Shown in pieces: positions 1 to 64,000 of a stretch of 64,000 nucleotides of DNA. Numbering within the stretch: the first letter of the stretch is position 1; the number at the start of each line of letters is the position of its first letter. The position numbers were made by a program, and so were the translations under genes. The notes under the pieces are model-generated. The model was not told the origin of the DNA, ran no database searches, and worked only from the letters and a program-made list of their open reading frames with translations. The stretch is from an uncultured virus (IMG/VR IMGVR_UViG_3300017917_005385) (lineage: Duplodnaviria; Heunggongvirae; Uroviricota; Caudoviricetes), in the IMG/VR virus record IMGVR_UViG_3300017917_005385; one strand, written 5' to 3'.

Positions 1-1
1 C

Positions 2-1105
2 TCAACTGATTATGAAATCGATGGATTAATTATAGAGTTAAATGATCTTAGTTTACAAAAGCAATTAGGTCGTGAAACTTCATCTAATAACCCTTGCTAT
101 GCAAGAGCATTCAAACATCCAAGTTTTGAACAGTCCGCTGAAACTGAAATCATCGGTATTTCTTGGAATATTTCTAAGCAAGGCTATCTAAAACCAACAC
201 TACATATTAACCCTGTTCGTTTAGATGGTGTTACTGTGTCTAATGTAACTGGTAACAATGCTCGTTTTGTAAAAGACCTAGGAATTGGAGTTGGTGCAAA
301 AGTTGTAGTAAAGAGAAGTGGTATGGTTATTCCCATTATTGCTGATGTTATTACACCTGTTGAGTTTCAAATGCCTAACGTTGATAATATCGACTGGAAT
401 GAGAATGGTGTTGAGTTAGTAACTCTTGTTGAAACTGACGACCAAAAACTTAAAAAGATTGTTGCCTTCTTTGAAATCCTAGAAGCAGACAATGTGTCAG
501 AAGGCGTTATCACTCAACTTTGGGAAGCTGGTCACAAAACAATCAAAGATATTCTTAATCTTAAAAAAGAAGATTTAGAAAAGATTGACCGTTTTGGAAA
601 ACGTAAAGCCGAAATCGTCTATAACTCAATTCAAAAATCTATTACTGGTGTTCAACTTTCTAAAGTTCAACACGCTACCGGTATCTTTAAAGGTCTTGGT
701 AGTAAGAAACTGGCTTTACTTGAACATTTCACAACTAAACCAAGTTTAGACCAAGTGATGTCTATTGAGGGATTTGCTGAAGTTTCTGCTAAATCATATA
801 TTGATAGTTATGATGTGTACTTTGACTTTGTTAAAGACTTACCAATCACTATTGAAGAAAAAGTAAAAGCTGTTGCTGTTGGAACCGACCTAGAAGGTAA
901 ACAATTTGTATTCACCGGTGTTCGTAGAGCTGACTTGGAATCAGTTATCGAATCTCGTGGTGGTAAGATTGGTTCTGGTGTTAGTAAAAATACAACACAC
1001 CTTGTGATGAAATCTGTTGGTTCTGGCTCTTCTAAAGAAAAGAAAGCAATTGAATTAGGAGTTGAAGTTATTACTGTTGAACAATTAGAAAATTTATTAG
1101 CATAA
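2..1105 (+). CDS. ligA: NAD-dependent DNA ligase, 5' end outside the window
   Basis: Frame open from position 2 (DYEIDGLII motif), OB-fold KRSGMVIP, HhH repeats, C-terminal BRCT (FVFTG...GGK...VSKNTTHLV). Confidence 0.93.
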   Translation, partial: STDYEIDGLIIELNDLSLQKQLGRETSSNNPCYARAFKHPSFEQSAETEIIGISWNISKQGYLKPTLHINPVRLDGVTVSNVTGNNARFVKDLGIGVGAKVVVKRSGMVIPIIADVITPVEFQMPNVDNIDWNENGVELVTLVETDDQKLKKIVAFFEILEADNVSEGVITQLWEAGHKTIKDILNLKKEDLEKIDRFGKRKAEIVYNSIQKSITGVQLSKVQHATGIFKGLGSKKLALLEHFTTKPSLDQVMSIEGFAEVSAKSYIDSYDVYFDFVKDLPITIEEKVKAVAVGTDLEGKQFVFTGVRRADLESVIESRGGKIGSGVSKNTTHLVMKSVGSGSSKEKKAIELGVEVITVEQLENLLA

Positions 1106-1108
1106 TTT

Positions 1109-1450
1109 ATGTCACTAATACATCATTTAGGAAAAGCGGAGACCTCTCAAGAAGGCGTGAATGATTTAGTAAAAGATTTAGAAACTTGTGTACAAACACT
1201 TGAGAATATCAATAGTATTCTAAAAGGTTCAAAATCAAGTGGAAGATCATATGTAGAAACTGAAGTCAATAAAAAAATTGAAGATGGTATATTAGATTCA
1301 ATTCATAATGCTAATAATCACCAATTAAGTGTTATATTAAATGGTGGCTATAGATTCAGATTTTATACTGAATTGAATAATAAAGAAACATTAAGAAACG
1401 AAATACAAAAAAGATTAAGAGATAACAAATTAAAAGAATTAGGACTATGA
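1109..1450 (+). CDS. hypothetical protein with C-terminal RDNKLKELGL motif
   Basis: ORF tightly packed in operon; recurrent C-terminal motif. Confidence 0.7.
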   Translation: MSLIHHLGKAETSQEGVNDLVKDLETCVQTLENINSILKGSKSSGRSYVETEVNKKIEDGILDSIHNANNHQLSVILNGGYRFRFYTELNNKETLRNEIQKRLRDNKLKELGL

Positions 1451-1830
1451 TATTTTTAGGAATTTTAATAGGATTTATTTTAGGTCTTCCAATTGGATTT
1501 ATTAAGTGGAAGAAAAAACAAGAACCTGTTGTTGAGAAATATACAAGACGAGGTTTATTAGGTAAAGAATTTAGCGTAACTGATGGTATAACCGGTAGAA
1601 AAAGCACAGTTGAGTGTAACTTTGAAATTGGTGAATTAGAATCAACAGATACTCTTTCAAAAATTGAAGTAATATTTGTTAAATCAAATCAATCTGAATA
1701 TAACACAGACTCTAATAAAAAGAGATTGATTGATATGATTGACAATACTTGGGTTAACTCCAAGGATATTATGTGGATTACAACTACGGCTGATGTTAGA
1801 AACAAAAAAATAGACCAAGTTTTAAATTAA
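1447..1830 (+). CDS. hypothetical membrane-anchored protein with C-terminal RNKKIDQVLN motif
   Basis: N-terminal hydrophobic helix; ATGA overlap with previous gene. Confidence 0.7.
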   Translation: MIFLGILIGFILGLPIGFIKWKKKQEPVVEKYTRRGLLGKEFSVTDGITGRKSTVECNFEIGELESTDTLSKIEVIFVKSNQSEYNTDSNKKRLIDMIDNTWVNSKDIMWITTTADVRNKKIDQVLN

Positions 1831-1831
1831 T

Positions 1832-2284
1832 ATGGACAAACAAAAACTAGATAATATATTTAGTTATCTACCACCCTCACTTGATAAGGTTAAAGATAAA
1901 CTATATGAGAATGGTGATGAAGTTGGTCTTAAAACTGGTTATGAGCCTTATATTCAACACACACCAGAAGTGGTAGAAGAAGTACAGGCGACATTTATAG
2001 AACTATGTGTAAAAGAAGGTGTTTTACCTGAGAAGTTTTTAGAAGGTAAAATTCATCGTCAAGGTATTATCGGTAGATATTTAGATGATTCTGGTTCTGG
2101 TACTTATAAATATTGGCATAGATTTATGTGTATTGATGAAAAGTATCGTGAGTGGGAACAGCCTTATTATGCAATAAACATTGAGAAAGAAGGAAAAAAT
2201 TTTACTGGAGTTTGTATTAACACTTTATCACCAGATTTAGTGACATTCTTTAGAGACCAAAAAATTAAAGAGTTACTATCATGA
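1832..2284 (+). CDS. hypothetical protein with C-terminal RDQKIKELLS motif
   Basis: ORF in operon. Confidence 0.7.
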   Translation: MDKQKLDNIFSYLPPSLDKVKDKLYENGDEVGLKTGYEPYIQHTPEVVEEVQATFIELCVKEGVLPEKFLEGKIHRQGIIGRYLDDSGSGTYKYWHRFMCIDEKYREWEQPYYAINIEKEGKNFTGVCINTLSPDLVTFFRDQKIKELLS

Positions 2285-2586
2285 AATTTGAAGAAGTTAA
2301 ATTTCCACATATAAAGTATATTTCTGAAATCCAAGATAAACCTGAAACAGAAAGTACTCTTTATTATCTTGGTGGTGAACCTGAAGAAAACCATTCAAGA
2401 TTGACTATAGGTAAAAAATATATTGTCAGAACTGCATCATACTCACCCACATCTGATGTTGAGAGAGTTAGTGTGTGGACATGTTCTGATGATGAAAATA
2501 AAGGAAAATTATGTAGGATAAATCTAGATAATTTTGGTACCTTTGCAGATGTTCGTAATAATAAAATCAATCAAATAATCAATTAG
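2281..2586 (+). CDS. hypothetical protein with C-terminal RNNKINQIIN motif
   Basis: ATGA overlap with previous gene. Confidence 0.7.
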   Translation: MKFEEVKFPHIKYISEIQDKPETESTLYYLGGEPEENHSRLTIGKKYIVRTASYSPTSDVERVSVWTCSDDENKGKLCRINLDNFGTFADVRNNKINQIIN

Positions 2587-2620
2587 TGAATTAAAATTAA
2601 AATACCTATAAACAATAAAC

Positions 2621-3397
2621 ATGAATTACAATCCGGTCAAACAAACAAAAAATTATGAAAAAAACAACACAACAGAGCCAACTTTTGCTGATATATATAA
2701 TATAAATTATTCGGGTGAGCAATCACCATTAAAGGCAAAAAACGGCAATATTGAGGATGAACTAATGACTCCTCAACCAAAAAATGAACGGCAAATTATG
2801 GAATCGAAGGCGATTTTATTTAGCGAACAAGAAAAAATCTTTAGAGAAAGAACGGGTAAGGATTTCTCTACACTTTACACAAAGTATTACCCAAAATTAG
2901 TTTATTTTACTTCAAAAATTACTAATGACCCTCAAAAAGCCGAAGACATCTCAACAGACTCATTCATGGCGGCTTTTGAAAAAATTGAGAAATATGAAAA
3001 AGAAAAATCTCAATTTTCTACCTGGCTATTTACAATAGCAAAAAACTTAGCACTTCAAGATCTTAAAAGCGAAAAGAAAACTATGTCTCTTGACATTGAG
3101 TTTGATGATGAAGGTACAACTATGAAAGACTTTATCCAAGAAGAGGATAATGACAATCATTTACATGAAATTCATGCTAAAAAGGCTGAGATCATGAAAA
3201 GACACATATCAAACCTGAAAAGTCCATATCGTGATGTTATTGAAATGAGAGAGCTTAAAAGAATGTCATATAAAGATATTTCTGATAAATTAAATCTTAA
3301 CCTATCAACTGTAAAATCTCAAATTAGAAATGGAAGAGCTATATTAGTTCGTGAAACTAAGAAAGAGTTTGATGCAATTGATGAAATGCTAATGTAA
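2621..3397 (+). CDS. ECF-type sigma-70 family RNA polymerase sigma factor (true start may be downstream)
   Basis: Region 2 (AEDI...F...QFSTWLFTIAKN) and region 4 HTH (MSYKDISDKLNLNLSTVKSQIRNGR). Confidence 0.88.
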   Translation: MNYNPVKQTKNYEKNNTTEPTFADIYNINYSGEQSPLKAKNGNIEDELMTPQPKNERQIMESKAILFSEQEKIFRERTGKDFSTLYTKYYPKLVYFTSKITNDPQKAEDISTDSFMAAFEKIEKYEKEKSQFSTWLFTIAKNLALQDLKSEKKTMSLDIEFDDEGTTMKDFIQEEDNDNHLHEIHAKKAEIMKRHISNLKSPYRDVIEMRELKRMSYKDISDKLNLNLSTVKSQIRNGRAILVRETKKEFDAIDEMLM

Positions 3398-4711
3398 ATG
3401 AACATAGAATCTTTAGGAAGACAGGCTATAGAAAGAATCAAATCTGAATGGGGTTTACCACTACATGGATTTGTTGCTGGTGGTGCCATAGCAAACATTG
3501 TTTGGGAATTGGTATCCGGCAATAAAGCAATTGTAAATGATATTGATATCTTTGTATTTGATGGTTTTGAAGAAAAACTAGACACTGAAAAGAAGTCGTT
3601 ATTCAACTATCAAGAAAAAGAAACAAAGTATTATGAGGATTATGGTGGAATGAATTTTAGTAATTACACCAAAGATTTTTATTCTATAGTCGAGTCTGAA
3701 AGAGATGAAATGTTTAACACTATTAGATACAAGTCAAATACATCAGACCCATCTTTAATCATTAAGTCATTTGACATTAACGCAACTAGAATTGGCTATG
3801 ATATTGATAATGATAAATTATACTGGACTTCTGAGTTTGAAGAGTTTTTAAAGACTGGTGAACTAATGGTTTCTAATTTAATGACACCATCACATACAGC
3901 TGTTCGTATAGCTAAAAAATCTAAAGAGTTAAAAGCTAAACTCGATGAGTTTGAATTTAAATTGCTTCAATATGCTCTTTCTTATCGTTTTATAGACAGA
4001 ATTAAACTAAGATTCAGAGAAAGATATTTAGAAATGTGTAGAGAACACAAAGATATATTATCTAACTATTTTCAACTTTCAAGAGATTTAGAAGCCGAAG
4101 ATTTTGTAAAACAAAAAACTGGAGAAGATGTGGAACTTTATTATCTAGTCTCAATTGATAGTGAAAAAGAAGTAAAAGAGGTTTCTTTAGTTGGTGATTT
4201 TGAAAAACTTGTTTACAATAGTTTACCAAAGATTTTTCAAGATGATAATCTTAATAGAATATTTAAGTCAACTGATTTTCTTTTTTATATGAGGAACATC
4301 TATAATAAAGAAAAAAATATTAAAGACTTATGGTCTAAGCTATACTATTTCTTTGATAATGTTCATTATATAGACAGAGAGATAAGTAACGAAGATATGG
4401 AATTACTTGAAAGGTTTTCTAAATATGCTCCTGACTCTATTGAAAATCTAAAAGGATTAAAGATGTCAGAACAAATTGATATTATCAAAAAGTTTTTAGA
4501 CACTTTTAAAGAGGATCCACTTATAGCAATTTCAATCTTAGAAAGTGTTAAAGTAGATAAAGATATTATACTCGATGAGCAAACAATGTTATTACTAGAG
4601 CTCTCTGTTAGAAAAAAGATTATTAATGATACAAGAGGTAAAGTTAATAAAATACTTAACATTGAAGAAGTTGTAGATAAAAACAATAGTAATAATATTT
4701 GGGAATTCTAA
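3398..4711 (+). CDS. nucleotidyltransferase with tRNA CCA-adding/poly(A) polymerase-like head domain
   Basis: FVAGGAI...DIDIF catalytic motif; FDINATRIGYD resembles the RDFTINA..D motif. Confidence 0.6.
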   Translation: MNIESLGRQAIERIKSEWGLPLHGFVAGGAIANIVWELVSGNKAIVNDIDIFVFDGFEEKLDTEKKSLFNYQEKETKYYEDYGGMNFSNYTKDFYSIVESERDEMFNTIRYKSNTSDPSLIIKSFDINATRIGYDIDNDKLYWTSEFEEFLKTGELMVSNLMTPSHTAVRIAKKSKELKAKLDEFEFKLLQYALSYRFIDRIKLRFRERYLEMCREHKDILSNYFQLSRDLEAEDFVKQKTGEDVELYYLVSIDSEKEVKEVSLVGDFEKLVYNSLPKIFQDDNLNRIFKSTDFLFYMRNIYNKEKNIKDLWSKLYYFFDNVHYIDREISNEDMELLERFSKYAPDSIENLKGLKMSEQIDIIKKFLDTFKEDPLIAISILESVKVDKDIILDEQTMLLLELSVRKKIINDTRGKVNKILNIEEVVDKNNSNNIWEF

Positions 4712-4755
4712 ACATTTATAGAAAAAGTTAATATAAAATAAAAAATAAAAAGAAT

Positions 4756-5079
4756 ATGGTATCATATATTACTGAATTGAATGAGAACAACTATGATGAA
4801 TTTGTAAGTGAAGGCATTGTTCTTGTTGACGTTTGGGCCACATGGTGTGGACCTTGTAAGGCAATCGCTCCGATAATCGATCAAATATCTAATGAATATT
4901 TAGGTAAAATTAAAGTTGGTAAATGCGATGCTGATGCTAACAGAGATAAAGTTATGTCATTAGGTGTTAGAAACATTCCAACTTTATTCCTTTACAAAGA
5001 TGGTCAAATAGTTGACCAAATGAGCGGTGGTGGCGCTAAGTCTAAATTTACTGATTTTATTGATAAACATTTAGCTTAA
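4756..5079 (+). CDS. trxA: thioredoxin
   Basis: WCGPC active site, 107 aa. Confidence 0.95.
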   Translation: MVSYITELNENNYDEFVSEGIVLVDVWATWCGPCKAIAPIIDQISNEYLGKIKVGKCDADANRDKVMSLGVRNIPTLFLYKDGQIVDQMSGGGAKSKFTDFIDKHLA

Positions 5080-5651
5080 TGTTATCTTACCAAGATATTT
5101 TAAATCTTATTAAAGAATCTGATTTCACACTTGTTGGTTATACCTTCAAGGATGAAAGAATTAAAGATGAATTACTTTCTAATTTTAACTATGTTGAGAT
5201 TGAAAAAGTCAATTCGTCTTTTTCTTTTAAATCATTTTTAAGAGACCTTAAACTAGAATCTTTATTAGAAAATAAGTCTGTAAAAAATCCAGAGTATATT
5301 CTTTTAGATATTAATAATATAAGATTTGAAGAAAAGGATAGTTTAGGTGGTAGACAAAGAGTTATTAGAAGTTTTGTTGAAAATCTTAGAAGTCAATTAT
5401 ATACAGATTATTCTGAATTTCCTGGAAGTTCTCAATTTAAAGTTATTCTAACATCTTCTTTATATAGAAGTGGTGTAAATTCTAATAATGATGGTATTAA
5501 TAATTTCAGTGGGGGAAGTGGTCCAATTTATTCTTCTGATTTAGCTTTGACTATAATTGATAATAAGATTACAATAATCAAGAATAGATTTGGCAACAAT
5601 GGTGATGAAATAGTATATAAATTTCAAGAAAATTTAACTACATTTGCATAA
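5079..5651 (+). CDS. hypothetical protein, C-terminus weakly like DnaB/RecA-fold helicase end
   Basis: SDLAL...IIKNRFG; no Walker A motif visible. Confidence 0.5.
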   Translation: MLSYQDILNLIKESDFTLVGYTFKDERIKDELLSNFNYVEIEKVNSSFSFKSFLRDLKLESLLENKSVKNPEYILLDINNIRFEEKDSLGGRQRVIRSFVENLRSQLYTDYSEFPGSSQFKVILTSSLYRSGVNSNNDGINNFSGGSGPIYSSDLALTIIDNKITIIKNRFGNNGDEIVYKFQENLTTFA

Positions 5652-6085
5652 TGAAAATTACAACAAATAGAAAAGCATATTACGAGTATTTTGTGTTGGA
5701 AGAATTCAACGCAGGAATTATGCTATTAGGTAGTGAAGTTAAATCTATTCGTGATGGTAACGTAACCATTACAGACTGTTTTGCTTATATTTCAAATGGT
5801 GAAATTTTCGTAAAGAATATGAAAGTTGCTAAATACAAACAAACTCATATTTTTGAAAAGCATGATGAAAATCGTGATAAAAAAATTCTTCTTAATAGAA
5901 AAGAGATAGATAAAATAGAAAAACTTTTACAAGATAAAGGTACAACTATGGTTCCTTTAGAAATATTTACCTCACATAATAGAATCAAAGTTAAGATTGG
6001 TGTTGTAAAAGGCAAGAAGCTATACGATAAAAGAGAAACTATTAAAAAGAGAGATATCGAAAGAGAAATCCGCCGTAGCGTCTAA
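5651..6085 (+). CDS. smpB: SsrA-binding protein SmpB
   Basis: NRKAYYEY..AGIMLLGSEVKSIR...GKKLYDKRE. Confidence 0.95.
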   Translation: MKITTNRKAYYEYFVLEEFNAGIMLLGSEVKSIRDGNVTITDCFAYISNGEIFVKNMKVAKYKQTHIFEKHDENRDKKILLNRKEIDKIEKLLQDKGTTMVPLEIFTSHNRIKVKIGVVKGKKLYDKRETIKKRDIEREIRRSV

Positions 6086-6088
6086 TAT

Positions 6089-6457
6089 ATGCCTCGTAAA
6101 CCAAAAGATATTGGTCCTTTATTGGATAAGTTAAGTAACTCATTTACTGAAGAAGATATACTCAGTTGTCTTATAGAACTTGTAAAAGGTTACGAACCAT
6201 ATAAATATAGAGAGATTATTTATAATAATCCATATTATAAATCTTTAATACCTGATATACAGATTGATATAATTAATAATTTAGAAGACGTTAAAAAATC
6301 AATAGTTAAAGAAATTGATCAGATTGAGTCAGAACTTAAAAAGATTGGAAACAAAGATTCATCTGAGCAACTAAAAAATCTTAAAAAAGATTGTTTATCA
6401 TTGATATATGAAATAGATGAAAGGAAAAAAGAAATAGAAATGTTATCTAAGTATTGA
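6089..6457 (+). CDS. hypothetical coiled-coil protein
   Basis: ORF 3 nt after smpB. Confidence 0.6.
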   Translation: MPRKPKDIGPLLDKLSNSFTEEDILSCLIELVKGYEPYKYREIIYNNPYYKSLIPDIQIDIINNLEDVKKSIVKEIDQIESELKKIGNKDSSEQLKNLKKDCLSLIYEIDERKKEIEMLSKY

Positions 6458-8071
6458 ATCTACATATCTTTCTAAGTCTTTAAGTTTTACCATATTCTCA
6501 GCTGTTCTCTTATCACCTTCCTCATATGAGTTAATATAGTATTGAATATCCTCTGGATAATGAAATTCATTTATAATACTTCTTAAAGTTCCTGAAATTT
6601 CAAACTCATTAGTTCTTGATATTTTAAGAATAGACTCTAATTTTATAAGAATCATTCTTAAATCTTGAATTGTTTCAATTTTCTGATTTTTTAAGTATGT
6701 TAATATTTTTTCACTTATTTTATTTACAGATTTAAATTGTTCTTTTATCTCAGGCGAATCACACTTTTCAATTAAAGAAATACACTTTTGATATCTATTC
6801 GTGTAATCCATACTATTAGAATATAATCTTTTATATCTACTCTTAGCTTGTTCTAGATAGTACTTTTTATCTTCTATTAATTCACTTCTAATAGAATTAT
6901 ATAAATTACCTAATATATACTCAGTTTCTTCTAAATTAGGTCTTGATTTGAATATAGAGATAAAGGCAAACTTACCACAAACATTCTTTATAATAATATT
7001 TTGCAAATCTTTAATTTCAGCAGTATCTATATTTATAGTTTTAGAAACAACTTGTGTTAAATATCTTTCTATATTTTGACTCTTTATTTGCTCATCAGAC
7101 ATTAAACCTAAGGCGCCTTCCTTAGACTCTTCTCTTCCTTTTTTTGTCAAAGAAACAGGAGTTAATCCGGATTTTAATAAATCATCTATAGTTAAAACAA
7201 CAGCAAAATCGGCTTTATCTATATCTTCGCTACTGCTAATTGACCAATCATAATCACTCCAACTTCCATAAGTAAATCTTGAATTTGATGGTAAGTTATA
7301 GTCTAAAGGATTTTCTGAATTTTCTTTTTTAACTTCTAAACCTTCTACCTCAATTGGCTCATCGGATGGTATATAGATGTGTAATTTATGATGGTCGCTA
7401 CCTGGTGAATGAACACTATCAAGTGACCAAGAATATCTAAACTTATCACCATCTAACCACTCTCTCCAATTTACATTATCTACATCATAATCTGGTTCTC
7501 CTCCACCTGCAACATTTTGAATAGCAAATATTTGACTTCCATCTCTCCAAAGTTTAGCCATTGCTAATCTACTCATATCATCTGAATCATCTGAAAAAAT
7601 ACCAAAAATAATTTGACCGTGTCTTAAATCTTCGTAATTCTTTAATGGTTTTAATAAACCTGTTTTGACACCTAAATCATTCTTAATATAATCTAACTCT
7701 TGTGAACTGAAAATATCACCACCACTTCTCCTTCTTCTATCCATTGACTCTCTGTAGTTTATAACTTTATTACCAGTGACAGTGAATCCTAAATATCCTT
7801 TCTCTATTGAAAACCAAAATTTAAGACAGTATATACCTTTTGAGTTATTCACTTCTTCGGTATTTTTAAGTTTTAATGCCTTGAATCTATTTACATACTT
7901 AACATTTTCATCTTTTATATCACTGATAGGTATATCAAGTTCCTGTTGCATCTTTAATAGTTTATTCTTAAATCTATCAACCGATTGTTTATCTACTTTA
8001 GTTTTAAGATACTTAATAACTTTAGAAATTGTAGATGACTCAAAAGCCTCGTATAATTTTAGATATTTCAT
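6443..8071 (-). CDS. hypothetical protein with MKYLKLYEAF N-terminus, possible virion/internal protein
   Basis: 542 aa ORF; AATATATA motif just upstream. Confidence 0.7.
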   Translation of the reverse strand: MKYLKLYEAFESSTISKVIKYLKTKVDKQSVDRFKNKLLKMQQELDIPISDIKDENVKYVNRFKALKLKNTEEVNNSKGIYCLKFWFSIEKGYLGFTVTGNKVINYRESMDRRRRSGGDIFSSQELDYIKNDLGVKTGLLKPLKNYEDLRHGQIIFGIFSDDSDDMSRLAMAKLWRDGSQIFAIQNVAGGGEPDYDVDNVNWREWLDGDKFRYSWSLDSVHSPGSDHHKLHIYIPSDEPIEVEGLEVKKENSENPLDYNLPSNSRFTYGSWSDYDWSISSSEDIDKADFAVVLTIDDLLKSGLTPVSLTKKGREESKEGALGLMSDEQIKSQNIERYLTQVVSKTINIDTAEIKDLQNIIIKNVCGKFAFISIFKSRPNLEETEYILGNLYNSIRSELIEDKKYYLEQAKSRYKRLYSNSMDYTNRYQKCISLIEKCDSPEIKEQFKSVNKISEKILTYLKNQKIETIQDLRMILIKLESILKISRTNEFEISGTLRSIINEFHYPEDIQYYINSYEEGDKRTAENMVKLKDLERYVDSILR

Positions 8072-8134
8072 ATCATATATATTAAAAATTATTTGGTAAA
8101 ATAAAACTTTATTACTACTTTTGTATAAGAATTA

Positions 8135-8550
8135 ACCAAGTCATTAAGATAAGAGTCTTCAAAAGACAAGCTTTTTGCTTCACAGTTATGATATAATGAA
8201 TAAAGTGTGAGTCTTAATGAAATTATGGTAGTAAGTAGGTGACAAATAAGTTAACACCCTTGTTAAAAATCACTGAACTACCTCGTATTAATATACTATG
8301 ATAAAAATGAAGGGTGTAGATATGAAATCGAGTTGGTGATAAATATCTCAATAACTAATGAATAAACCCAACTCAAAGAAGATTTTACCGAGCAGAATGG
8401 TAACACTGCTCAACCAAGGCGATGAGCCATTAAAAGGTAATCCTAAGTGATGAGGTCACTAAAAGTCAAGTTCCAGGTTACACATTGTAATTTGGGTAGA
8501 GGTTCTCGGATTCCGACCATTCTTGACAGAAGTTCCAAACTCTTCTTTTT
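8135..8550 (+). ncRNA. candidate large structured non-coding RNA (about 420 nt)
   Basis: ORF-free region after a TTTG/TAnnTTTG promoter; many helices, e.g. 8141-8149/8212-8220, 8254-8261/8310-8317, 8330-8336/8368-8374, 8465-8470/8522-8527. Confidence 0.6.
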
Positions 8551-8576
8551 AATTGAAATTTATTAAAAAACAAAAT

Positions 8577-8981
8577 ATGACACTGAAAGAAAAAATTAAT
8601 GCTGACTTTATGACAGCATTTAAGTCAAAGAACATGGTAGCAAAGAGTATCCTTTCTGTTGTAAAGGGTGAGATTCAAACTGTTGAGAAAAACACTGGTT
8701 CAGATAATCTTTCAGATGCTGAGGTAACTAAGATCCTAACAAAAACTGTTAAGTCTCTTAAAGAAACTATTGCTCTGGCAAATGATGAAAAATCTAAACT
8801 TGAATTAGAAGTTCTTGAGGTATATCTACCAAAACAAATGTCCAAGGAAGAAGTTACTTCTAAGGTAAATGAGTTAGTTGGTTTAGGTATCACTCAAATC
8901 GGTGCTATTATGAAGGAGTTTGCTTCATTACCAGCTGATAAAAAAATGGTTTCAGAAGTTATCAAAGAAGTTATCAAATAA
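8577..8981 (+). CDS. GatB/YqeY domain protein
   Basis: LKEKINADFMTAFKSK...ELEVLEVYLPKQMS...IGAIMK. Confidence 0.88.
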   Translation: MTLKEKINADFMTAFKSKNMVAKSILSVVKGEIQTVEKNTGSDNLSDAEVTKILTKTVKSLKETIALANDEKSKLELEVLEVYLPKQMSKEEVTSKVNELVGLGITQIGAIMKEFASLPADKKMVSEVIKEVIK

Positions 8982-9017
8982 TTTGGTAACTTCTGATTTT
9001 ATCCTTATATTTGATAT

Positions 9018-9269
9018 ATGGAAGAGAACAAAATCAAGAAGATATTAGTAGGAGTTTTAATTGTAATCTCTGCCTTTGCATTTTACAATCTTTACTCAAC
9101 AAGAGATTATAAACTAACTGTTTGTAATGGTTCAGGTATAACTTATATGGAAACTTTCATCTATTGTGATTCATTTGAAATGGTTTCTACTAAAGAAGTT
9201 AAATTCTGGATTGACGGTAAAGAACAAACAGTTTTAGCAACTGATTGCGTTAGAGTTGAAACAAATTAA
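9018..9269 (+). CDS. hypothetical membrane-anchored protein
   Basis: N-terminal transmembrane segment; upstream promoter. Confidence 0.6.
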   Translation: MEENKIKKILVGVLIVISAFAFYNLYSTRDYKLTVCNGSGITYMETFIYCDSFEMVSTKEVKFWIDGKEQTVLATDCVRVETN

Positions 9270-9304
9270 GATATATTTTATATAATATAAAAAAATTATA
9301 AAAT

Positions 9305-9517
9305 ATGCCTTATTTAAGAAACAATGGTGTGTACTCAAAAGAAGAGTATGTAGGTAAATCAATTGACGAAGCTAAAAAATATGCCGAACAAGGCGGATTT
9401 ACAATTAGAATAGTTGAAGAAGATGGTAAATCATTTATGTTAACAGCTGATGTTAAATCTGATAGACTGAACTTCAGAGTAACAGGTGGATATGTAACTG
9501 ATGTCTACGGAGGATAA
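9305..9517 (+). CDS. small protein resembling the I78 peptidase inhibitor family
   Basis: YVGKS...RIV...TADVKSDRLNF...V..G pattern. Confidence 0.55.
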   Translation: MPYLRNNGVYSKEEYVGKSIDEAKKYAEQGGFTIRIVEEDGKSFMLTADVKSDRLNFRVTGGYVTDVYGG

Positions 9518-9529
9518 AAAAAATAAAAA

Positions 9530-9675
9530 TATTTGGTGAATTAAAAAAGACACCGTATATTTGTATAACAAAACAAGAAAATAAAAAAAATTCATATAAA
9601 ATTTGGTAAATTTAAAACTTTTTACTAATTTTGTATAAAATAAATCAAAAGAGACAAAAACTTTTTAATATATAA
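9530..9675 (+). promoter_or_regulatory. tandem Bacteroidota-type promoters plus AATATATA motif upstream of tRNA array 1
   Basis: TTTG...TATATTTG (9532-9563), TTTG...TAATTTTG (9602-9633), TTTTTAATATATA; near copies at 33084-33260 and 43808-43880. Confidence 0.75.
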
Positions 9676-9679
9676 ACAA

Positions 9680-9778
9680 ATGAGAACATTTAATACACAT
9701 AAACATTTTAGTAAATCGAATAAGTGGTTTAGCAACCAGTTCGGTACTGAAAGTGTATTGCTCTCAAATAAGATGTAA
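9680..9778 (+). CDS. leader peptide 1 (His/Phe/Lys/Trp): MRTFNTHKHFSKSNKWFSNQFGTESVLLSNKM
   Basis: Short ORF between promoter and terminator; H/F/K/W codons match the downstream tRNAs. Confidence 0.8.
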   Translation: MRTFNTHKHFSKSNKWFSNQFGTESVLLSNKM

Positions 9779-9805
9779 CAAATCTATTTATACAAGACAA
9801 TATTC

Positions 9806-9846
9806 AAAAGTCCGAACTTAACAAAAAGTTCGGACTTTTTTGTTTT
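9806..9846 (+). terminator. attenuator terminator 1
   Basis: AAAAGTCCGAACTT/AAGTTCGGACTTTT stem plus U tract; leader AGTTCGG (9738-9744) complements the 5' arm. Confidence 0.88.
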
Positions 9847-9850
9847 ATAT

Positions 9851-9936
9851 GGTGTCGTTATTGTTAACGGAGAGTCGCAAGACGAGCATCTGGCTCTGTG
9901 AAAGCCAGGGTACGGGTTCGAATCCCGTACGACACC
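9851..9936 (+). tRNA. tRNA-His(GTG), G-1 encoded, hairpin insertion in D-loop
   Basis: Anticodon loop ctGTGaa; C73; TTCGAAT T-loop. Confidence 0.75.
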
Positions 9937-9943
9937 CAAACAA

Positions 9944-10016
9944 GGAACCTAAGCTAATCAGGTGAAAGCACTGGACTGAAAATCCAGGGAGCCCGGATCG
10001 TTACCGGGAGGTTCCA
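9944..10016 (+). tRNA. tRNA-Phe(GAA)
   Basis: ctgga-ctGAAaa-tccag; T-loop ATCGTTA. Confidence 0.85.
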
Positions 10017-10023
10017 CTAAAAT

Positions 10024-10097
10024 GGTGAATGTAGCTCAATCGGTAGAGCGTTGGTTTGTGGAGCCAAAGGCAGCGGGATCGTAACCCGTCATTCACC
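10024..10097 (+). tRNA. tRNA-His(GTG), G-1 encoded
   Basis: ttggt-ttGTGga-gccaa; C73. Confidence 0.88.
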
Positions 10098-10102
10098 CAA
10101 AA

Positions 10103-10174
10103 GGAGACTTAGCTGAGACGGTTTAGCGTCTGGTTGAAGCCCAGAAGAGGTCGGTTCGATTCCGGCAGTCTCCA
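10103..10174 (+). tRNA. tRNA-Phe(GAA)
   Basis: tctgg-ttGAAgc-ccaga. Confidence 0.85.
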
Positions 10175-10180
10175 CAAAAT

Positions 10181-10262
10181 ACAGGTACTCATTGGTGTGA
10201 CCAGCCGGTTCCAACCCGGTAATTCGTAAGAGTGGCTGTAGGTTCGAGTCCTACTACCTGTG
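10181..10262 (+). tRNA. atypical tRNA-Trp(CCA) with non-canonical D and variable regions
   Basis: acaggta/tacctgt acceptor; gccgg-ttCCAac-ccggt; canonical T arm. Confidence 0.6.
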
Positions 10263-10277
10263 CTAAAAGACAAACCT

Positions 10278-10348
10278 ACGGGTGTGGTGAAATGGTATCA
10301 TGACGGTCTCCAAAACCGTTGTTCTTGGTTCGAGTCCAGGCACCCGTG
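10278..10348 (+). tRNA. tRNA-Trp(CCA)
   Basis: acggt-ctCCAaa-accgt; G73. Confidence 0.88.
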
Positions 10349-10436
10349 CAAAATGATTAAGATGATGAAAACTAAGTTGAAATATAAACGCTAGGCAACG
10401 ACCAAATGAATACGGGTCGTTGCCATTAAAAACAAT

Positions 10437-10509
10437 GATTCCGTAGCTCAATTGGTGGAGCTTCCGGCTTTTAACCGGAAGGATGTGGGTTCGAGTCCCA
10501 CCGGGATCA
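10437..10509 (+). tRNA. tRNA-Lys(TTT)
   Basis: tccgg-ctTTTaa-ccgga. Confidence 0.9.
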
Positions 10510-10518
10510 CTAAATATT

Positions 10519-10605
10519 GATTCTGTCGCTTAGTGGCTATAGCAACTGGCTTTTAACCAGTAGAGATAATGTTCTCAACCGTGGGTTCGAGTCCCACCAG
10601 GATCA
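10519..10605 (+). tRNA. tRNA-Lys(TTT), long variable arm
   Basis: actgg-ctTTTaa-ccagt; gaga/tctc variable stem. Confidence 0.8.
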
Positions 10606-10611
10606 CAAAAC

Positions 10612-10695
10612 ACTCCTGTCGCTCAGAGGCCGAGAGCAACTGGCTTTTAACCAGTAGACGAAAGTCCATCGTAGGTTCGAATCCTACCAGGGGTA
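10612..10695 (+). tRNA. tRNA-Lys(TTT), long variable arm
   Basis: actgg-ctTTTaa-ccagt; gac-gaaa-gtc variable stem. Confidence 0.8.
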
Positions 10696-10700
10696 CAAAT

Positions 10701-10785
10701 GACTCCGTTTCCGTAGAGGCCGAACGGTTCTGACTCTTAATCAGATGACGAAAGTCCACCGTGGGTTCGAATCCCACCGGGGTCA
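10701..10785 (+). tRNA. tRNA-Lys(CTT), long variable arm
   Basis: tctga-ctCTTaa-tcaga; gac-gaaa-gtc variable stem. Confidence 0.8.
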
Positions 10786-10877
10786 CAAATTGAAACTAAA
10801 AACTAAAAAGTAATTTTTTAGATAATTTTATAGTTTTTAGTTTTAATATATACATGAAATAAAATATATTTTTGTGT

Positions 10878-11420
10878 ATGAAAGAAGAAATAATTAAACT
10901 AATAAATGAGGGTTTTACATATGATGATATTACTAAAAAATTAGGTTGTTCTAAAAGTACAATATCTTATCATTGTAATAAATTAAATTTAAAAAGTAAA
11001 AGTAAAAATATAGATGTAAATAGTGAACTTGTAAATAAAATTAACGAATTGTATAAATGTGGAAATAGCTCTTATACAATATCAAAAATTTTAGGAATTT
11101 CAAAAAGTACAGCTCTTAAATATATTAGTAAAGAAAATATAAGGACTAAGAAAAAAACTAAAACTAAAAAGGATAAGTCCGAATACATAATGAGATGGAA
11201 GAAAAATCTTAAAAAGAGTTTAGTTGAATACAAAGGATCTAAATGTGAAATTTGTGGATATGATAGATGTATAGAGGCTTTAGAATTTCATCACTCTGAT
11301 CCAAGTAAAAAGGATTTTTCAATATCTACAAAATTATTTGGAATTGAAAAAATGAAAAAAGAAGTAGATAAATGTTTACTGTTATGTTCTAATTGCCATA
11401 GAGAAAAACATTATTTATAA
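10878..11420 (+). CDS. HNH homing endonuclease with N-terminal HTH repeats
   Basis: CEICGY...LEFHH...LLCSNCHREKH; two HTH-like segments; lies within the tRNA region. Confidence 0.85.
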   Translation: MKEEIIKLINEGFTYDDITKKLGCSKSTISYHCNKLNLKSKSKNIDVNSELVNKINELYKCGNSSYTISKILGISKSTALKYISKENIRTKKKTKTKKDKSEYIMRWKKNLKKSLVEYKGSKCEICGYDRCIEALEFHHSDPSKKDFSISTKLFGIEKMKKEVDKCLLLCSNCHREKHYL

Positions 11421-11428
11421 TAAAATTA

Positions 11429-11558
11429 GGGGATGTAGCTCAGTGGTAGAGTTTAAAATATCTCTTTTGAGGTTTTACCTTGAAAAAGTGTTGATTAAAA
11501 GAGTTACTTCGTTTGAATTGAAATCAAAAGGTCGTTGGTTCGAATCCAACCATCCCCG
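11429..11558 (+). ncRNA. tRNA-like RNA with a long stem inserted between the D arm and anticodon arm
   Basis: ggggatg/catcccc acceptor, canonical D and T arms, insert pairing ctcttttga/ttaaaagag followed by TTACTTCG. Confidence 0.6.
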
Positions 11559-11639
11559 CTAAAAAAATATTTGTAAATCTCAGAAAAAAGATTTACTTTT
11601 GTAGAAACAAAGAATAAAAAATTAATATATAATAAAGTT

Positions 11640-11717
11640 ATGAAAACAATTATGCTTACATCGAAGTCGTCAAGTAGTCGCTCGTCAAAAACGAGTGAGG
11701 TTCGATCGTATTCATAA
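11640..11717 (+). CDS. leader peptide 2 (Ser/Arg-CGN): MKTIMLTSKSSSSRSSKTSEVRSYS
   Basis: 10 of 25 codons are Ser; Arg codons CGC and CGA; followed by a terminator and Arg-ACG plus four Ser tRNAs. Confidence 0.85.
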   Translation: MKTIMLTSKSSSSRSSKTSEVRSYS

Positions 11718-11742
11718 TAGTCGTATAAATAAGATATTATGT

Positions 11743-11780
11743 AAACCCTTCGAACCAAAAGTTTGAAGGGTTTTTTGTTT
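11743..11780 (+). terminator. attenuator terminator 2
   Basis: AAACCCTTCGAAC/GTTTGAAGGGTTT plus U tract; leader GGTTCGA (11699-11705) complements TCGAACC. Confidence 0.88.
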
Positions 11781-11785
11781 TATAT

Positions 11786-11858
11786 GGTTCCATCGTCCAA
11801 TTGGACAGGACACTCCGCTACGAACGGAGAAATGAGGGTTCGAATCCTTCTGGAACTA
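11786..11858 (+). tRNA. tRNA-Arg(ACG)
   Basis: ctccg-ctACGaa-cggag. Confidence 0.9.
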
Positions 11859-11863
11859 CAAAT

Positions 11864-11947
11864 GGAGAAGTAATTTGGCCGGCGCCAAACACAGTCTTGA
11901 AAACTGCTGGTACCTTCGGGTATGGGGATCGACACCTCACTTCTCCG
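11864..11947 (+). tRNA. tRNA-Ser(TGA)
   Basis: ctTGAaa loop; long variable arm; G73. Confidence 0.8.
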
Positions 11948-11952
11948 CAACC

Positions 11953-12035
11953 GGAAGGAGTCCGAATGGACGAGGACACCGCCTTGAAAGCGGCTGGGTC
12001 GAAAGGCTTTGGGGGTTCGATTCCCTCTTCTTCCG
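11953..12035 (+). tRNA. tRNA-Ser(TGA)
   Basis: ccgc-ctTGAaa-gcgg; long variable arm; G73. Confidence 0.85.
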
Positions 12036-12040
12036 CAACT

Positions 12041-12126
12041 GGAGAGTAAACTAGTCAGGGTACTAGCACCGCCTGCTAAGCGAGTGGCACGGTAAAACGT
12101 GTGAGTTTCGAATACTCTGCTCTCCG
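12041..12126 (+). tRNA. tRNA-Ser(GCT)
   Basis: cgc-ctGCTaa-gcg; long variable arm; G73. Confidence 0.8.
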
Positions 12127-12133
12127 CTAAATT

Positions 12134-12219
12134 GGAGAATAAACTGATGAGGTCATCAGCCACGCCTGGAAAGCGTCGGGTACGTTCAATCGTATGGGTT
12201 TCGAGTACTCTGTTCTCCG
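12134..12219 (+). tRNA. tRNA-Ser(GGA)
   Basis: acgc-ctGGAaa-gcgt; long variable arm; G73. Confidence 0.8.
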
Positions 12220-12237
12220 CAACAAATAATAAATAAT

Positions 12238-12546
12238 ATGGAAGCAATTTACACAAGATTCTCAAGAAGAGAGACATCGTTTGAAAACACATTAATTCTT
12301 TTACAAGAATTGTTAAATGAAAGATTGTTACCAGATTACAAAAGAATTTGGGTTCAAGCTTCTAATTCCGGTAGAACAAGATTCTGCTTTACTATATTTC
12401 CTAATACAGGACAATATACTATGAGATTCCTAGATGCTGGCTCTTTTAGACAATTCAGAACAGATGGTAATTTAGAGGAAGAAATAGACTTAATAGAGAG
12501 GTTTATAGATTCTTTAAGATCTAATACACTAAATGGTGTTATATAA
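12238..12546 (+). CDS. hypothetical protein
   Basis: ORF after the Ser array, ending at a terminator. Confidence 0.6.
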   Translation: MEAIYTRFSRRETSFENTLILLQELLNERLLPDYKRIWVQASNSGRTRFCFTIFPNTGQYTMRFLDAGSFRQFRTDGNLEEEIDLIERFIDSLRSNTLNGVI

Positions 12547-12572
12547 AAAAGAGGCATTTGCCTCTTTTTTTT
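12545..12572. terminator. bidirectional intrinsic terminator
   Basis: AAAAAAGAGGC-attt-GCCTCTTTTTT between convergent genes. Confidence 0.8.
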
Positions 12573-14223
12573 AATATACTTTTCTTAAAACAAACATAGT
12601 GGAATATATTATGTTACTTGTACTTGCTGTGTTCCACTCTGCTGTGATACTTAATGTATTAGATATTGTTGTATCAAATGTTGTACTATTTATAGTACTA
12701 AAATCAGAACCCTCAAGTGTTACACCTGAGTCCTTAATATAAGTAAATGCACCTGAAGATGCTATAACTGCTATACCAGCCGGACCTACATTTCTTATTG
12801 TAAATAAAACCTCGACATTCCAGTTTCTATCTGTTGATGTATCTAAGTCTATAGCTCCCGTATCTGCAAATAAAACACCAGCGATTGTTTTTATTCTAAT
12901 AGTAAGAGTAGCTGTACCTAAACATGATATTTTACCAGCCATTCTCAAGAAATAACTATCACCTATAGCAAAATTATTTGCCGGAACTGTATAAGCCCCA
13001 ACTCCTGTACCAATTAAACTTGTTTCAACTACTGTGTTTGTTATGGTATTTCCATTTGATGTTTGAGCAAATAATCCAACTGGTGGTGTTGATCCTGATG
13101 TACCTGATGAACCGGATGTTCCACTTGTTCCTGATGAACCGCTAGTTCCTGATGAACCGCTAGTTCCTGATGAACCTGATGAACCATCAGCTCCAAAAAG
13201 TGAATAACTAATTGAATATGTTTTTGTATCTTGATAATTACCTACTGAACCAGATATAAATGAAACATTTAGTTGAATATATGTTGTGTTATCGACCGAT
13301 GAAGTAACAGAATATAAGCCAAAACGAGATGTATCTTCAATATCTGTTATTTTTATATGAGCCTTTGAGTTATAAGAATTTACATAATCATTAAGAGATA
13401 ACAACCAATTATATACATTTGTTGAATTTAAATCATTTATATTAATATAAATTACTGTAGATGAATTTATAACTGGAGTATCTGTGTCAAATCCTTGACT
13501 TGAAGAACCCACACTACCTAACGAATATATCCATCTTAAACTATTAGACCCATCTAAACCACTAGATCCTTGAGATCCTTGAGCACCACTTGTACCAGAA
13601 GATCCAGATGTACCACTAGACCCTGAAGTACCAGAAGATCCAGCCGAACCAACAGTACCTGATGTTATCCATCCTATAGAATAACTACTACCACTGGTTA
13701 CTGAACCATTATATGATATCATCGTACAACTAAAATCCCAGAAAGTTCCTAGGTCATTAGAAGTCATTACTTGAAATATAGCGTAATTGTTAGGTGAACC
13801 AGCCTCTGATATTTGTAAATATCCTTGTCCTGAATATAGTGATATATAAGTACCTAATGATGATAACCAGTTCTGAGCATTACCATTTGCTGATGTATAG
13901 TTTATTTTGACATTATTAGAGGGTGATGATAAAGGTCCTGTTAAACTAAACTGACCATTTACTGTTTCAAGTCCATTTACCCATCTTAAATTATTAGATC
14001 CATCTGCACCTTGTGCACCATTAACACCTGAAGTTCCACTGGATCCTGAAGTTCCACTTGATCCACTTGATCCTGTTCCTGCACCTGAACCTACTTCAGA
14101 TACGGTTCCTGTGTCTGTTTTTATTCTAAGTTTTCCATCTAGGTCTAGTGCTAATAAAATACCAGATGATGGAGTTGGTGCTCCTGTAACATCGATATAT
14201 GTCGAAAATAAAATTGAACTCAT
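12571..14223 (-). CDS. Gly/Ser/Thr repeat (GSSGTS) protein, probable tail fibre or virion surface protein
   Basis: Three blocks of G-x-x repeats; two related internal domains begin DGSNxLRW. Confidence 0.7.
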   Translation of the reverse strand: MSSILFSTYIDVTGAPTPSSGILLALDLDGKLRIKTDTGTVSEVGSGAGTGSSGSSGTSGSSGTSGVNGAQGADGSNNLRWVNGLETVNGQFSLTGPLSSPSNNVKINYTSANGNAQNWLSSLGTYISLYSGQGYLQISEAGSPNNYAIFQVMTSNDLGTFWDFSCTMISYNGSVTSGSSYSIGWITSGTVGSAGSSGTSGSSGTSGSSGTSGAQGSQGSSGLDGSNSLRWIYSLGSVGSSSQGFDTDTPVINSSTVIYININDLNSTNVYNWLLSLNDYVNSYNSKAHIKITDIEDTSRFGLYSVTSSVDNTTYIQLNVSFISGSVGNYQDTKTYSISYSLFGADGSSGSSGTSGSSGTSGSSGTSGTSGSSGTSGSTPPVGLFAQTSNGNTITNTVVETSLIGTGVGAYTVPANNFAIGDSYFLRMAGKISCLGTATLTIRIKTIAGVLFADTGAIDLDTSTDRNWNVEVLFTIRNVGPAGIAVIASSGAFTYIKDSGVTLEGSDFSTINSTTFDTTISNTLSITAEWNTASTSNIIYSTMFVLRKVY

Positions 14224-14303
14224 CTATATTGGTTTATTTTTAATAATCTATATATTTATTTTGATAAATGCCATTTATTTTTTATTTTTGTTAAAATTTT
14301 AAT

Positions 14304-14696
14304 ATGGGACATTGTATATCAATATATCTAATGAATAAGTCAGAATTAAGAGATCATAAAATTAATTCTGTGCTAGAAGACAAGAATTCTAAAGAAATAA
14401 AATGGGTTGAGCTTGATTCAGGTGTAGTAGCAACAACTCACATTCCAAACATCAGAGACTACGGAAAAGACAAAACAATTGCTAAAATATCAACCGATTA
14501 TTTTGGTGGTGCCGGACACCAAGAAGCAAAACTATTTATTAATAACAAAAAAGAATACGACCAATCAAGTGAGTTTGATTGGTCTACTAGACCTATTAAT
14601 GATGTTTTAAAATTAATGGGTATTAATAAAAAAGACGGAATGGATGAATTTGATACCATTGGTCTAAGTAGGTATCGTTCAAATGGAGACTTTTAA
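14304..14696 (+). CDS. hypothetical protein
   Basis: ORF; internal RDHKINSVL motif; TDYFGG motif. Confidence 0.65.
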   Translation: MGHCISIYLMNKSELRDHKINSVLEDKNSKEIKWVELDSGVVATTHIPNIRDYGKDKTIAKISTDYFGGAGHQEAKLFINNKKEYDQSSEFDWSTRPINDVLKLMGINKKDGMDEFDTIGLSRYRSNGDF

Positions 14697-14877
14697 TATG
14701 AGTGAGTCAAAGATTATAAAACTAATATTAGTAATTTCTATGCTTTCTTTAGCTTTTTTTACAGGCAAAGAATGTATCTTATCTACATTAATATACTATA
14801 AGATACTAATGGGATCATTCTTCTTATTTTTTATATACGAAGCAATGAGAATTTATTCAATAAAAACAAAATAATAT

Positions 14878-15948
14878 ATGAAGATAAACGAAAAATTTCT
14901 AGAAAGCTATTTAAATAGCAATTCACCAACCGGTTTTGAGTATGAACTAGGTGGTCAAAAAGTTTGGATGGATTATATCTCCAAGTTTGTAAACAAGGTA
15001 GACATTGATAACTATGGCACTGCATATGGTGTTATGGGTAATATGAACTCTGATTTCAAAGTGGTAATTGAAGCACACTCTGATGAAATCTCTTGGTTTG
15101 TAAATCACATTGATTCAAATGGCTACATTAAAGTAATTAAAAACGGTGGTTCTGATGCTCAGATTGCTCCTTCAATGAGAGTAACACTTTGGGGTGAAAA
15201 AGGACCAGTAGATGGTATCTTTGGTCATCCAGCAATTCACATTCACTATCGTAAAGATAAAGTAGACTTAGATTCTATTTTTATTGATGTTGGTGCTGCT
15301 AATAAAGATGAAGTAATTGAAATAGGTATTAAAGTAGGAACTGTAGTTACTTTCAAAGATGGTTTTATGAAGTTGAATAAAAACTACTACACTGGTCGTG
15401 CTTTAGATAACCGTATTGGTGGTTTTATGATTGCTGAAGTTGCTCGTAGATTAAAAGAAAAAGGCAAAGAACTTCCTTATCAATTGTATATTGTTAACTC
15501 AGTTCAAGAAGAAATTGGTCTTCGTGGTGCTGAAATGATTGCTCAAACAATTAAACCAAATGTGGCAATTATTACTGATGTTTGTCATGAAACATCTGCT
15601 CCTTGTTACACTGCTTCTAAAGAAGGTGAATCGGTTGCTGGTCAAGGTGGTGTTATTACAAGAGCTCCGGCCGTTCATAATAAACTAAGAAAGTTAGTAC
15701 TTGATGTTGCTAATGATAAAGAAATTCCTTTTCAATTGTCGGCTTCTTCTCGTTCAACAGGAACAGACACAGAATCATTTGCTTATTCAAATGGTGGTGT
15801 TCCTTCGGTTTTGGTTTCACTTCCTTTGAAGTATATGCACACAACTTGTGAAACTTGTCATAAAGACGATGTTGAAAATGTTATTAAGTTAATCTATCAC
15901 ACACTCTTGAGTATACAAGAAAATCATAATTTTAAGTATAACTCTTAA
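14878..15948 (+). CDS. M42 family metallo-aminopeptidase
   Basis: SPTGFE, AHSDEI, ALDNRIG, QEEIGLRGA, GTD, YMHT motifs. Confidence 0.92.
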   Translation: MKINEKFLESYLNSNSPTGFEYELGGQKVWMDYISKFVNKVDIDNYGTAYGVMGNMNSDFKVVIEAHSDEISWFVNHIDSNGYIKVIKNGGSDAQIAPSMRVTLWGEKGPVDGIFGHPAIHIHYRKDKVDLDSIFIDVGAANKDEVIEIGIKVGTVVTFKDGFMKLNKNYYTGRALDNRIGGFMIAEVARRLKEKGKELPYQLYIVNSVQEEIGLRGAEMIAQTIKPNVAIITDVCHETSAPCYTASKEGESVAGQGGVITRAPAVHNKLRKLVLDVANDKEIPFQLSASSRSTGTDTESFAYSNGGVPSVLVSLPLKYMHTTCETCHKDDVENVIKLIYHTLLSIQENHNFKYNS

Positions 15949-15981
15949 AAAGAAAACCCACTCATTTGAGTGGGTTTTTTA

Positions 15982-16344
15982 TTAATATTTAGGTATTTTC
16001 ATATCTGTTGTTATTTCAATTTTGAAATTGAAACCAGTATCATCATCTGTACTATATTTAACTTCAGAGTCATAGTCACCACCAAATGTTGTTGGTTTTG
16101 GTCCATACATTCTAGCTCTTCTTCTTTCTTCTTCATCTCTTAATTTGGCTTCATGTTTAGCAACCAACTCTTCAAATGTTAAGTTCATATCAGGATTCTC
16201 AACAGGTTGTTCTCCTCTTGTTGAGAATTGTTGAGGTTGATGTCCGTACTTTCTAAGAAGTTGTTCAGCTTCCCAACTATCGATATTAGCTGGTTGTGTT
16301 GTTTCTTCTTGATTCTGTATAATTCTTACTTCTGGTCTATTCAT
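15982..16344 (-). CDS. hypothetical protein
   Basis: ORF ending at the shared hairpin terminator 15954-15980. Confidence 0.65.
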   Translation of the reverse strand: MNRPEVRIIQNQEETTQPANIDSWEAEQLLRKYGHQPQQFSTRGEQPVENPDMNLTFEELVAKHEAKLRDEEERRRARMYGPKPTTFGGDYDSEVKYSTDDDTGFNFKIEITTDMKIPKY

Positions 16345-16348
16345 AAGA

Positions 16349-16780
16349 TTAGTTTATTTTATCTAAATATATTTCATTTCCATATCTATCTAATTCCCAA
16401 CCTTCTATTGGATTATTTTTTAGATATCTGTAATATATTTTGGTTCTTTTTGTTATTGGTTCACTTTCAGTTCCTTTACCAAGACCCTTAATTGTAATCA
16501 TTTCACACCAAGGATTTTTCTGAATAAAGTCAGGTATAATTAAACCAAAGATAGTTTTTAACAATCTATATATGTTTGTTTGTACAATATCAAAAGTCCA
16601 ATCTGAACCACTTTTAACACGATAAAGTATTTCTACTTCGCCTTGAGGTTTTCTGTCTATTTCAACTCTAAATTCATTTTGACCATCTGAAAAAAAATAG
16701 TAATAGGTAGCCTCTTGTAGACCACCATATTCAAATGAATAAGACTCAACAAATTCAAATATTTGTTTTATAAACTTCAT
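16349..16780 (-). CDS. hypothetical protein (MKFIKQIFEF N-terminus)
   Basis: ORF with AATATATA upstream. Confidence 0.65.
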   Translation of the reverse strand: MKFIKQIFEFVESYSFEYGGLQEATYYYFFSDGQNEFRVEIDRKPQGEVEILYRVKSGSDWTFDIVQTNIYRLLKTIFGLIIPDFIQKNPWCEMITIKGLGKGTESEPITKRTKIYYRYLKNNPIEGWELDRYGNEIYLDKIN

Positions 16781-16844
16781 ATCATATATATTAATAAACT
16801 TAGTTGATAATAGTAATATAATAATAAAAAAAACAAAGTTATAA

Positions 16845-17474
16845 ATGGCAAATGGTGTCTATAAAATAACAGAAGACTTTGAAAAAGCTTTGTCCGATTA
16901 TACAGGTGCTCCCTATGTAGTAACAGTTGACAATCAAAGTAATGCACTTTTTCTTGCTCTAATGTATGAAAAAGTATGCGGTATGGAAATTACTATACCA
17001 TCAAGAACTTATCCTTCAGTTCCTTGTGAAATTATTCATGCTGGGGCAAAAGTAAAATTTGAACCAGTTGAAGGAAAAACAATTAAAGGCGCTTATCAGT
17101 TATCACCAACAAATGTTTGGGACTCTGCTTTAAGTTTTACTGCTGATATGTATAAACCGGGAACTCATATGTGTATATCATTTACTGGGCCTTACAAGCA
17201 CTTTAAATTGAGTAAAGGCGGTGCTATTCTTACTGATAGTCTAGAAGCATATCATTGGTTCAAAAGAGCAAGATATTCTGGTAGAAGAGAATGTTCATAT
17301 CACGATGATCATTTTGATATGTTAGGTTGGAACTTTTATATGATGCCAGAATTGGCAACAAGAGGTTTATTATTAATGAATCAGTTTTATAATACGGATG
17401 GTACTAAAAAACACAATGATGATTTAGAGTTACCATATCCTGATTTATCAAAATTTGAAATTTATACAAAGTGA
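16845..17474 (+). CDS. short DegT/DnrJ/EryC1/StrS-like PLP-dependent aminotransferase
   Basis: FEKALSDYTGA..VVTVDN.SNALFLAL, DSA, SFTGPYKH...GGAILTD, GWNFYM. Confidence 0.8.
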   Translation: MANGVYKITEDFEKALSDYTGAPYVVTVDNQSNALFLALMYEKVCGMEITIPSRTYPSVPCEIIHAGAKVKFEPVEGKTIKGAYQLSPTNVWDSALSFTADMYKPGTHMCISFTGPYKHFKLSKGGAILTDSLEAYHWFKRARYSGRRECSYHDDHFDMLGWNFYMMPELATRGLLLMNQFYNTDGTKKHNDDLELPYPDLSKFEIYTK

Positions 17475-18058
17475 TAAAAGCATTAATTGGTAATGGTGGA
17501 CATGCTCGTGAGGTTATGTCACAAATGGGTATTGAATTAACGAGATTTGTAGATGATGAATATTGGATTAAAGGTGATAGTAAATTACTACCATTATCTA
17601 AGTTTAATCCAGAAAAATATGCTATTATGATAGCAATTGGTGATTCTAAAGATAGATTTGAAATGTCTAAAAAACTACCAAAAGAAACCATTTATTTCTC
17701 ATTTGTACATCCAACTGCTTTAATAATGGATTCTAAAATAGAAATAGGTGATGGATCTTTTATTGGTGCTTATTCTATTCTAACAAATAATATAAAAATT
17801 GGAAATCATGCTATACTAAATAGAGGTAATCATATAGGTCACGATTGTAAAATTGGTGATTATTTTAGTATGATGCCTGGTTCTATAGTTTCTGGTAATG
17901 TTAATATAGGAGATAGAGTTTATTTAGGAACGAATTCATCTATAAGAGAAAAAATAAACATATGTGATGATGTTATAATTGGATTAAATTCTGGTGTAAC
18001 TAAAAACATAAATGAGACCGGTACATATTTCGGACAAAAAACGACAAAACATAAATGA
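17471..18058 (+). CDS. NeuD/PglD-family sugar acetyltransferase
   Basis: GNGGHAREV, AIGD, hexapeptide repeats, HDC. Confidence 0.88.
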   Translation: MIKALIGNGGHAREVMSQMGIELTRFVDDEYWIKGDSKLLPLSKFNPEKYAIMIAIGDSKDRFEMSKKLPKETIYFSFVHPTALIMDSKIEIGDGSFIGAYSILTNNIKIGNHAILNRGNHIGHDCKIGDYFSMMPGSIVSGNVNIGDRVYLGTNSSIREKINICDDVIIGLNSGVTKNINETGTYFGQKTTKHK

Positions 18059-18768
18059 AAGTTGCTTTAATTCTATCTGGTCAATTTAGAAATGCTAGAG
18101 AGTGCTATAGTTCAATTAAAAGTAATATTCTTGATGTGTATTCGCCAGATGTATTTATCAGTAGTTGGTTAAATCCAAAAAGTATAACACCATCTGGATG
18201 GTTTGGTAATACTCCAAATGATGATTGTACAATAAATGATATAATAGAAATGTATAATCCAATCTCTATTGATATGGAAACATTCGATAATGATGTAAAT
18301 AAACCTTTTAAGAATATATCTGATAAGCTTGACTCTATTTTACCTGAAAATACAGAAACTAAAACGATTAATGTAGTTTCTATGCACTATAAAAGATATA
18401 GAGCTAATCAGTTAAAGAAAAACTATGAGAATCTTAATAGTTTTAAGTATGATATAGTAATTAATTCAAGATTTGATTTAGAATTTTTGGAAAAATTAAA
18501 TATAGAAGATAATAATAATGTAAACATACCAATTGGATTTGATTGGGCAAATGGTATTTCAGATCTTTTTGCATATGGTAAATCTGACATAATGGATGAA
18601 TATTTTAATCTTTTTAATATGTTTGAATTTTATAGATTAAATAAAAACATACACTATGCTCCAGAATATACTTTAAAGTATCATCTTGATCATCAAAAAT
18701 TAAATGTTTCAAGGTTTTTACTTCACTATAAATTAAGAGGTATTAATATATGGGAAGTTCCCAATTAA
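18055..18768 (+). CDS. putative glycan-modification protein
   Basis: KVALILSGQFR...YDIVINSRFD...DLFAYG pattern seen in glycosylation-cluster proteins. Confidence 0.55.
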   Translation: MKVALILSGQFRNARECYSSIKSNILDVYSPDVFISSWLNPKSITPSGWFGNTPNDDCTINDIIEMYNPISIDMETFDNDVNKPFKNISDKLDSILPENTETKTINVVSMHYKRYRANQLKKNYENLNSFKYDIVINSRFDLEFLEKLNIEDNNNVNIPIGFDWANGISDLFAYGKSDIMDEYFNLFNMFEFYRLNKNIHYAPEYTLKYHLDHQKLNVSRFLLHYKLRGINIWEVPN

Positions 18769-18783
18769 AAAAAAATAAAAAGT

Positions 18784-20664
18784 GTGAATCAAATATCTGT
18801 ACTAGTTGTCAATTTAAATAATCTGAATTATACTAAAGATTGTATCAACGACCTTTTATTACAAGATTGTGAATTTAATTTAACAATTGTTGATCAAAAT
18901 AGTTCTGAAGAAGGTACCAGAGAATATTTATCTACATTACCTTCAAATATAGAGTTTATTCAAAATGAAGAAAATAAACCTCTAAATCATTTGTGGAACT
19001 GGTTTGTGGAAAAATCAAATACACCTTACATATGTTTACTAAACAATGATGTAAGAATTGCACCTAACTTTCTATCATCTACTATCAAAGTATTTGAAAA
19101 AGAATCAAACGTTGGTTTTGTTAATCATGTATCCAATAATAAAGATTATCAAGAATGGTCTTCAAATTTAAGATATAAAATAATTGAAGAACCATATAGA
19201 CAAGGCTGGGATCCGATATTTAGAAAAGATTGTTACAGTCAAATACCAAATGAATTATCTTTCTTTTATGGAGATGACTATATTTACTCGAAACTATATT
19301 CCTCTGGAATGAAAGGCGCTTATGTTTTAAACTCACCAATGATTCACTTTGAAAGAAGTACAACCGTTGAAAAGGGTGGTCAGAGAGATGCTTCACCAGA
19401 TGGTGACTTTTTTTATTATTTAGACATAGAATATAAAAATTTATCATTTGTGGAAGAACTGAGTAAGTGGAAGCCAGAGTTTAATAAAATTAATATGAAT
19501 AATAAATATTCTAAAGAAAGTTATATAACAAGAGATGCTAATATTGAAAATTGGGAAAGTCATCTAAATACAGTTATACTCAATCAGTATAGTGATATAA
19601 TAAGAGGAAAAGTGGCTGATTTTGGATGTAATCACGGAGCTTGTACTATAATAGCAGCTAGAAATGAAAATATTGAAAATATTATAGGAATAGATATAAA
19701 TAGTGAATCTATTTTAGTGGCTGAAGAACTTTTATCAACTTGTAATGAACCAGTTGATGTTAAGAACAAAGTTAGATATCAAGTTGGTGACTTAACAAAC
19801 CTAAATAGGATAAGTGATAATTACTTTGATTCAGCAACATGTTTCCATACGTTAGAACATATTTATCCAGATGATTACACTGACGTATTTTCTGAATGGA
19901 AAAGAGTTATATCTGACGGTGGTCATTTTATTGTATCTGTTCCATATTTAAATGCATATGATGATCCTTGTCATGTTAATTATTTTGATGAAAATAACCT
20001 ATCTGAGTTGTTTAATCAGCAAGGATTTGAAGTTATAGAATGTTATAGAGATAATAGAGAAGATTTCGACTGTCTTAATATTATTTCAAAAGTTAATAAA
20101 AGAGAGATAGATCTTTCTATATTAATTTGCTCGTTAACTGAAAGAAGAAACATATTCTTAAATAGACTTTTAGACAATTTAGAACCTCAAGCTATAAACA
20201 AAAATGTTGAAATTATAGTTTTATCCGACAATGCAAAAAGAAGTATAGGTCAAAAAAGAAACGATGCTATCAAAATGGCAAATGGTAAGTATATCTGTTT
20301 TATTGATGATGATGATTTGGTATCACATGATTATGTTGATTTAATCTTAAAAGAGATAAGAGATTGGTCACCTGATGTTATTGTATTTGATGCCTTAATA
20401 ACATTCGATGATCAAAGACCTAAGATAGTAAAGTATGGTAGAGAATTTGATTATTGTGAAAAAGAAGAAGCTTATTATAGACATCCAAATCATTTAATGG
20501 TTCATAAAAAATCTAATATAACAGAATGGTTTAAAGATATTAAAACAGGTGAAGATGACGAGTGGGCGTCTAGAATGTTAGATAGAATTGTAACACAATC
20601 TAGAATTAATAGAATATTATATTTCTATGAATATAGAACAACAACAAAAAAATATTACTCATAA
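18784..20664 (+). CDS. GT2 glycosyltransferase - SAM methyltransferase - GT2 fusion
   Basis: N-terminal VDQNS/LLNND, central DFGCNHG/HTLEH, C-terminal FIDDDD/GEDD. Confidence 0.82.
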   Translation: MNQISVLVVNLNNLNYTKDCINDLLLQDCEFNLTIVDQNSSEEGTREYLSTLPSNIEFIQNEENKPLNHLWNWFVEKSNTPYICLLNNDVRIAPNFLSSTIKVFEKESNVGFVNHVSNNKDYQEWSSNLRYKIIEEPYRQGWDPIFRKDCYSQIPNELSFFYGDDYIYSKLYSSGMKGAYVLNSPMIHFERSTTVEKGGQRDASPDGDFFYYLDIEYKNLSFVEELSKWKPEFNKINMNNKYSKESYITRDANIENWESHLNTVILNQYSDIIRGKVADFGCNHGACTIIAARNENIENIIGIDINSESILVAEELLSTCNEPVDVKNKVRYQVGDLTNLNRISDNYFDSATCFHTLEHIYPDDYTDVFSEWKRVISDGGHFIVSVPYLNAYDDPCHVNYFDENNLSELFNQQGFEVIECYRDNREDFDCLNIISKVNKREIDLSILICSLTERRNIFLNRLLDNLEPQAINKNVEIIVLSDNAKRSIGQKRNDAIKMANGKYICFIDDDDLVSHDYVDLILKEIRDWSPDVIVFDALITFDDQRPKIVKYGREFDYCEKEEAYYRHPNHLMVHKKSNITEWFKDIKTGEDDEWASRMLDRIVTQSRINRILYFYEYRTTTKKYYS

Positions 20665-21284
20665 TGCAAAGATTTGAAATTATAAATTACTTGACATCTG
20701 TTAATGATTATAAGTCATTTTTAGAGATAGGAACACAAGCTAAAATAAATTTTAGTTCAGTTAATGTTTCTAGAAAAGTTTGTGTTGATCCTGATCCTAA
20801 TGCAGGTGCTGATTTTCAAATAACATCAGATGAATACTTTGAAAATAATTTTGAAAAATTTGACATAGTATTTGTTGATGGATTACATCATGCAGACGTT
20901 GCATATAGAGATATAGTAAACTCATTAAAAAGACTAAATCCTGGTGGTTGTGTTGTTGTACATGATGTAATTCCATTTTCATATGAAGCCCAGATTATAC
21001 CTTTAGAAAAGGCATCTGATATGGGTACAATAGCTTGGAATGGTGATGTTTGGAAGGCTTGGATTAAGTTAAGAACCGAAAGAAACGATTTATCTATGAA
21101 ATGTGTTAATACGGATCATGGTTGCGGAATTATACACTTTACTAATCCAGGTGAAGGTGATTTTATTAATAATTTTCAAAATGGATACTATAAATATGAT
21201 TCTAATTCTATTCTGAATAATCTCAATCTTATAGAACCTGATGAATTTTTAAATAAATATATTGAAAGAGTTCCTAAAATATGA
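20664..21284 (+). CDS. class I SAM-dependent methyltransferase
   Basis: FLEIG, FDIVFVDGLH, LNPGG.VVVHD. Confidence 0.85.
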   Translation: MQRFEIINYLTSVNDYKSFLEIGTQAKINFSSVNVSRKVCVDPDPNAGADFQITSDEYFENNFEKFDIVFVDGLHHADVAYRDIVNSLKRLNPGGCVVVHDVIPFSYEAQIIPLEKASDMGTIAWNGDVWKAWIKLRTERNDLSMKCVNTDHGCGIIHFTNPGEGDFINNFQNGYYKYDSNSILNNLNLIEPDEFLNKYIERVPKI

Positions 21285-23218
21285 AAAAAACATACATAAC
21301 ACACGTCACTAGAGACTATTTAGATGTAGCTATAAATTTAGCAAAGTCTATTGAGTTGTTTTCTAAAATACCTTTAGTTGTTTACTGCATCGGATTAGAA
21401 GATTCTGATAAGGAAAAGTTCAATATATTTAAAAATGTGGAGTTAAGAAATATAGAACTAGATATAAAATCAAATGATGATGATTATGTTACTAATAGTT
21501 CTGGTAACTTCTACATAAATAGAAATAGTACTAGAATATATCAAATTTTATGTGCTAAGACAATAGCTATGGAAATGGCTTTAGAAGAAGGATTTGACGA
21601 GGTTTGCTATCTAGATTCTGATTGTTTAGCAACACCTTTTGTAGATGAACTTTTTGATTGGACTAATAATATATCTGACTTTCCAATTGCAACTGAAGGT
21701 ATACATGAGTATATGATTATAATTGAGAATGGAATTCAAAAAGGAAATCCATTCATTAATTGGCCCATAGCAGACAATACATATAGCTTAGAATGGCCCT
21801 TAATGAATTTTATGCAAATGAAGCCAGAAGAAAGAGGTAGATACAGGACTACAGGTATAATGTTAATGAATCAAAATTGTTTACCTTTTATTAGAACTTG
21901 GAGAGAACTTTGCTTTTTATTACCAAAATTGGTTGATACTAGACATTATGCTCCGTACCATGAAGAGACTATATATAATGTACTATCATGGAAGAAAGAA
22001 AATAAAGGTTTTCCTCTTTGTTATATAAATTTAGGAGAAGGATTAGAAACAGTTAAACATTTCTACTCAGATGAATCAGTAGAAGGTAATTTAAGGTGGT
22101 CGGATACAGATACATCTCAAAATTTTTATAAAATTCCTGACGATAAAAAATATGTAAAAGTTTTACACGGTGAAAAAAGAACATCAGAGGTTGAAAGTAT
22201 TTTAGACTTCTTAAATAATAATAAAACAAAAAAAAATCCTAAAATTTTAATTCAAATTGACACTTTTGCAGATACACAAGATAAAATAGAAATAACAAAA
22301 CTTTGTATTGAGTCTTTAAAGGATTTTGAATATCCTATTCTTTTAACATCACATATAGATGTGCCAGATGAAATTAAAGATTTATGTGATTATAGTTATA
22401 TTGATAATAATAATGTTCTACTACCACCAACAACTAATAAATCATTTCTTAGATTCTATTCAGATTTTTTATCATCAGAGATTATATTAAATAACTCAGA
22501 TCCACATGCTCCGGCTTGTCTATCTAGTATCATAAATGGTGCTAGATTTGCAATAAATAATAATTTTGATTTCTTTATTAGATTTGAGTATGATGTTTTT
22601 ATAAAAGAAGAATACAAAAACTATGTAAAAGACTTAATAAAATCATCATCAAAGATGGATGGATTGGTTTTTTATAATAACAATTGGTTAGATGGTAAAA
22701 TAATAATGATTAAACCAGAATTATACCTTAAAAAGTTTGATGTTGATATTAATAGTTCAGATGATTATTATAATTTACTATCTAAAAATGGTGTACTTGA
22801 TGATAATAGAAGACATTTACAAAATACACAATATAAAATATTAAATGATTCTGGATTACTAAATAATGTAAATAAAATACCTACTAGAGATCTAGAAGAT
22901 TTAATTGATAATAGATTATCTATAAAAGAGTCTGGTGTATTTAGACCGGTCTACATAGAAGGTGATGAATCTAGTTTTGCTAATATATGCCACGGTTGGA
23001 TAGATGGTGATGTTAAGGTTGATATATATTTAGATAATGTTTTAATATACAATTATATTCAAAAGTATATTGCTAATTCTATAACATATAGAATATTTCA
23101 ATTTGAAAATAAAAATTATAAAATAATATCAACAGATTTAAAAACAAATAAAGTTGAGATTTTTGAATTTTCAAACATTCAAGAATTAAAAAATTTAGGA
23201 AAATTAATATTAAATTAA
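21281..23218 (+). CDS. putative GT-A glycosyltransferase, multi-domain
   Basis: CYLDSD (DxD), TGIML, HEETIYN; position in glycosylation cluster. Confidence 0.6.
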   Translation: MKKTYITHVTRDYLDVAINLAKSIELFSKIPLVVYCIGLEDSDKEKFNIFKNVELRNIELDIKSNDDDYVTNSSGNFYINRNSTRIYQILCAKTIAMEMALEEGFDEVCYLDSDCLATPFVDELFDWTNNISDFPIATEGIHEYMIIIENGIQKGNPFINWPIADNTYSLEWPLMNFMQMKPEERGRYRTTGIMLMNQNCLPFIRTWRELCFLLPKLVDTRHYAPYHEETIYNVLSWKKENKGFPLCYINLGEGLETVKHFYSDESVEGNLRWSDTDTSQNFYKIPDDKKYVKVLHGEKRTSEVESILDFLNNNKTKKNPKILIQIDTFADTQDKIEITKLCIESLKDFEYPILLTSHIDVPDEIKDLCDYSYIDNNNVLLPPTTNKSFLRFYSDFLSSEIILNNSDPHAPACLSSIINGARFAINNNFDFFIRFEYDVFIKEEYKNYVKDLIKSSSKMDGLVFYNNNWLDGKIIMIKPELYLKKFDVDINSSDDYYNLLSKNGVLDDNRRHLQNTQYKILNDSGLLNNVNKIPTRDLEDLIDNRLSIKESGVFRPVYIEGDESSFANICHGWIDGDVKVDIYLDNVLIYNYIQKYIANSITYRIFQFENKNYKIISTDLKTNKVEIFEFSNIQELKNLGKLILN

Positions 23219-24315
23219 TGAGTGACAATTTTTGTATAATAGTTTTTTCACATGCTGATAGTGAAGAAAAAGAAGAAATTCTTTATAATTCCTTATCATC
23301 AATAAAGCGCCTTAACATATCAATAATTCTAGCATCACATATTCCTGTGAGCGAAAGAAATCAAAACCTATGTGATTACTATGTTAAAGATAGTAACAAC
23401 CTTATATTAAGTGAGTCGGATATTATAAATAATCCGGTTAAAACATCAAAAGATATTTATAACACAACTGATTATTTTGGTGGATTAAAATTTGAGACAT
23501 CTGTTTTTAAAAAAACATATCAAGCTGGTGTTTTTAATCTTTATATAAGTGCTTTTAGATTTGCAAATAATATAGGTTTTAAAAATGCGATTTTATGGGA
23601 GTTTGATTATATACTTGGTGATAAATCAGTTTTTTTTATAAATGATTCTATTAACAGAATTTTATCCGAAGGAGTAGAATGTTTATACTTTAATAGTATT
23701 ATTAACATATTTAATAATGATATTATTCAAAAGTCTATAGATTGTTGTTATGCAATTCCTGCATTTTTTAATTTAGAGAAGTTTAACTCTATTTGTCCTA
23801 TCAATTTTATAAAAAGTGGAAAAGAGTATAATGAAATAAGTCGACTGATGATAATGGAACAATGGATAAAATCATATATTGTAGATAGATGTGAGAGAAA
23901 AATAGAATATCCATATGATCATTATAACAATTTATTACCGGATACTAAACTAGGACAAGTACACAGTCAAAGAGATAACTACCTTCTATCTGGTTTGAGA
24001 AGTGGTTTATATTTTAATGACGATAGAACATCTTTATGTTTACTTTTTGCAAATATGTCACTAAATCTACTTAGTTCAACTTTTCAGATATATCATGATG
24101 GTAATTTAATATTTGATATAAAAAGAGATTTATATCCAAAAAGTTGGTTTTATGACTTTTTAAATAGTGTAATTGTTGACTTATGTAAGTCAAAAAATGG
24201 TTGTCTTATTAAAGAAACTGTTGAAGATTTAAATACTAAAAAAGTTGATATTTTTGAGTATGTAATAAATGAAGAAAATATAGATTTTGTTTGTAAATTA
24301 AAAAAATTCTCTTAA
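23218..24315 (+). CDS. hypothetical protein related to the C-terminal domain of the previous gene
   Basis: Shared ILxSHI.V......LCDY...D.NN and xEyD motifs. Confidence 0.6.
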   Translation: MSDNFCIIVFSHADSEEKEEILYNSLSSIKRLNISIILASHIPVSERNQNLCDYYVKDSNNLILSESDIINNPVKTSKDIYNTTDYFGGLKFETSVFKKTYQAGVFNLYISAFRFANNIGFKNAILWEFDYILGDKSVFFINDSINRILSEGVECLYFNSIINIFNNDIIQKSIDCCYAIPAFFNLEKFNSICPINFIKSGKEYNEISRLMIMEQWIKSYIVDRCERKIEYPYDHYNNLLPDTKLGQVHSQRDNYLLSGLRSGLYFNDDRTSLCLLFANMSLNLLSSTFQIYHDGNLIFDIKRDLYPKSWFYDFLNSVIVDLCKSKNGCLIKETVEDLNTKKVDIFEYVINEENIDFVCKLKKFS

Positions 24316-24378
24316 ATTTGTATAATAATTGAAAAAGGGACTAAACTTTTTTAATATATACACATACAATAAAAACAT

Positions 24379-24450
24379 TGCGGGGTAGAGCAGAGGTAGC
24401 TCGCAAGGCTCATAACCTTGAGGTCGCAGGTTCGATTCCTGCCCCCGCTA
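24379..24450 (+). tRNA. tRNA-Met(CAT), initiator-like
   Basis: caagg-ctCATaa-ccttg; 1:72 mismatch; fMet-like D arm. Confidence 0.8.
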
Positions 24451-24536
24451 CTAAAAAAATAAAAAAGATTTGGTGAAATGAAAAAGTCTCCATATCTTTG
24501 TAAAAGAAATAAGAAAACAATATAAAACGAATTAAA

Positions 24537-24614
24537 ATGAACACTGTTATGAACATAGCGTATTATTATGAGGGGGAGCGTAGCTCAAACGTCAGACTAA
24601 TGTCTATGTCGTAA
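24537..24614 (+). CDS. leader peptide 3 (Tyr/Glu): MNTVMNIAYYYEGERSSNVRLMSMS
   Basis: TAT TAT TAT GAG GGG GAG; followed by a terminator and Glu/Tyr tRNAs. Confidence 0.85.
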   Translation: MNTVMNIAYYYEGERSSNVRLMSMS

Positions 24615-24636
24615 TGGTTTCATTATGATATTAACT

Positions 24637-24673
24637 AACCCAGTCTGACTTATCAGACTGGGTTTTTTGTTTT
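24637..24673 (+). terminator. attenuator terminator 3
   Basis: AACCCAGTCTGA/TCAGACTGGGTT plus U tract; leader GTCAGACT (24591-24598) complements AGTCTGAC. Confidence 0.9.
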
Positions 24674-24690
24674 AAAGTTCTTTGAAATTT

Positions 24691-24777
24691 GGGAGTATAA
24701 CGTCAGCGGCATGTTAGAGCCGCCCCTAAACAAATAGACGTATAGAGGTAACTTGTGTGCAAATCCAGGTGCTCCCA
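24691..24777 (+). ncRNA. atypical tRNA-like element, no assignable anticodon
   Basis: gggagta/tgctccc-A acceptor-like stem; cgtc/gacg and gcggc/gccgc helices; degenerate T arm. Confidence 0.4.
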
Positions 24778-24783
24778 CAAAAT

Positions 24784-24855
24784 GGTCCTGTCGACTAATG
24801 GTTAGGTCAACACCCTTTCAAGGTGTAGATGCGGGTTCGATCCCCGTCAGGACTA
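24784..24855 (+). tRNA. tRNA-Glu(TTC)
   Basis: acacc-ctTTCaa-ggtgt. Confidence 0.9.
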
Positions 24856-24863
24856 CAAAAAAT

Positions 24864-24943
24864 GCTACGGTATGCAAACCGGAATAAGCGACCAGACTTT
24901 CAATCTGGACATCGAAAGATGTGTGCGGGTTCCGTCCGTAGTA
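24864..24943 (+). tRNA. tRNA-Glu(TTC), long variable arm, truncated T-loop
   Basis: ccaga-ctTTCaa-tctgg; acatc-gaaa-gatgt. Confidence 0.6.
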
Positions 24944-24950
24944 CAAAAAT

Positions 24951-25033
24951 GGGAATGATGTGACACAGGTAGTCACGCTAGTCTGTAAAACTAGTGCCTT
25001 CGGGCGTTGCGAGTTCGAGTCTCGCCATTCCCA
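24951..25033 (+). tRNA. tRNA-Tyr(GTA)
   Basis: ctagt-ctGTAaa-actag; variable arm. Confidence 0.85.
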
Positions 25034-25040
25034 CAAACAA

Positions 25041-25124
25041 GGGAGAGCGCCAACGTTGGAGAGTTGGGCTGGTCTGTAAAATCAGTGGCTTACGCCTGAG
25101 TGGGTTCGATTCCCACCTCTCCCA
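25041..25124 (+). tRNA. tRNA-Tyr(GTA)
   Basis: ctggt-ctGTAaa-atcag; variable arm. Confidence 0.85.
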
Positions 25125-25130
25125 CAAAAT

Positions 25131-25203
25131 GATGCCATCGACTAAGGGCTTAGGTCGCCATCCTCTCAAGGTGGAAATACGGGTTCGAATCCCGTTGGCA
25201 TTA
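25131..25203 (+). tRNA. tRNA-Glu(CTC)
   Basis: ccatc-ctCTCaa-ggtgg. Confidence 0.87.
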
Positions 25204-25265
25204 CAAAAAAACTTGAAAAAGTTTGGTAATTAAAATTAAATTACTATCTTTGTAGAGTTGAAAAT

Positions 25266-25337
25266 GGTCCGTTAGTGAAGCGGTTAACACGCTACCCTTT
25301 CACGGTAGAGGCACGGGTTCGAACCCCGTACGGACTA
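25266..25337 (+). tRNA. tRNA-Glu(TTC), behind its own TTTG/TAnnTTTG promoter
   Basis: ctacc-ctTTCac-ggtag; promoter at 25222-25252. Confidence 0.9.
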
Positions 25338-25342
25338 CAAAT

Positions 25343-25457
25343 GACGCAAAAGGGTCAGGTGATGATATGATGGGTCTGCTCGAGATACTAGTTCAGCAGT
25401 TTAGTAAGACATCATATATGTAGCTTGGAGAGTTTGGTTCAATTCCGAACTGCGTCT
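25343..25457 (+). ncRNA. atypical tRNA-like element with extended central stem
   Basis: gacgca/tgcgtc closing stem, T arm tttgg-TTCAATT-ccgaa, atatgatg/catcatat helix. Confidence 0.45.
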
Positions 25458-25545
25458 CTAAAAAACAGATAACTCCGGTATGGTCTCAATCATTACTCAG
25501 AACCGGACTTAGGAGAGTTACAAGTTGAGATTCTGTTTTTTTTAT

Positions 25546-25628
25546 TGGTAGGTATGCAAGTGGTTAAAGCGATCGGTCTGTAAAACCGCCCTCTTCGGAG
25601 TTCGGGGGTTCAAATCCCTCCCTGCCAA
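25546..25628 (+). tRNA. tRNA-Tyr(GTA)
   Basis: cggt-ctGTAaa-accg; ctc-ttcg-gag variable arm. Confidence 0.85.
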
Positions 25629-25694
25629 CAAATAATAAAAAAAATTAAAAGGGAAGATAAAACTTTTTATATATACTTTAATATAATTAAAACG

Positions 25695-25775
25695 ATGAAA
25701 AATTTAACTAACATATCAACAGCAATAATCGAAGGCGGCGCGGGAGCGAATGTCACTGGCTGGTTTATGTTATAA
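25695..25775 (+). CDS. leader peptide 4 (Ile-ATA/Gly/Ala): MKNLTNISTAIIEGGAGANVTGWFML
   Basis: GCA ATA ATC GAA GGC GGC GCG GGA GCG; followed by a terminator and Ile/Gly/Ala tRNAs. Confidence 0.85.
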   Translation: MKNLTNISTAIIEGGAGANVTGWFML

Positions 25776-25799
25776 TCTTTCATCAAAAGAAGTAAACGG

Positions 25800-25836
25800 A
25801 ACCCAGTCAGTGAAAATTGACTGGGTTTTTTTATTT
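25800..25836 (+). terminator. attenuator terminator 4
   Basis: AACCCAGTCAGT-gaaa-ATTGACTGGGTT plus U tract; leader CACTGGCTGG (25754-25763) pairs with CCAGTCAGTG. Confidence 0.9.
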
Positions 25837-25917
25837 CGGCAGATACCGGTCCAATCTTATACATTGGATATCCGTAGTGGTAAGTTGAAAACGTGGGTTC
25901 GAATCCCACTCTGCCGA
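25837..25917 (+). tRNA. D-arm-less tRNA-like RNA with TAT (Ile) anticodon
   Basis: cggcaga/tctgccg; tccaat-ctTATac-attgga; canonical T arm; no D stem-loop. Confidence 0.6.
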
Positions 25918-25929
25918 CAAAAGATATAA

Positions 25930-26001
25930 GCGGGTATCGTATAAAGGCTATTACTCCAGCCTTCCAAGCTGGAGATGTCGGTTCGATTCCGACTACCCGC
26001 T
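25930..26001 (+). tRNA. tRNA-Gly(TCC)
   Basis: ccagc-ctTCCaa-gctgg; U73. Confidence 0.9.
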
Positions 26002-26045
26002 CAAATGAGAAAACATTAAAACCATCCCACCAGGATGTAAAACTC

Positions 26046-26119
26046 GGTCCTGTAGCTCAATTGGTCAGAGCAACTCGCTCATAACGAGAAGGTTGTCGGT
26101 TCAAGTCCGGCCAGGACCA
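26046..26119 (+). tRNA. tRNA with CAT anticodon, probably Ile2 (TilS substrate)
   Basis: ctcg-ctCATaa-cgag; C4:G69 and C5:G68 pairs; tilS in window; ATA codons in leader 4. Confidence 0.7.
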
Positions 26120-26124
26120 CAAAT

Positions 26125-26207
26125 GCGGGTGTCGTATAACGGTAGGTAATTCGACATTACACCTGGCTTCCAACCAGGAGACGAGGGTTCGACTCCCTTC
26201 ACCCGCT
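26125..26207 (+). tRNA. tRNA-Gly(TCC), expanded D-loop
   Basis: cctgg-ctTCCaa-ccagg; U73. Confidence 0.8.
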
Positions 26208-26214
26208 CAACTAT

Positions 26215-26290
26215 GGGGATGCATGTACCAAGGCTTTGGCGAGTCTGCTTTGCAAGCAAACTGTGGTGGGTTCGATTCCCATCATCTCCA
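26215..26290 (+). tRNA. tRNA-Ala(TGC)
   Basis: ttTGCaa loop; G3:U70. Confidence 0.78.
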
Positions 26291-26601
26291 CAAAATGAGT
26301 ATGACTATATTTAAATATTTAGTAGATGGTAAACTTTACTTCTTGTATAAAGGAGTTAAGGGTTATATTGCTATACCATTTGAACATAGTGGTAGCACAA
26401 TATCAAATCCCGACTTAAAAGAATTTGTACCAGTTGAATTTGGTAGTGGTTCTAATGGATTTGTATAAAAATAAAATTGAGTATGAAAAAGGTATTAACA
26501 GGCGAATTTGAATCAAGTAGAAAGAATTTAAGAAGAGATATAAATAAAAGTGTTTTGACTAAATTAATTAAAAGATTGAAAAGTAAGAGAAAATAAAATA
26601 A

Positions 26602-26676
26602 GCGAAAGTCGTATAGTGGCTATTATATCGCCTTGCCAAGGCGAGGACGGGAGTTCGATTCTCCTCTTTCGCTCCA
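26602..26676 (+). tRNA. tRNA-Gly(GCC), CCA encoded
   Basis: tcgcc-ttGCCaa-ggcga. Confidence 0.9.
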
Positions 26677-26717
26677 CCTGCCGGATGATCCACCGTTGTA
26701 TCACGGTGCCGGCTCCA

Positions 26718-26791
26718 GGGGGATTAGCTCAGCTGGCTAGAGCGTCTGCCTTGCACGCAGAAGGTCAACGGTTCGACTCCGTTATCCTCCA
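26718..26791 (+). tRNA. tRNA-Ala(TGC)
   Basis: tctgc-ctTGCac-gcaga; G3:U70. Confidence 0.92.
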
Positions 26792-26810
26792 CTAAAAAAA
26801 TTAAATTGTT

Positions 26811-27304
26811 ATGAAAAATCAAAGAACTAACAGCTTGGACGCCTAACCAAGAATGAACGAATCGAATTAAGAAAAAAAGAAATAGGTTCAAAATTAGATA
26901 GAAAACTACAAAAGTATTCTAATAGTTTTAATGAAATATTTACTTTCTTTTTGAAATCTTATCGTTCGGGCATTCTTACATTCTGTGGTAGTTCAGTAGA
27001 TATTGATTTTGATGTCTATGGTATAGAAGGAAAAATGACTTTTAGAAAATATGACAATGGTCAATATCAACAAGGTAAACAAATTATAACAAGACATCCT
27101 AATATAGTAAAAGGAGTTATAACTGGTAAAAAAAGTTGGGGCTTGTGGGTTAATCAGTGGTCTGATGGTATAGTAGAAGGAACATTCTCAAAAAGAGAAA
27201 TATTAGAACAATTTGAGAAATTAAATATTATAATACCAGAATCACTACTAAACGATTTTAATAATAGAATAATAAATAAAATGAAGAAAAAATATGGATG
27301 GTAA
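26811..27304 (+). CDS. hypothetical protein with an apparent frameshift near its start
   Basis: ATG ORF at 26811 stops at 26846; the -1 frame is open from 26831 to 27304. Confidence 0.45.
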
Positions 27305-27413
27305 TAAAACTTTCCATATATTTGTATAATAAATATCAACTATCATTTTTCTTTGACAAAAGGTGGTTAAAAAATTTCAAAGAAATTTGAATTAAAAAGA
27401 AAAATGTAATAGT

Positions 27414-28235
27414 ATGAAAACAAAAGACACCTTCGGGGATCGTATGAAAATGTACGAAAACCAAACCTGTGGAATTAGATTAATTCCCAGAATTCCAGTA
27501 ATTGCCCGTCTTGATGGTAAAGGATTCTCTAAATTTACTAAAGGTCTTAAAAGACCGTATGATGAAAGACTATCTAAATTGATGATTGAAACTACTAAGT
27601 ATTTAGTTAAAGAAACTAATGCAAACTGTGGCTATACTCAATCTGATGAAATCACTTTAATGTGGTACACTGATAAGATCGATGCTTCAATTTATTTTGA
27701 TGGTCGTTTATTTAAGATGCTTTCCGATCTTTCGGCTATGGCTTCTGTATTCTTTAATAGAAAACTTAGCGAATATCTTCCAGAAAAGGCTGATAAGATG
27801 CCTAGATTTGATGCTAGAGTTTACAACGTTCCAACTTTAGATGAGGCGATGAATTCATTCCTTTGGAGAGAACAAGATGCAACTAAGAACTCAATTACTA
27901 TGGCGGCTTCTCATTATTACTCTCACAAAGAGTTACACGGAAAGAATGGAAATGAAAAACAAGAAATGCTTTTTCAAAAAGGTGTTAATTGGAATGATTA
28001 CCCAACTTTCTTCAAGAGGGGTACTTATGTACAAAGAAAAAGAGTTTTAACTCCTTTCAGCGCTGAAGAGATTGAAAAACTACCAATTAAACACAATGCT
28101 AGAAAAGATCCTAGTATGTTAATTGAAAGATGGGTTATTGATGTGGTTGAATTACCTAAACTATCAAGTATTGAAAATTCTGTTGAAGTTATTGTTTTTG
28201 GTGAAGAACCTAAATTAAAAAGTCCAGTTATTTAA
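27414..28235 (+). CDS. Thg1-like protein (tRNA-His guanylyltransferase family, 3'-5' polymerase)
   Basis: RLDGKGFSKFT, YTQSDEI, FDAR, WREQDA.KNS. Confidence 0.92.
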   Translation: MKTKDTFGDRMKMYENQTCGIRLIPRIPVIARLDGKGFSKFTKGLKRPYDERLSKLMIETTKYLVKETNANCGYTQSDEITLMWYTDKIDASIYFDGRLFKMLSDLSAMASVFFNRKLSEYLPEKADKMPRFDARVYNVPTLDEAMNSFLWREQDATKNSITMAASHYYSHKELHGKNGNEKQEMLFQKGVNWNDYPTFFKRGTYVQRKRVLTPFSAEEIEKLPIKHNARKDPSMLIERWVIDVVELPKLSSIENSVEVIVFGEEPKLKSPVI

Positions 28236-28863
28236 CTGGACTTTCTTCTTTATTAAATATTTTATCTAAGTACATATAGATATATTTTCTATACCTATTA
28301 ACTGTTTTTTCATCACAGTATTTTTTAATATCAAACCAAAGATGACCAGCTTGTCCACCAATACCTCTTTGTAGTCTCTCCATACCTTCTTCTTTACTTC
28401 TAACAACTCTAGATAATTCATTTGCTATAGTGAAAGAAAAAGCCATTACTTCTTCTTTATTAGAGAAATACTCTTTTCTATTCAATGGACTTGGTAGTTT
28501 GTAATCAATTTGACCTTTTCTTAAACTTTGTTCAGCATGAACTCTTTCATGTCCAATTATGTCTAACATAATATCTTTAAAATTAGGAATAAATCTAGCA
28601 GCATTTTCATCTACTAAAACAAACATAGGCTTTTTTGTAGAAGGATTAAAAAGAGCAAAGAAAGGAACACCGTGTCTCGGAGGTGCTGTTTTTTTATTTT
28701 CTTCACTTAGTGAGTTATAAAACTCATCATAACCAACAACATCGAATCCATTTCTTTCTCCGAATTCTTTAGCGGATTGAAAAGAGTTAACTGGTGTGTT
28801 ATCTTCTATTTTTGTAGGCATAATAACTGCCTCGAATAATTCAAATTTTACTAGATGTTTCAT
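28228..28863 (-). CDS. hypothetical protein with HExxH motif (MKHLVKFELFE N-terminus)
   Basis: GHERVHAEQ...EEVMAF, zincin-like. Confidence 0.6.
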   Translation of the reverse strand: MKHLVKFELFEAVIMPTKIEDNTPVNSFQSAKEFGERNGFDVVGYDEFYNSLSEENKKTAPPRHGVPFFALFNPSTKKPMFVLVDENAARFIPNFKDIMLDIIGHERVHAEQSLRKGQIDYKLPSPLNRKEYFSNKEEVMAFSFTIANELSRVVRSKEEGMERLQRGIGGQAGHLWFDIKKYCDEKTVNRYRKYIYMYLDKIFNKEESPVK

Positions 28864-28925
28864 AATGTATATATTAATTGGACTTTTTAATTATTTGTTA
28901 TATAATTAAAAAAGTGAATTTAAAA

Positions 28926-29510
28926 ATGAAAGTATTAAATATAATAGGACATCCTAATAAAAAGAGCTTTAACTATGCTATACATAATAGAGTAAAGGAT
29001 TTTTGTAAGAAAAATAAAATAGAATATAAGTATATCGATTTATACTTAGATAGATTTGATCCTGTTTTACATGAAAAAGAATCACCTAATAATCAAAACT
29101 TGATAAAAGAATATCAAGAAAAAATAAAATGGGCAGATGCTATAATAATTACATCACCTGTTTGGTGGTTTAGATTAACTACTGTTTTAGAAGGATTCTT
29201 TGATAAAGTCTTGTCACCTGGTTTTGCTTATAATTTCAAATCACTTACAAAGTTGTATGGTTATCCTCAACCTTTATTAAGTGATAAAAAAGTTATAACA
29301 TTTTTAACACATGGTGCTCCTGGTTTGCCAGTAAAAACAATATATGTAAACTCAGTTAAACTTAGATTATTACTTGGTGTTTATTCATTTTGTTTTGGTT
29401 GGTTCAAACAAAAGATATATCAATTTTGGAGTGTGCCTTTTGTAACAGATGATAAAAGAAAATCTTACTTAGAAAAAGTAGATAAAATTTTAAAGAAAAG
29501 ATTATTATAA
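28926..29510 (+). CDS. NAD(P)H:quinone oxidoreductase, flavodoxin-2 fold
   Basis: GHPNKKSFN, DLY...FDP, WAD...SPVWW...GFFDKV. Confidence 0.88.
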   Translation: MKVLNIIGHPNKKSFNYAIHNRVKDFCKKNKIEYKYIDLYLDRFDPVLHEKESPNNQNLIKEYQEKIKWADAIIITSPVWWFRLTTVLEGFFDKVLSPGFAYNFKSLTKLYGYPQPLLSDKKVITFLTHGAPGLPVKTIYVNSVKLRLLLGVYSFCFGWFKQKIYQFWSVPFVTDDKRKSYLEKVDKILKKRLL

Positions 29511-29534
29511 TTATATTTGCTTAAAATAGTAAAT

Positions 29535-30155
29535 ATGATTAAAGTATTAGGTGAGATTCCAAAGTCAGAATTTGGCATTGCTTGTTCAGGTGGTGTTGAT
29601 TCTATGGCTATTCTTGACTTCTTAGTTAAGGGTAAATATAATCCACATGTTCTTTACTTTAATCACAACACCGAACACGGTCACGAAGCTGAAAAGTTTA
29701 TCACAGACTACTGCAATCAAAAAAGTCTTAAATTGACTATTGGTAGGACTGATTTAAAACCTGAGACTAATAAAGAAAAAATCTGGTCTGATTTAAGGTA
29801 TAATTTTTTTTCAAAGTTTGATTTTCCTATTATTACTTGTCACCATTTAGACGATTGTGTAGAAACTTATTTGTTTTCTTGTTTAAGGGGATTTCAATCA
29901 GTTATTCCTTATTCAAAAGGAAATGTTATTAGACCATTTTTATTAAATGAGAAATCTGAATTTGAAAAGTGGTGTAAACAAAAATCTGTACCTTTTATTC
30001 AAGACTATTCAAATGATTGTCTAGATTATTCAAGAAATAGAATTAGACATAAAATTGTACCAGAATCTTTACTTGTAAATCCAGGACTTAAAACTGTGGT
30101 TAGAAAAATGATTAAAATTCAAATTTATAATCAAGTTCAAAATTATTCTTATTAA
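29535..30155 (+). CDS. tilS: tRNA(Ile)-lysidine synthetase, short form (PP-loop domain only)
   Basis: SGGVDS, RY.FF, HHLDDCVET, IRPFL, D.SN....SRNRIRH. Confidence 0.88.
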   Translation: MIKVLGEIPKSEFGIACSGGVDSMAILDFLVKGKYNPHVLYFNHNTEHGHEAEKFITDYCNQKSLKLTIGRTDLKPETNKEKIWSDLRYNFFSKFDFPIITCHHLDDCVETYLFSCLRGFQSVIPYSKGNVIRPFLLNEKSEFEKWCKQKSVPFIQDYSNDCLDYSRNRIRHKIVPESLLVNPGLKTVVRKMIKIQIYNQVQNYSY

Positions 30156-30501
30156 TATGAAATTCTAATCCTTTTATAAATTCTGGTCTAACAATTAAAG
30201 TACCATCTTGTTGAAGTTTAAGATATTTATCAATGAATATTTCAGGTTCATAGATTTTCATAGATAAATCTCTTTTTAGATTATTATAAGGTATTTGTCT
30301 ATCGGGATGTAAATTATAAATTATTGATTTGTTAAAATTGGCTATATCTAAAACAACTTCTTTTTTTATAGAATCACTTTGAATTGTCTGAGCATCAGCA
30401 CTATTTAAACCAAGTGAAAGCATAGCAGATAAAATAAGATTTCTTAAAATTCCTTTTTCTTCATTTAAAACAAAATCGTTATATTCTTTTATGTACTTCA
30501 T
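30112..30501 (-). CDS. hypothetical protein (MKYIKEYNDF N-terminus)
   Basis: ORF with AATATATA upstream. Confidence 0.6.
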   Translation of the reverse strand: MKYIKEYNDFVLNEEKGILRNLILSAMLSLGLNSADAQTIQSDSIKKEVVLDIANFNKSIIYNLHPDRQIPYNNLKRDLSMKIYEPEIFIDKYLKLQQDGTLIVRPEFIKGLEFHINKNNFELDYKFEF

Positions 30502-30534
30502 TAAACTATATATTAATTTTTTTATAAAACATTT

Positions 30535-31191
30535 ATGGATTTATTTCACTTTGATATAGAAACTTGTGGTCAGTATAAAGACTACGATTCTTTTTTAGAC
30601 TCTGACGAGAGAGGCGCTAGACTTTTTCAATCTAAGTATGAAAAAATGAACTGGTCTGAAAAATATGTCGATATAAACGAAGCTTATATTGAAAATGCCG
30701 GTATAATCTCGACATATGGTAAAATATGTTGTATATCTTTTGGTTATGAATCAAATGGTGAAAAGCATATTAGATCTTTCTATGGTGATGATGAAAGAGA
30801 CATAGTTGAATCATTTAACAACTTACTAAAGAAAATAGAATCAAAAAATTTTAGTCTATCAGGATTTAGAATTAATCACTTTGATATTCCTTGGGTTCTA
30901 CATAAACTCCATAAGTATGACATTGAACCAGCTAATATGATTTATCTATATGATAAAAAGCCTTGGGATATGAGAATTGTAGATATGTCTGATGATTGGA
31001 AACAAAAATTTGCTTGGTCATTCTCATTTGACGAAATGTGCTACGAGCTAGGAGTTAAATCACCTAAAGACATAATCAATGGTTCTGATGTTCATAAATA
31101 CTACTGGTCAGGTAGAATAGAAGATATTAAAACTTATTGTGAAAAAGACGTTAGTTCATCAATTGATGCCTCTAAAAAGTTGTATAAATAA
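30535..31191 (+). CDS. DEDD 3'-5' exonuclease, PolB exonuclease-like
   Basis: FDIET, FDIP, YCEKDV. Confidence 0.85.
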   Translation: MDLFHFDIETCGQYKDYDSFLDSDERGARLFQSKYEKMNWSEKYVDINEAYIENAGIISTYGKICCISFGYESNGEKHIRSFYGDDERDIVESFNNLLKKIESKNFSLSGFRINHFDIPWVLHKLHKYDIEPANMIYLYDKKPWDMRIVDMSDDWKQKFAWSFSFDEMCYELGVKSPKDIINGSDVHKYYWSGRIEDIKTYCEKDVSSSIDASKKLYK

Positions 31192-31452
31192 TATTTTTTA
31201 TTTATCTTTGTGTTTTAAAATAAATCACTATGGGTAAAGTAAAAGAAATTTGTATTGAAATTCAAGAGAAATTTGGAGAAGAGGTTGAAATCACAGAAGA
31301 AGTTTTCAAACAACACCTAATTGAAAAAGGAATTTATAAAGAAACAAAAAACTCAAAAGAGGAAGAAGAGTAAAACCATCTAATTTAGATGGTTTTTTTT
31401 GTTTATGTAGCCTGTATATACAAATATATACTTGTAAAATATAGTATATAAA

Positions 31453-31638
31453 ATGGCAGCACCAAAAGACAAAATGTTCTCACTACGAATTCCAGAAAAG
31501 CTACTTAATGAGTATAGAGAGTTTTGTGAAGAAAACTCTATTAATATTTCTATGAGATTAAGAAAGTTTATAGAGAGAGATTTAGAATCTTGGAGACTAA
31601 AAAAGATTCAACAGAGAAAAAATAATTCTCAATCTTAA
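31453..31638 (+). CDS. ribbon-helix-helix DNA-binding protein
   Basis: MFSLRIPEKLL...NISMRLRKFI. Confidence 0.65.
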   Translation: MAAPKDKMFSLRIPEKLLNEYREFCEENSINISMRLRKFIERDLESWRLKKIQQRKNNSQS

Positions 31639-31671
31639 TATATACCATTATAATAAAAATAACATTTTAAT

Positions 31672-33069
31672 ATGAAATACCTAAAGAGATATGAGAGTTT
31701 TATTGATGATGCTTTCAAAAATGTAAATATGAATATAGATAAAGGTTTGTCTATTGTTGAAAAACAAGTTTTAAATGACTTCTCTACTAACTTCTGGGAG
31801 TTATCATTAAACTCTTCTGTTTTTACAAATGAAGAAAAATTATTTATTAAAGAAAATTTACTAACAACTAAAGTTGATTTAGTTAATGAAGGTTGGTTAG
31901 GCGATACTTTAGGTGCTGTTTGGGATAAAGCTAAAGAAGTTGGTGGTAAAGTTTGGGATAAAGTAAAGTCTAAAATTACTATCATTAAAGATAATATTAA
32001 AAATTTAGTATCTGGTATTGGTGATTTCTTAAAAAGTATGTTTAAGTCTTTAGGTAATTCAATTATTACTAAGTCAAATACATTAAAAGATAAAGTAAAA
32101 ACTGAGTTCCCAACTAAAGTTAAAGCTATAATGGATAAAAATAAACCTGATCCTAAAGAATTGAAAACTGAAATTGATCAATTAAAAGTAACATATACTC
32201 ACTTAAAAGATTCTATTACTGCTGGTTTATTAGCATCATCAATTAGTAGCTCAGATGATGTTGTTATAAAAGATGCTGAAGGTCAAATTGGAGAATTAGA
32301 AGCAGAATTAAAAGCCGAATCTCAAAATCATGACATTCTTAAAGCTTTCTACATTACTGAAGCTGAAGAAGCTGAAGTAGAATACAAAGTAGGTGATAAA
32401 GTAATCTATAAATCTAAAGAGGGTAAAGAAATCGAAAAAGAGATTATCAAAATAGAAGGTGATAACTTCTTCTTCAAAGATAAAGAAGGCAATGAGTTTT
32501 CAAAAACTAAATCTGATATAGTAGGAAAAGCTAAAGGAACTGGTGCTAAAATATGGGCTGGTTTCTCTAAATGGTTCTTAGATATGGAACAAGCAACACC
32601 ACCTGAGAAAGGTAAAGCTGTTTGGTGGATTAAATTAATTCTTAAAATAGTAGGATTAATCTTATCACCAGTTGTTAAAGGTTTAGAGGTTGCTGCTAAG
32701 TTAATAGCTTCTAATGTTCTTAAAGGCGCTTCTGCTGCTTCTAAGTGGTTAAAAGGACCTGGTGTTTTTGAATTCTTAATTTTAGGTGGAATTGTGGCTG
32801 GTTTGCCAGCTTTAGTTACAGAAGTAAGTTTACTCTCACATGTAGTACCTGAGCCTTACTCAAAAATATTTGAAGTTGTTGCTGAATTTTTAACAGAGAT
32901 AACAGGCATTGAAGGTTTACTTCTTATACTTGGTTCTTTCTGTACAGCAATGACTTTATATCAATTAATTATTGAGTTCACACATTTATTTGGTGGTCAC
33001 GGACACGGTGAAGAAGGACATTCTCCTAAACCAGGTGAAGAAGGTGCAACACCAGCACCAGCGGCTTAA
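31672..33069 (+). CDS. hypothetical protein with C-terminal hydrophobic helices (MKYLKRYESF N-terminus)
   Basis: 465 aa; amphipathic W-repeat; predicted transmembrane segments; AATATATA upstream. Confidence 0.7.
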   Translation: MKYLKRYESFIDDAFKNVNMNIDKGLSIVEKQVLNDFSTNFWELSLNSSVFTNEEKLFIKENLLTTKVDLVNEGWLGDTLGAVWDKAKEVGGKVWDKVKSKITIIKDNIKNLVSGIGDFLKSMFKSLGNSIITKSNTLKDKVKTEFPTKVKAIMDKNKPDPKELKTEIDQLKVTYTHLKDSITAGLLASSISSSDDVVIKDAEGQIGELEAELKAESQNHDILKAFYITEAEEAEVEYKVGDKVIYKSKEGKEIEKEIIKIEGDNFFFKDKEGNEFSKTKSDIVGKAKGTGAKIWAGFSKWFLDMEQATPPEKGKAVWWIKLILKIVGLILSPVVKGLEVAAKLIASNVLKGASAASKWLKGPGVFEFLILGGIVAGLPALVTEVSLLSHVVPEPYSKIFEVVAEFLTEITGIEGLLLILGSFCTAMTLYQLIIEFTHLFGGHGHGEEGHSPKPGEEGATPAPAA

Positions 33070-33263
33070 AATATTTTAGAAAGTATTTGGTGAATTAAAA
33101 AACACACCGTATATTTGTAAAACAATTGAGAGAGGCAACGATTTAGATACAAATTTCAATTTTTTTTACAAATTTTAGAAAAAAATTAGGCAAACTTAAA
33201 ACTTTTATCTATATTTGTATAAAATAAGTCAAAAGGAACAAAAACTTTTTAATATATACAACA

Positions 33264-33374
33264 ATGAAAACAATGAATTTAAATATGAATCTTAATCTAA
33301 CAGTGGTGAATACGTTATGTATTAGACCAGTGGAGGGTTTTGCCATATCTAAAAATTTGTTTTCAGTCAACTAA
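33264..33374 (+). CDS. leader peptide 5: MKTMNLNMNLNLTVVNTLCIRPVEGFAISKNLFSVN
   Basis: Codons 3-21 use only T, M, N, L, V, C, I and R(AGA), the isotypes of the downstream array. Confidence 0.85.
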   Translation: MKTMNLNMNLNLTVVNTLCIRPVEGFAISKNLFSVN

Positions 33375-33402
33375 TGTAAGACAAATAAACTAAAGATAAG
33401 TG

Positions 33403-33434
33403 AAACCCTCAGACAAAAATCTGAGGGTTTTTTT
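33403..33434 (+). terminator. attenuator terminator 5
   Basis: AAACCCTCAGA/TCTGAGGGTTT plus U tract; leader GAGGGTTT (33333-33340) complements AAACCCTC. Confidence 0.9.
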
Positions 33435-33502
33435 ATGCCTGTCCTCCTGAACATTTGGTGTTGGTTCGGGAGGACATGAAAAAGGAAAACACCATACCAC
33501 AT

Positions 33503-33574
33503 TCCTCGGTAGCTCAGTGGTAGAGCAAACGGCTGTTAACCGTTAGGTCGCTGGTTCGAGCCCAGCCCGGGGAG
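33503..33574 (+). tRNA. tRNA-Asn(GTT)
   Basis: aacgg-ctGTTaa-ccgtt; G73. Confidence 0.92.
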
Positions 33575-33582
33575 CAAAACAT

Positions 33583-33667
33583 TGGTAGGTACCCGAGCGG
33601 TATTCAGGGACTAGTCTGATACACTAGGTGAGAAATCACGACATGGGTTCAAATCCCATCCTACCAA
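33583..33667 (+). tRNA. tRNA-Ile(GAT), long variable arm
   Basis: ctagt-ctGATac-actag; gtga/tcac variable stem. Confidence 0.78.
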
Positions 33668-33673
33668 CAACAT

Positions 33674-33745
33674 TCACTGGTAGCTCAGAGGCAGAGCAGG
33701 CGCCTGTTAAGCGTCAGGTCGGGATATCGTAATTCCCCCAGTGAG
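33674..33745 (+). tRNA. tRNA-Asn(GTT)
   Basis: ggcgc-ctGTTaa-gcgtc; T-loop ATCGTAA. Confidence 0.82.
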
Positions 33746-33751
33746 CAAAAC

Positions 33752-33830
33752 GCCTCAGTAGCCGAGGTCGCCTTCTAAGCGACTAATCGTAACGGAACTG
33801 AAAATGTAGGTTCGAATCCTACCTGGGGTA
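33752..33830 (+). tRNA. D-arm-less tRNA-like RNA with TCT (Arg) anticodon
   Basis: gcctcag/ctggggt; gtcgc-ctTCTaa-gcgac; canonical T arm. Confidence 0.6.
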
Positions 33831-33836
33831 CAAAAT

Positions 33837-33909
33837 GGTCTCCTCGTCCAACTGGATAGGACATCGGTCTTCTAAACCGAGAATATGGGTTCGAATCCCG
33901 TGGAGACTA
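33837..33909 (+). tRNA. tRNA-Arg(TCT)
   Basis: tcggt-ctTCTaa-accga. Confidence 0.9.
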
Positions 33910-33917
33910 CAAAAAAT

Positions 33918-34000
33918 GCCGAAGTGGTGGAATGGTAGACACGCTAGCCTTAGGAGCTAGTACCCGAAAGGGTGTGTGGGTTCGAGTCCCACCTTCGGTA
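33918..34000 (+). tRNA. tRNA-Leu(TAG)
   Basis: ctagc-ctTAGga-gctag; variable arm. Confidence 0.92.
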
Positions 34001-34006
34001 CAAAAT

Positions 34007-34094
34007 TGGCAGGTAGCCTAGTGGTTCAGGCACCAGACTGTTAATCTGAGAGAAGAAATTCTCAACGTGGGTTCGAATCCCACCCTGTCAGCCA
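34007..34094 (+). tRNA. tRNA-Asn(GTT), long variable arm, CCA encoded
   Basis: caga-ctGTTaa-tctg; gagaa-gaaa-ttctc. Confidence 0.78.
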
Positions 34095-34097
34095 AAT

Positions 34098-34170
34098 AGT
34101 CCTGTAGCTCAATCGGGGGAGCGCCACTGTTACATAGTGGAGGGAGTCGGATCGTAACCGACCGGGACTA
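34098..34170 (+). tRNA. tRNA-Val(TAC)
   Basis: ccact-gtTACat-agtgg; T-loop ATCGTAA. Confidence 0.8.
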
Positions 34171-34176
34171 CTAAAA

Positions 34177-34274
34177 TGCTTTATGCACAATCTTACGATC
34201 TCTCAGTTAAAAGCTGTCGTAGGTTTAAGTGATAAAACAATATGTTTATCAGTTGTGAAAAACATAAAGCACCA
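34177..34274 (+). ncRNA. candidate three-way-junction RNA within tRNA array 5
   Basis: tgctttatg/cataaagca, cacaa/ttgtg, cttacga/tcgtagg, tgataaa/tttatca; ends in CCA. Confidence 0.5.
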
Positions 34275-34275
34275 T

Positions 34276-34349
34276 TGGAACATAGCTCAATTGGTTAGAG
34301 CATTCGCCTGATACGCGAAAGGTTATGAGTTCGAGTCTCATTGTTCCAA
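34276..34349 (+). tRNA. tRNA-Ile(GAT)
   Basis: ttcgc-ctGATac-gcgaa. Confidence 0.9.
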
Positions 34350-34357
34350 CAACAAAT

Positions 34358-34440
34358 GGTACTGTGGCCGAGTGGTGTCGAAAGACGAGAGGCACAGATC
34401 TGCAAAATCTGTCACACTGGTTCGAATCCAGTCAGTACCT
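34358..34440 (+). tRNA. tRNA-Cys(GCA), hairpin in D-loop
   Basis: cagat-ctGCAaa-atctg; U73; gtc-gaaa-gac insert. Confidence 0.85.
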
Positions 34441-34446
34441 CAACAT

Positions 34447-34518
34447 TGTTCTGTAGCTTAATGGGAAAGCGCTACCTTGACATGGTAGAGAGAGTCGGAT
34501 CGTTACCGACCAGAACAA
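34447..34518 (+). tRNA. tRNA-Val(GAC)
   Basis: ctacc-ttGACat-ggtag; T-loop ATCGTTA. Confidence 0.85.
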
Positions 34519-34524
34519 CTACAA

Positions 34525-34600
34525 GCCTCTATAGCTTTAACGGTAGAGCACCGCACTTGTAATGCGGGGGTTGGCGGTTCGAATCCGTCTGGAGGCTCCA
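34525..34600 (+). tRNA. tRNA-Thr(TGT), CCA encoded
   Basis: ccgca-ctTGTaa-tgcgg. Confidence 0.9.
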
Positions 34601-34601
34601 A

Positions 34602-34721
34602 ATAATGGATGGTGATTAAGAGTGTTACTTCGTGAAATTGGTATACACATTTGTCCTAAAAACAAACTTTTGAGGGTTCAAGTCCCTCAGTAAAATCACT
34701 CTTTAGACTTTCCTCCATTAT
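34602..34721 (+). ncRNA. tRNA-like domain on a long closing stem (Y-RNA/YrlA-like architecture)
   Basis: ataatgga/tccattat and aagagtg/cactctt stems enclose D, anticodon (TAA) and T arms; GTTACTTCG shared with the 11429 element. Confidence 0.55.
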
Positions 34722-34723
34722 AT

Positions 34724-34807
34724 GCCGATGTGGCTCAGTGGCGACAGCACTGGTTTTGTAAACCAGAGACGAATAGTCCAACGGGGGTTCGAGTCCCTCC
34801 ATCGGCT
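34724..34807 (+). tRNA. tRNA-Thr(TGT), long variable arm
   Basis: ctggt-ttTGTaa-accag; gac-gaata-gtc. Confidence 0.8.
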
Positions 34808-34822
34808 CAAAATAAATCACCT

Positions 34823-34908
34823 GCCTGGGTGGTGGAATTGGTAGACACGCTGGACTTAAAATTCAGTGGGCAGTAATGCCCGTGCGGGTTCGAGTCCCGC
34901 CCCAGGTA
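34823..34908 (+). tRNA. tRNA-Leu(TAA)
   Basis: ctgga-ctTAAaa-ttcag; variable arm. Confidence 0.92.
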
Positions 34909-34939
34909 CTGAAGTGAAACAAAAGTTCACTACTAAATT

Positions 34940-35010
34940 ATTGGGATAGTTTAACGGTAAATCGTGGGCCTGATATGCCCTTGTTCTTGGTTCGACTCCA
35001 GGTCTCAATA
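34940..35010 (+). tRNA. tRNA-Ile(GAT), divergent
   Basis: gggc-ctGATat-gccc. Confidence 0.65.
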
Positions 35011-35016
35011 CTAAAC

Positions 35017-35088
35017 TTCGATATTGCCTAATGGTAGGGCGCAGGGGGACATGTTCCTGAGGACTTGGTTCGATTCCGGGTATCGATA
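35017..35088 (+). tRNA. degenerate tRNA, anticodon unassignable
   Basis: D and T arms present; irregular anticodon loop. Confidence 0.45.
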
Positions 35089-35096
35089 CAAAAAAA

Positions 35097-35169
35097 GCAG
35101 TCATCGTATAATAGGTGATTACACGTCCTTGGTACGGACGAGACTCCGGTTCGAATCCGGATGATTGCT
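35097..35169 (+). tRNA. tRNA-Thr(GGT)
   Basis: cgtcc-ttGGTac-ggacg. Confidence 0.87.
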
Positions 35170-35180
35170 CAACAACATCT

Positions 35181-35261
35181 GCCCAGATGGTGGAATGGTA
35201 GACACGCTCGTTTAAGAGGCGAGTACCGAAAGGTGTGAGAGTTCGAGTCTCTCTCTGGGTA
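35181..35261 (+). tRNA. tRNA-Leu(AAG)
   Basis: ctcgt-ttAAGag-gcgag; Leu-type D and variable arms. Confidence 0.8.
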
Positions 35262-35271
35262 CAAAATATAT

Positions 35272-35341
35272 GCCGTGGCTTAGTGGAAAAGAGCCTACTC
35301 TCATAAGGTGGGTTAAGTGAGTTCGAACCTCATACACGGTA
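35272..35341 (+). tRNA. tRNA-Met(CAT), divergent
   Basis: ctCATaa loop; weak stems; shortened acceptor-D junction. Confidence 0.55.
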
Positions 35342-35346
35342 CAAAT

Positions 35347-35427
35347 GTCAGAATGGTGGAATGGTATACACACTGGTCTCAAAAGCCAGCGCCTAACGGT
35401 ATGAGAGTTCAATTCTCTCTTCTGATA
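35347..35427 (+). tRNA. tRNA-Leu(CAA)
   Basis: ctggt-ctCAAaa-gccag; variable arm. Confidence 0.87.
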
Positions 35428-35449
35428 CTCGATAAAAAAACCAATAGAA

Positions 35450-35662
35450 ATGGAAAAGAATGAAATTAAAAAAGCATTGTACAAACAAAACCCAAAAGCC
35501 GAGTTTAAGTTTATCAGAAAAGGTGTAGCTTATTACTTAGCAATTATCGAATTTGAAAGTGAACCAGTTGAAATTAGATTTGAGGTTCCTGTTTCAGATA
35601 TGGGTGATGCTGACTTTGAATACATGATGGATTCAAAGTATTTAATTAGATGGATATCTTAA
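35450..35662 (+). CDS. hypothetical protein
   Basis: 70 aa ORF after the tRNA array. Confidence 0.6.
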   Translation: MEKNEIKKALYKQNPKAEFKFIRKGVAYYLAIIEFESEPVEIRFEVPVSDMGDADFEYMMDSKYLIRWIS

Positions 35663-36231
35663 TTAGGAGTATAATCATCATATTGGTCCAAGAACTTAAA
35701 ATCTTCTTTTTTAAGTTTCATTCCTGAGAACTTATTCAGGAAATTTACAAATGATTCTAGAGAGTCATCTACTAAACCAAATACGGTATTACTTGGATCA
35801 AATTTAGAGTGGTAGGATGTATATTCTACCACTTTTATTTTATCTGGTGATTCAATTGTAAATTCACAAGCCATAAATTCACCATATGTTATATCAATAT
35901 CTAATATTATTTTATTATCAACTTTAGCAAAGTGTATATCAAATTCTAAAGTATCAGGTTCACCCCAAATCTCTCCTTGCTCTTCACTATCTAAAGGTGT
36001 TGACGCATATGTTATCTGAACCATGTCAGAGTGTAGCATTATATTATCTCTTTTGAATTTAAATAGTTTGCCACCATTATTTATTGTTAAGTACTCAGGC
36101 AATTCATTTTCCCACTTCTTATCATATATAGTTCTATTATGGTTGGTTTTAACTTTGATATTTGGCTTAATAGTACCATCAGAAGCAATTCTAGCTTCTA
36201 TATCTTCGTTAAATCTTTTTAAGTATTTCAT
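35659..36231 (-). CDS. hypothetical protein (MKYLKRFNE N-terminus)
   Basis: ORF with AATATATA upstream. Confidence 0.65.
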   Translation of the reverse strand: MKYLKRFNEDIEARIASDGTIKPNIKVKTNHNRTIYDKKWENELPEYLTINNGGKLFKFKRDNIMLHSDMVQITYASTPLDSEEQGEIWGEPDTLEFDIHFAKVDNKIILDIDITYGEFMACEFTIESPDKIKVVEYTSYHSKFDPSNTVFGLVDDSLESFVNFLNKFSGMKLKKEDFKFLDQYDDYTPN

Positions 36232-36291
36232 AATGTATATATTTGTTTTTTCAAATCTTTTTAGTTAGATTTGTAATCTAAAAAAAATTAT

Positions 36292-36429
36292 ATGCTAGGA
36301 GTCTGTACTAGATTAGAAGAAAAAACAGGAATTGATAAGTTTTGGTTTAGATTATTGTTTGTTATCTGGTTCTTTAATACTGGATTTGCATTGCTTTGGT
36401 ATTTTATTATATCATTGATAATCGACTAA
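36292..36429 (+). CDS. PspC-domain small membrane protein (45 aa, not in the ORF track)
   Basis: MLGVCTRLEEKTGIDKFWFRLLFVI fits the PspC GVCxGLA..GID...VRL pattern. Confidence 0.6.
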   Translation: MLGVCTRLEEKTGIDKFWFRLLFVIWFFNTGFALLWYFIISLIID

Positions 36430-36472
36430 AATAAAATTTTGAAATTAATCACATTTTTATTAAATTTGTAAA

Positions 36473-37936
36473 ATGAAAAATATAGTAACAAGAATTGCAC
36501 CTTCTCCAACTGGACCGTTTGCACATATTGGTAATGTGAGAACTCTATTGTATAACTACTTTCTTGCTAAAAAGAATGGTGGTAAATTCTATGTTCGTTT
36601 GGAAGATACCGATCGTGATAGATATAATGCCTCGTTTTTAACATACTTTAAAGATATGTGTGATTGGCTTGGTATAGTACCTGATGGTTCTTATTGGAAC
36701 CCTGATCCATCTATTGGCTCATTCACTCAATCAACAAGAGATTATTCAGATAAGGTTAAATTCCTTTTAGATAAAGGTTTGGCTTACTATGCCTTTGATA
36801 CTAAGGATGATTTAGACGCACTAAAGGCTAAAGGTCTAAAGTATGACTCAACAACTCGCATGTCTATGAATAACTCATTGACTAATCCATCCACTGATAT
36901 TATGTTACAAAGTGGTGTTCCTTATGTAATTAGATTTGCTGTTCCAGCTGACTTAGATGTAACTTTCACTGATGCTATTTTAGGTGATATCACAATCAAC
37001 ACAAATACTTTAGATGATAAAGTTTTAATTAAGTCAAATGGAATTGGCTCATATCATCTTTGTAATGTTTGTGACGATCATGATATGGGTGTTACTCACG
37101 TTCTTAGAGGTAACGAGTGGGTAAACTCTACTCCTTTCCACGTTATTCTTTATAAGGCTTTTGGTTGGGATGTTCCTACATTTGCTCACTTACCTTTAAT
37201 TATGAATCCAGATGGTAAAGGTAAGTTGTCTAAGAGAACTGCTATGAAGTATGGTATTCCTATCGCACCACTTGGTTACACAGATGATAATGGTGTTTAT
37301 ACACCAGGTTGGAAAGACTTAGGATATGATCCTAAAGCATTTATGAACTATCTTGCTTTAATTGGTTGGAATCCAGGAGCTGAAGTAGAAATTATGTCTA
37401 TGGATGATATGATTAATTTATTCTCTTTAGATAGAGTTCACAAGTCTGGTGCTCGTTTCGATATGGATAAAGCTAAGTGGATGAACTCTCAATATCTTAA
37501 ATTAACAGATAACAAAGACTTGATGCCTTATGTTGATGTAGTTGACGATAGATATTCTGATGATAAATTAGACATGATTGTCTCTTTGGCTAAAGATAGA
37601 TCTGACTTTAAAACTGACTTGAATAAAATTGTTAAATTATTCTTTGATGTCCCTTCTATCGATGATAGAAGTAAATTAGATGATAACTATACAAAAGTTA
37701 TGTCAGACTTTATCAACAAAATTGATACAATTAACTTTGATGATACAAACTCAATCAAAGACACTATCTCATCAATCTGTAATGATTTAGGTGTTAAGAT
37801 GGGTAAAGTAATGCCTGGTTTAAGAATGGCTTTGGTATCCGGGATTGCTGGACCAGACTTAATGACAACAATGTCAATTCTAGGTAAAGACCAAACAAAA
37901 TTGAGAATTAATAACTCAATTACGGTAATGGCTTAA
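36473..37936 (+). CDS. gltX: glutamate--tRNA ligase
   Basis: RIAPSPTG, HIGN, RLEDTD, THVLRG.EW, KLSKR, anticodon-binding domain. Confidence 0.95.
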   Translation: MKNIVTRIAPSPTGPFAHIGNVRTLLYNYFLAKKNGGKFYVRLEDTDRDRYNASFLTYFKDMCDWLGIVPDGSYWNPDPSIGSFTQSTRDYSDKVKFLLDKGLAYYAFDTKDDLDALKAKGLKYDSTTRMSMNNSLTNPSTDIMLQSGVPYVIRFAVPADLDVTFTDAILGDITINTNTLDDKVLIKSNGIGSYHLCNVCDDHDMGVTHVLRGNEWVNSTPFHVILYKAFGWDVPTFAHLPLIMNPDGKGKLSKRTAMKYGIPIAPLGYTDDNGVYTPGWKDLGYDPKAFMNYLALIGWNPGAEVEIMSMDDMINLFSLDRVHKSGARFDMDKAKWMNSQYLKLTDNKDLMPYVDVVDDRYSDDKLDMIVSLAKDRSDFKTDLNKIVKLFFDVPSIDDRSKLDDNYTKVMSDFINKIDTINFDDTNSIKDTISSICNDLGVKMGKVMPGLRMALVSGIAGPDLMTTMSILGKDQTKLRINNSITVMA

Positions 37937-37970
37937 AAGAAAAAACCTCTGAGAAATCAGAGGTTTTTTC

Positions 37971-40250
37971 TTATTCAAATAACGGGAATCTTGGTAGATA
38001 AAGTCTTGTTGTGGCATTATCAGCAAAGACAAGATATTTAGAATCATCTCTAATAATATATTGATTAAGTATTTTATTATGTTGATCTTCTGGTATAACT
38101 TCAGTAAACATTCTAATGTTAGTAACAGACATATCAGATGCTAATATCTCACATGTGTTATTCTCAATTTGATAATTAACTGGAGTTATCACTTGAGAAC
38201 CACTATAAACTTTTCTAAGTATAGTATTTGTTAAATTTGCAGCATCGTCTTCATCTTCAACATTTCTCTTATAGATATAGTAATCCATCTTTCTTTGTCT
38301 TTGTTCTATATTAATAACTAAACAATACCAAGTATCTTCAAATAAAGCTATATTTTGATCAGATGGATATCCTAATAAATCATAATTATAAACATCTGAA
38401 TTAAGAGTAATACTTAAAGCGTCATTACTTAAATTAGCCTTCCACCCTAACATATTTACATTATCATAATAGTTTATAAAGTTATAAACTTCATCTGTTA
38501 TATAATTATTAATTCTAAACCAAATTTGATATCCTATATTATCAGAAACACTTAATACCGGATCTAAATTTTGATATTTAACTGCTACTTCTTGATAATT
38601 AATAGAAGATAAATCATAATTTGATTTAGATATAATTGTTGATGAGTTTTCAATTAATTCTTTATCAATAGATGCTTTATATTCTAATCTAATTGGATCT
38701 CTAGTTAAAGGTGTTAATTGTTGTTTATTAGCAATTGCTGCCTTATCTTGATTATTTTCAACTCCAAATAACTCATCAATTGTTGAGTTCTTAGTGAGTT
38801 GCTGTAACTTATCTTTAATTTCTTGAGTTCCAGCTTTGACATTTGCTTTCTGAGTGTATTTTTTCAGAACTAATTTATAGTAAACAGCTGAATTATTAAA
38901 GTTTCTAAATTGCTGAGCATGGTCAACTTGAAACATTCTATTAATATCACAGAAATATAAGAAGTCTTCCTTAGAAGGTCTTCTTTGTGGTCCAAATATT
39001 TCCTTAAACTGTTTCTTAGTAATATGAACTGTCATAGATTCAAATAGACTTAAATCAAATTGATTCATTACTATTTGAGAATCTGGAAAATTATTACCAT
39101 CAACACCAACCTTTATATTACCCTCACAAACAACATTATATAATTGATATTCATGCATTGTATGGTCTTGACCTCTCTTATCAGGATCTGTACAAAAGTA
39201 TATAACTCTATGTCCAAATACTTGTTCAGCATCAGCACTTAATTTATTTAATAAATCCATTGCTGTATTTTGCTTATATGGATTAAATAAATTTGCTTTG
39301 TCTTGAGATGACATTTGAGGTAGAGTTGAACCTGAACCTGTTGTATCACAAGCACCACCAGAATTTGATATACCGCCATTATTTCCTGTACCCGAACCGT
39401 TTGTATTGTCCGCTGGTACATAATTACCACTAGCATCAATATATCCTGTTAAATTAGATTGACAACATTCTCTAATACCATATAGATTTGTTTTGAAGTA
39501 ATCTTTGCTAACATTTTGAAAATCGCCAATCAAGTTAATATCTTGAATAGATTTATTTACATTTGAATTATTTGTTATTGAATATTCAATTTGAAAGAAT
39601 CTAATTGGATTTATTCTAACAGTTGTAATATTTTCTTTAGTAAAAGGTTCCCATTCCGACCAAGATCTGCTATTGTCTTGTGATATTCTATATTTTATAT
39701 CTAAGCCGGTTAAATTTGAAGATGATATTATTTCAATATCAGATACACCAAAAACTTTATAGATAAAAGGTGCTGACCAAATTACATTTTCTCCAGGTTT
39801 TATATTTATAGTACTAAAACCATCACCCGCTGTTTCAACTAAATTTCTTTCTAATTTACCATCAATTGAGTATTCTAAAATTCTTATTGTTCCTACAGAA
39901 GATTGTCCAGCTCTAACCCACTTAATATCTAAGTAAAGAGGATCTTTTGAATCAACAACTGGAAAATTATCAATTACTCTTTTTAAATCTAACCATTGTG
40001 TCCAATTTTGACCATCTCTTGATATTCTATAATAGTTTCTTAAAAATCTAGTATCTGTTAAACCTAAAGTATCATATTTAAAGTTGGTAATTTCTTTAAC
40101 ATTTTGTAAATTTACAAAACTTATAATATATTCTGAACCGATTGAATTAAAATAAGGAGTAGCATCTGATGATCCAACTGCCGCATTAATATCGAATTTA
40201 TCAGATATACTGATACTACCATTTTCTAAACTTGAAACTATTTGTTGCAT
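37971..40250 (-). CDS. probable virion structural protein (central neck-protein-like region, C-terminal beta-sandwich)
   Basis: 759 aa; central D...EY..Y...F..FG...RP...DFLYF pattern recalls myovirus neck proteins; AATATATA upstream. Confidence 0.5.
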   Translation of the reverse strand: MQQIVSSLENGSISISDKFDINAAVGSSDATPYFNSIGSEYIISFVNLQNVKEITNFKYDTLGLTDTRFLRNYYRISRDGQNWTQWLDLKRVIDNFPVVDSKDPLYLDIKWVRAGQSSVGTIRILEYSIDGKLERNLVETAGDGFSTINIKPGENVIWSAPFIYKVFGVSDIEIISSSNLTGLDIKYRISQDNSRSWSEWEPFTKENITTVRINPIRFFQIEYSITNNSNVNKSIQDINLIGDFQNVSKDYFKTNLYGIRECCQSNLTGYIDASGNYVPADNTNGSGTGNNGGISNSGGACDTTGSGSTLPQMSSQDKANLFNPYKQNTAMDLLNKLSADAEQVFGHRVIYFCTDPDKRGQDHTMHEYQLYNVVCEGNIKVGVDGNNFPDSQIVMNQFDLSLFESMTVHITKKQFKEIFGPQRRPSKEDFLYFCDINRMFQVDHAQQFRNFNNSAVYYKLVLKKYTQKANVKAGTQEIKDKLQQLTKNSTIDELFGVENNQDKAAIANKQQLTPLTRDPIRLEYKASIDKELIENSSTIISKSNYDLSSINYQEVAVKYQNLDPVLSVSDNIGYQIWFRINNYITDEVYNFINYYDNVNMLGWKANLSNDALSITLNSDVYNYDLLGYPSDQNIALFEDTWYCLVINIEQRQRKMDYYIYKRNVEDEDDAANLTNTILRKVYSGSQVITPVNYQIENNTCEILASDMSVTNIRMFTEVIPEDQHNKILNQYIIRDDSKYLVFADNATTRLYLPRFPLFE

Positions 40251-40366
40251 GACTTATATATTAAAAAAGTAATCACACAATATTATTTAAAATAATTCTT
40301 AATAAAATTTGGCAATTGTTAATAAGTATTGTATATTTGTAATAATAAGTCTAAATATAAATAAAG

Positions 40367-41566
40367 ATGAATATAAAAGAGAAGTTTCTTGAATTAACAA
40401 GCAGAACATATCCTCACGGAACTGAAGAGGATGTTTTTCCTTTGTTAAACTCAGAACTACAAAAAGATGAATTTGGAAATCTATTCATTAAAATAGGTGA
40501 AAGTGACGCTATGTTTACCTCTCACTTAGATACAGCAACCTCAGCTCTTACTGAAGTTAAACATGTATTTGATGGAAATCTAATTAAGACAGACGGTAAA
40601 TCAATTCTTGGCGCAGACGATAAAGCAGGTGTTACCATTATGCTTTATATGATTGAAAACAAAATACCAGGACTTTACTACTTTTTCTTAGGTGAAGAGG
40701 TTGGTTGTATTGGTTCTAGAAAGGTAGCAAATAAATTAAAAACAGAAAAGATTGAAGGTATCAACAAAGTAATTTCATTTGACCGTAGAGGTACTGATTC
40801 AGTTATTACTTTTCAATCTGGTCAAAGATGTTGCTCAGAAAAGTTTGGTGAAGAACTTTCAAAACAACTAAACTTAGCAGAAGATACATTTTCATACAAA
40901 AACGACCCAACTGGTATTTTAACAGACTCTGTTCAATTTATTAGTATTTATCCAGAGTGTACCAATATCTCTGTTGGTTATCGTTCAGAACACACATTTT
41001 CTGAAGTTCAAAATATTGAACACTTAGAAAAGTTAGCAGAGGCTTGTTTGAAAGTTGATTGGAATTCATTACCTGTTGATAGAGATCCTTCTAAAACTGA
41101 GTACAAATCTTACGGAAGATACGGGTACGATTGGGATGATTATGACTATGGTTATAGTGGGTATGGAAGAAACTTATCTGCTTGGTCTAAACCATCAGAA
41201 CCAAAGACTGAAAAAGTTTGGTTCCATGATAAAAAATACAACTATGTTTCTAACGTAGAAATTGATAGTTTAACTAAAAAAGTTGTATCTGTTGATCTTT
41301 GTAAAGAACGTGTTAACTATGAAGAGGTTATAATTAGTGATTTGTTAAATTCTCTTGAACTTGACTATACTGGATTTCAATGGGATGGTTTCAAATTAAA
41401 AGTTTATTACAAACAAGAACATTCAACTGAATGTAACAGAAATGACTTGATTGAATATCTTCCAGAACTAGACTACTCTAAAGGTGACGACTTAGATGAA
41501 AGTAATTTTTTTGACAGTGATAACCTAAATGATGTAAGTGGATACTGTAGTGATTTATACGACTAA
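40367..41566 (+). CDS. M28/M20-like zinc peptidase
   Basis: SHLDT, LGADDKAG, GEEVG, SFDR, EHT. Confidence 0.85.
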   Translation: MNIKEKFLELTSRTYPHGTEEDVFPLLNSELQKDEFGNLFIKIGESDAMFTSHLDTATSALTEVKHVFDGNLIKTDGKSILGADDKAGVTIMLYMIENKIPGLYYFFLGEEVGCIGSRKVANKLKTEKIEGINKVISFDRRGTDSVITFQSGQRCCSEKFGEELSKQLNLAEDTFSYKNDPTGILTDSVQFISIYPECTNISVGYRSEHTFSEVQNIEHLEKLAEACLKVDWNSLPVDRDPSKTEYKSYGRYGYDWDDYDYGYSGYGRNLSAWSKPSEPKTEKVWFHDKKYNYVSNVEIDSLTKKVVSVDLCKERVNYEEVIISDLLNSLELDYTGFQWDGFKLKVYYKQEHSTECNRNDLIEYLPELDYSKGDDLDESNFFDSDNLNDVSGYCSDLYD

Positions 41567-41742
41567 TAAAAAAAGAGCCTTAATGGCTCTTTTTTTATAT
41601 TTTTTTATTATATTTGTAATATGATTTACTTTAAGAAAAGAAGACTGATGAAAAAGATTTTTTCAGAATTCAATAAAGCGGTTTCTGAAAAAAATTACAT
41701 CAAGAGTGAAATCTTAGGTAAAAGATATTTAAAATTATCAAA

Positions 41743-42195
41743 ATGAAAACATTAGCAATATACGCCGGTTCTTTTAATCCTTTTCACATCGGACATCTTA
41801 ACATTGTTGAGAAAGCAGAAAAGGTATTTGGTAAAGGCAATGTTTTAATTGCTATTGGTGTTAACCCTGAAAAATCAAAGTCAGAAAACTTACTTTTAAG
41901 AGCATCTGAGATAAATTCTAAAACAGGTAGACCTGTTGAGGTTTATACAACTTTCTTACATGAGTTAGTTGAGAAAAAAGAATCAGAAGGTTATAAAGTC
42001 GTTTTAGTTCGTGGTCTTAGAAATGGTGACGACTTAGCTTACGAAGATAACCAATTGAAATTCATCAATGATTTCAAAAAAGATATTGATGTTGTTTTCT
42101 TCCGTTGTGATGAACAATTTGCACATATCAGTTCATCTGCTATTAGAAACTTACAATCTTTCAGATCAGGTTCTGGTGATAAATACTGCATATAA
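41743..42195 (+). CDS. coaD: phosphopantetheine adenylyltransferase-like (HxGH nucleotidyltransferase)
   Basis: YAGSFNPFHIGH, VRGLR..DD..YE, ISSSAIR. Confidence 0.8.
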   Translation: MKTLAIYAGSFNPFHIGHLNIVEKAEKVFGKGNVLIAIGVNPEKSKSENLLLRASEINSKTGRPVEVYTTFLHELVEKKESEGYKVVLVRGLRNGDDLAYEDNQLKFINDFKKDIDVVFFRCDEQFAHISSSAIRNLQSFRSGSGDKYCI

Positions 42196-42348
42196 TGGAT
42201 ATAAATAAAATGAAAATATCCGAACTTGTTAAACAATTAGAAGTTGTTGCAAAAGCATATGGTTTAAAATTAAACCGTTTAAAGGATTTTAATTTTGCAA
42301 AGACTGTTCTTGTTAATTTATATACAAAAGAATTATCTTGTGAGTTCT

Positions 42349-42621
42349 ATGAGTTTGAGAACGACTGATGGTTGGTTAGTACCAGATGAATATGTAGATG
42401 TTATTTTAGAATATCTTAAAAATAATGGTGCATTAAATCCAAACATAACAAGTGTTATGGAAGCGACTAAACATGATCCTCAACTAAAAACACATGAAAA
42501 TGTATTTCTTATCGAATATACATCAGCCAATACAACAGATTTACAAAATATTAATATAAGTATTAAATATATTAAATCTGTTATCAGAGATAGAAAAATA
42601 AACAAAATAATAAATGAATAG
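42349..42621 (+). CDS. hypothetical protein with C-terminal RDRKINKII motif
   Basis: ORF; first ATG at 42349. Confidence 0.55.
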   Translation: MSLRTTDGWLVPDEYVDVILEYLKNNGALNPNITSVMEATKHDPQLKTHENVFLIEYTSANTTDLQNINISIKYIKSVIRDRKINKIINE

Positions 42622-43042
42622 AGAAGTTGAAATATTAAAAATAGGAACTATTCTACCATCTACAATATCAAGAGATAAAAAAGAAGGTAAAAGTACCATT
42701 ATGATTGTTTTCAATGGAGGTCCTGTTTTTGACTATTATATCGATATTCTAAAAGAAAAATGTGGAGATGAATACAAGTATCTAAAAACAGATAAGGCAA
42801 TTGTTGGTTCAATAAATAATGCTCCTAGATTTGCTAAATCAGATAAAATATCGAATACTCTAAAAGGAATTCAGAATGGTGATCCAGTTGTAGGTCAATC
42901 TTATGGTATAGGTAATTGGTACACATCAACTGTTATTAGAATAATAGATGAAAATATTTTAATTACAAGAAACTCTGTTTATGCTATTCATGATGTTTCT
43001 AAATTAAGAGAAAAAAGATTAAATGATTTAGGTATAAACTAA
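42614..43042 (+). CDS. hypothetical protein with C-terminal REKRLNDLGI motif
   Basis: ORF. Confidence 0.65.
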   Translation: MNREVEILKIGTILPSTISRDKKEGKSTIMIVFNGGPVFDYYIDILKEKCGDEYKYLKTDKAIVGSINNAPRFAKSDKISNTLKGIQNGDPVVGQSYGIGNWYTSTVIRIIDENILITRNSVYAIHDVSKLREKRLNDLGIN

Positions 43043-43104
43043 AATTCAATTAATTATATAATAAGTGGTAATATTACCAAAATTAAAAATAAACAAGAAT
43101 AAAA

Positions 43105-43296
43105 ATGAAAACAGGAACGGTAAAGTTCTACAATGAGGCTAAAGGATTTGGTTTCATCACAGACGAAAACGGAACAGACGTGTTTGTACACGCAACAGGA
43201 TTAAACGATGAAATTAGAGAAAATGACTCAGTTAGCTTTGAAGTAACAGAAGGTAAAAAAGGATTAAATGCTGTTAACGTAACAGTTAACGCTTAA
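43105..43296 (+). CDS. cold-shock protein
   Basis: GTVKFYN..KGFGFI, DVFVH, KGLNAVNV. Confidence 0.95.
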   Translation: MKTGTVKFYNEAKGFGFITDENGTDVFVHATGLNDEIRENDSVSFEVTEGKKGLNAVNVTVNA

Positions 43297-43372
43297 TTAT
43301 ATTTAACTAGTGAAATTAAAACCCTTAGATTTATCTGAGGGTTTTTTGTTTATAGAAATTAATATATAACAT

Positions 43373-43750
43373 ATGAAATATTTAAAATCAATAAATGAAG
43401 AATTTGACAGAGTTGTTGGATTCAGATACTCAGATCCAAAAGAAGCATATAAGATTACGGCTTTATGTATGGGTGAAGATATAACTAATGATAAAGTAGA
43501 GAAGGCTTTAGGTAAAGTTAGTAATCTAAAATTCAAACCTGAAACTATTAATGTTAAAAATAGTGAAGAGGAAACATTAATTGAAACACCTAATGGTGTT
43601 GTTAGTATTGATGCTTTTGTTAACTTTGATATAGTAGTATATACAGATAGAGAGATAAGATCTATCATTGAAGAGTTAGGTGAAATACTATCTTCAGCAT
43701 TTGATATAGAAATATTAAACTTTAGAGTTAAAAAAGATTTTGGTATTTAA
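43373..43750 (+). CDS. hypothetical protein (MKYLKSINEEF N-terminus)
   Basis: AATATATA upstream. Confidence 0.65.
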   Translation: MKYLKSINEEFDRVVGFRYSDPKEAYKITALCMGEDITNDKVEKALGKVSNLKFKPETINVKNSEEETLIETPNGVVSIDAFVNFDIVVYTDREIRSIIEELGEILSSAFDIEILNFRVKKDFGI

Positions 43751-43885
43751 AATAATATTATTATCTTTGTACTCACAGAAGAAAAATAAATAAAAAATAA
43801 AAAAATATTTGACAAATTAAAACTTTGTTGTATATTTGTATAAAATAAGAACAAAAGGAACAAAAACTTTTTAATATATACTGAA

Positions 43886-43984
43886 ATGAAAAACTTAAAC
43901 TTAAATATTGTTAACCCGCAACCACAAGTTGTAATCGATCAGGATCCTGGTTCGAAAGGGGCTAACTATGTGGTTTTAAGTTAA
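43886..43984 (+). CDS. leader peptide 6 (Pro/Gln/Asp): MKNLNLNIVNPQPQVVIDQDPGSKGANYVVLS
   Basis: PQPQ...DQDP; followed by a terminator, Pro/Asp tRNAs and then the Gln tRNAs. Confidence 0.82.
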   Translation: MKNLNLNIVNPQPQVVIDQDPGSKGANYVVLS

Positions 43985-44005
43985 ACAAGATATTAACTAT
44001 GAAAC

Positions 44006-44045
44006 AAACCCAGTTAGTCGAAAGATTAACTGGGTTTTTTGTTTT
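44006..44045 (+). terminator. attenuator terminator 6
   Basis: AAACCCAGTTAGTC-gaaa-GATTAACTGGGTTT plus U tract; leader GGCTAACT (43960-43967) pairs with AGTTAGTC. Confidence 0.9.
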
Positions 44046-44052
44046 AACATAA

Positions 44053-44126
44053 CGGGAAGTGACTAAGGTTTTAAGCACGGGTGTTCTGGAGACATCAGTT
44101 AGTCGGTTCGATTCCGACCTTCCCGA
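44053..44126 (+). tRNA. tRNA-Pro(TGG), divergent
   Basis: cgggaag/cttcccg; ggtgt-tcTGGag-acatc. Confidence 0.7.
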
Positions 44127-44133
44127 CAAAAAT

Positions 44134-44205
44134 GGTCTAGTGGTGAAGTGGCTATCATATCTGCCTGTCACGCAGAAGTAGAGGGATCGAAACCCTTCTA
44201 GACCG
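44134..44205 (+). tRNA. tRNA-Asp(GTC)
   Basis: tctgc-ctGTCac-gcaga; G73. Confidence 0.88.
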
Positions 44206-44267
44206 CACGAAGTATAATTGGATAGAAACGTACTCTTTAGGGAATAGAGTAAAATAATTCTCAAAAT

Positions 44268-44340
44268 GGTCTCGTGGTTGAATGGTTACAATACCACCCT
44301 GTCACGGTGCGAGGTGCGGGTTCGAGTCCCGTCGAGACCG
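44268..44340 (+). tRNA. tRNA-Asp(GTC)
   Basis: cacc-ctGTCac-ggtg; G73. Confidence 0.88.
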
Positions 44341-44345
44341 CAAAA

Positions 44346-44435
44346 GGATTTATAGCTTAACTAGACGAAAATCGTCGCTGGTAGAGTAGCCCCGGTGCGT
44401 GGGGGAAGGTCTTGGTTCGAGTCCAGGTAGGTCCG
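44346..44435 (+). tRNA. atypical tRNA (G73, D-loop hairpin, irregular anticodon loop)
   Basis: ggattta/taggtcc; gacg-aaaat-cgtc insert; canonical T arm. Confidence 0.5.
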
Positions 44436-44440
44436 CAAAA

Positions 44441-44514
44441 GGTTCGTTAGTAGAGTTGGTTACAATATCGCACTGTCACTGCGAAGGTCACGGGTTCGAA
44501 TCCCGTACGAACCG
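44441..44514 (+). tRNA. tRNA-Asp(GTC)
   Basis: tcgca-ctGTCac-tgcga; G73. Confidence 0.9.
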
Positions 44515-44519
44515 CAAAA

Positions 44520-44591
44520 GGTCTTGTCGTCCAATGGTAGGATAGCCCGTTGTCTGCGGGATGGTTGCGGGTTCGAATCCCGTCAGGACCG
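44520..44591 (+). tRNA. tRNA-Asp(GTC)
   Basis: cccg-ttGTCtg-cggg; G73. Confidence 0.82.
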
Positions 44592-44600
44592 CTAAAATTA

Positions 44601-44677
44601 CGAGATGTTGGGGAGCCCGGTCACCCCGCCTGCTTTGGGAGCAGGAGAACTCGCAGGTTCGAATCCTGCCATCTCGA
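44601..44677 (+). tRNA. tRNA-Pro(TGG)
   Basis: cctgc-ttTGGga-gcagg. Confidence 0.9.
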
Positions 44678-44731
44678 CTACTCAAAGATAGGGAGTCCGA
44701 CATTTTTAATATATAAAATAAAAAATGTCGG

Positions 44732-45313
44732 ATGAACTTGAAAGAGGAAATTAAAAATTGTTATAGTGTATCAGATTTTTGTAGATTATTAAATTTATCA
44801 CAAGGTGGTGGTGGATTTTCTAAAGCGAAAAAAATAATACAAGATAACAATCTGGATATATCACATTTTGATAAGGGTTACTTGAAAAGACAAAAGAATC
44901 CTAAAATTGAAAAGGTTTGTCCAGTTTGTGATAAGAAATTTGAAACGGTTACTTGGAGCAATAGAAAAGAAAAAGTTACTTGTTCTAAGTCGTGTGCTAA
45001 CTCTTACTTTAGAAGTGGTGTTGATAACCCAAACTGGAAAGAAGAATCATACAGAACTACTTGTTTTTATTATCACAAAAAAGAATGTATAATATGTGGT
45101 GAGGAAAAAATTGTAGAGGTTCATCATATGGATGAAAATCATATGAATAATAAACCCGAAAATTTAGTACCTTTGTGTCCTACTCATCATCAATATTGGC
45201 ACTCAAGATATAAAGAGGAAATAGAAGATAAAATATATAACTACATAAAAGAATTTAAAATGAGAACAACAACACAATACCAGCAACAACAACAAATTAA
45301 TCCAACGGATTGA
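44732..45313 (+). CDS. HNH homing endonuclease whose C-terminus reads in frame through leader peptide 7
   Basis: CPVC, CSKSC, CIICG...VHH.D.N..NN..ENL..LCP.HH. Confidence 0.85.
   Translation: MNLKEEIKNCYSVSDFCRLLNLSQGGGGFSKAKKIIQDNNLDISHFDKGYLKRQKNPKIEKVCPVCDKKFETVTWSNRKEKVTCSKSCANSYFRSGVDNPNWKEESYRTTCFYYHKKECIICGEEKIVEVHHMDENHMNNKPENLVPLCPTHHQYWHSRYKEEIEDKIYNYIKEFKMRTTTQYQQQQQINPTD
45260..45313 (+). CDS. leader peptide 7 (Gln): MRTTTQYQQQQQINPTD
   Basis: Own ATG after AATATATA (45232-45239); 6 Gln codons; terminator, three tRNA-Gln and glnS downstream. Confidence 0.85.
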   Translation: MRTTTQYQQQQQINPTD

Positions 45314-45338
45314 TAACGGTATTGTATTGTCAAAATTC

Positions 45339-45375
45339 AAACCCGAATCAATTCAAATTGGTTCGGGTTTTTTTT
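45339..45375 (+). terminator. attenuator terminator 7
   Basis: AAACCCGAATCAAT/ATTGGTTCGGGTTT plus U tract; ATTGAT..CGG around the leader stop complements the 5' arm. Confidence 0.88.
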
Positions 45376-45377
45376 AT

Positions 45378-45448
45378 TGTCTTATAGTGTAACGGCAGCA
45401 CAAGAGATTTTGACTCTCTTAGTCTAGGTTCGAATCCTAGTGAGACAA
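45378..45448 (+). tRNA. tRNA-Gln(TTG)
   Basis: agaga-ttTTGac-tctct. Confidence 0.9.
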
Positions 45449-45454
45449 CAACAT

Positions 45455-45526
45455 TGCTCTATAGTATATGGGTTATCATATCTGTCTTTGAAACAGATGA
45501 ACTTGGTTCGAGTCCAAGTGGAGCAA
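45455..45526 (+). tRNA. tRNA-Gln(TTG)
   Basis: tctgt-ctTTGaa-acaga. Confidence 0.85.
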
Positions 45527-45533
45527 CAAACAA

Positions 45534-45604
45534 TGCCTCGTAGTGTAATGGCAACACAGAAGATTTTGACTCTTCTATTCTAGGTTCGAGTCCTAGCGAG
45601 GCAA
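45534..45604 (+). tRNA. tRNA-Gln(TTG)
   Basis: gaaga-ttTTGac-tcttc. Confidence 0.9.
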
Positions 45605-45633
45605 CTAAAAATAACATAAAAGATATAAATACT

Positions 45634-47238
45634 ATGAATTTCATTGAAGAAAAAATATTAGATAAAGGTAATCTTGATAAATTAACTTTAAGATTCCCAC
45701 CAGAGCCAAATGGTTATTTACATATTGGTCACGCTAAATCCATTATCTTAAATTTTGGATTGGCTGAAAAATATAATAGACCTTGTAACTTGAGATTTGA
45801 TGATACAAATCCAACTACTGAAGATACACATTTTGTTGAATCTATAATAAAAGATATAGAATGGTTAGGCTACAAGCCTGCTAATATTTTCTATACATCT
45901 GATTACTTTGAATTTATTTACAAATGTGCTGTTACTTTAATTAAGAAAGGTCTAGCTTATGTTGATGATTCAACATCTGAAGAAATTGCTAACTTAAAAG
46001 GAACACCCACAGTTGCTGGTAAAGATTCACCATACAAGTCAAGAACTATTGAAGAAAACTTAGATCTATTTAATAGAATGAGATTAGGTGAATTTGTTGA
46101 AGGTTCTAAAATTCTTAGAGCTAACATTGATATGGCTTCTCCTAATATGATTTTAAGAGATCCTGTTATTTATAGAATAATATCTAAGTCACATCATAGA
46201 ACTGGTGATACTTGGAAGATTTATCCAATGTATGATTTTGCTCATCCTTTAAGTGATTATAACGAAGGTATTACTGATTCTTTATGTACTTTAGAATTTG
46301 AAGTTCATAGACCTTTATATATGTGGGTCTTAGAAAATTGTGATTTAGAAAATCCTTTACCAGAAGAAACTGAGTTTGCTCGTTTGAACATTGACTATAC
46401 AGTTATGTCAAAGAGAAAGTTAAAGAGATTAGTTGAAGAATCTTATGTTGATGGTTGGGATGATCCAAGAATGCCTACTATCTCTGGATTAAGAAGAAGA
46501 GGTTATACACCAAGTGCTATTAAAGATTTTTGTGATAGAATTTCTGTTACTAGAAAAGATGGTGTTGTTTCTTATTCTTTACTTGAAGAATGTCTAAGAA
46601 CCGAATTGAATAAGACTGCTCCAAGATTAATGGGTGTCATGGATCCTGTTAAGTTAGTTGTTACTAATTTTGAAGGTGAAGGATATTGTGAAATTGACAA
46701 TAATCCAGAAGATGAAAATGCTGGTAAAAGAAAAGTTTCTTATTGTAATGAATTTTGGATTGAAAAAGAAGATTTCAGAGAAGAAGCCAATAACAAATAT
46801 CACAGATTAAAGTTAGGTGGTGAAGTTAGATTAAAAGGATTGTTTATAGTTAAAGCCAATGAAATAATTAAAGATGAAAACGGTGAAATTATAGAAATCA
46901 GATGTACTTATGACCACGATGCTTGGATTGGTGTTACTGAAAAGAGGGTTAAAGGTACTATTCACTGGGTTTCTGTTAACCACGGAGTTAAGATGAAAGT
47001 AAACGATTATGATAGATTATTTATCAATAGTTCACCAGACAAAGGAGATGAAGATTTTACAACTCATGTCAATCCTAACTCATTAGTTATTAATGATAAT
47101 GCTATCTTTGAGGAAAATGTAAAAGATTGTAAAGTAGGTGTGCCTGTTCAAATGATGAGAAAAGGTTACTATGTTTTAGATAAAGATGGTAAGTCTTGGA
47201 ACAGAACTGTAAGTTTGAAAGAAGGATGGGTAGGTTAA
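45634..47238 (+). CDS. glnS: glutamine--tRNA ligase
   Basis: RFPPEPNGYLHIGHAK, IYPMYDFAH, SLCTLEF, MSKRKL, GWDDPRMPT, KGTIHWVS. Confidence 0.96.
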   Translation: MNFIEEKILDKGNLDKLTLRFPPEPNGYLHIGHAKSIILNFGLAEKYNRPCNLRFDDTNPTTEDTHFVESIIKDIEWLGYKPANIFYTSDYFEFIYKCAVTLIKKGLAYVDDSTSEEIANLKGTPTVAGKDSPYKSRTIEENLDLFNRMRLGEFVEGSKILRANIDMASPNMILRDPVIYRIISKSHHRTGDTWKIYPMYDFAHPLSDYNEGITDSLCTLEFEVHRPLYMWVLENCDLENPLPEETEFARLNIDYTVMSKRKLKRLVEESYVDGWDDPRMPTISGLRRRGYTPSAIKDFCDRISVTRKDGVVSYSLLEECLRTELNKTAPRLMGVMDPVKLVVTNFEGEGYCEIDNNPEDENAGKRKVSYCNEFWIEKEDFREEANNKYHRLKLGGEVRLKGLFIVKANEIIKDENGEIIEIRCTYDHDAWIGVTEKRVKGTIHWVSVNHGVKMKVNDYDRLFINSSPDKGDEDFTTHVNPNSLVINDNAIFEENVKDCKVGVPVQMMRKGYYVLDKDGKSWNRTVSLKEGWVG

Positions 47239-47630
47239 ATAGCCTCCCATCTTCCATCTGATAGAAATCTATAAGAACCTATAAATTCAAATTTATTCCA
47301 TTGATCTGGTGATATTAAAGAAATTAACTCTTCGCCAGATTCTTTTTTATATAAATGATAAGTTTCACCGGATATTGGTTCAAAATTATGACTTGCATTA
47401 TAGAGTCTTTCATTCATTTTAATTTCAGACATTAACTTTTCATACTCTTTAGTCATTTCTTCAAATTTTGAAGAATAGTATTTTTTTATTTTAGAAGTTT
47501 TTTCCTTCTTAAAAAGACTAATGTTATCGGGTTCAAATTTTGGCGCGCCTACTTCCGTTGGATAGGCTTTAATCATCCTATTTTCAACAAAACTGTCAGG
47601 CATTTTCTTTTTCTCCATACACTTATACAT
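47235..47630 (-). CDS. DUF2452-like protein
   Basis: YPTEVGAPKF...FEPISGETYHLY...LISP..W. Confidence 0.65.
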   Translation of the reverse strand: MYKCMEKKKMPDSFVENRMIKAYPTEVGAPKFEPDNISLFKKEKTSKIKKYYSSKFEEMTKEYEKLMSEIKMNERLYNASHNFEPISGETYHLYKKESGEELISLISPDQWNKFEFIGSYRFLSDGRWEAI

Positions 47631-47732
47631 ATAAGTAATAATATTGTTTATAAAATGATATCATGATGTTTCATGAATTAAATTTTATTATATTGAATTT
47701 TTTTTACTATATTTGTATAATATATAATTGAC

Positions 47733-48188
47733 ATGCTCTGCGTATATAAATTTAACTTTACTAAGTCTCCATTTGACTTAAATGATGACTATGACAGACT
47801 ATCTGACATAGACAAGGAGAAGATTGCAGATATGGAAGCAGAATCATTTATAGATTATGAAGAAGATAATAACTATTCATTTTTTATTATTGCTGAACCA
47901 ACAGAAATTAAAAAATACACAAATGTTTTAGATGAGAATCTAATTAGTTATCGAATGAAAGATGTATCAAGTGAAATACTAAATGGTACTTTTAAAGTAG
48001 AGGACTATATATCAGATAAAAGTATTATTTCTTTTAATTCATTAAAATATTCATTTTTTATTGATGATTTAAATGAATGGATATACAACAATTTAGATAT
48101 TGATACTATATTAGATAGGATATCTTCAGTTGGAATGAAATCTCTAACAAATATTGAAAAAGAATTTCTTAAAAATTATAATTTATGA
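47733..48188 (+). CDS. hypothetical protein
   Basis: C-terminal DIDTILDRISSVGMKSLT..EKEFL motif. Confidence 0.65.
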   Translation: MLCVYKFNFTKSPFDLNDDYDRLSDIDKEKIADMEAESFIDYEEDNNYSFFIIAEPTEIKKYTNVLDENLISYRMKDVSSEILNGTFKVEDYISDKSIISFNSLKYSFFIDDLNEWIYNNLDIDTILDRISSVGMKSLTNIEKEFLKNYNL

Positions 48189-48364
48189 AAAAAATAAAAG
48201 AACTAAGAGCTAGATTTACAAGAAGTTGGGCTCAACCAATGGCTGACTTTTTAATTGAAAGATTGGAAAAGTCAGTAGAAGAACAAGAATTTGAAACTTG
48301 GTTCACAATGGCATTGCATTTGGACCTTTATTGTACAAACAAAGGAATCTATTTAAATTAAACA

Positions 48365-48778
48365 ATGAATTTATTTTTAGACGACATCAGAATTCCTGGA
48401 ATGTCACACAACGAAACTAGAGGATTAGGAATAGATTATTTACCTACTGATAAGTGGGTAATAGCTCGTGACTATTTTAAATTTATCGAAATTGTTAATA
48501 AACATTTTGATGAAATAAAATTAGTTTCATTTGATCATGATTTGGCTTGTGTTAAAGATGGAAAAGAATATACTGGAAAAGATGCGGTTGATTATTTAAT
48601 TAACTACTGTTTGGATAATGATAAAAATTTTCCAGATTGGTATGCTCACACTGACAACACATCTGGTCGTCAAAATATTATTGGTGCTATTACTTCTTAC
48701 TTAAAAAGAGTAGAAGGTAAAGACCTATCTGATTTTAGATACTATCATAACGGAATTGTTAAAAACAAATTTGTATGA
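48365..48778 (+). CDS. cyclic-phosphate processing receiver-like domain protein
   Basis: LFLDDIR, SFDHDL, TGKD, HTDN..G. Confidence 0.7.
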   Translation: MNLFLDDIRIPGMSHNETRGLGIDYLPTDKWVIARDYFKFIEIVNKHFDEIKLVSFDHDLACVKDGKEYTGKDAVDYLINYCLDNDKNFPDWYAHTDNTSGRQNIIGAITSYLKRVEGKDLSDFRYYHNGIVKNKFV

Positions 48779-49077
48779 CATTTATTGAAAGACACTTAAT
48801 TCAAAAAATCAACGATCAAATTAAACAAAAGCAATCTGTGCTAAAGCACGAACATTTTTATTGGTTTGATGAACCAATAAAACATAATAAAAAAGTCATA
48901 GATCGTATCAATAGATGGAATCCATATTATAAAGATGAGATTTTACCTTCTAGTTGGTATTCTTTTAGTGGAAGTGTTTTAAGAGAAATATTTTTTAAAT
49001 TAAAAAATAATGACTTTTACATCTATAAGAAGTTAGATGATGGTAAAAGTTACAAAACAAGAATAAAAAAGAAGTGA
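48775..49077 (+). CDS. hypothetical protein
   Basis: ATGA overlap within operon. Confidence 0.6.
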   Translation: MTFIERHLIQKINDQIKQKQSVLKHEHFYWFDEPIKHNKKVIDRINRWNPYYKDEILPSSWYSFSGSVLREIFFKLKNNDFYIYKKLDDGKSYKTRIKKK

Positions 49078-49790
49078 AAATAAGAGGATTCAATTTTAAG
49101 TATTGCACTGAGTATGATTACGACTCACATCGTGACTGTTATAGTCATGGTTGTGATGATGAAGGTATTTGTCGTTGTAGTACAATTGAAAATGCTCATA
49201 TCATTTCTGTTGATGTTACTAAGATGGTAACAGATATCAGAGAAGAATATTTTGATAATTCACAAGCATCTATAAGAAACTCTAAAATAAACTCTGTTCT
49301 AGGTAATATCACAAATGATATTGACACATATACTATTGATAGAATTTTAAGAATCAATGGTGCGTATGAACCTTCTAATTGGGAGATTCAAATTTGCGGT
49401 GGATATTATGGTCAAGAAATTGATGATATTATTCTTGAAGATTTTGTTGCTTCTAAAATTGAAAAACAATTAGAAGAAGCATTTGAGATAAATGATCTTA
49501 CAAAAAGAATTGAGTATCTTCTAAAACTAGAATACGGTTACATTTTACCAGAATTAAAAGACTGTAAATATGAAGTAGATACTGTTCTAAGAGATAAAAT
49601 AATATTTGGTAGCAAAAACCAACATAAAAAAGTAGCTACTGAAAAATTATCACATTACTCGGATAAGAACTACGATTCTTATCGTGGTATTGTTATACCT
49701 AAAGATGATGAATATCGCTTAATTGATGGTTACCATAGATGTTTTGCTTCTGAAAATATGAGAGTTGAGGTTATAAAAGCTATTAAATAG
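49074..49790 (+). CDS. protein with C-terminal ParB/Srx-like motif
   Basis: YRLIDGYHR; Cys-rich N-terminus. Confidence 0.6.
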   Translation: MKIRGFNFKYCTEYDYDSHRDCYSHGCDDEGICRCSTIENAHIISVDVTKMVTDIREEYFDNSQASIRNSKINSVLGNITNDIDTYTIDRILRINGAYEPSNWEIQICGGYYGQEIDDIILEDFVASKIEKQLEEAFEINDLTKRIEYLLKLEYGYILPELKDCKYEVDTVLRDKIIFGSKNQHKKVATEKLSHYSDKNYDSYRGIVIPKDDEYRLIDGYHRCFASENMRVEVIKAIK

Positions 49791-49980
49791 CCAGGATATA
49801 TCCTCCCCTGTTTATAAATTCAGACCAACCACCTGACCAGTTTTCTACTTCATTATTATCTAACCATTGAATTTGAGAAAAATATTCGTCTAATAAAATT
49901 CCATTTCTACCATTTAACTCAACATTATCACCTTTAATAGGTGTATAGCCTGTATCATTAATTTGTCTCATTTTAATATT

Positions 49981-51072
49981 TTATTTTATATAAACAGCGT
50001 ATGTTTTAATATCAGTTCTTTGTGAGGTTGAGGATGTAGAAACGTTTGCCATACCATAAATATTGTTACTGCTAATATTTGTCCAAGAACCTGAACCCTG
50101 AGCATTTCCACTTCTTCCTTGTGGATCTGGATAAGCAGTTGAAGGACCACAAACTGTCCACCAAACTTGACCGGACTGATAAATCCAATCACCTGGTGCA
50201 TTAACATTGAGTGATCCAGTCATTAGGGTATGACCTTTAATTCCTGACCAACTACCACCCATTGGTGTGTTGTTTGCAAGAACAGCACTTTGTGTTGATG
50301 AGAATGTTCTACTTATTATTAAGTTTCCTGGATTATTATAAACTACTTTGTTTGCTATTTCCATTCCAGATAATAATGGTATAACCGATGCTGTAGTCGA
50401 AGCCATCTTCATAACTTGAGTACACTGATAAACTCCATTATTGTACCAAATATCTTGAACATCAACATTAAATTTACTTGAGAATGATCCTGATGTGTAG
50501 CTCCAAACATTAGGATAAGGAACGCCCGAAGTAACTGTATTTGTTGGGTTGTAAGATATCAGCATCCAACCACCACCTTCATCCACCATGTTACAATATA
50601 CTTGTTTAGGAGAAGCCATTGTTGATGTTTTAATATAATACCAACCTGATGTGGTTTGACCGGAGTTATAAATAGCTTGAGCACTTACAGCAGGATTTGC
50701 TAAAGTACCTAGTGTTGATGATGAACCATCATAGGACGTATAATAACCATTTGTATTTAACCACTCAGCAGCAACAGATGCTGTTAAAAAAGATTGACCT
50801 GTTACATTTTGAACTAAAAATAAAAACTCATCATCTGATTTTATAGGTGTTCTTCTGAATCCAACGGCAGGCGATGATATAAGAACGCCCTTTGTTTTTC
50901 TATTTGAAGATGAATCAGTATAACCAATAACATAACCTACACTTTCATCTGGTCCATTCCACCAAGTAACATTTCCACCACCTTTTGAGTTATTTGAAAC
51001 TGCTAAATTTCCAGATTGACTAGCTCCTGGTATACTAGCTCCTGAATTATATGCAAATAATCTTCCTGACAT
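49981..51072 (-). CDS. fibrinogen-C-like domain protein, probable virion protein
   Basis: SGWYYIK...VYCNM..EGGGWMLI; AATATATA upstream. Confidence 0.7.
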   Translation of the reverse strand: MSGRLFAYNSGASIPGASQSGNLAVSNNSKGGGNVTWWNGPDESVGYVIGYTDSSSNRKTKGVLISSPAVGFRRTPIKSDDEFLFLVQNVTGQSFLTASVAAEWLNTNGYYTSYDGSSSTLGTLANPAVSAQAIYNSGQTTSGWYYIKTSTMASPKQVYCNMVDEGGGWMLISYNPTNTVTSGVPYPNVWSYTSGSFSSKFNVDVQDIWYNNGVYQCTQVMKMASTTASVIPLLSGMEIANKVVYNNPGNLIISRTFSSTQSAVLANNTPMGGSWSGIKGHTLMTGSLNVNAPGDWIYQSGQVWWTVCGPSTAYPDPQGRSGNAQGSGSWTNISSNNIYGMANVSTSSTSQRTDIKTYAVYIK

Positions 51073-51104
51073 AAACTATATATTAGTTTTTGATTATAAC
51101 AACT

Positions 51105-51554
51105 ATGATAGATTTTTTCCAAAATGGAAGTCAGTTAGGAATTACCATATCCGGTATTAGTGGTGGTTTATTATTATTTTACATTATTATAGAAATATGT
51201 CTATTAATAGTAACAGGAACATTATTATGGAGAAAGATTTTAATAGGATTTAGAGTTTGGAGAAATATAAATAGAGTTATACCAAGTTGGTGGAAAGTTA
51301 ATAAAATTTCTCTTATAACAATTTCTAAGAAAAAAAATAATCTTTTAGATTGGAATTATGAATGTTATGTATCTGTCTCATCAAAGTGTGTTGATGGTCT
51401 TTGGACTAACGATTTTGTTAAAACAAATAGTTGGGGTAAGATTATAAAATCTAATATATTAGATAATATAAATTCTTTAGATATTAAGAATGAGTATATT
51501 ATAAAACAATATAATAGAGATTCTATTTTAGAAGAATTAGGAATTAATAATTAA
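51105..51554 (+). CDS. hypothetical membrane protein with C-terminal RDSILEELGI motif
   Basis: Transmembrane segment; recurrent motif. Confidence 0.55.
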   Translation: MIDFFQNGSQLGITISGISGGLLLFYIIIEICLLIVTGTLLWRKILIGFRVWRNINRVIPSWWKVNKISLITISKKKNNLLDWNYECYVSVSSKCVDGLWTNDFVKTNSWGKIIKSNILDNINSLDIKNEYIIKQYNRDSILEELGINN

Positions 51555-53439
51555 GTGTATAATACTTATCGCTGTCTATATCGTCTAAACGATCAACACA
51601 TTTATCTTTTAACTTTTGTATATTATTTAGATACTGACGTTCTTCTTCTTCGTCAAATTTAAGTCTTTGTTGACCTTTGCCATCTAAAATACTATTGTAC
51701 TTTTTAATTAAAGGTAATGATCTATCTTGAATATCTTTTAATAAGTAACTTATATCTTCACTATAGCTAAAAGCATCAACTGTTTTTCTATCAGCTTTAT
51801 TTACTTTACAACCTAAAATAATTGCATCAATTGCAATTAAGTATTCAGTACCCATTAAATCTACAGAATCAGATTCTATTACTTTATAAACTGTTTCTTC
51901 AAATATTTTTGGAATCCAATTATAATCTGAGTCTTTAGTAAGAACATCTTGACTTGCTCCAGAATAGTCATCCCAATCACTAAACTTATCAGAAAGGAAT
52001 TTAAACCAAGTCATGCTTTTATACTCTCTTTCAAAGACAATATCACTATCTGATTCTTCCATCCAACTATCATCTGGACTAGGTACATCACCATCCGAAT
52101 AAATATCTGTAACTACTCTTACGGCATCATCAGAAAATATATGCTCTTGATAAACCTCAGAGTAAACGGTATCATCTATATGATAATACTCATTGTCTCT
52201 ACATTTAATAATATCATCATAGTCTTCAGGGTACCAACCTCTATGATGTCTAGATCCTCTGGTTACATTAACTGCATAGTCTCTTAATATACTATCACCT
52301 AAATGTTCAGAATAAACAGCCTCATCTTCTGGTATCATTCTATCATGCCATTCAGACCAAACACCACCTTCAACTTCAGTGTAACCACCACCAGTATCAT
52401 CTAAAATATAACAACCTTCATACTCTGAACCAGTTTCATCATCATTATATAATATACCGGTTTCAGGGTCATATCTTCTAAATGTATCCATGTAAGGATA
52501 GTTTTTATATCTTTTAGAATCGACTTTAACAGTCATGTTTAAGTTTTTATCTTCTCCATTTACACTAACTGTTGTATAACTATGGTGATTGTTATATGAT
52601 TTATAAGACCATCCTTGTTCTTTAGCATAGTTTCTAAACTTTTGAACATCAGAATCTTTTATAGTATATTGTCTATCCATAAAATACTCTGGTGCTCCTT
52701 CAAGGTCGGTTCTACCTGTTTTAATAGAATTTAATTTCCAAACAAGCGCTCTACCTATTAATTTATCATCTTCAACTAATATTAGTAATTTACAAACATC
52801 TTGGTTTTGAATATAGATATCGAATAAATTTGATTTTTTAGCCATACAAGAGTTACCTAGAGTACCAGACATTTCTTTATAATTCTCATAGTAATACCAT
52901 TTAGCAATATCTTCACCTTCAACTAAATCAAATGTTTCACCAGATTTCAATAACTGAGCTTTAAAGTTGTTTATGAACTCTTCAATTTGTTTAGAGTTAT
53001 ATTTACCAGGAAATAACTTATTAACAAATCTACCTATACCTATCTCGTTTCTTGATTTAACAAAAACACCAGTTCCTCTAGATTGAGTTTCTGTATCAAG
53101 TTCATATAGCTCTTTAGAGTAATCTTTAAAATCTGGTAAAGTTTTGTTATCTATTTCCTGAGCCCACTCCATATTAGGATATTTAGCAAGAATTAAAGGC
53201 TTAGCATTTTTCATTGTAATAAAAGAAAGATAGCCTTCTTTACCTAAGTCTACAAAAGTAATATCTGGTTTAACATCAGTTCCTTCAGATGCTAGTATAT
53301 CTTCTGCAATATCACTAGTATTTTTAGTAAATACTTTACCTAATACTTTTCTAACATTTGGTGAGAAATACAAGAAAGATTCGTTAATCATCTTTTCTAA
53401 TATTATATCTTCTGTGAAACTATTATATCTTGATAACAT
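51544..53439 (-). CDS. large hypothetical phage protein
   Basis: 631 aa; NSCM...GRALVW...MDRQY...YPYMDTF motifs. Confidence 0.7.
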   Translation of the reverse strand: MLSRYNSFTEDIILEKMINESFLYFSPNVRKVLGKVFTKNTSDIAEDILASEGTDVKPDITFVDLGKEGYLSFITMKNAKPLILAKYPNMEWAQEIDNKTLPDFKDYSKELYELDTETQSRGTGVFVKSRNEIGIGRFVNKLFPGKYNSKQIEEFINNFKAQLLKSGETFDLVEGEDIAKWYYYENYKEMSGTLGNSCMAKKSNLFDIYIQNQDVCKLLILVEDDKLIGRALVWKLNSIKTGRTDLEGAPEYFMDRQYTIKDSDVQKFRNYAKEQGWSYKSYNNHHSYTTVSVNGEDKNLNMTVKVDSKRYKNYPYMDTFRRYDPETGILYNDDETGSEYEGCYILDDTGGGYTEVEGGVWSEWHDRMIPEDEAVYSEHLGDSILRDYAVNVTRGSRHHRGWYPEDYDDIIKCRDNEYYHIDDTVYSEVYQEHIFSDDAVRVVTDIYSDGDVPSPDDSWMEESDSDIVFEREYKSMTWFKFLSDKFSDWDDYSGASQDVLTKDSDYNWIPKIFEETVYKVIESDSVDLMGTEYLIAIDAIILGCKVNKADRKTVDAFSYSEDISYLLKDIQDRSLPLIKKYNSILDGKGQQRLKFDEEEERQYLNNIQKLKDKCVDRLDDIDSDKYYTLNY

Positions 53440-53502
53440 ATAAAACTATATATTAAAATAATATTGACAAATTAATAAATATATCATATCTTTGTAAATC
53501 AA

Positions 53503-54108
53503 ATGGGAAAAGTTAAAACATTTAATCAGTTTAATACAAGTGAGTGGATTGGTCCTCTTACTATATTAGATATTAAAGAAAATACGGTTTATACAAACTT
53601 TGGTAACTTCTTTAATCAGTCCGGTAATAAATTAACCGTTGGTTACTCTTATATTTTAAGAGTTGTAAATAATGAAATCGTTGATACGGGAATGTCTTGT
53701 GTCGACCTTGTTGTACTTGTAGATACTGGTTCAAATTATAAAGTACTATCTATTAAGAGAGGAAAAGAACCATTCAAAGGAATGTGGGCTAATCCAGGTG
53801 GTAATATTGATGAAGGTGAGCGACCTGTTGATGCTGCTGTTCGTGAATTAGAAGAAGAGACTGGTTTAATGATACCAGCTAAGTATTTTACTTATATTGG
53901 TGCTTTTGATAAACCTTATAGAGATCCTAGAAGTAAAAATTGTGTTAGTCACGCTTTTGCTATTCAATTAGATGAAATACCATTTGTTATAGCAGGTGAT
54001 GATGCTACTGAATGTACTTGGAATGATGTAAGTTATGATGGTGATGTAACTGTTGATATGGCATTTGACCACGCAGAGATAATTAAAAAATCTATTCAAA
54101 CAATATAA
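53503..54108 (+). CDS. Nudix hydrolase (ADP-ribose pyrophosphatase-like)
   Basis: GG.IDEGE....AAVRELEEETG; RDPR; AGDDA; AFDH. Confidence 0.9.
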   Translation: MGKVKTFNQFNTSEWIGPLTILDIKENTVYTNFGNFFNQSGNKLTVGYSYILRVVNNEIVDTGMSCVDLVVLVDTGSNYKVLSIKRGKEPFKGMWANPGGNIDEGERPVDAAVRELEEETGLMIPAKYFTYIGAFDKPYRDPRSKNCVSHAFAIQLDEIPFVIAGDDATECTWNDVSYDGDVTVDMAFDHAEIIKKSIQTI

Positions 54109-54109
54109 T

Positions 54110-54595
54110 ATGACTCTTAAACACTTAAAAGAACCATTTGTTATTATTCTTGTTGGTCCACCATTGTCTGGTAAAACAACTTGGATTAGAAATAACTTTC
54201 CAACAACTGAAGTTATAAGTCGTGATGATCTTGTAATGGAAGTTTATGGTTCAAGAAATTATACAGAAGCTTTTAATAATGTAGACCAAAAAGAGGTTGA
54301 CCGTAGATTGGATGCTAAACTTAAAGAAGCAAATTCTGAAAAGAAAAATGTCATAATTGATATGACTCATATGGCATCAAAGCGTAGAAAACAAAACTTA
54401 GATTATTTTACTGATGATTATTATAAGTTAGCAGTTATCTTTCCTATTCTATCAGATGATGAATATGAAAGAAGAAATAAGAAAAGAATTGAAGAGGAAA
54501 ATAAAGATCTTCCGATGCGCATTGTTAAGAGTATGATTTCTTCATATCAACCAATTAGACCTGAGGAAGGTTTTAATAAAGTAATTTCACTATAA
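54110..54595 (+). CDS. P-loop kinase, polynucleotide-kinase-like
   Basis: GPPLSGKTT, ISRDD, IIDMT...R. Confidence 0.8.
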   Translation: MTLKHLKEPFVIILVGPPLSGKTTWIRNNFPTTEVISRDDLVMEVYGSRNYTEAFNNVDQKEVDRRLDAKLKEANSEKKNVIIDMTHMASKRRKQNLDYFTDDYYKLAVIFPILSDDEYERRNKKRIEEENKDLPMRIVKSMISSYQPIRPEEGFNKVISL

Positions 54596-54930
54596 TGAAT
54601 TTAAACAAACTAAATAATATGTTAAATCCAATGGATAAAGTAATTAGTACAATAGTAGATGCTATAACAGCGTCAGGTAAAAAATTTAATGAGATTGATA
54701 AAAGCTCAATTTTTGCATTTTTAGAAAATCAAGGAATATCTCGTAATAAATGGGAATCTGTTTATCAATCTTTATCTAGCCTATATTCCAATAGAAGCTC
54801 TAGTGGAACATCAGGCTTTAAAAATAAAGAGGTTGCTGTAGTTGATTATAGCGACTCATCTCATAATGATGTTAAGACTAGAAAACCACGAAAGTCTATT
54901 TTTTCTGAAATTAAAAAGATAGCTGGTTAA
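54595..54930 (+). CDS. hypothetical protein
   Basis: ORF in operon. Confidence 0.6.
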   Translation: MNLNKLNNMLNPMDKVISTIVDAITASGKKFNEIDKSSIFAFLENQGISRNKWESVYQSLSSLYSNRSSSGTSGFKNKEVAVVDYSDSSHNDVKTRKPRKSIFSEIKKIAG

Positions 54931-55003
54931 ATAATTTAAAATCCTTGAAATTTTGACATTTCAAGGATTTTTATTATTTTTACTTTTCTGAAGAAGATAT
55001 ATA

Positions 55004-55360
55004 ATGAACTTTATTTCTACATATACAATTGATACTAATAATTTGACCTTATGTGATTCAGATTGCACTAAGTCAAATGAATGGGAAGAGTTAATATGTG
55101 AGAATGAAGGACACTTTAGTAGAGAAGGTGAATATTTATCATTTGATGTGAATGGTTTTGAGTTATTAATTTTTTACGACTTGGATGTTTCCGGTAATAT
55201 AGACCATGATCCAGGCGACTACTATAATCCACCATATACAGATGTTGATATAACCGACGAATCTATTGATGTAACTCAAGTTACATTAGATGAATATGAT
55301 ATTGAGTTAACAAAAGAACTTAGATTATTATTTTCAGAAGTGGTTAAAAAAAATTTATAA
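55004..55360 (+). CDS. hypothetical acidic protein
   Basis: DPGDYYNPP motif. Confidence 0.6.
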   Translation: MNFISTYTIDTNNLTLCDSDCTKSNEWEELICENEGHFSREGEYLSFDVNGFELLIFYDLDVSGNIDHDPGDYYNPPYTDVDITDESIDVTQVTLDEYDIELTKELRLLFSEVVKKNL

Positions 55361-55361
55361 T

Positions 55362-55682
55362 ATGAATAGAGTTTATTTTGATAAAGAAGAAAACGGTTGG
55401 TTTGTAGATGATTTAGAAGACTACTATATGTTTAAAGCTGTTGATTTTCAAACAAATCAAGAATCAGACCACGTTTTATCATGGACAAGAAATTATCCTT
55501 TAGATGGATTAGACGATGTTGTTCGTGTATATGATGTTGAGATTGATGATATCAAATATCATTTTTTAGTTAAAGCTTATAAAAATGTTTGGTCAGTTGT
55601 TCAAAAAGAACCAATGGCTCTTGAAAAGCTTCTAAACGATAAGAATTTATTTTTCGTTGGAGATACTAAGGTAGTTCAATAA
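55362..55682 (+). CDS. hypothetical protein
   Basis: ORF. Confidence 0.6.
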   Translation: MNRVYFDKEENGWFVDDLEDYYMFKAVDFQTNQESDHVLSWTRNYPLDGLDDVVRVYDVEIDDIKYHFLVKAYKNVWSVVQKEPMALEKLLNDKNLFFVGDTKVVQ

Positions 55683-56504
55683 ATTATCTAATAAAGTATC
55701 GGCTCTTTCAAACAACTCTCTGTTCTTCATAACAGTTAGATTTGCTGTGTAATAATCTACACCTTTATTTACATAAAAAGCTTGTATTAATTCATCTGGT
55801 ACATAAACACCAGAATACTTTAATTGCATTACAAAAGGCATTACAACGTTTTTTGGATTATTTGAGAATCCATCATCTAGAACATCCGAGTATGAATCAG
55901 GTAGTTCTCTATCATTATAGTCATTTGCACCATCATCACCATGTGCATAGAAACAAGCAACTTTTCCTTCCAAATGATTTCTTAAAAGATGGTTGTATTT
56001 TTTTGTTTTTGATAATTTGCCTGTTACTTCAGATCTTTTTATATTATCTCTACCTAAAACATTTATAGCATCCCAAACATTCATTGTTAAGTTTATACAA
56101 ACTAATCTATCAAAAAGTGTTTTTATTTGAGCTGTTAATGAATGCCAGTGAATTGGTGACACAATTATAAAAGCATCACACTCTTGTAATAATTCATATA
56201 CACCTTCTTCGTGTAATAAATCTGGAATTTTACCACCTTTATTATAACAAGAGCAAGGAAAATGACAGTGGTAACCACCAGCTGTTGAGACACAACCTTT
56301 ACAAGGTTGAATAGTTGGTCTATTATATTGATTAACTGCTAGGTCAATAACTTTGAAATTAATAAAAGGAGACCAATTTTCTAACATATAATCAACAATT
56401 ATATGTGATTTAGAATCCATATTGGCGCAAGTTTCCTTATCTCTAGGTGAACCCTGAAAAATAACCACATTTGGTTTTTTATCTCCTAGTTTTCTAATAA
56501 TCAT
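55647..56504 (-). CDS. iron-sulfur flavoprotein / NADPH-dependent FMN reductase family
   Basis: QGSPR, PCKGC...CHFPCSC, SPIHW...KTLFDRL. Confidence 0.82.
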   Translation of the reverse strand: MIIRKLGDKKPNVVIFQGSPRDKETCANMDSKSHIIVDYMLENWSPFINFKVIDLAVNQYNRPTIQPCKGCVSTAGGYHCHFPCSCYNKGGKIPDLLHEEGVYELLQECDAFIIVSPIHWHSLTAQIKTLFDRLVCINLTMNVWDAINVLGRDNIKRSEVTGKLSKTKKYNHLLRNHLEGKVACFYAHGDDGANDYNDRELPDSYSDVLDDGFSNNPKNVVMPFVMQLKYSGVYVPDELIQAFYVNKGVDYYTANLTVMKNRELFERADTLLDNLLNYLSISNEK

Positions 56505-56541
56505 ATTGTATATATTAAATTATTGTTTTATATTTGTAATT

Positions 56542-56943
56542 ATGAAAGTAAGTTTTGATTTTGATAGTACATTGTCTAGAAAAGATGTACAATCTTTTGC
56601 TAAAGAATTAGTAGACGAAGGACATGAAGTTTGGATTGTAACATCAAGGTTTGATGATGAGTCTGCTATGTCAAAAAATTGGCACTGGATAAAAGGTCAG
56701 AATCAAAGATTATTTGATGTTGCTGATGAATGTGGTATTAAAAAAGAAAATATTAAATTTACTTGTGCTGAATCTAAATCTATTTTCATAAAAGATAAAG
56801 GGTTTATATTCCACCTAGACGATGATGATATTGAGTTGATGGATATCCTTGAAAGTAGAGATAAATGTCGACCTATACATGTTGATCATTTTGAATGGAA
56901 AGAAACTTGTAGAAATATTTTGAAAAATAATTTGGAGATATAA
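56542..56943 (+). CDS. HAD-superfamily hydrolase
   Basis: SFDFDSTL, IVTSR, K, HLDDD. Confidence 0.8.
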   Translation: MKVSFDFDSTLSRKDVQSFAKELVDEGHEVWIVTSRFDDESAMSKNWHWIKGQNQRLFDVADECGIKKENIKFTCAESKSIFIKDKGFIFHLDDDDIELMDILESRDKCRPIHVDHFEWKETCRNILKNNLEI

Positions 56944-57044
56944 AATTTTATTGTATCTTTGTATAAGAAACCTAAACGGTGAGGGATAGTAAAAGTAGCA
57001 CACGAAGTGCGAGCCCAAATAGGAGGCTGTCACCGTCCGCACTT

Positions 57045-57131
57045 GGGGAAGTTCCAGAGTGGTCAAATGGGACCGTGTCGTAACACGGTTGGTCTACGGA
57101 TCTTCGGAGGTTCAAATCCTACCCTTCCCCA
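57045..57131 (+). tRNA. Tyr-like tRNA body with a 6-nt anticodon loop (atypical or pseudogene)
   Basis: ggggaag/cttcccc-A; ccgtg-tcgtaa-cacgg; long variable arm. Confidence 0.5.
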
Positions 57132-57189
57132 CAAAAAATTTTACGGTTTTTTACAACTTTTGTAAATCGTAAAATATAATATCTAAATA

Positions 57190-57345
57190 AAGAGTTTTCG
57201 TAGTGGTTAACTCTTAATACTCCTAACAGGAGTGGTCTACATAAGTAGGGTGGATACCGAACTCCACACAAGTTTTCGTAGTGGTTAACTTCCTCTTAAA
57301 CAGAGGGGTCTGTCAATGACAGTGTGGGTACCTCAAACCCACTCT
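57190..57345 (+). ncRNA. tandem two-unit structured RNA
   Basis: Identical 20-mer AGTTTTCGTAGTGGTTAACT at 57193 and 57271, each followed by three hairpins with different sequences; terminator 57354-57390. Confidence 0.65.
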
Positions 57346-57459
57346 AATTTCAAAAAAATCCCACTAAAAAATTAGTGGGATTTTTATTTTAAAATAACAA
57401 AAAAATATCTATCTTTGTATATTAAATATCATATAACTAAAAATAATACTATAGATTAG

Positions 57460-57948
57460 ATGAAATTAGAAATCGAGAGAAAGTTCTTACTAAAAGCACT
57501 ACCGGACATTAATCCTACAGAAATTATTAAAATAGATCAGTATTACTTGAAAAACTCAAGTGGTATTTGGGAAAGAGCAAGATCTTGGAAGTCTAATATT
57601 AATGGTGTTAAGTATATACACACTATTAAGAAGAGTGTATCTAAAGGTGTAAACTTAGAAGATGAATGTCTAATGACCGAATCAGATTTTTTTAAATTTA
57701 AAAAAGATTGTCTAAATTCCAAGGATTCTAAATTTCTTTCAAAAGAAAGATGGATATATCCAGATGGTGAATTAGTTTGGGAAGTTGATAAATTTATAAA
57801 CGACCATTATATAATTATAGCTGAGGTCGAAATTCCAACAAAAAGATATAAAGTTAATATACCAGAATTTATAAGTAGCAAGTTACTACTTGAAGTAACA
57901 GAACTTAAACAGTTCAGTAATAGAAGTCTATCTAACAAAATAAATTAA
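57460..57948 (+). CDS. CYTH domain protein (triphosphate tunnel metalloenzyme)
   Basis: EIERKFL, Q.Y, K.R...WEVD...AEVE...FSN. Confidence 0.88.
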   Translation: MKLEIERKFLLKALPDINPTEIIKIDQYYLKNSSGIWERARSWKSNINGVKYIHTIKKSVSKGVNLEDECLMTESDFFKFKKDCLNSKDSKFLSKERWIYPDGELVWEVDKFINDHYIIIAEVEIPTKRYKVNIPEFISSKLLLEVTELKQFSNRSLSNKIN

Positions 57949-57952
57949 ATAT

Positions 57953-58531
57953 ATGAGTAATAAACTAGAATTAAGAATGTATGGTCTTGTACCTTATAAC
58001 ATAAGTCCTATTCAACAAGCTATTCAATTTGGACATGCTGTTGTTGAATATAGTCAAAAAATGAAGTATCTAGGTGAGAACAAGCAATCTTTGAATACTC
58101 AATATAATGATTGGGCTGATAACTGGAAAACATTTATTATCTTAAATGGCGGTACAACAAATCACAAAACTTCCTTAGAAAATGGATTACCATTTGGTAG
58201 TCTTAATAATCATTTACTTACTTTAATGGATAATGGTATTGAGTTTGCGTCATTCAATGAACCAGATTTAGGAGACCAACTTACTGCTGTTGTATTTATA
58301 GTTGATGAAAGAGTATTCAATCGTAAAAAATATCCTGATTTTGAAGATTGGGTTATTGAGAATTATGGAGACTTAATTGTTGGTACTGGAAGCTCTAGTA
58401 AAATTGCAAAGGAAATTAAAGAATCTACAAGTAAACATGACAAGAAAGTTTATCAAGAATGGGTAAAGTTAATTGGTGGTGAGAAGAATGCTTTCTTGAG
58501 AGAATTTTTGAAAAATTTCAAATTAGCATGA
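57953..58531 (+). CDS. phage peptidyl-tRNA hydrolase 2 (Pth2)-like protein
   Basis: IQFGHAV...F.EPDL...LTAV. Confidence 0.6.
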   Translation: MSNKLELRMYGLVPYNISPIQQAIQFGHAVVEYSQKMKYLGENKQSLNTQYNDWADNWKTFIILNGGTTNHKTSLENGLPFGSLNNHLLTLMDNGIEFASFNEPDLGDQLTAVVFIVDERVFNRKKYPDFEDWVIENYGDLIVGTGSSSKIAKEIKESTSKHDKKVYQEWVKLIGGEKNAFLREFLKNFKLA

Positions 58532-58863
58532 TAAACAATTGGATTAAAGTTGATGGTGTTATTTTTACTGTAAAAGAATATTCAGTTCAGTTATCAATCG
58601 GATCACATGCTTCTATTGAAGTTAGTTTTGATAATAGAAAAGATTATTCTGACTTTTTCTTTGAAAAGTATGAAAAAAGATCTAAATTTAATTTAATTGG
58701 TAAACAATTTGAGGCAAAAGGAGTACATATTAAAGGAATAGATGTTAGCTCCAATAAAATTAATTTATCACTTAGATGTGATATACTTGATAATAGAGAC
58801 ATTTCAGAAAGAAGAGACGAAATTATCGATGAAGTATTAAACAATAAAGATAAAATAGAATAG
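58528..58863 (+). CDS. hypothetical protein with RDEIIDEVL motif
   Basis: ATGA overlap with previous gene. Confidence 0.6.
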   Translation: MINNWIKVDGVIFTVKEYSVQLSIGSHASIEVSFDNRKDYSDFFFEKYEKRSKFNLIGKQFEAKGVHIKGIDVSSNKINLSLRCDILDNRDISERRDEIIDEVLNNKDKIE

Positions 58864-58870
58864 AATAATT

Positions 58871-61009
58871 ATGAAAAATAAAAAAAATATGAATACTAAC
58901 AACAAAGTTGAAGGTAGAGACTATGTTTCACCTAACATTAAGGCAGCAGTTGACGATGATGATGAAGATGGACCTTCTTTTGGATCTAGTTCTAGAAAAC
59001 AAGATTCAAAGTCTAGAACTCCTGTTTTAGATACATACAGCCGTGACTTAACCAAAATGGCTGAAGAAGGTAAATTAGATTCTATTATTGGTAGAGAAAA
59101 AGAAATTGAGAGAGTGTCTCAGATTCTATCTCGAAGGAAAAAGAATAATCCAATTTTAATTGGTGAACCAGGTGTTGGTAAATCTTCAATCGCTGAAGGA
59201 TTAGCACTTCGTATTGTTCAAAGAAAAGTAAGTCGTATTCTTTTCAATAAAAGAATTGTAATGCTTGACTTGGCTTCTATGGTTGCCGGTACAAAATATC
59301 GTGGTCAGTTTGAAGAGCGTATCAAGGCATTAATGGCTGAAATGGAGAAAGAACCGGATATTATTCTTTTCATTGATGAAATTCACACTATCATTGGAGC
59401 AGGTGGTGCTTCTGGATCATTAGATGCTTCTAATATGTTCAAACCAGCTTTGGCTCGTGGTGAAATTCAAATCATCGGTGCTACAACTTTAGATGAATAT
59501 AGAAAGCATATCGAAAAAGATGGTGCTTTAGAAAGACGTTTCCAAAAAGTAATTGTTGAACCAGCTTCTGCTGAAGAAACAATTCAAATTATCGCTAACA
59601 TTAAAGATAAGTATGAGTCACATCACAATGTAATTTACACTGAAGATGCAATCAAAGCTTGTGTTGATTTAACTGACCGTTATGTTACTGATAGATTTCT
59701 TCCAGATAAAGCTATTGATGCTTTAGATGAAGCTGGATCTCGTGTTCATATTTCAAATATTGTTGTTCCTAAAGTCATTACTGATATTGAGAACAAGATT
59801 GCTGAGATTAAAGAAAAGAAAAATCAAGTTATTCGTTCTCAAAAGTATGAAGAAGCGGCTAAATTAAGAGATGTTGAAAGACAGTTAAATGAATCTTTAG
59901 AAATTGAAAGAAAAAAATGGGAAGAAGAGTGTGCTAATAACAAACAAACTGTAACTGAAGATAATGTTGCTGAAGTTGTTTCAATGATGACAGGTATTCC
60001 TCTTCAGAAAGTTTCTGAAAATGAAACATCTAAATTGGCTAAAATGCAAGATTCAATTATTGGTAAAGTAATTGGTCAAGATGATGCTGTTAAGAAGATT
60101 GTTAAAGCTATTCAACGTGGTAGGGTTGGTTTGAAAGATCCAAATAAACCAATCGGTTCATTTATGTTCTTAGGTCCTACTGGTGTTGGTAAAACACAAT
60201 TGGCTAAAGTTTTGGCTAAGTATCTATTTGACTCAGAAGATTCTTTAATTAGAATTGATATGTCTGAATATATGGAGAAGTTTGCTGTGTCTCGTTTGAT
60301 TGGAGCGCCTCCAGGATACGTTGGTCACGATGAAGGTGGACAGTTAACTGAAAAAGTTAGACGTAAACCTTATTCTGTAGTGCTTCTTGATGAGATTGAG
60401 AAAGCTCACCCAGAAGTATTCAACTTGTTACTTCAAGTTCTTGATGATGGTCAGTTAACAGACTCTCTTGGTAGAAAAGTTAACTTTAAGAATACTATTA
60501 TCATTATGACTTCTAACACTGGTTCTAGACAGCTAAAAGACTTTGGAACAGGTGTTGGTTTTAATACCAAAAGTCGTGAAGATAATAAGAGTGATGAATC
60601 AAACGCTGTTATTGATAAAGAACTTAAAAAGAAATTCGCACCCGAATTCTTGAATCGTATTGATGATGTTGTTATGTTTAACTCACTTGAAAAAGAAGAT
60701 ATTAATAAAATTATTAATATTGAGTTAGAAAAATTAGTTGATAGAGTACAAAAGATGGAATTTGAACTTGAGATTACACAAAACGCAACTAATTATATAG
60801 CAACACAGGGATTTGACCCTCAATATGGTGCTAGACCTTTGAAGAGAGCAGTACAGAGATATGTTGAAGATGTTCTAACAGAAGAAATAATTCAACAAAA
60901 TCCAACTAAAGGATCTAAATTACTACTTGACTACAATAGTGAGGATGATAAAATGGTTGTTACTATTTCTAAAAAGAAAAAAGCAACAAGAAAAAAAGAC
61001 ACTGAATAA
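58871..61009 (+). CDS. clpC: ClpC-like AAA+ chaperone lacking the N-terminal Clp repeat domain
   Basis: Two Walker A motifs ([16 protein letters not shown]), GYVG pore loop, UVR-like coiled coil, VGF loop. Confidence 0.9.
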
Positions 61010-61096
61010 CATAAAATATTCAATTTTTTAAGAGAGAGAGTTAAACACTCTCTCTTTTTATTTTAAACAATTTTATTTATAATTTATATAAGATTT

Positions 61097-61681
61097 ATGA
61101 CTTTGTATATTTTTATTTCACATCAAAAGAATTTAAATAATTGCTATGATCGAATAGCTAAAATGATGAAGACCGACTTTGTGGTAATTCAAGGCGGTGC
61201 TATAAAAGATTATTATGATGAGGAAAAAAATATTCTTAATCTTAATTGTAATGATTCATATGTTGGACTTCCAGAAAAAGTAATGAAAACATTTCACTTC
61301 TTAATAAGTGATGATAGATTCAAAGACTATACACATTTTTGTAAGCTAGATGATGATATGAATTTATTAAAAAGATTTGAAAATCTAGAAGGCGACTACA
61401 TTGGTAATGTACATTATATTGATGGTAATAGACAATGGCATATTGGTAGATGTGGTAACTTTTGGGATAGAATTCCTTATTTAGGTGAGTTTAAGCCTTG
61501 GTGTATGGGTGGTTTTGGTTATATAGTATCAAGAAATGCTTTGCAAAAAGCCTTACCAAATTTTAATTACTTAGACCATATCTATGAGGATGTTTATATT
61601 GGTTTACTAATGTATAATTCAAAAGTATCACCTAAGATGATTAATATGACTGAATACTTTGTAAGTCCAGATCATAGATAA
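61097..61681 (+). CDS. GT31-like galactosyltransferase
   Basis: DSY.GLPEK, KLDDD, GGFGY.VS, EDVYIG. Confidence 0.75.
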   Translation: MTLYIFISHQKNLNNCYDRIAKMMKTDFVVIQGGAIKDYYDEEKNILNLNCNDSYVGLPEKVMKTFHFLISDDRFKDYTHFCKLDDDMNLLKRFENLEGDYIGNVHYIDGNRQWHIGRCGNFWDRIPYLGEFKPWCMGGFGYIVSRNALQKALPNFNYLDHIYEDVYIGLLMYNSKVSPKMINMTEYFVSPDHR

Positions 61682-61695
61682 AAATATTAAATTTA

Positions 61696-62547
61696 ATGTT
61701 TAATTTAGAAGAATTAACTATCATAATTCCTGTTAAAGTCGAATCTAATGACAGATATAATAATCTTAAAGTTGTATTGGGTTATATTAATAATCATTTT
61801 AAAACAAATGTAAAGATTATTGAGGAATCTCCTGATAAACCAAAAGTTGATTTTCTTAGTGATTTTATTAATCTAAATATTGATTATAAATTTTATTGTG
61901 TTGAGGGCAATAAACCCTATCACAGAACTAAATACTTAAATGAGATGTTATTTTCTACAACTACAAAAGTTGTATCAAATTATGATTCAGATGTATTTTT
62001 CCCAGTTGAAACATATATTAATGTTGTAAATTCTATTATAAATAACGAATATGATTTTGTTTATCCATATATATTTGGTGATGGTCAAAAACAATTATAC
62101 TATAGTAAATGGTATGAAGATCCACTAGGTAAATGGTTATACTATCCAATGTATAAATTCACAGAAGATTGGAATCCTTCTATTTTTGAAAGTGATGATA
62201 TTGATGATAAAAAAAGAGTTGTAATACAAAATTCAGAATGTGGTCACTCTATTTTTGCTAACACTGAAAAATACAAAGAGGCTTTCGGTGAAAATGAAAA
62301 TTTTATATCATACGGACCTGAGGACCAAGAAAGATTATACAGATTTAAAAAACTTGGTTATAGATTAAACTGGTATAATGATTTTGTTTATCATATAGAA
62401 CACGAAAGAACTCCTGATTCTAATAGAGAAAATCCAATGTTTAATTCAAACAATGAACTATTTGAATATATTAAAAGTCTAAATGAAAAAGAATTGTTTG
62501 AGTACTATAAAAACATTAATTATTTAAAAAAGTATAAATTAAAATGA
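61696..62547 (+). CDS. GT2/GT7-like glycosyltransferase
   Basis: IIIPV, YDSD, ENENF.SYG.ED.E...R. Confidence 0.8.
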   Translation: MFNLEELTIIIPVKVESNDRYNNLKVVLGYINNHFKTNVKIIEESPDKPKVDFLSDFINLNIDYKFYCVEGNKPYHRTKYLNEMLFSTTTKVVSNYDSDVFFPVETYINVVNSIINNEYDFVYPYIFGDGQKQLYYSKWYEDPLGKWLYYPMYKFTEDWNPSIFESDDIDDKKRVVIQNSECGHSIFANTEKYKEAFGENENFISYGPEDQERLYRFKKLGYRLNWYNDFVYHIEHERTPDSNRENPMFNSNNELFEYIKSLNEKELFEYYKNINYLKKYKLK

Positions 62548-63227
62548 AAAAAATAGGTTTATTAATTATTGCAACAAATAAGTATGTTGATTTTTTACAT
62601 ACATTAATTTCCAGTGCAGATAATTATTTTCTACCCAATCAAGATGTTACTTATTTTATATTCACGAATCAAGATTTAGATATTGAATCTAAAAGAAATA
62701 TTGTTAGAATAGAAACTGAACATAAGTCTTGGCCCTGGATGACACTTGGTAGATATAAAATATTCACTCAAAACTCTGATATACTTTCAAATATGGACTA
62801 TCTATATTACTGTGATGCTGATATGAGATTTGAGGGATTGGTATCTGATGAAGTTTTAGGTGATTTAGTTGCAACTCAACATCATGGTTATTGTGGAAAA
62901 AGAGGTACACCAGAAATGAGACCATTCTCTACCGCATTTGTTAGACCCGATGAAGATATGCAATATTTTGCTGGGGGATTTAATGGAGGTAAGTCATATA
63001 ATTATTTAGAGATGGCTAAAGTATTATCTAATAATATAGATATAGATTTTTCAAATAATATTATTGCTGTATGGCATGATGAAAGTCACATCAATAGATA
63101 TTTTATAGATAATAAACCTACTAAAATTTTGAGTCCAAGTTATTGCTTCTATGAACATATAGAAGATCCAAGGTTTGAAAGAAAATTACTGGCTTTACAA
63201 AAAAATCACAGTGAAATAAGAAATTAA
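62544..63227 (+). CDS. GT6 family glycosyltransferase (ABO-like)
   Basis: IATNKY, CDAD, AGGFNGG, WHDESHINRY. Confidence 0.9.
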   Translation: MKKIGLLIIATNKYVDFLHTLISSADNYFLPNQDVTYFIFTNQDLDIESKRNIVRIETEHKSWPWMTLGRYKIFTQNSDILSNMDYLYYCDADMRFEGLVSDEVLGDLVATQHHGYCGKRGTPEMRPFSTAFVRPDEDMQYFAGGFNGGKSYNYLEMAKVLSNNIDIDFSNNIIAVWHDESHINRYFIDNKPTKILSPSYCFYEHIEDPRFERKLLALQKNHSEIRN

Positions 63228-63260
63228 TATTTCTTTAAATAAAAATAAATTAATTAATAA

Positions 63261-63923
63261 ATGAAGATTGGCGTAGTTTTTTTCCATTCAGATATACAAA
63301 AGATTTATAAGGATAGATGGATTAAAAAGTCTGTTGAATCTATATTAAATCAGACTTATAAAGATTTTTCAATATATGAGATAAATTATTCAAGTGAGAA
63401 TGAAAATTTTTCTGTAGTTGGCGATGAAGTTAATAAAAAGTTCTGGTCAAAAAAAATGTCAAATTACGCTGAAGCTATGAATTTTATAATTACAGAAGCT
63501 TTTCTAGATGGTTGTGATTACGTTTTTAATACAAATCTAGATGATTATTATGATAAATATAGATTTGAGTCTCAGTTAAATTTGATGAAAGTACATGACT
63601 TTGATATACTCAGTTCTGATTTTTGTTATATAGTTGAGAATATTAACAATGAGGATGAAATTTCTCTTTATATGAATATTACAAAATTTGGAGATATTAA
63701 ATTTAATTTGTTTAACTCAAATAATGTAATTGCTCATCCATGTGTTTGTTATAGTAAAAGATTCTGGAATGACCCTCAAAATAGATATGATACATCAAAG
63801 GTTCCTGAAGAAGACTATGACTTGTGGAAAAGGTCAATATTAAGAGGTTATAAATTTGGCATTGATAAAAACTTACTTCTTTATTATAGAAGACATAATA
63901 ATCAAGTAAGTGAAAAAAAATAA
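63261..63923 (+). CDS. GT2 family glycosyltransferase
   Basis: SILNQTY.DF, NLDD, HP, EDYDLW, YYRRH..Q. Confidence 0.85.
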   Translation: MKIGVVFFHSDIQKIYKDRWIKKSVESILNQTYKDFSIYEINYSSENENFSVVGDEVNKKFWSKKMSNYAEAMNFIITEAFLDGCDYVFNTNLDDYYDKYRFESQLNLMKVHDFDILSSDFCYIVENINNEDEISLYMNITKFGDIKFNLFNSNNVIAHPCVCYSKRFWNDPQNRYDTSKVPEEDYDLWKRSILRGYKFGIDKNLLLYYRRHNNQVSEKK

Positions 63924-64000
63924 AAAAAGAAAATGAGTTTAAGTTATTTTGATTATGATTCACTACAAAAATGGTTTGGTGATAATGGTGATAAAACACA

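Follow-up and report, generated by a model that had tools for sequence, protein, structure and literature searches.

The 64,000-nt stretch of DNA analyzed here (the window, IMG/VR record IMGVR_UViG_3300017917_005385, from an uncultured virus of the class Caudoviricetes) encodes a poly-Gln mini-ORF that is followed by an intrinsic terminator, three tRNA-Gln genes, and a glutaminyl-tRNA synthetase gene, glnS. This arrangement is likely to be a ribosome-mediated attenuator that would raise the synthesis of tRNA-Gln and GlnRS when Gln decoding is slow, with the three tRNA-Gln genes and the phage GlnRS gene in one transcription unit. From the sequence, we infer that the leader is translated, that ribosomes stall on it, that read-through follows, that glnS is cotranscribed, and that glnS has no transcription start of its own. 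A leader attenuator gating both tRNA-Gln and glnS had been proposed in the initial annotation of this DNA, and the comparative and structural evidence supports it. The sequence features of an attenuator, namely, a short ORF, cognate codons, a terminator, and a predicted mutually exclusive antiterminator, are found at 14 phage loci.

The Gln module and its genomic context

All features of the module are located on the + strand. The leader reading frame (45260..45313) consists of 17 codons and a stop, with the ATG at 45260 and the stop codon at 45311-45313. It contains six Gln codons, five CAA and one CAG, at positions 45275-45277 and 45281-45295. CAA repeats are low-complexity sequence, an observation that counts against the attenuator reading. 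The Gln run is followed by hairpin 1:2 (45296..45314; local fold, -4.8 kcal/mol), whose strand 1 (45296-45303) adjoins the last Gln codon and whose strand 2 (45307-45314) includes the stop codon. The predicted antiterminator 5' strand (45306..45320) has the 5' arm of the terminator as its partner, as indicated by duplex energy, shuffled sequences, and masked folds. In the intrinsic terminator (45339..45375), 11 core pairs make up the stem (45342-45367), or 14 when an A-U extension is counted (45339-45370), and a run of eight T follows (45368-45375); the core stem ends 10 nt before the first tRNA-Gln gene. The antiterminator pairing quoted in the initial annotation does exist: its energy is -11.5 kcal/mol versus -4.5 +/- 1.9 for shuffled sequences, with 0 of 500 shuffles as good, and it is weaker than the window's own terminator (core stem, -14.4), which counts against the attenuator reading.

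The three tRNA-Gln(UUG) genes (45378..45605; individually 45378-45449, 45455-45527, and 45534-45605) are recognized by ARAGORN and by the Rfam model RF00005 with scores of 52 to 66 bits. The last of them is separated by 28 nt (ARAGORN end) or 29 nt (Rfam end) from glnS (45634..47238), which encodes a full-length glutamine--tRNA ligase. Its product scores 669.2 bits against the equivalog TIGR00440 (cut-off, 425.8) and matches the Pfam domains tRNA-synt_1c, tRNA-synt_1c_C, and tRNA-synt_1c_C2, i.e., the class I catalytic and anticodon-binding domains. The poly-Gln frame, the terminator, the three tRNA genes, and glnS are all found where the initial annotation had placed them.

In the window, the leader does not stand alone: its 17 codons are the last 17 of a 193-aa ORF (44732-45313), a continuity that the initial annotation had missed. 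Judged by its domain, its homologues, and its sporadic, insertion-like distribution, this ORF encodes a predicted HNH homing endonuclease. It shares 43% identity (E = 2e-35) with a protein of Xanthomonas phage XbC2 that is annotated as an HNH endonuclease, and its HNH_2 domain match, at 21 bits, equals the cut-off of 21. The body of the ORF (44732..45259, delimited by the domain and the homologue alignment) has no stop codon of its own and reads in frame into the leader; it occupies the place of a spacer of ~31 nt between a tRNA-Pro gene and the leader ATG. That tRNA-Pro(UGG) gene (44601..44678; ARAGORN/Rfam) is the last one before the inserted endonuclease, and it aligns with the tRNA-Pro of locus L003 as far as its 3' end. 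An HNH ORF at this site is absent in loci L001 to L004 and L006. Endonuclease ORFs that end in a Gln run are also found at loci L025 and L028, and the endonucleases in these two and in the window represent two different types of homing endonuclease.

In six further modules of the window, tRNA clusters likewise follow a leader and a terminator with a complementary strand, and every leader among them has codons for several amino acids of its downstream tRNAs. The module immediately upstream of the Gln module, module 6 (43886..44034), comprises a leader ORF (43886-43984) with Pro, Gln, and Asp codons and a terminator (44009-44034). The sequence TATATTTG sits 55 nt 5' of its ATG, and a sigma-70-like site with 11 of 12 matching positions lies at 43809-43836. 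The motif TAnnTTTG, located 43 to 55 nt from the leader in five other modules, is absent at this distance from the Gln leader of the window, and the Gln module is probably part of a transcription unit that begins with module 6. The initial annotation had described the Gln antiterminator as the weakest of the set. By the energies computed here, three of the seven modules fall at -11.3, -11.5, and -11.5 kcal/mol and the rest between -12.3 and -19.6; the Gln antiterminator belongs to these three weakest.

Not every synthetase gene of this phage lies behind a leader. A GluRS-like gene at 36473 has no leader ahead of it and carries TAAATTTG, a promoter-like sequence, 12 nt 5' of its ATG; synthetase genes in this phage can thus stand alone.

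Conservation of the leader and the predicted antiterminator

The comparison covered 29 phage glnS loci: the window, L001, L002, and 26 loci from IMG/VR. At 15 of these, tRNA-Gln genes lie a short way 5' of glnS; one of the 15, L005, is truncated where its contig ends, leaving 14 testable loci. A poly-Gln mini-ORF with a terminator precedes the tRNA-Gln cluster at 13 of these 14 loci from related huge phages, the exception being L023, which has tRNA-Gln and glnS and no leader. Among the 14 phage glnS loci without adjacent tRNA-Gln, a poly-Gln leader is not found at 13. The remaining one, L026, has the same leader and terminator directly 5' of an operon that contains no tRNA genes and ends in glnS, where an ORF with a HAD domain overlaps glnS by 4 nt; its antiterminator has an energy of -16.6 kcal/mol (p = 0.004).

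The conserved leaders start with ATG, have a run of 4 to 7 Gln codons, and are 15 to 26 codons long across the 14 loci (the 13 and L026). In every locus, the run reads as Gln (CAA/CAG) from the ATG, and the rest of the peptide diverges. The terminators have stems of 9 to 11 bp and at least 6 T at all 13 loci and likewise at L026. The distance from the terminator stem to the first tRNA is 8 to 12 nt at 11 of the 13 loci, which leaves no space for a promoter in between; at the other two it is 19 and 64 nt. A six-frame scan of 236,481 nt shows 23 open frames with at least 4 Gln in 5 residues, 14 of which are the poly-Gln leader at the same relative position, so the pattern goes beyond chance.

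At all 14 loci, a strand that overlaps the 3' end of the leader or its stop codon can pair with the 5' arm of the terminator. Across the 13 loci, the best duplex between the region after the Gln run and this arm ranges from -9.6 to -15.6 kcal/mol and beats shuffled sequences at p <= 0.024 in 11, with marginal results for L018 (p = 0.05) and L007 (p = 0.10). The antiterminator 5' strand begins 9 to 13 nt past the last Gln codon of the run at each of these loci, and it contains the stop codon at 9 of them. Two loci, L010 and L027, have unrelated sequences in which complementarity is kept: their own pairs reach -13.7 and -10.6 kcal/mol, respectively, and foreign partners tried on those terminator arms give -3.2 to -10.2.

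Predicted folds agree across the 13 loci. The terminator is present in the free RNA and fully formed with a ribosome placed on the stop codon. With a ribosome on the last Gln codon, 7 to 11 nt of the 9- to 11-nt 5' arm are paired upstream (9 of 11 nt in the window). A column-wise covariation test on the 12 loci that could be aligned by MAFFT (L001 was out of register) shows 87.5% of cells in the antiterminator columns paired, versus 16 to 51% when the partner is slid. Covariation in these 12 loci does not exceed that of shuffles, which reach the observed score in 69 of 500 cases and the number of both-side changes in 21 of 500. The paired motifs are conserved, which explains the weak column-wise signal; the case for the antiterminator is therefore carried by the per-locus energies and the two sequence-unrelated variants.

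Bacterial glnS loci are different. Among the 75 of 80 that could be tested (5 with <200 nt upstream were left out), a Gln-rich frame within 600 nt upstream of glnS is found once, with no T-run after it, and the combination of a leader and a T-run is found in none of the 75. On these 75 loci, inheritance of the leader from a bacterial glnS is rejected.

Proposed mechanism and alternative readings

In the proposed mechanism, RNA polymerase would arrive from upstream, in the window probably from the module 6 promoter by way of the Asp/Pro tRNA genes and the HNH gene, and the Gln run would be read by a ribosome that either starts at the leader ATG or comes in frame from the HNH ORF. When Gln-tRNA is plentiful, the ribosome would reach the stop codon inside the antiterminator strand and mask that strand, so that the terminator would form and transcription would stop at the T-run just 5' of the first tRNA gene. 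When charged tRNA-Gln is scarce, the ribosome would stall on the last Gln codons, covering the strand that follows and leaving the stop-codon strand free to pair with the emerging 5' arm of the terminator, with read-through into the three tRNA-Gln genes and glnS. With no ribosome on the leader, hairpin 1:2 would sequester the antiterminator strand, and the terminator would form. The net outcome would be a negative feedback on the Gln-tRNA supply. The leader is fused to the HNH ORF in the window, and it is by comparison with the related loci that the attenuator reading is kept for the window.

A different division of the module would have the attenuator gate tRNA-Gln only, with glnS transcribed independently of Gln-tRNA shortage, from a separate start that lies inside the last tRNA gene or beyond it. 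Such a start would have a parallel in the GluRS-like gene, with its promoter-like sequence and no leader, and at loci L008 and L010, 756 and 510 nt with ORFs separate the tRNAs from glnS. At 12 of 15 loci, however, this gap is only 14 to 33 nt. As the initial annotation had pointed out, no promoter or terminator is seen between the tRNA genes and glnS: a scan of the window finds no terminator-like site there, and the motif TAnnTTTG is absent from the 120 nt ahead of glnS. At L026, the poly-Gln leader heads an operon that ends in glnS and has no tRNA genes at all. A separate start for glnS is, on balance, unlikely.

It appears very improbable that the element is an untranslated RNA, with CAA repeats and hairpins bound by a protein or, as in a T-box, by tRNA-Gln, and with an incidental reading frame. 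CAA is complementary to the UUG anticodon, and free folds show the Gln-run region paired with a conserved motif that follows the stop codon. The conserved end of the peptide coincides with hairpin 1:2, so RNA constraints account for its conservation. Against this reading, all 14 leaders start with ATG, the repeat encodes Gln rather than Asn or Thr, and the stop codon is in frame; at 10 of the 14, it is located exactly 5 codons past the run, and CAA and CAG interchange. An Rfam scan of 43700-45700 shows only tRNA reaching its gathering score; other scores on the leader are 20 to 21 bits, compared to gathering scores of 39 to 97, and at E <= 1, neither the T-box nor any other Rfam family gives a match. 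Direct tRNA sensing by a T-box (RF00230) was rejected as the main reading, given the lack of a covariance-model match and the conserved reading frame.

Least probable of all is an ordinary, unregulated partial terminator, with poly-Gln as a chance low-complexity tail of the HNH protein; such a terminator would either fix the ratio of upstream to downstream tRNAs or close the unit that lies upstream, be it the HNH gene or the Asp/Pro tRNAs. In its favor, the HNH ORF reads without interruption into the leader in the window, and endonuclease ORFs end in a Gln run at L025 and L028. Against it, leaders at 10 of 13 loci (11 of 14 with L026) show no fusion to a long ORF upstream; alignment of the HNH homologues is limited to residues 20-176, and these proteins end 5 to 6 codons later, the match stopping exactly at the leader start; divergent loci retain both the Gln run and the geometry of the antiterminator; and the run is linked to tRNA-Gln or glnS at all 14.

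Taking the attenuator reading further, huge phages might run a codon-resolved homeostat of the translation apparatus, with a stall sensor for each tRNA family and here for a synthetase as well; this is a tentative and rather doubtful extension. In such a system, tRNA-Gln and GlnRS would be switched on only when the host Gln-tRNA fails, and the gate would be an inducible countermeasure rather than a simple tuning of supply. Failure of host Gln-tRNA could come from the codon demand of the phage, from host defense nucleases, or from shut-off induced by the phage. The in-frame endonuclease fusions (in the window and at L025 and L028) would then reflect selection that keeps the sensor working after invasion.

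Comparison with known attenuators and tRNA operons

If the attenuator reading is correct, large phages would not only bring extra tRNAs but also meter them, one codon family at a time, according to how ribosomes behave in the infected cell. This would offer a direct handle on why phages carry tRNAs and synthetases and would open the idea of compensation for codon usage or tRNA depletion to testing with a 120-nt element and a read-through reporter; the element would itself be a compact natural sensor of Gln-tRNA. A full-text literature search returned no account of leader-peptide control of tRNA genes or of a poly-Gln leader of glnS. A predicted "tRNA synthetase leader" ahead of Shewanella glnS is listed in PMC2659441, with Cheung et al. 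1985 as the reference.

The predicted element resembles T-box riboswitches in that a shortage of charged tRNA would induce a synthetase gene by antitermination. However, the T-box binds uncharged tRNA directly and is independent of translation, whereas the Gln element keeps a translatable frame. It also resembles the trp, his, leu, thr, and pheA attenuators, sharing the alternative pairings 1:2, 2:3, and 3:4, the U-tract terminator, the location of the regulatory codons just before strand 1, and the masking of strand 2 by the finishing ribosome (for pheL, the leader-peptide mechanism is described in PMC3082878). Those attenuators control enzymes of amino acid synthesis, whereas here an adaptor RNA and its charging enzyme would be controlled, and the Gln leader matches no Rfam leader family.

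As for the gene content of the unit, the E. coli thrU-tyrU-glyT-thrT-tufB operon is a mixed tRNA-protein operon that, as proposed for the phage unit, combines tRNAs and a protein gene of the translation apparatus on one transcript, parted by tRNA processing. In that operon, however, the protein is no cognate partner of the tRNAs, and we know of no leader-peptide attenuator for it.

Leader-peptide attenuation is a textbook form of control for amino acid synthesis genes and, among synthetases, for pheST. The E. coli pheST operon has an attenuator with the pheM leader peptide and is controlled by the supply of the cognate charged tRNA. The likeness to the phage module consists of a short leader ORF rich in cognate codons, a choice between terminator and antiterminator, and a gated synthetase operon. 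The pheST operon is bacterial, senses Phe, and has no tRNA genes in the unit, whereas the phage unit would sense Gln, with the cognate tRNAs as the first regulated genes. Here, a textbook attenuation device appears to control, in a virus, adaptor RNAs together with the enzyme that charges them.

The glutamine module and its relatives

The glutamine module consists of a 17-codon leader frame with six Gln codons (positions 45260-45313), a strong stem-loop followed by eight T residues (45339-45375), three tRNA-Gln(UUG) genes (45378-45605), and a full-length glnS gene (45634-47238), which starts 28 nt past the last tRNA gene and scores 669 bits against the GlnRS equivalog profile (cut-off, 425.8). 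All these elements had been named in the initial annotation, which held that the leader controls the tRNA genes and glnS. The predicted folding energy of the 124-nt leader region is -32.6 kcal/mol, versus -15.1 +/- 3.1 kcal/mol for shuffled sequences (z = -5.6).

The window has a G+C content of about 30% and carries 47 tRNA genes, along with genes for a Thg1-like tRNA-His guanylyltransferase (27414-28235) and a PP-loop ATPase (29517-30155), both located between tRNA clusters, a GluRS-like protein, and GlnRS. The nearest public records are two uncultured phage genomes without annotation, LR756502.1 (642 kb) and LR745206.1 (635 kb), with 74 to 77% identity over approximately half of the 44000-48000 segment. 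The bacterial proteins closest to the phage GlnRS (48 to 57% identity) come mostly from Bacteroidota. The window is probably part of a huge phage, and its host, judged from these similarities, is probably a member of Bacteroidota.

The comparison covered 29 loci: the window, the related phage loci L001 and L002, and 26 IMG/VR loci encoding GlnRS relatives; their independence is limited, with about nine lineages counted and a close relationship among the window, L003, L004, L006, and L018. Genes for tRNA-Gln lie immediately upstream of glnS in 15 of the 29 loci, one of which (L005) is truncated by the contig end, leaving 14 testable loci. In 13 of these, the first tRNA-Gln has upstream of it an ATG-started mini-ORF with a run of 4 to 7 Gln codons and then a terminator. 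L023 differs in having a GIY-YIG endonuclease gene immediately upstream in place of the leader; in L027, a GIY-YIG gene interrupts the tRNA-Gln cluster, and the leader sits before the first tRNA pair. Among the 14 phage glnS loci without an adjacent tRNA-Gln, no poly-Gln leader element is found in 13. The remaining one, L026, has no tRNA genes; its leader and terminator lie ahead of a HAD-domain ORF whose overlap with glnS is 4 nt.

The leader peptides are divergent except for the Gln run and a few codons at the end; CAA and CAG replace one another, and the ATG frame always reads the repeat as Gln. No long ORF is fused to the leader in 11 of the 14 leader loci, L026 included. Open frames with at least 4 Gln in 5 residues number 23 in all six frames of the 236,481 nt compared, and 14 of them are these leaders. 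Upstream sequence of 200 nt or more was available for 75 of 80 bacterial glnS loci, and a Gln-rich frame within 600 nt upstream is found in 1 of the 75, with no T-run after it.

Predicted attenuation and the reach of the leader

This element is quite likely a ribosome-mediated attenuator that gates the three tRNA-Gln genes and glnS, although we infer all of its functions from sequence. Slow decoding of the Gln codons would let the polymerase read on into these genes; with fast decoding, the ribosome would arrive at the stop codon and mask the antiterminator, causing termination. At every leader locus, a terminator stem of 9 to 11 bp is followed by at least six T residues. The stem ends 8 to 12 nt before the first tRNA in 11 of 13 loci, so that in those 11 the tRNAs can be transcribed only through the terminator. 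The antiterminator strand starts 9 to 13 nt past the last Gln codon of the run and pairs with the 5' arm of the terminator, with duplex energies of -9.6 to -15.6 kcal/mol in the 13 loci and -16.6 kcal/mol in L026; the stop codon lies inside this strand in 9 of the 13 loci and in L026. When the upstream region is shuffled by mononucleotides, the real duplex is equaled in at most 2.4% of trials for 11 of the 13 loci, the figures elsewhere being 5% (L018), 10% (L007), and 0.4% (L026).

In L010 and L027, both strands differ greatly in sequence from those of the other loci, and the pairing is retained: with their own partners the energies are -13.7 and -10.6 kcal/mol, respectively, versus -3.2 to -10.2 kcal/mol when a foreign partner is placed on the same arm. 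Across the 12 loci alignable with MAFFT, pairing is seen in 94% of cells for a 7-pair core and in 87.5% for all 10 named pairs, the latter versus 16 to 51% with the partner slid. Two pairs show changes on both sides; covariation measures in these 12 loci do not exceed those of shuffles (69/500 and 21/500 shuffles reach them) because the paired motifs are conserved.

Folding was modeled with nearest-neighbor energies and ribosome masks of approximate footprint size. The free RNA is predicted to form the terminator in 13/13 loci, and a local hairpin containing the antiterminator strand has an energy of -3.6 to -9.3 kcal/mol in 12/13 (-1.8 kcal/mol in L025). When a ribosome masks the last Gln codon before the 3' arm has been transcribed, the 5' arm has 7 to 11 of its 9 to 11 nt paired with upstream sequence in all 13 loci; with the stop codon masked, all 13 predicted folds contain the complete terminator. 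As modeled, the leader folding is the classical arrangement of alternative 1:2, 2:3, and 3:4 pairings. In free folds, a second conserved stretch, 3' of the stop codon, pairs with the leader start or the Gln run, and a ribosome on the Gln run would free this stretch as well.

The TAnnTTTG motif, which we take to be a Bacteroidota promoter mark, is found 43 to 55 nt before five of the six other leaders in the window. None is present at that distance upstream of the Gln leader, so transcription probably enters from the promoter of the preceding module, near 43810-43840; the leader of that module has Gln codons besides Pro and Asp codons.

Co-regulation of glnS is suggested by the short gap between the last tRNA-Gln and glnS (14 to 33 nt in 12 of 15 loci) and by L026, in which glnS is the last gene of an operon directly downstream of the leader. 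It is also favored by the gap in the window, which, in agreement with the initial annotation, contains no terminator-like site and no TAnnTTTG motif. The case is weakened by L008 and L010, where 756 and 510 nt with ORFs separate the tRNAs from glnS, and by the GluRS-like gene at 36473-37936 (tRNA-synt_1c and Anticodon_2 domains), which has its own promoter-like motif (TAAATTTG, 12 nt upstream of the ATG) and neither a leader ORF nor an adjacent tRNA-Glu.

Endonuclease genes fused to the leader

In the window, the leader is not a separate ORF: its 17 codons, as the initial annotation overlooked, are the C-terminal 17 residues of a 193-aa ORF (44732-45313) with an HNH domain. Homologs of this protein are found in jumbo phages of Xanthomonas, Serratia, and Erwinia (43 to 44% identity, E values down to 2e-35). 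Their alignments cover residues 20 to 176 only, the last aligned residue immediately preceding the leader Met, and their annotated genes stop 18 to 21 nt past the aligned portion. The window and its close relative L003 match as far as tRNA-Pro and again starting with the leader ATG; between these stretches, L003 has a 31-nt spacer and the window has approximately 580 nt containing the HNH gene. The alignment limits and this comparison therefore identify the HNH gene as an apparent homing-endonuclease insertion that lacks a stop codon of its own and uses that of the leader.

Members of this family (window, 44732-45259; L029, 326-886; L030, 287-883) lie directly 3' of tRNA-Pro(TGG) genes in the window and in the genes inspected from Xanthomonas phage XbC2 and Serratia phage BF, phages with very different hosts. 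The segment 45038-45190 shares 77% DNA identity with Serratia and Erwinia jumbo phages, which suggests recent mobility of the element, homing beside tRNA-Pro.

In L025 (1259-2188) and L028 (1257-2183), the poly-Gln leader is continuous in frame with a DUF559-type endonuclease ORF, which shares 37% identity with the window HNH protein over its N-terminal 107 residues and has a different nuclease domain. Such fusion need not disable the sensor, since a ribosome that completes the HNH frame would translate the leader Gln codons and end at the leader stop. Two different endonuclease types have joined the leader in frame and not by an out-of-frame overlap, a pattern consistent with selection for a working sensor, as judged from two or three events.

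Other leader modules and known systems

Six more modules, at 9680-9835, 11640-11770, 24537-24662, 25695-25825, 33264-33427, and 43886-44034, precede tRNA clusters in the window. Each combines a leader ORF, a terminator, and a strand complementary to the terminator 5' arm (-11.3 to -19.6 kcal/mol), and each leader has codons for several amino acids of the tRNAs downstream; for instance, a stretch rich in Tyr and Glu precedes Glu and Tyr tRNAs, and one rich in Gly and Ala precedes Gly and Ala tRNAs. The four Lys tRNAs are separated from the Trp tRNAs by a 13-codon Lys/Met-rich mini-ORF and a G+C-rich hairpin lacking a T-run (10353-10436), which may form an internal Lys gate of another type. Many leaders have an A/T motif with a TATATA end at a constant 5 to 6 nt upstream of the ATG (window 9660-9680, 33245-33264, and 43866-43886; L007, about 1990-2008; L008, about 1447-1465), which might act as a signal for translation initiation or, for a leaderless mRNA, as a promoter element.

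A tRNA at 44053-44126 is recognized by Rfam (29.8 bits; gathering score, 29) and not called by ARAGORN. Given this case and the intervals of about 75 to 120 nt between the terminator and the first ARAGORN tRNA in five modules, these intervals may hide more unusual tRNAs. ARAGORN calls with 4-nt or 2-nt anticodons occur in L002, L003, and L027. In L007 (473-1996), two tRNA-Pro genes, a small ORF, and a class II synthetase-like gene (tRNA-synt_2b and HGTP_anticodon domains) lie right before the Gln leader and may represent a second tRNA-plus-synthetase pairing.

The leader element matches no family in an Rfam search, and full-text searches of literature outside subscription-only papers found neither leader-peptide control of tRNA genes nor a poly-Gln leader for glnS. 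Bacteroid-trp (RF01692) is presumably a Trp leader. Among known systems, the pheM/pheST attenuator and amino acid operon leaders come closest. The latter include pheL, whose attenuation mechanism is described in PMC3082878; PMC2864571 presents Bacteroid-trp as a cis-regulatory candidate in Bacteroidetes. T-boxes share the regulatory logic of the leader element but use a different sensor. The glutamine module is distinctive in its one-amino-acid sensor, in covering the cognate synthetase as well, in having a variant without tRNAs (L026), and in its endonuclease fusions.
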